In this document: in pieces, positions 1 through 20,428 of the stretch | How positions within the stretch are numbered: the first letter of the stretch is position 1 | Layout: every line of letters starts with the position of its first letter | From: Zygophlyctis sp. KS116 | Lineage: Eukaryota; Fungi; Chytridiomycota | NCBI GenBank assembly: GCA_054661495.1 | Contig: BAAFSQ010000178.1 | Span: 1 to 20,428 of the forward strand | Length of the DNA: 20,428 bases | Direction of reading: 5' to 3' | Made by a program: the position numbers and the translations under genes | Notes under the pieces: generated by a model | What the model was told of the DNA's origin: nothing | Database searches by the model: none | The model's input: the letters and a program-made list of their open reading frames with translations, nothing else

Positions 1-576
1 TTTGTATGTCTTGTAGTGCTAATCATCAACATACTATTCATCAGTGGTAATAATGATGGATGGAATTCCAAAATCCTCCCCAAAAGTAAAGAGAGAAACC
101 CATCTTACCCTTCATTTGGATATTACACTCCGAGTCTGAATCCGATAATAGAAGATGAGCCTTTTAAGGAGACTGAGTCAGGAAAGGTTCAAATGCAATC
201 AGACTTGAAACATCTTATTGAATTCTTTTCCGAGTATAGTAATGATCTCGAGCAAATTCTTATAGATGCAGGGAACAGATATGCAAAAATAGGGAAAATC
301 TTGATTGAAGCATTGTATCAGGCAAAAAGTCCGGAAATTGTTGAAGTATTACTCCGTCATCCTTATTTTGGGGCTTACAGATTAATCAATAACTGGACGG
401 ATCCAAAATTCCAGGATGGATTATTTTTGTACCTTCAACAAATCATCAAATTGTATGTAAAGCGTCCAGTCACAGATAAGTGGCTTCTTAGAATGGCGGT
501 GATTTTAACTTTTAAAGCAGGAGATAGTAAACTTCGTAAAATTCTATTGCAGCATCCTGTAATTTCTACATTCTAA
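1..576 (+). CDS. Hypothetical protein, probably 5'-partial
   Basis: The frame is open from base 1 to TAA at 574-576 and has no early ATG. Two similar segments (IVEVLLRHP, LRKILLQHP) look weakly like a helical or ankyrin-type repeat, but no family was recognised. Confidence 0.5.
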   Translation, partial: FVCLVVLIINILFISGNNDGWNSKILPKSKERNPSYPSFGYYTPSLNPIIEDEPFKETESGKVQMQSDLKHLIEFFSEYSNDLEQILIDAGNRYAKIGKILIEALYQAKSPEIVEVLLRHPYFGAYRLINNWTDPKFQDGLFLYLQQIIKLYVKRPVTDKWLLRMAVILTFKAGDSKLRKILLQHPVISTF

Positions 577-664
577 ATCATTAGTATTTTAATCTTTAAA
601 ATCTTTTCAGTTAGAATTTAATATTGCAACTCTTTTTAATTTATAAAACAGTTGATTTAGTCAT

Positions 665-1534
665 TCATTCTCTATTACTTTGAGAAACTCTAATCCAATC
701 AATAGCCAAGAATTGATTTTCAGAAGCTGAATCTGCTGCTGATCCTTCTCCTGGTTGAATTGCCATATTACAAATTAAATGAAAGGGATAATCAAACGGC
801 CAGTCATTTTCAATTGCAAACATTGGCTTTTCATATACTCCAATAATTTCACCATCTCTTAAAGCTATTATTCTATCAGGTTGCCAATCAATTCCATATA
901 CATGATATTTTTCTGCATTGTAACGTGGCGGAGATTGAAATTGTACTCCAGTTTTAGAAAAGTGTGATCCAAAATGAAATGTAGAAGGAGACCTATATTG
1001 TGTAATTCCATCCATAGTATAATTCCAATCCGATAAAAATTCAAAAACATCCATTTCTCCATTATGAGGCCATCCACGTCCGTTTAATAGATATTCAGGA
1101 AGAAGCCAAAATGCAGGAAATATACCATTTACAGCCTTTGAAATCCTTAGTCGTGCTTCCACGAGACCATAAGTAAAACTAAATTTACGCATTGAATTAA
1201 TCCTTCCTGAGTTCCAAATCCCAGTAGATTTATTAAAGCTAGAAAATAATACAAGATTGTTGTCACTTATCAATACATTTTGTGGAGAATAAACTTCAAT
1301 TTCAAAATTACCAAATCCAGGCAAGTCCGGACATCCATCTTCTTCGACACATTGCCCGTCAATCCCCTGTCCATTACCAGATTCTACATTCCATATTGAA
1401 GTATTTAACGTTTCAAAATGATCAAAGAATATTTCAGTGTATCCAATCGGCAATTGTCCAGGATTTACCGAATTTAAAATTTTGGAAGAAACTAATTTCC
1501 ATAATAGCACAATAAAGAGTTTGAAAATTGTCAT
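665..1534 (-). CDS. Secreted glycoside hydrolase family 16 (laminarinase-type beta-1,3-glucanase), 289 aa, no intron seen
   Basis: Hydrophobic signal peptide MTIFKLFIVLLW; GH16 motifs SGRINS, FTYGLVEAR, PAFWLL, WPHNGEMDVFE (catalytic ExDxxE), YHVYGIDW, WPFDYPFHLICN and IDWIRV. Confidence 0.9.
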   Translation of the reverse strand: MTIFKLFIVLLWKLVSSKILNSVNPGQLPIGYTEIFFDHFETLNTSIWNVESGNGQGIDGQCVEEDGCPDLPGFGNFEIEVYSPQNVLISDNNLVLFSSFNKSTGIWNSGRINSMRKFSFTYGLVEARLRISKAVNGIFPAFWLLPEYLLNGRGWPHNGEMDVFEFLSDWNYTMDGITQYRSPSTFHFGSHFSKTGVQFQSPPRYNAEKYHVYGIDWQPDRIIALRDGEIIGVYEKPMFAIENDWPFDYPFHLICNMAIQPGEGSAADSASENQFLAIDWIRVSQSNRE

Positions 1535-1632
1535 TTTATTGGATGGGTTTCAAATCTGATCATGTGCGCAAATGCTTAAAGCCCCTGCTGTTCCTAGCTG
1601 CACCAATATCTTACTAGACCTTGTACTGTCAA

Positions 1633-1978
1633 ATGTCTGAATTTGACAGCAGATCAGTTTACTTGTCAGCGGCAGCAAGTGGTTTATGTCTTGTAGGAGG
1701 AGTAGCAGGATTTGCATTACGTAGATCAGTTCCTTCATTGGTCGGCGGGAGTATTGCTGGAGGACTTTTTGGACTTTCATCATGGGAAATGTACAAGAAT
1801 CATCCAATGGGTAAACAAATATATGGAATTACTGCTGCATTTATTGGAGGTGCAATGATCCCAAAAGCCATCAAAGGTGGGAAACGTAAGTTTCTAGTAT
1901 TTAAAAATAGCTGTTCCGGTAGCTTTGGGAGTTTCTAGTATAATCATGATTTATGATTCATTAGCATCTAGAGACTAA
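1633..1978 (+). CDS. TMEM14-family small membrane protein (106 aa); exons 1633-1885 and 1911-1978
   Basis: TMEM14-like pattern LCLVGGVAGFALRRSVPSLVGGSIAGGLFG. Removing the 25-nt GT-AG intron at 1886-1910 gives ...KGGKPVPVALGVSSIIMIYDSLASRD*. Confidence 0.85.
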
Positions 1979-2093
1979 ACAATTAAAATTAAAAATATAT
2001 TTGAAAGATTGACATTATGAAATGCAGGAGATAAACTTGACGGAAAATAATTCATCATTCAGAAAGTAGAAAGGATTTAGAAAATTGAGACTT

Positions 2094-3365
2094 TTATTCA
2101 AGTTTAAGGTGATCCATAACCAAATCGTAATGTTTTTGAAACATACCCGCAATTTTGAGGAGAAAGTCTTCATTTTGAATGCACCAAAAGATTTATAAAT
2201 CAATCTCGGCTGAACATATGGTTGTTCAGCACATAGACGGTAATTCCAGCGTTCCTTGGAGATTTCAACTGCAATCATAACACAGAGTTGAACATAGTCC
2301 ATAGATGGAATGGCTTTCGTTTTAAAATGAGTTAATTTGTATGGATTAAAGACCTTAGTAAACGAGATTATCGGAGATTCAATCTTTCTAGCAGAACCAA
2401 AGTCACCAAGGAACCATACAGTTCTATCATCAAAACTGTGCAGCTTCTCCAATGCTTGAACCATCCGTTCAAATCCTTGAAAAAGCAATTTTTCTGTCAT
2501 TTGTGGTACTTTATCCAGAGACGTAAAATAATGAGGCATTTTTAATGCAGTAAAATGACCGCTTGACCCATCATATTTTACATTTATCGTCACCACTTCA
2601 CATTTGACCAGAGAATCACAATCCGACTATTTACGAGGCGACAGGCTTCAACTTCATCATTGTCGGCTTCTTTGCGATGACAATCTATTAACAAATCTTT
2701 TGTACGGAGGAGTTTGATCAAGTAGATCGCCCGTGTCTAGATCAAGACCTGTCACAATTTTAGGAGAAATCGGACAGTTGATGCTGAGATTCATTTGCTC
2801 CTGGATAGCATCACATGTATTCTTATCCGGGTACGACTTTACCTCATTATATAGGTTCGTGCAAGCATCTACATTCCCCGCAGCAGCCAACATTTGATAT
2901 GGGAACATTGTAGTAATTTTCCCCAAGACTTTCTTTACAGATTCATCTTGAATAGAAATATGCCCTCTTTTTAAACATTCTTTGAAACAATCAAAAGGAA
3001 GATGTGGAAATTCTTCAGCAATATACGGAACTTGGACTGCCAGCGGATCTTCACAAGTTCCAAGACCATCAACACAAAAATCTCCTTTCAATGGATCTTC
3101 CTATGGTAAGATTAAAAGAAATTACCTTGTCTTCCTTAGAATTTCTCTTATCAAACGACTCCTTGTTCTTAAAGACTTTGAGAAGAGAAGGATCAATTCT
3201 TCTCAGATAACTGTAAGAGTACTCGGCTGTGACAGCTTTCCTAAACTGAGCAATATCAGACGACAAAGAGAGAGAAACATAAGTAACACTAGTTTCCTTG
3301 TATGGAAGACCATTATCAGAGTCATAGAGCTGGAACCAAATGCGATCCACGACTGGATTTGACAT
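2094..3365 (-). pseudogene. Crinkler (CRN)-like effector with a degenerate C-terminal protein-kinase domain; disrupted
   Basis: The N-terminus WFQLYD..G.PYK.T...V......DIAQFRKAV...LKVFKNK..FDKR, a 25-nt intron (3101-3125) and EDPL...GLG...PLAVQVP match the CRN-type N-terminal domain ending in a VxVP motif. Kinase remnants follow: EVEAC, ALKMPHY, ALEKLH, LGDFGS. Frame breaks occur near 2690-2620 and ~2185, and the HxDxKxxN catalytic loop is missing. The likely ancestral stop is at 2094-2096. Confidence 0.65.
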
Positions 3366-3506
3366 TTGTAAAGTAGACCGCCTGCTTTTAGGGCCTCGTT
3401 CGGACTATCTTTTAGTCTTTAACAAACATCGTTTATAAATATAATTATATACTACTGTATACCATTGCTTTGATTTTTGATCATTGAATTCATTAGGCAA
3501 GAAACA

Positions 3507-4194
3507 ATGACTGAAGCCAGTGCAAATAACCAAAAGTATAAAATTGGGTTGCGGTCAAAGTCCAGGTTAAAGAAAATGTTTGGAATCATAAATTCTTCTA
3601 ATTGTCTAACAGTATGTATTGCTCCAAAATACTTTGGATCTGAAATGACTGGTATAGTCAATTATTTCAATTCATTGCTCCTCAGGTAAGACCTCATCAT
3701 GACTAATGCAAGATATGATCCTATAATCAAGGGGATTGCATTAAATTATTCAAATATTAAATATATCGAAGACAGCGGAAGACTGATCAATGAGTCTCCC
3801 TACTGTCTATTAAGGATCCAAGTTGATTTAACAATTTTTGCCCCACAAATTGGATCATGGTTGATTGGAACCGTTAACAAGATTTCTCCTGATCACATTG
3901 GAATAATTGTTTATAATTTATTTAATGCTTCAATAGCATCAAGTGATTTAAAGCCAAAATGGACTCAGAAGGGAGATTATTGGATTTCTCAAAAGAAATC
4001 TAAAATACATGTTGGGACATTGGTGAAATTTAAAGTAAAGGAGTAACTTTTTTATTTTTTTTTAAATTCTTAGCATTATAAAATCTAAAGACATCACAAG
4101 CATTCTAGGCTATAAATTGAAAACTGTAAAAGAAGAAGTTGATCTAGATTTAGATTTACATCCAATCATTAAACATCGGATCTCGGTAGAATAA
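3507..4194 (+). CDS. RPA43: DNA-directed RNA polymerase I subunit RPA43 (Rpb7-like), ~209 aa; introns 3686-3712 and 4043-4073
   Basis: Motifs VCIAPKY...GI..YFNSLLLRY, G.LINESPY, F.PQIGSWL.G.VN.ISPDHIG..VYNLFNASI. The spliced length is a multiple of 3. The start codon is uncertain (3507 or 3576). Confidence 0.8.
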
Positions 4195-4206
4195 TTTTTT
4201 TTAAAT

Positions 4207-6511
4207 ATGATTTATTTCATCATTCTGTTGGTTTTAGCTCTTGTTAATTCAAGACACTTTACTCCTATTGTAATTTCTAATGCATCCATATGATAGGATT
4301 TAGTTTCTTTGAAGAGACTCGGACAAGTTTCGCCGCATCCAGCAGGCTTGGGCGCACTCCTAACTTATTCAATTTATGATTCTAGTTCTAATACTGATAC
4401 GCAATGGCTTGCATGGGTTTCGTTTAATGAGGAAAAGTTTTTGCAATTGACATCTAGAGTGCATGGTGTATTTTGGTTTTCAGAAAACGTTATTGGATAT
4501 GTCAAAAGTGTCAATGGAACGCATCAGGTATTTTTATTATAATTGGATTAAATTAGATTTTTTATTCTTCATTTGACCCGGAATCAAAGGATATTAGAGA
4601 TTTAGATGATTATCAACTGACAAGTTTCCCATCTTCAGTGGGAAATGTGAAATTTCACCAAAAATCAAACTTGCTTACATTTGTTGCATCTGTGTATTCA
4701 GATGGGGAAATTGAAAATTCAGGAGAAAAGGCTGGATTTGCTTCTGGAGTAGTTTACGGTAAAAGACTTTTATTTGAAATTCTAGATAATCTTTTTGTCC
4801 GACATTGGGATGCTTATGTAAATCCACAAAAGTTTAGTCAATTATTCACTTTAAAACTAAAACTTTCCGATAAAAGGATCTCTATAGTTGGAAAGCCTAT
4901 AAACTTACTCATGGGAACTAAATTAGAAACTCCCGTTGCTCCCGACGGTGGGGATGATGATTATGATATTTCTCCAGATGGTAAATGCGTAAAAACCAAT
5001 GTTAGGACAGCGAATTGCTTTCGTGAGTAGAGTTCCGAATTCTAATATGGCTTGGAATACAAATACGGATATATATCTTGTCCCTGCTGATGGATCAGAA
5101 CCGCCATCTTCAATTTCTTCTTATAATAAGGGTTACGATAAACATCCAAAGTTTTCTCTTGATGGATCTTGGATCGCATGGTTGCAAATGCCTACTCCTG
5201 GCTACGAAGCAGATTCTAATAGAATAGCTCTATATTCTGTGGAGCCTACTTCAGATTCATACAGGAAAATTCTTGTAAAAGATTGGGATCGCTCCCCAGA
5301 GTCTATAACTTGGACTGAGAATGGTTTGATAATATCTGCACAGGAAATAGGACGTGTAAAGTTGTTCAAAGTTAGCTTTGAAGGAATTGTTGAACCATGG
5401 ATTTCTGACGGTCAAAATAGTCAATTGACATATGTTAGAAACTACGGCTTTGTTTTTGTGAAGAGCACTTTAACTTCTTCTCCAGACATTTTTGTCAGTC
5501 GAAATGGGGAAGTAAAGCAAGTAACTCACCTGAATTTGGAATACATGAAAGATGTTGAACTGTCAACTCCAGAGGTAATTTACAATTTCTGAATATTAGG
5601 AAATATGGTTTGAAGGTGCTAAAGGCCGTATGGTGCATGGATGGTTTTTTAAACCGCACAATTTTGATGCCAAAAAGACCTACCCTTTAGCATTTTTGAT
5701 ACATGGTGGACCTGAAGGGGCCTGGAACGATGATTGGGGCTTAAGATGGAATCAACAGATATTTTCTGGTGCTGGATATGCTGTTGTTTCTATCAATCCA
5801 ACTGGATCAACTGGCTACGGATCAGAATTCACCAGAGCCATTTTAGGAAATTGGGGATCTCTTCCATACTTTGGTATAAAAGTTTCAATCAGTTTAATTT
5901 TTAGACTTGATGAAAGGACTTGATTTTGTTGTGAATGAATATCAATTTATTGACCAGTCACGCATAGCAGGATTGGGAGCTTCGTATGGAGGTTATATGG
6001 TGAATTGGATTAATGGGCATACAGATCGTTTTGCATGTCTAGGTAATGGTACAATAATTAAGTAATAGTAACCCACGATGGAATATTTGACACTACTTCG
6101 TCTTATTACAATACTGATGAGCTCTGGTTCCCAGAAGCAGAGGTAATTCTTATTAAATTCATGTTAGTTTGGAGGAGTTCCATTCAATAAAGAGACTCGT
6201 AAACTTTATGAAAAGTATTCACCAATGAATTATGTACAAAATTGGAAAACTCCTACCCTTGTGATTCATGGGGAATTAGATTACAGACTTCCAATCACAG
6301 AAGGTAAATCAAGTTACTTATATTTCTAGGATTATCTGTATTTACAGCTCTCCAACGTCAAAATATTCCTAGTAAATTACTTTACTTCCCAGATGAAAAC
6401 CATTGGGTTCGAAAACATGCCAATTCAATCCTCTGGAATACGCAAGTTTTATCTTGGCTTGATCAGTGGACTTTAACTCAGAAAGACTCCTTGATAGTCC
6501 AAATCTATTAA
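4207..6511 (+). CDS. DPP5: Secreted S9-family peptidase, fungal dipeptidyl-peptidase V (DPP5/DppV)-like, 687 aa, 9 introns (4270-4296, 4528-4556, 4759-4785, 4981-5005, 5575-5599, 5874-5904, 6043-6068, 6143-6167, 6304-6329)
   Basis: Signal peptide MIYFIILLVLALVNS; LFVRHWD; TolB-like propeller repeats (SPDG); IHGGPEG; NPTGSTGYG; nucleophile motif GASYGG; Asp motif GELDYR; His motif FPDENH. All splices restore the frame. Confidence 0.9.
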
Positions 6512-7239
6512 TCACACATTTTGTCTAAAACTGATTCTAAATCTGCTTCTTTTTGAGCCTCTACTTGAATTTGTGAAACCTTTTTCCTAGAGACTCCATG
6601 ATTAACATCATTTACAACTCTTAAAATTTCTTCTTGTCCCATATTTCCATTAGCAATTGTCCCATTTAAAGAATCTGCAAGAGCTTCTTTTCTCTTTGAA
6701 ATCATGTTTGACAAGTGCAAATCACTTCCCTTCATTTTAGAACTAATCATTTCAGGGATTGACATATTATTTAAATCCGACATGAGAGATTTTCTACTTG
6801 TAACATCCTCCAACTTTTCTTCCATGTTTGCATAAGTTACAAAATCCTTTGACTCATAATATAAATGCAATAGGGACTGTGTCCTTAATTCCTGTGCTTT
6901 CTGAGCAGATTCCAAAGCTCTAGAGAAGCGATTTAAATTTCTAGCAGCATAATAATCTTTTAATTCATCCATAGTCATATTAAACACTGGATGAATTTTC
7001 TTTCCCTTGTCCTTCTTCTTCTTTGGAAAGACTGTCAATAGAGAATCCTCTTGAACTTTTTTGTATTCTTGAATATCGTAAATTCTTGCATGCTGAACCT
7101 CCAGTCTCTGTTTAGACTCTGAGAGCCTAGCCACCTTTTCCTTTAATTTCACTTCACAAGTTTCCTGGGCATATTGTTTTCTGATTGCTCTCATTTGAGC
7201 TCTATAAACGATCCATGGATCAATTGGATTTGCCTTCAT
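6508..7239 (-). CDS. Probable mitochondrial small-subunit ribosomal protein mS26 (PET12/MRPS26-like), 243 aa
   Basis: Long charged helical protein with W..YRAQMRAIRKQY near the N-terminus and R..SLLHLY..SKDFVT..NMEEKLE, which resembles the mS26 signature as I recall it. Not verified by search. Confidence 0.55.
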   Translation of the reverse strand: MKANPIDPWIVYRAQMRAIRKQYAQETCEVKLKEKVARLSESKQRLEVQHARIYDIQEYKKVQEDSLLTVFPKKKKDKGKKIHPVFNMTMDELKDYYAARNLNRFSRALESAQKAQELRTQSLLHLYYESKDFVTYANMEEKLEDVTSRKSLMSDLNNMSIPEMISSKMKGSDLHLSNMISKRKEALADSLNGTIANGNMGQEEILRVVNDVNHGVSRKKVSQIQVEAQKEADLESVLDKMCD

Positions 7240-7309
7240 TTTACAGCCTCACCCTCATCCACAGTGTAAATCAAGTCTAGGTTCCAAGTCGCGTTTTAAA
7301 CTTTAAAAA

Positions 7310-8250
7310 ATGAGAAATTCTCTTCGAATTTTGGTATTTTAGAGATATTAACGTTTTAGGGCAGATTTTCTCATACTTTAAATGTACCTTATAATCATGT
7401 CCCAGTGACTGAATTTGAGAGAGGAATTCCTAAAACACAGGTTAGGGATTTGAGTGTTGAAGAGTCTAAATGGGAATTTTGGACAGTTTCTCAGTGTCAG
7501 TTTGATCAGAAACCTGCGCCTTGGTGGGTTGCGTCTGTTCCAAAAGATGAAACTTGGATTGTAGAGAGATTTGGAAAACCCAAAGAAATGGGTCCAGGGT
7601 TTCATTTGTTTATTCCAAAAATTGACAAGGTAAAGGCTGTAAAGTCTAGTATTCCAATTACTTGTGGATTAGTTACTAGAGGAGTAGGAGACAAGGGAGA
7701 TTTAGATGTGTATTTGGTTAATCATTTTCAAATTACTGATTATGCAAAATCTGCCTACTATTCTCATCCAACAATTAAAAAGGGTGATTCTGAAAGAGCA
7801 GTTCTCAGATTGACTCAAAATATAGTACATGATTTTTTCAAGGGAAAAACAGAAATTACTTCTGCTGATGCTTCAAAATTAAGGGAAAAAATTGTTTTAC
7901 AACTTTCTGATGCCTCTGATGAATTGGGATTAAAGATTATTGATGTAGAGTTTAGAGGTGCTTTTTCTGCAACTGAGCGCGTTCCTGATAAGTTGCGTGC
8001 TTTGGCTGCTCCTGATAAGGATCCTTCTGTTCCTGGACATGGATTAGCAAATGATTATTGGGCTGAAGAACTAACACCTCCATTTTTTGAAAAGAAAAAG
8101 TATGGATCAGATTATGAACCAGTAACTCCTGCATCAGTATCACTGGAATGGTCTATTCCTTCACCACCTGATTTCCATCACTTTAACATGATTCCTAAAA
8201 TGATTGCCCCACAGCCTGTTGAAGGAAAAGTTTCAAAAACCTCTCATTAA
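7310..8250 (+). CDS. SPFH/Band-7 (stomatin-like protein 2-like) protein with a C-terminal Cox1-C-terminus-like segment, 304 aa; intron 7334-7359
   Basis: The spliced N-terminus MRNSLRILGRFSHTL looks like a mitochondrial presequence (Arg/Ser/Leu-rich, no acidic residues). The SPFH start VPKDETWIVERFGK...GPGFHLFIPKIDKV and end LGLKIIDVEFR are present. The tail is DYWAEELTPPFF...SLEWSIPSPPDFHHFNMIP. Confidence 0.8.
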
Positions 8251-8297
8251 GTTTGATAATGTTGGCGTTGATATCGGAAGTTTTAGTTTGCGTTTAA

Positions 8298-9296
8298 ATG
8301 AGCGAAGAGAATCCAGAGGTCCCAATAGCTGATAATAATGAATCAGAAAAGGTTGAGGCTGTTGTAGCAGTGCCTGTTCCTAATGCAAATAATCCGTTAA
8401 CTGCAGACCTGGTTTCTAGCAATATATCATTATTAGCAAGGACTGGGAATGGACTTTCCTTTGCTTATACTAGACTTGAAATCCATTCAAAAGGAATTAA
8501 AGATTTGGATATTTTAGAATCATATCCCAACCTAAGATATGTTGATGTCTCTGAAAATGCTATCAATAATATCAATGGCTTATCTCATTTAGAATATTTA
8601 CTGTCTTTTGATGCTCATTCAAATAATCTCACTTCAGTCCCTGCGATAATTGACAAGAGGAAATATCTTCAACAAGCCAATTTCTCAAAGAACCGCATTT
8701 CATCTTGGAATGTCACGCGATGGCCTTTAATAAGTTGGATAAATCTAAATGGTATAATATTACTATTTAATTAAAATTAGAAAATGCACTTAAAACTCTA
8801 TCATTTGAAGATTTTTCAGAATTAATTCATTTGGAAGTTCGAGGAAATTTACTAGAATCTCTTTCTCAGCTTAATACTCCTAAATTACAAAGACTATATG
8901 CAGCAGCAAATCAGATCAAGTCTCTTTCTGATTTAGAAAAATTAAACCAATTGAATATGTTGCATGTTCGTGGAAATCAGATTGAAAACTTGGATGGAAT
9001 CAAATGTCCGAAACTTACTTATTTAAATCTCAGGTAAACTATTAAACTCAATCAATAGAGACAATAAAATATCTGATTTTGCAGAAATTAAGAAACTATC
9101 AGCGTTATCTGCATTAAGAATTTTATCGCTTGCAGGTACTTGAATCAATTAAATTATAGGAAATCCGATTGCAGAATTACCAAATTATCGATTACAAGTT
9201 TTATCTAGACTTCCTAAATTGGATAGACTTGATAAGGAAGCAGTAACAAATGAAGAGAGAGATGATGCTCTTCAATTTGGAATTCAAAAGGAGTAG
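8298..9296 (+). CDS. LRRC23: Leucine-rich repeat protein LRRC23 (axonemal radial-spoke-associated), 306 aa; introns 8752-8780, 9034-9058, 9136-9159
   Basis: ISLLARTGNGLSFAYTRLE...LRYVDVSEN matches the LRRC23 N-terminus. SDS22-like LRRs follow, ending in an LRR cap GNPIAELPNYRLQVLSRLPKLDRLD. Confidence 0.8.
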
Positions 9297-9325
9297 TTGA
9301 GAATAAGATTCAAGGGTTTTCTTTA

Positions 9326-10021
9326 ATGATTTTAATGAATGAATTACAGTTTCTATCCAGCGCATGCAGTATGCTTAAAGTCCCAAACACTGTTTTATGT
9401 ACATCGCAATATTATTTCCACTTGTGCCATGAAAGTATTGGGGAATTTGACCAATTTGTACTCTATAATATTTGAAAATAGGTTTTGATGGCTGCGATTC
9501 TGAATTTATCAATGAAACAAAATGAAATTCAGAGGAAATTTAGGGATATATTGAATGTGTGCTATCAGATAAGCAATCGGAAACTCTTAAAAATTGATCA
9601 AGGATTCTGGAACTTTAAATCTCTGATAATTCAAGCTGAATTCTTGATTTTAAAATCTCTAAATTTTGATACAAATGTTGCTCTACCGCATAATTACTGC
9701 ATTGTTATACTCTATGAACTTGAAAAGGATTTGGTAAACTCTGATAAATGCACCATGGTTGAATTTCAAAGGATTTGTCAGGCGAGTTTAACAATTGTCA
9801 CTAAAATGTTTAATGATAGGATGGTTATTCCAAAAGATCATGATTGGAATAGTAAAAAGGATCATTCATGGAGCCTAGCAATTGCTTCTGTGTTTTTGGC
9901 TACAAAAGTATTGCATATAAAGTACAAGACTTTGGACAAATTTGTAAAGGATTGGGGGAGCTCAAAAGATATTGTAGAGGAAATTTTAGAAAAGGAAATC
10001 TTATTGCTACAGAATCTTTAA
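9326..10021 (+). CDS. Transcriptional cyclin (cyclin L/K/Q-like), ~223 aa; intron 9458-9481
   Basis: Cyclin-box motifs: [43 protein letters not shown] and LAIASVFLA. The start may be 9326 or 9335. Confidence 0.7.
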
Positions 10022-13000
10022 GCAAATCCTTTTTCAAGAACTAAATCACCTTCTGCAAGGGTTCTTCCCGAGGTGTCAGATGTTTGTTCTGGGATCATAT
10101 AGGAGATATCGTCCCAAGGATGACGATAAAGACCTTGTTTTAATCGCTTTTGGTCTAAATAGTGACCTATGAATCCAACAGATCTTCCCAAAACAAATAA
10201 ACCATTTAGAGTGCCAATTTGTATATATTCTTCAGCTTCTTGTCGTGAAAATGCACCACAACCACGTAGTAAGTCTACAAAAGCTGCACCGACAACACCA
10301 TCAACATTGAGAATCAGATTTTCTTTTTTGGTAGTGGTAATCTTTTCTACTTCAACAGCATACTTTACAATTTCTGAAGATGGGAAATTCTCGAAAACAA
10401 ATTCCTTGACTATTTGAACTCTAAAATCAGGATTGGTTCTAGATTTGATTTTATGACCAATTCCTAAAATTAATTGGTGCTTTTTTCTCATATCATCTAC
10501 ATATTCTTGAGGGCTAAGTCCCATGTCATACGCAGCAGAAAAAGATTGAGCAGCCCCATCCAAAGCACCACCAAAGCGATCTCCAATTGTAAGAAGCCCA
10601 GAAACTAGAGAACTGATCAAATCCTTACCAGCTCTAGCAGTGACTATGGTATTGTGAGCCCCGGATACTGCAGGACCGTGATCTGCTGTAAGCATTAATA
10701 CCATTTCTATGAATTTGGTTGCATATGATGGTAAGCGACGTTTAAACCATAGAAGTGCTAAAACTCCTCCGACTCCTATTTCCTCCTTGAAGACTTCAGA
10801 AATGGCCATCCCAGCATATAAGAGTTCTTGACCACGATCATCACAGATTGTTGAAATAAAGGAAGCTGGTTTTCTAATCAATCCTAGCTCTTGAGCCCAA
10901 GCGTAATCAATAGGGATTTTCGGAACTGGAGGTTCTGGATTTGGAACTATACTTCCCTTTATCACTAAACTCTGATATACCGATGCAAGTAGCGTCGGAA
11001 GAGATTCTAAAAATTAAATAAAAATTAAATCATACCGAAATTTTCTGGGACATGCACACCCGCTAGACGAAGTGCGTTGTTCTTGGCATCAGCAGTTTCG
11101 AGATCTGAATTAGCAAATGAACCAGCATGGCCGAATTGAACCTATTTCATTTATCATTATGATAATATACATCTGTGGTAAACATTTTCGCACAAGTACC
11201 AATGCACCAAGCTACAATGGGTTTTTTTATTTTACCCTCCTTGACAGCCTTAACTATTTCGTACTCCTCCACTCCACCAACTTCTCCTAGCAATACCATT
11301 ATTTTTGCATTTGGATCAGATTCATAGCGAAGCATATGATCGATAAATGTTGAGCCGGGATAACGGTCACCGCCGATTGCTACCCCTTCGTAAACACCAT
11401 TGGTGTTTCTAGATATGATATTATTCAATTCATTCGACATTCCACCAGATTTTGATACATAAGCAACAGATCCTGGTCTGTATAGTTTAGAAGAAACAAT
11501 ATTATCCATCATTCCGCCAGTATTTCCGATCTTGAAACATCCAGCTTTAATGCCACCTAAGTTCAATTTATTGAAATATACCGACTGTAGCGGGCCCAAT
11601 TATAAGCACGTTTTTCTTTTTCGCATCCCATAGCAACTGTCGTGCCCTTTTTTCTGGAACACCTTCCGCAATAATTGCAATCGTTTTAATTTGTTTGAAT
11701 TCAAGAAGTTCTTTCGTACTTTCGAAGACACTAATATATTAATCAAATCTCTTACCTTCTGAAAGAAGCAAAATTCACCACAACATTAACGTTTGGAAAT
11801 CTTTCGACAGCTTCAGCTATTGATGTGTAAACCGGAATCAACGTCTCTTTAGTTCCCCAATAAAATTTCTGCACATGATGTCCCCCAAATGGATAAATCA
11901 TACATGCTACAGATGGCTTTTCGCGATTACACATAAAATCAAAATCAAGCATTCCCTGGACTGCTTTTGGTTGCATCCCATATATAAAAGCTTGAGTTTC
12001 AATTGAAAATGTAGAACATGCAGATCGATCTGCCATTTTGGAACCAGAGGTCACCGAAGAGCTTGTACGATCCATTGATCTACTATTGACATTATTCATT
12101 AATAAATTGTCATTTGCAGATGTGGAAGCAGATGTAGAACCTGTCGAGGTTTTATCATAGTCCTCATATTTGCCATATAATGCCAAAGGAACTATACCGG
12201 TGACATGCATTTCTGGCCCAAAGACTTGTATGCTTACTCCCAAAGTATCGCCAAGATTTCTCATCAGTCGAAGCCCCTCTTGGAAATTGGGACCAGCTCT
12301 TCTGACGTATATTTTCACATTGTGGTTTTGTAAACTCTGTTGGCGTTCTTTTAAAGCACGAATGATTCCTATTTTCAATCTACAACTAAAATACCTTTAA
12401 AAGTTGCAGCTACATTTGTAAAGTTTGCTATTCCTCCGCCAATAAACAAGAATTTTCCTTCTGGGTGTGGTTCGCCTCTAGTCATAAGATCTAGAATTGT
12501 TTTTGCGTATTCATAACTATTACTTAATTTTTAAAAACTATTACGTCTGCGTTTCTGAAGGAGCACCAGAATATTCACCATAATTTGCCAATTCATGAGA
12601 GTAACCATGAGCAGCAATTGCATCCGAGTAAACAACAGACGCCCCACCACCAGCAACCATAGTCCAAATTCTTCCTTTTGGATTTAAAACAGTAAGTTTT
12701 AGAGAAGCACCAGTTTTACCGTCAATTTCAGCTATATATGCCTCTTCCTTTGTTAACTCCCTTCCAAAAGGAGCAGGAAATTCCATTGGCGGACCCCAGT
12801 TTGGACTTTGAGATCCAGGATAAGCACCTACTCTAGCCAGAGCCCATTTCTTCCCACATTCAAACTCTGCAGTCTGATCCAACTTTGCCGCCAAATCTAA
12901 ATAATTGAATTGAACGTTTCCATGTAAATCTTTCGTCACTACCAAAGGATTAATTTCAAGATAGGTAAACTGAAGATCTGTATAAACTGCGTACAATCTA

Positions 13001-13620
13001 CTGATAAATGCAGCCAAATCATTTTTTTCAAGAGTAGGAACGTCCTTTAGTAATTGAATAAAATCTTGTTTTGATGGCATATCTCCATCTACTGGCATTA
13101 ATAATCTCGTAGCTTTTTCATCTACATCTCCAACATCTACTCCACCTTGATTAGTAAATAGTATTTCATCCCCATCACGTATAGACTGAATGCATACATA
13201 ATATTCTTCTGCATCTTTATGCGGTAAAAAAGGTTCAATAATAAAGGTATTCAGTAGCCCATTGGCTTTTTCTATTTGAATATTCTTTCCTGCTTTTGAA
13301 AGAATCCAATCGCAGACCTGTTTCCAGTCCAAGTTTATTCCCAACAATCCAGCCTTTCCCCGTCTCTTAATCAACTGATCCGGCTTACAAACAAGTCTTT
13401 CAGAATTCAACCAAGGATTCTCTTTGAGTACCTGATCAAGTCCTTGTTTCTTTTCCGCCTCTGAAGCATTTTTAGTAAACGTTACTGTTGCCATGCGCAC
13501 ATTGGCAAGAAACGAGAGATTATCGGACGGTGCAACTCCACCGACTGCTTCAGGAGATTTAGGAAGCCAATACGATAATAAGTGTTTGCCATCATATTCT
13601 CTAATTGGTTTCGCAGACAT
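10018..13620 (-). CDS. ACLY: ATP-citrate lyase, single-chain (fused beta+alpha), 1146 aa; introns 12517-12544, 12369-12394, 11731-11755, 11557-11581, 11142-11170, 11007-11035
   Basis: [12 protein letters not shown]; [11 protein letters not shown]; TYLEINP; [13 protein letters not shown]; [10 protein letters not shown]; GGGIANFT; catalytic QFGHAG; [11 protein letters not shown]; LYRHPWDDI. The splices join everything into one uninterrupted frame. Confidence 0.97.
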
Positions 13621-13648
13621 TTCAGAATCTTAGGCTTTGGTCAAACTC

Positions 13649-16600
13649 ATGTCTTTACCTGCCGATCGCATCTTTCCCATCCGATCAGTTTTACAGGGAT
13701 CATATGTGCCAGTATCCAATGAAGATGATGCAAACACTGCACAAGAAGAACTTCTTGTTTGGTCAAACGGTAGATTTGTTAATTGTGATGAGGAGCCAAT
13801 ACATATCCCTGGTTCTATTCAGAGTTATGGTGCATTAGTAGCAATTGATGAGGAATCTTGGATAGTCAGGCAAGTTTCTGAAAACTCTGCTGATGTCATT
13901 GGAATTACGCCAAATCAACTCTTGAAGAGCCAATCGCTAAAAGAGTTTCTGACCAAAGACTCTATTTTGGCATTGGAAAATAATATAAAGTCTCTAAGTC
14001 ATTTTCCACAAGATTCAGGGCCTGATATATTTATGATTCAATTTACTAATAATTATGGCCAAAATGACTTAAATTGTGCGCTACATAGATTCAAGGAAAA
14101 TTCAGGGATGTTGATTTTAGAGTTTGAAATGGTAGAGGAAGAGAGGCCACAATATGTATACTCTGATCATGATAATGATGATCTTGATCAAGAAGATAAA
14201 CAAAGGTATGATCAGTTGCGACTGGCTTTTGATAATTTTATTCGACAAGATGGGTTTGTAAGTTTTATTTTAGCTAATTTTAGAGGTCTCAAATGCCAGT
14301 TTTACAAATAATGGATAAATTAGAATCGTATTTAGCAACTAAAGATACAATTCAAAAACTTTCAGAGGCTGTAGTTAAAGTAATAAGGCAAATAATTGTA
14401 TTTGATCGTGTTGTCGTGTATCAATTTGATGATGAATGGAATGGGGAATGTATAGCAGAGAGTTTAAATCCCTTTTATAAAGATTTACAATCTCTTTTAG
14501 GTTTACATTTTCCTGCTGGCGATATACCAGCTCAGGCTAGACATTTGTATACTCAAAATAAGGTAAGTTTGGCCTAAATAATTCAAGATTCGATATTTGT
14601 ATTCTAGACAAGCTGTAAATTCAAGAATTTTATGTAGATCTTCAACAGATTTGGCAAAGCCTTTGGATTTGTCTTTTTCAGTTCTACGATCAATGTCACC
14701 TATCCATTTGGTATGTATTAGAAATTTAATTAATAGCAATATCTTTCAAATATGTGTGTTGAATCGTCTCTTTCTATTTCTATTTTATCAAATGGGAAAT
14801 TGTGGGGTCTTATTTGCTGCCATAGTGTGGCTCCTCTGAAAATTTCAATCTATACAAGAAAGTTTCTGACTGTTTTTAGTAAATTTTTATCGAAGGCAAT
14901 AGAGAGTCTCAACTTGAAAAAAAGGCTCAATTCTAGAAGCTTGATTACTGCTAAAGCTTCAAGTAATATTTCAGGATCTAATCTAGAAAATACTTCATAC
15001 TTGGCGTCAAACTCTGAAGACTTACTGCAGCTTTTGGCTTCTGGTGCGTTTAAAATTGTTAAAACAGATAGACTATGCCGTGATTTCAATTGACACAGAG
15101 GCTAAACTGATTGGTAATATTGATAACTCAGCGACGATAATCGGATTAGTTGATTTTTTACGAATGAAGGATCTCAAGGAAATATATGGCACTGAATGTT
15201 TATCCGAAGATATGCCTGATTTTACATTCTCGTCGCCTGATATTGCCGGTATATTATTCATCCCCCTATCCAAAAGTGGGAGTGATTTCATGGTATTCAT
15301 TAGGCGTGAACAAGTGGTAGACGTCCATTGGGCGGGAAAGTTTGATATTTCTAAAGATGAAACGCTTATGCCTCGGTCATCCTTTGCAAAATGGACTCAA
15401 AAAGTTAAAAAGCGTTCCAAGAATTGGACAGAAGAAGAAAAAGAAGTCGCGCTGGTTTTACAGCTCGTATATTGGAGATATATAGATATTTGGAGGCAGA
15501 GGGATGCTGCAGTCAAGAGCAATAAGCTGAAGAATCTTCTTTTGGCAAATGTTTCGCATGAAGGTAAATTGCACTGAATGTAATTATAGTTCGCACCCCA
15601 CTTAACGCCATCATCAATTATCTTGAAATAGCATTAGACTCAGAATTAGGTGAAACTGGTAGAGAAGCAGTTTCTATCGCCTTAGGTTCAAGTAAATCGT
15701 TGATATTTATCATAAATGATTTATTGGTATATGCCCAATTTTAATATTTAGGATTTAACTAGAATTGAAGCTGGGAAAATGTTATTTAGGGAAGAACCAT
15801 TCAATATCTCAAAAACTATTCGTGAAGCTGTGGAAATGTTTAGAGCGGATGCTGCCACAAAGAATCTCGATTTTAGCCTTGAAATAAGTGACGAAATGCC
15901 TAAAACCCTAATTGGAGACGCAAGCAAACTCAGGCAGGTATGTGTTTGTTCTCTTGATAATTCTTAGATTATTTTGAACTTGTGCTGCAATTCTTTAAAG
16001 TTTACCACCAGCGGGTTTGTCAAAGTTATTTGCAAAATAGAGGAAACCACTAAAGATATCGTTCGAGTTAATCTTCAAGTACTAGATACTGGGTACATTT
16101 TTCTTCCAATAATTGGATAGTATCGGTATTCCGCAGGATAAATTATCAGTTATATTTGAGGATTTTGAACAAGTTGAAAGTCCATTAAGTAAAACTATTA
16201 AAGGATCAGGCAAGCACTGTTCAATTTAATTGATAGGCCTTGGATTAGCTATAGTGGCACGTATTGTTCAAAATATGAATGGTCAACTGCATGTAGAAAG
16301 TGATCCAAATAAACTGACCAAGTTTTCCCTTGTATTATCATACAAAAGAAATATCCCAGAACTTTTTCAGAATTTACAAATTCAAAATTATCTTAAACGC
16401 AAAAATAGTGACGGTGGAACCAAAATGGATACTGCCCTTGAACCTCTTGCGGCCCAGAATAAAATCTATGAAAAATTAAGAATATTATATGCTGAAGTAT
16501 TTTTAATAATATTACTAATAAAAAAGGATGATTTAGTTAATCAAGCGATACTTAACAAGCGCCTAACGAAATTGGGATATGAAGTTACTTGTTGTGAAAA

Positions 16601-17015
16601 TGGAGTTGAATGTATCACACTATTCGCTAAAGATCATTCTGCTTTTGACATTATACTAATGGATGTTCAGATGCCACTCTGTAATGGGTTAGAAGCGACA
16701 AAAAGAATCCGGGAAATTGAAAACTCGACTGAAATTGGCGAGCTTCCACTCTCTCACATTTTGAATCGGTATAGGATCCCTATTTTAGCGACTTCTGCAT
16801 CTGTGTATGAGTCTGATGTAGTGAATTGCATTCAAGCGGGAATGGACGGATTCGTGAACAAACCCATAGATGTCTCTGTTTTGGATAGATTACTAAAATC
16901 TGCACTAGACCAGAAAGAAAAAGACAGATATCTTATGTCCGAAGTTGGTGTACGTCAAGATTTAGCATGGTTTGATGATCGAAAATTTCGTTCCGTGAGA
17001 TCTAAAACCTCATAG
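13649..17015 (+). CDS. Fungal-type phytochrome 1 (PAS-GAF-PHY-HisKA-HATPase-REC hybrid kinase), 1031 aa; introns 14258-14283, 14563-14587, 14711-14736, 15044-15071, 15564-15589, 15727-15751, 15938-15967, 16093-16120, 16210-16236 (GC-AG), 16497-16526
   Basis: Bilin-attachment Cys46 in NCDEEPIHIPGSIQ; HFPAGDIP (DIP motif); SPIHLQYL; LWGLICCH; tongue motif PRSSF; H-box ANVSHEVRTPLNAI; N-box NSLKFT; G1 DTGIGI; G2 GSGLGL; receiver ILYAEDD, LMDVQMP and KP. Confidence 0.95.
13673..14004 (+). repeat. 332-nt block identical to 17147-17478 (5' part of both phytochrome genes)
   Basis: Compared base by base by eye at offset 3474. No mismatch was seen inside the block, and the sequences diverge strongly after ~14030/17500. 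Confidence 0.9.
16556..16789 (+). repeat. Near-identical block shared with 20195-20428 (receiver domains of the two phytochromes)
   Basis: About 5 mismatches in 234 nt by manual comparison (offset 3639). Confidence 0.85.
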
Positions 17016-17122
17016 ATTAAGTGATTACATAATAATAATAGATCTTTAATGTATGCAAGACATCATCCAGCTCATTTTAGGTAGTCCGAATAAAATTTTA
17101 GTGTTAGGAACTGCTAATTGCC

Positions 17123-20100
17123 ATGTCTTTACCTGCCGATCGTATATTTCCCATCCGATCAGTTTTACAGGGATCATATGTGCCAGTATCCAATGAAGAT
17201 GATGCAAACACTGCACAAGAAGAACTTCTTGTTTGGTCAAACGGTAGATTTGTTAATTGTGATGAGGAGCCAATACATATCCCTGGTTCTATTCAGAGTT
17301 ATGGTGCATTAGTAGCAATTGATGAGGAATCTTGGATAGTCAGGCAAGTTTCTGAAAACTCTGCTGATGTCATTGGAATTACGCCAAATCAACTCTTGAA
17401 GAGCCAATCGCTAAAAGAGTTTCTGACCAAAGACTCTATTTTGGCATTGGAAAATAATATAAAGTCTCTAAGTCATTTCCCAGAAGATTCAGGGCCTGAT
17501 ATTTTTAGAATTTTTATGTTGAATGATAAAGATTCTGCCCCTCTTTACTGTGCTCTTCACCGCAATGAAGAGAATGAAAAATTACTCGTCTTGGAATTTG
17601 TGCGGGAAGATAATACTGGATTACAACCGATTTATGCTCCTTCTAAAATAGATTTGAAAGAAGATTTACATCCAAAAGCAAAGCGAAGACATGATGAGCT
17701 AAGTGCTGCACTGGATAAGTTTACGTCTGAACATAATTTTGTAAGAATATTTGTACTAAATAAAGGACTCCATGATGACTGCTTTTCACATTATGGATAA
17801 AATGGAATCTTATCTGAGCACGAAAACTAATATACAATCTCTCTCAGAAGAAGTAGCACGGGTTGTGCGTCAAATTATTGTGTTTGATCGTGTGGTAGTG
17901 TATCAATTTGACGAGGAATGGAATGGTGAATGTATAGCAGAGAGTTTGAATCCATTGATAGAAGATCTTCAGCCATTTTATGGTTTGCATTTTCCTGCAA
18001 GTGATATTCCACCACAAGCGAGAAAGCTATATGCTAGAAATAAGGTATTTCATATCTTCTTAAGAAATAGATACGCTTCTTGTATTCTAGGCAACAGAAA
18101 ACGTCAAGATTGTTATGTCGCTCGCCTAGTGATTTAAAGCACCCGCTGGATTTATCATTTTCCGTTTTGCGATCCATGTCACCTATTCACTTGGTAATTA
18201 TTAATTTATTATTTATTAACATTACAGAAATATCTCAGCAATATGTCAGTAGAATCATCTCTTTCGATTTCTTTAATGTCTGGAGGAAAACTGTGGGGTC
18301 TCATAGCTTGCCATAATAACTCACCCACAAAAGTGTCATTGTTTATTCAGAGGTTTTGTGCAATGATGAGTAAATTTGTATCAAAACTTGTAGAAGGATT
18401 GAGCTACGAGAAAAGGATTTTTAGTCGCTCGTTTATAACTGAAAAGGCGACTGATAGCATTTCAGTTGGTAAACATGTGAATGGTTATATAGTCGCCAAG
18501 TCTGAAGATCTTTTGAAATTGTTTAAATCTGGTAATTCATCCTGAACTGACATTTTTAAGATTATGCGGTAATTTCTATTGATACAGAGGCAAAAATTAT
18601 GGGAGAATGTAATGAATCCAACATTTTAGTTGCTTTTGTTGATTTCCTTCGCTTAAAACAGCTCAAAGATGTTACCTCTTCTGACTTCATATCTAATTTT
18701 TTTCCCGAATTCCCGTATCAGTCAAATGGGATAGCAGGATTTTTATGTATCCCTCTCTCGAAAAATGGACAAGATTTTATTTGCTTTATCAGAAGAGAGC
18801 AAGTGAAGGTATGTTTTTATTGTCTCAAATCTAGAATGTATATTGGGGCGGAAATCCTAACAAATCAGATGATCCAAAAGATAAATTAGTTCCTCGTGCA
18901 TCTTTTTCTAAATGGATTCAGGTTGTCCAAAAGCGCTCAATTGTTTGGACAAGGGATGACCTTGAAGTTGCTGCTATCGTTCAATTAGTTTATTGGAGAT
19001 ACATAGATATTTGGAGGCAGAGGGATGCTGCAGTCAAGAGCAATAAGCTGAAGAATCTTTTGCTTGCAAACGTCTCGCACGAAGGTAGATTACACTGATG
19101 TTATTATAGTTCGCACCCCACTTAACGCCATAATCAATTATCTTGAAATAGCATTAGAATCAGATTTGAATGAATCTGCTAGAGAGGCGATAAGTGTGGC
19201 TTTAGGATCAAGTAAATCGTTGATCTTTATCATCAATGATCTATTGGTATATGCCCAATTTTCATATTTAGGATTTAACTAGAATTGAAGCTGGGAAAAT
19301 GCTATTCAGGGAAGAGCCATTTAATATTATCCAAACGATTAAGGAAGCTGTCGAAATGTTTAGAGCAGATGCTGCAAGAAAAAAAATTGATTTTGTTTTT
19401 CGAATAAGTGATGATTTACCGGAAACTGTGGTAGGAGATTGTACTAAACTGAGACAGGTATTTATTAATTTTGTTTAACCGAAAGATAATCTTAAACTTG
19501 TGTGGAAACTCTTTAAAATTCACTTCAGAAGGTTACGTAAAAGTATTCTGTAACGTTGAAGAGCTGACCAAGGAATATGTCAAAGTCAACATTATAGTGA
19601 TGGATTCGGGGTACTACGATTTAATTATTGATTTTATAGAATTGGGATCCCAAAGGAAAAGTTATCCGTTATTTTTGAAGATTTTGAACAGGTTGAAAGT
19701 TCTTTGAGCAAAAAAGTTCAAGGTGCAGGTGAGTGAATCAATGTTTAAAAGTACAGGCCTTGGATTAGCTATTGTAGCCCGTATCATCCATAATATGAAT
19801 GGGAAGCTCCAAGTTGAAAGCAATATTGATCAAGGAACTAAATTCTCCCTTCACTTAAAATTCCCATTGTTAATGCCAGATGGGACTCAAGATAAAACAC
19901 TATCAGAGGATCGTACTACTTTAGTAAGAAATAAGATAGAAGATGAATTAGACCTGGGTATAGCGCCTATAACTGTACTTGGCAATACGACTACGTATAT
20001 TTCTCCAATTGAAACTTTGCAGAAAGATACAGAGAACATGGAAATAAAGGAAGTACCAAATACACATAAAAGAGATGTAAGTACTGTAAAGCAGGCGGAA

Positions 20101-20428
20101 TCGAGTCAACATCTTCGAATTTTATACGCAGAGGTAATTATTATCATTAAGATTTAATATTTTAGGATGATTTGGTCAACCAATCCATCATCACCAAGCG
20201 CCTAACGAAATTGGGATATGAAATTACTTGTTGTGAAAATGGAGTTGAATGTATCACACTATTCACTAAAGATCATTCTGCTTTTGACATTATATTGATG
20301 GATGTTCAGATGCCACTCTGTGATGGGTTAGAAGCGACAAAAAGAATCCGGGAAATTGAAAACTCGACTGAAATTGGCGAGCTTCCACTCTCTCACATTT
20401 TGAATCGGTATAGGATCCCTATTTTAGC
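17123..20428 (+). CDS. Fungal-type phytochrome 2 (tandem paralog), 3'-partial; introns 17741-17765, 18045-18070, 18194-18227, 18532-18560, 18809-18834, 19085-19109, 19247-19271, 19458-19485, 19611-19639, 19729-19756, 20134-20165
   Basis: Same domain motifs: NCDEEPIHIPG, HFPASDIP, LWGLIACH, PRASF, SHEVRTPLN, DSGIGI, GAGLGL, ILYAEDD, LMDVQMP. The frame stays open after splicing up to the window end. Confidence 0.93.

What the first reader, a model, noticed from the sequence alone, without database searches (positions are those of the whole stretch)
7310..8250. Nuclear SPFH-domain protein carrying the C-terminal tail of mitochondrial Cox1: a candidate split cox1 gene
Seen: an intron-containing gene encodes a presequence-like N-terminus and an SLP-2/stomatin-like SPFH domain. 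Where the usual SLP-2 coiled coil should follow, it instead has DYWAEELTPPFF...SVSLEWSIPSPPDFHHFNMIPKM (8053-8202). Established: the soluble C-terminus of cytochrome c oxidase subunit 1 has the pattern W...P.F...(S/T)LEW...SPPxxHxF (human NLEWLYGCPPPYHTF, plant TLEWMVQSPPAFHTF), including the His equivalent to bovine His503. Several protist lineages encode this piece in the nucleus as Cox1-c while their mtDNA Cox1 is truncated (described from Acanthamoeba by Gawryluk and Gray). Inference: a 3' fragment of cox1 moved to the nucleus and captured the targeting signal and SPFH domain of a stomatin-like gene copy. That would create a chimeric complex IV component that supplies the Cox1 tail in trans and may tether complex IV to SPFH scaffolds. 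I do not know of a described SPFH::Cox1-c fusion in fungi, but could not search.
Basis: partly seen in the sequence, partly recalled or inferred. Interest (0 to 1): 0.92.

Follow-up and report, generated by a model that had tools for sequence, protein, structure and literature searches.

The report
Chytrid split cox1 on stomatin-like carrier
In chytrid fungi the tail end of the core respiratory enzyme subunit Cox1 is missing from the mitochondrial gene and is instead encoded in the nucleus, fused to a stomatin-like protein; I found no earlier report of a split cox1 in fungi.

Summary
Confirmed and widened. A nuclear gene (ATG 7310, 26-nt intron seen spliced in an RNA contig, exon 2 7360-8250) encodes a presequence-like start, an SPFH domain of the QmcA/SLP-2 type, and a C-terminal segment homologous to the matrix tail of cytochrome c oxidase subunit 1 (LEW..PSPPxxHxF; profile-profile 96.8%). 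The same assembly holds a mitochondrial contig (TAG=Leu) whose cox1 stops at 489 aa, shortly after the last helix, with no tail on the contig. The fusion occurs in 24 named chytrid genera and in the monoblepharids Gonapodya and Hyaloraphidium; its tree follows the chytrid orders. All seven named chytrid/monoblepharid Cox1 proteins retrieved lack the tail (four from species that also have the fusion); Conidiobolus-type fungi keep it. Best reading: one ancient split of cox1 in the chytrid-monoblepharid ancestor, with the tail supplied in trans as an SPFH-bearing complex IV subunit. Split cox1 is known in protists; a 2017 review says not in fungi. No paper found on this fusion, but the original 2010 paper was not available. 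Localisation, complex IV binding and scaffold tethering are untested; the SPFH coiled coil is gone. The scan had not noted this on other DNA.

The parts
7310..7333 (+). Exon 1, 8 codons from ATG; start of a short basic, acid-free presequence-like N-terminus
   Evidence: 37 of 38 full-length homologues have at least 2 R/K and at most 1 D/E before the conserved block
7334..7359 (+). 26-nt GT..AG intron
   Evidence: left out in RNA-library contig X1 record 1
7360..8250 (+). Exon 2, 296 codons plus TAA; carries the N-block, SPFH domain and Cox1 tail in one frame
   Evidence: RNA contigs over most of it, 11 of 13 differences at third codon positions
7369..7494 (+). Lineage-specific conserved N-terminal block (G-P..R..E..W..W), function unknown, where the presequence would end (an R precedes the conserved SH in many members)
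   Evidence: 56% mean column identity; no convincing PDB relative
7528..7968 (+). SPFH/Band 7 domain, QmcA/SLP-2 type; no transmembrane helix
   Evidence: Pfam PF01145; best PDB profile hit QmcA E 5.9e-13 against stomatin 6e-5; profile score 67-69 bits to two QmcA, 50 to a bacterial stomatin, 11 or less to own prohibitins; top Atlas shape match is a eukaryotic Band_7+Band_7_C cluster; max 19-residue hydropathy 0.85-1.25
7969..8031 (+). Linker; keeps only the first short helix of the SPFH coiled coil (conserved K.RA)
   Evidence: AF2 helix 208-213, confidence falls after about residue 220; alignment
8032..8205 (+). Cox1 C-terminal tail homologue: DYW at 8053, P-x-F-F, LEW at 8143-8151, SPPDFHHF at 8161-8184; invariant His at 8176-8178 aligns with the Cox1 SPPxxH histidine
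   Evidence: the most conserved part of the protein (62-67% column identity)

Best explanation
A split cox1. In the common ancestor of Chytridiomycota and Monoblepharidomycota the last ~35-45 codons of mitochondrial cox1 came to be encoded in the nucleus, fused in place of the coiled coil of an SLP-2-type SPFH gene, whose presequence gave import into the matrix. Mitochondrial cox1 then lost the tail. SHOWN: the fusion, its splicing and conservation, the homology of the tail, the truncation of mt Cox1 in the same assembly and in other species, and a gene tree consistent with vertical inheritance. INFERRED: the protein is imported, loses its presequence, and its tail docks on the matrix face of the 12-helix Cox1 in the place the covalent tail occupies in other oxidases, restoring the SPPxxH histidine near the proton-entry side and contacts with matrix subunits. 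The monomeric SPFH domain and N-block stay attached as a peripheral, membrane-facing accessory domain of complex IV.
For: Tail homology in both directions. The tail profile scores 14-35 bits on every tail-bearing Cox1 end retrieved and 2 bits or less on the truncated ones. Own mt Cox1 is 489 aa and ends in TAA with no tail in any frame of the 21.5-kb contig; the only tail match in the whole assembly is this gene. Species with both a truncated Cox1 and the fusion: Synchytrium microbalum, S. endobioticum, Spizellomyces 'palustris', Blyttiomyces helicus. Harpochytrium JEL94 and JEL105 Cox1 are 487 aa, and Gonapodya/Hyaloraphidium carry the fusion. In a Cox1 tree built without the tail, all 11 tail-bearing sequences lie on one side of a 98-support branch, away from 52 chytrid-like sequences none of which has the motif. 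The tail is the most conserved region. Precedent in protists: PMC5664110.
Against: No experiment: localisation, import, and binding to Cox1 are untested. AF2 leaves the tail disordered in isolation (pLDDT under 50), as expected but uninformative; a complex could not be modelled. The third proline of the SPPPxH consensus is replaced by an invariant Asp in Chytridiomycota. The B. helicus Cox1 end looks mis-annotated. The monoblepharid pairing is across genera. The mt contig may not be the whole mtDNA, and its assignment to the same organism rests on co-assembly and the TAG=Leu code.
Confidence: 0.7

Rival explanations
1. Split cox1, but the SPFH part is only a carrier: the precursor is cut after import and a free ~70-residue tail peptide joins complex IV while the SPFH half works separately or is degraded.
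For: A conserved K.RA motif sits at the SPFH-tail junction; the tail shows no predicted contact with the SPFH domain; tandem mitochondrial precursors that are cleaved are known in fungi (own knowledge).
Against: The K.RA stretch lies where the first helix of the SPFH coiled coil begins (helix 208-213), so its conservation has a structural explanation; the linker is as conserved as the domain (43% against 41%).
Confidence: 0.12
2. The relocated tail works mainly in assembly or regulation rather than as a permanent subunit: it binds Mss51/Cox14/Coa3-type factors or nascent Cox1 transiently, coupling nuclear supply to Cox1 synthesis.
For: [quoted passage not shown] An MSS51_C-family gene is present in this assembly. 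SPFH proteins are typically chaperone/scaffold proteins (own knowledge).
Against: The conserved residues are the ones shared with bacterial Cox1 tails, which have no Mss51; the mature enzyme would otherwise lack a segment kept from bacteria to mammals. PF20179 also covers proteins that are not true Mss51.
Confidence: 0.12
3. The tail is not a fresh transfer in chytrids but a descendant of the ancient nuclear cox1-c known in protists, kept in the fungal line and later fused to the SPFH gene. This concerns origin and is compatible with the best explanation's mechanism.
For: The review lists an early single transfer as one of two readings of the protist distribution (PMC5664110). The best-scoring distant hits of the core motif are bacterial-type and plant Cox1 tails, not fungal ones.
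Against: The chytrid piece is longer than the ~25-aa protist piece and its upstream W..P.FF half resembles the insertion in fungal mt Cox1 tails (0/200 shuffles for three sequences, 3-8% for about a dozen, none for Conidiobolus-type). No recognisable protist Cox1-c subunit appeared in the PDB or representative searches, and no free-standing version was seen in other named fungi.
Confidence: 0.2
4. The resemblance is chance or convergence, or the fusion is an annotation artefact.
For: The single-sequence match to Cox1 is not significant alone (E about 0.5); the motif is short and proline-rich.
Against: Reciprocal profile matches, 23 of 23 PDB hits being Cox1/CyoB ends, one uninterrupted frame, and complementary loss in mtDNA.
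Confidence: 0.02

Closest known systems
Cox1-c of protists (Acanthamoeba Cox1-c, Dictyostelium CoxIV; Gawryluk and Gray 2010, as summarised in PMC5664110)
   Same: Nuclear gene carries the Cox1 C-terminal SPPxxH motif; mt cox1 lacks it.
   Different: Reported absent from fungi, plants and animals; about 25 aa there against a ~45-60 aa conserved segment here with a fungal-like W..P.FF half; here fused to an SPFH domain; third Pro replaced by Asp. Common ancestry with protist Cox1-c not shown.
Stomatin-like protein 2 (SLP-2/STOML2) and bacterial QmcA
   Same: SPFH domain closest to QmcA by profile; presequence-like N-terminus and no transmembrane helix; NCBI auto-names the Rhizophlyctis orthologue 'Stomatin-like protein 2, mitochondrial'.
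   Different: Lacks the coiled coil and the Band_7_C domain (no PF16200 hit); has a lineage-specific N-block and the Cox1 tail.
Split cox2 (cox2a/cox2b) of chlorophycean algae and alveolates
   Same: Piecewise transfer of a complex IV core subunit, hydrophilic part first (PMC5664110; bioRxiv 10.1101/2024.05.25.595893).
   Different: Different subunit and side of the membrane; no SPFH domain reported.

Membership tests
Cox1-c / split cox1 | Nuclear gene encodes a segment homologous to the Cox1 C-terminus with the SPPxxH histidine | tested here: met
   His invariant; window is a nuclear contig with introns, ATP-citrate lyase, cyclin
Cox1-c / split cox1 | mtDNA cox1 of the same organism lacks that segment | tested here: met
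   489 aa, TAA, no motif on the contig; four other species pairs
Cox1-c / split cox1 | Exact consensus SPPPxH | tested here: not met
   SPPD(F/Y)H in Chytridiomycota, SPP(E/A)xH in monoblepharids; intact Cox1 tails also vary at this position
Cox1-c / split cox1 | Product found in mitochondria and in complex IV | not testable with these tools
   presequence-like N-termini in 37 of 38 are suggestive only
Cox1-c / split cox1 | Orthology with protist cox1-c (same transfer event) | tested here: inconclusive
   no recognisable protist Cox1-c retrieved; upstream half leans fungal
SPFH / Band 7 superfamily | SPFH domain by profile and fold | tested here: met
SLP-2 / QmcA subfamily | SPFH domain closer to QmcA/SLP-2 than to stomatin, prohibitin, flotillin | tested here: met
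   no eukaryotic SLP-2 sequence was in hand for a tree, so SLP-2 versus bacterial QmcA as donor is not resolved
SLP-2 / QmcA subfamily | C-terminal coiled coil and Band_7_C domain | tested here: not met
   no PF16200 hit; the model has no long helix after residue 213

The most novel reading that the evidence does not exclude
An independent, fungal piecewise transfer of a respiratory core gene to the nucleus, shared by all aerobic chytrids and monoblepharids, that turned the mitochondrial SLP-2 scaffold protein into an obligatory complex IV subunit: an SPFH domain permanently built into a respiratory complex through a captured piece of Cox1.
Probability: 0.45. Interest if true: 0.9.

Novelty: new variant of a known kind. 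Interest (0 to 1): 0.84.

Why it matters
A 2017 review states that split cox1 has not been found in fungi, plants or animals (PMC5664110). This extends it to a whole early-diverging fungal clade and, if independent, shows the same tail moved to the nucleus more than once, which bears on the open question of one ancient versus many transfers. It explains why chytrid Cox1 is about 30-40 residues short, supplies a shared derived character for Chytridiomycota plus Monoblepharidomycota, and predicts an unrecognised complex IV subunit, now annotated as 'hypothetical' or 'Band 7 protein', in organisms that include Batrachochytrium and Synchytrium. It also separates the Cox1 tail from Cox1 naturally, which makes the tail's roles in proton entry and in assembly feedback testable.

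Tried and rejected
Pfam on the tail alone: no family, because PF00115 ends before the tail. ESM Atlas feature search on the tail: only sub-0.9 hits. N-block against the PDB: a short match to gamma-carbonic-anhydrase-like proteins (E 0.01, 20 columns), taken as chance. Search for a canonical SLP-2 in the own assembly with PF16200 and with a QmcA protein: none; only a stomatin, two prohibitins, one other Band 7 gene and this gene; the first-look filter is loose. A last protein search meant to retrieve eukaryotic SLP-2 returned almost only the family itself. Ten literature searches found no description of the fusion; Gawryluk and Gray 2010 and Garcia-Villegas 2017 are not held. A frameshifted or intron-separated remainder of cox1 on the mt contig was looked for and not found. 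The careful Cox1 tree did not finish; the quick tree is cited.

Full report
Observation. The gene starts at ATG 7310, has an 8-codon first exon, a 26-nt GT..AG intron (7334-7359) and a 296-codon second exon ending in TAA at 8248-8250. A contig from a freshwater RNA library lacks exactly those 26 nt, and further RNA-library contigs lie over the SPFH region and the tail; 11 of the 13 differences from the window fall on third codon positions. These are contigs from four studies, at low depth, and none spans the whole gene. The window is nuclear: it also encodes ATP-citrate lyase, a cyclin, a GH16 enzyme and phytochrome-like proteins. Exon 2 has a Band 7 domain above the Pfam cut-off, and an AlphaFold model is confident over about residues 20-220 and matches stomatin, HflK/C and QmcA. 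All searches used exon 2 alone; the spliced protein was not joined.

The family. Exon 2 finds 46 relatives, and every named one is a chytrid. Later searches add Rhizophlyctis, Boothiomyces, and the monoblepharids Gonapodya and Hyaloraphidium: 24 named chytrid genera and 2 monoblepharid genera in all. No named member came from outside these two groups. All have the same layout: a basic, acid-free N-terminus (37 of 38), a conserved ~40-residue block, the SPFH domain, a short linker, and the tail. One predicted member (Zopfochytrium) changes frame within the tail in its annotation. No member tested has a transmembrane helix. The tail is the most conserved part, 62-67% column identity against 41% for the SPFH domain. 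The gene is single-copy in this assembly. Its tree separates monoblepharids with support 100 and largely groups members by chytrid order, as expected for one origin and vertical descent; the root was not tested. The window's organism is an unnamed freshwater chytrid with no close named relative in that tree.

The tail is Cox1's. Alone, the tail gives four PDB hits, all Cox1 C-termini, but at E about 0.5. A 37-sequence profile gives 23 hits, all Cox1 or CyoB C-termini, best E 0.0022. Against 1.84 billion representatives it finds the family and then, at E 5e-5 to 8e-4, 21 fragments ending in a bacterial-type Cox1 tail, two of them confirmed by Pfam COX1; three long multi-stretch proteins among the hits were set aside unexamined. 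Profile against profile with intact fungal Cox1 tails gives 96.8% probability over 41 columns. A profile built only from intact non-chytrid tails finds this stretch in the window at E 9e-9. The invariant histidine (8176-8178) occupies the position of the SPPxxH histidine; that it is bovine His503 rests on my knowledge of the numbering, and His503 lies near the N-side surface by the D-pathway (PMC10194837).

Mitochondrial cox1 is truncated. The assembly has a 21.5-kb mitochondrial contig with a tRNA of anticodon CUA and TAG read as Leu, the chytrid code. Its cox1 is 489 codons, has the complete Pfam COX1 domain and stops at TAA 54 residues after the GMPRR motif; intact fungal Cox1 has 89-98 residues there. 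No frame of the contig holds the motif. The contig ends in a 77-nt inverted repeat, so some mtDNA may lie elsewhere, but the tail profile finds only the nuclear gene in the whole assembly. Named Cox1 proteins of Synchytrium microbalum (496 aa), S. endobioticum (505), Spizellomyces 'palustris' and S. punctatus (496), Blyttiomyces helicus (500, end doubtful) and Harpochytrium JEL94 and JEL105 (487) all lack the tail; Conidiobolus, Neoconidiobolus and Capillidium keep it. The tail profile separates the two sets without overlap. In a tree built with the tail removed, the 11 tail-bearing sequences and one divergent tail-less sequence lie beyond a branch of support 98, and none of the 52 chytrid-like sequences on the other side has the motif (quick tree, sequences under 400 aa left out). 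These are related sequences, so this is one event, not many independent confirmations. About half of the truncated proteins keep a Trp in their last ten residues (56 of 103), near where the NPW of intact tails lies, so the break is close to that motif.

The carrier. The SPFH domain scores best against QmcA in the PDB (E 5.9e-13; stomatin 6e-5) and locally (67-69 bits; bacterial stomatin 50; own prohibitins 11 or less). The top Atlas shape match is a eukaryotic Band_7 plus Band_7_C cluster, at TM 0.45, and NCBI auto-names one orthologue SLP-2. An SLP-2 origin is therefore likely but not shown by a tree. The coiled coil and Band_7_C domain are absent. Without the coiled coil, cage formation is doubtful, which weakens the idea of tethering to SPFH scaffolds.

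How it most likely works. Shown: a nuclear, spliced, conserved gene carries the Cox1 segment that the mitochondrial gene lacks. Inferred: it is imported into the matrix, and its tail binds the matrix face of Cox1 where the covalent tail lies in other oxidases, with the SPFH domain as an attached accessory domain (0.70). Rivals: cleavage to a free tail peptide (0.12); a transient assembly or regulatory role, given that yeast Mss51 binds the Cox1 tail (PMC5683760) and an MSS51_C-family gene is present (0.12); chance (0.02). On origin, the upstream W..P.FF half resembles fungal mt Cox1 tails modestly, which favours a fresh transfer in the chytrid ancestor over descent from protist cox1-c (about 0.8 to 0.2), but this test is weak and the core motif scores as well or better on bacterial-type tails.

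Comparison and novelty. It works like protist Cox1-c and meets that system's two genetic criteria; orthology is open. [quoted passage not shown] Ten full-text searches found no report of the chytrid case or of an SPFH fusion, but the 2010 primary paper and most subscription journals could not be searched. It should not be filed as an SLP-2, since a defining part is missing. Verdict: real, clade-wide, a new variant of a known kind. Interest 0.84. Earlier scan notes gave only this same stretch.

Noticed in passing
G000:C172 (L008-L010), both ends: The mitochondrial contig begins and ends with the same 77 nt in inverted orientation, suggesting a collapsed inverted repeat (terminal repeats of a linear mtDNA or an internal IR); 77 may simply be the assembly k-mer.
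   Followed up: partly
G000:C172:4486-5754 (-): A nad3-like C-terminal end sits on an open frame of about 420 codons, with roughly 290 residues of unknown sequence in front; identification by eye only.
   Followed up: no
G000:C172:5720-5804 and 14487-14571: An identical 85-nt stretch covers the 5' ends of the long nad3-like frame and of the atp6-like gene, possibly a duplicated promoter or translation start.
   Followed up: partly
window 6508-7239 (-) and 8298 onward (+): Very tight packing: a divergent gene starts 70 nt upstream of the ATG and a leucine-rich-repeat gene starts 47 nt after the stop.
   Followed up: no
window 13637-14311 and 17123-17800 (+): Two neighbouring phytochrome-like genes (PAS_2 domains; kinase and receiver domains at 16230-17015).
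   Followed up: no
P0019, P0028, P0042, P0225, P0234: A subgroup of environmental family members has LVW in place of the otherwise invariant LEW.
   Followed up: no
P0230, P0263: Gonapodya prolifera has two close copies of the fusion gene.
   Followed up: no
P0140: A divergent metagenomic Cox1 outside the chytrid group also lacks the tail, probably a protist with its own Cox1-c.
   Followed up: no
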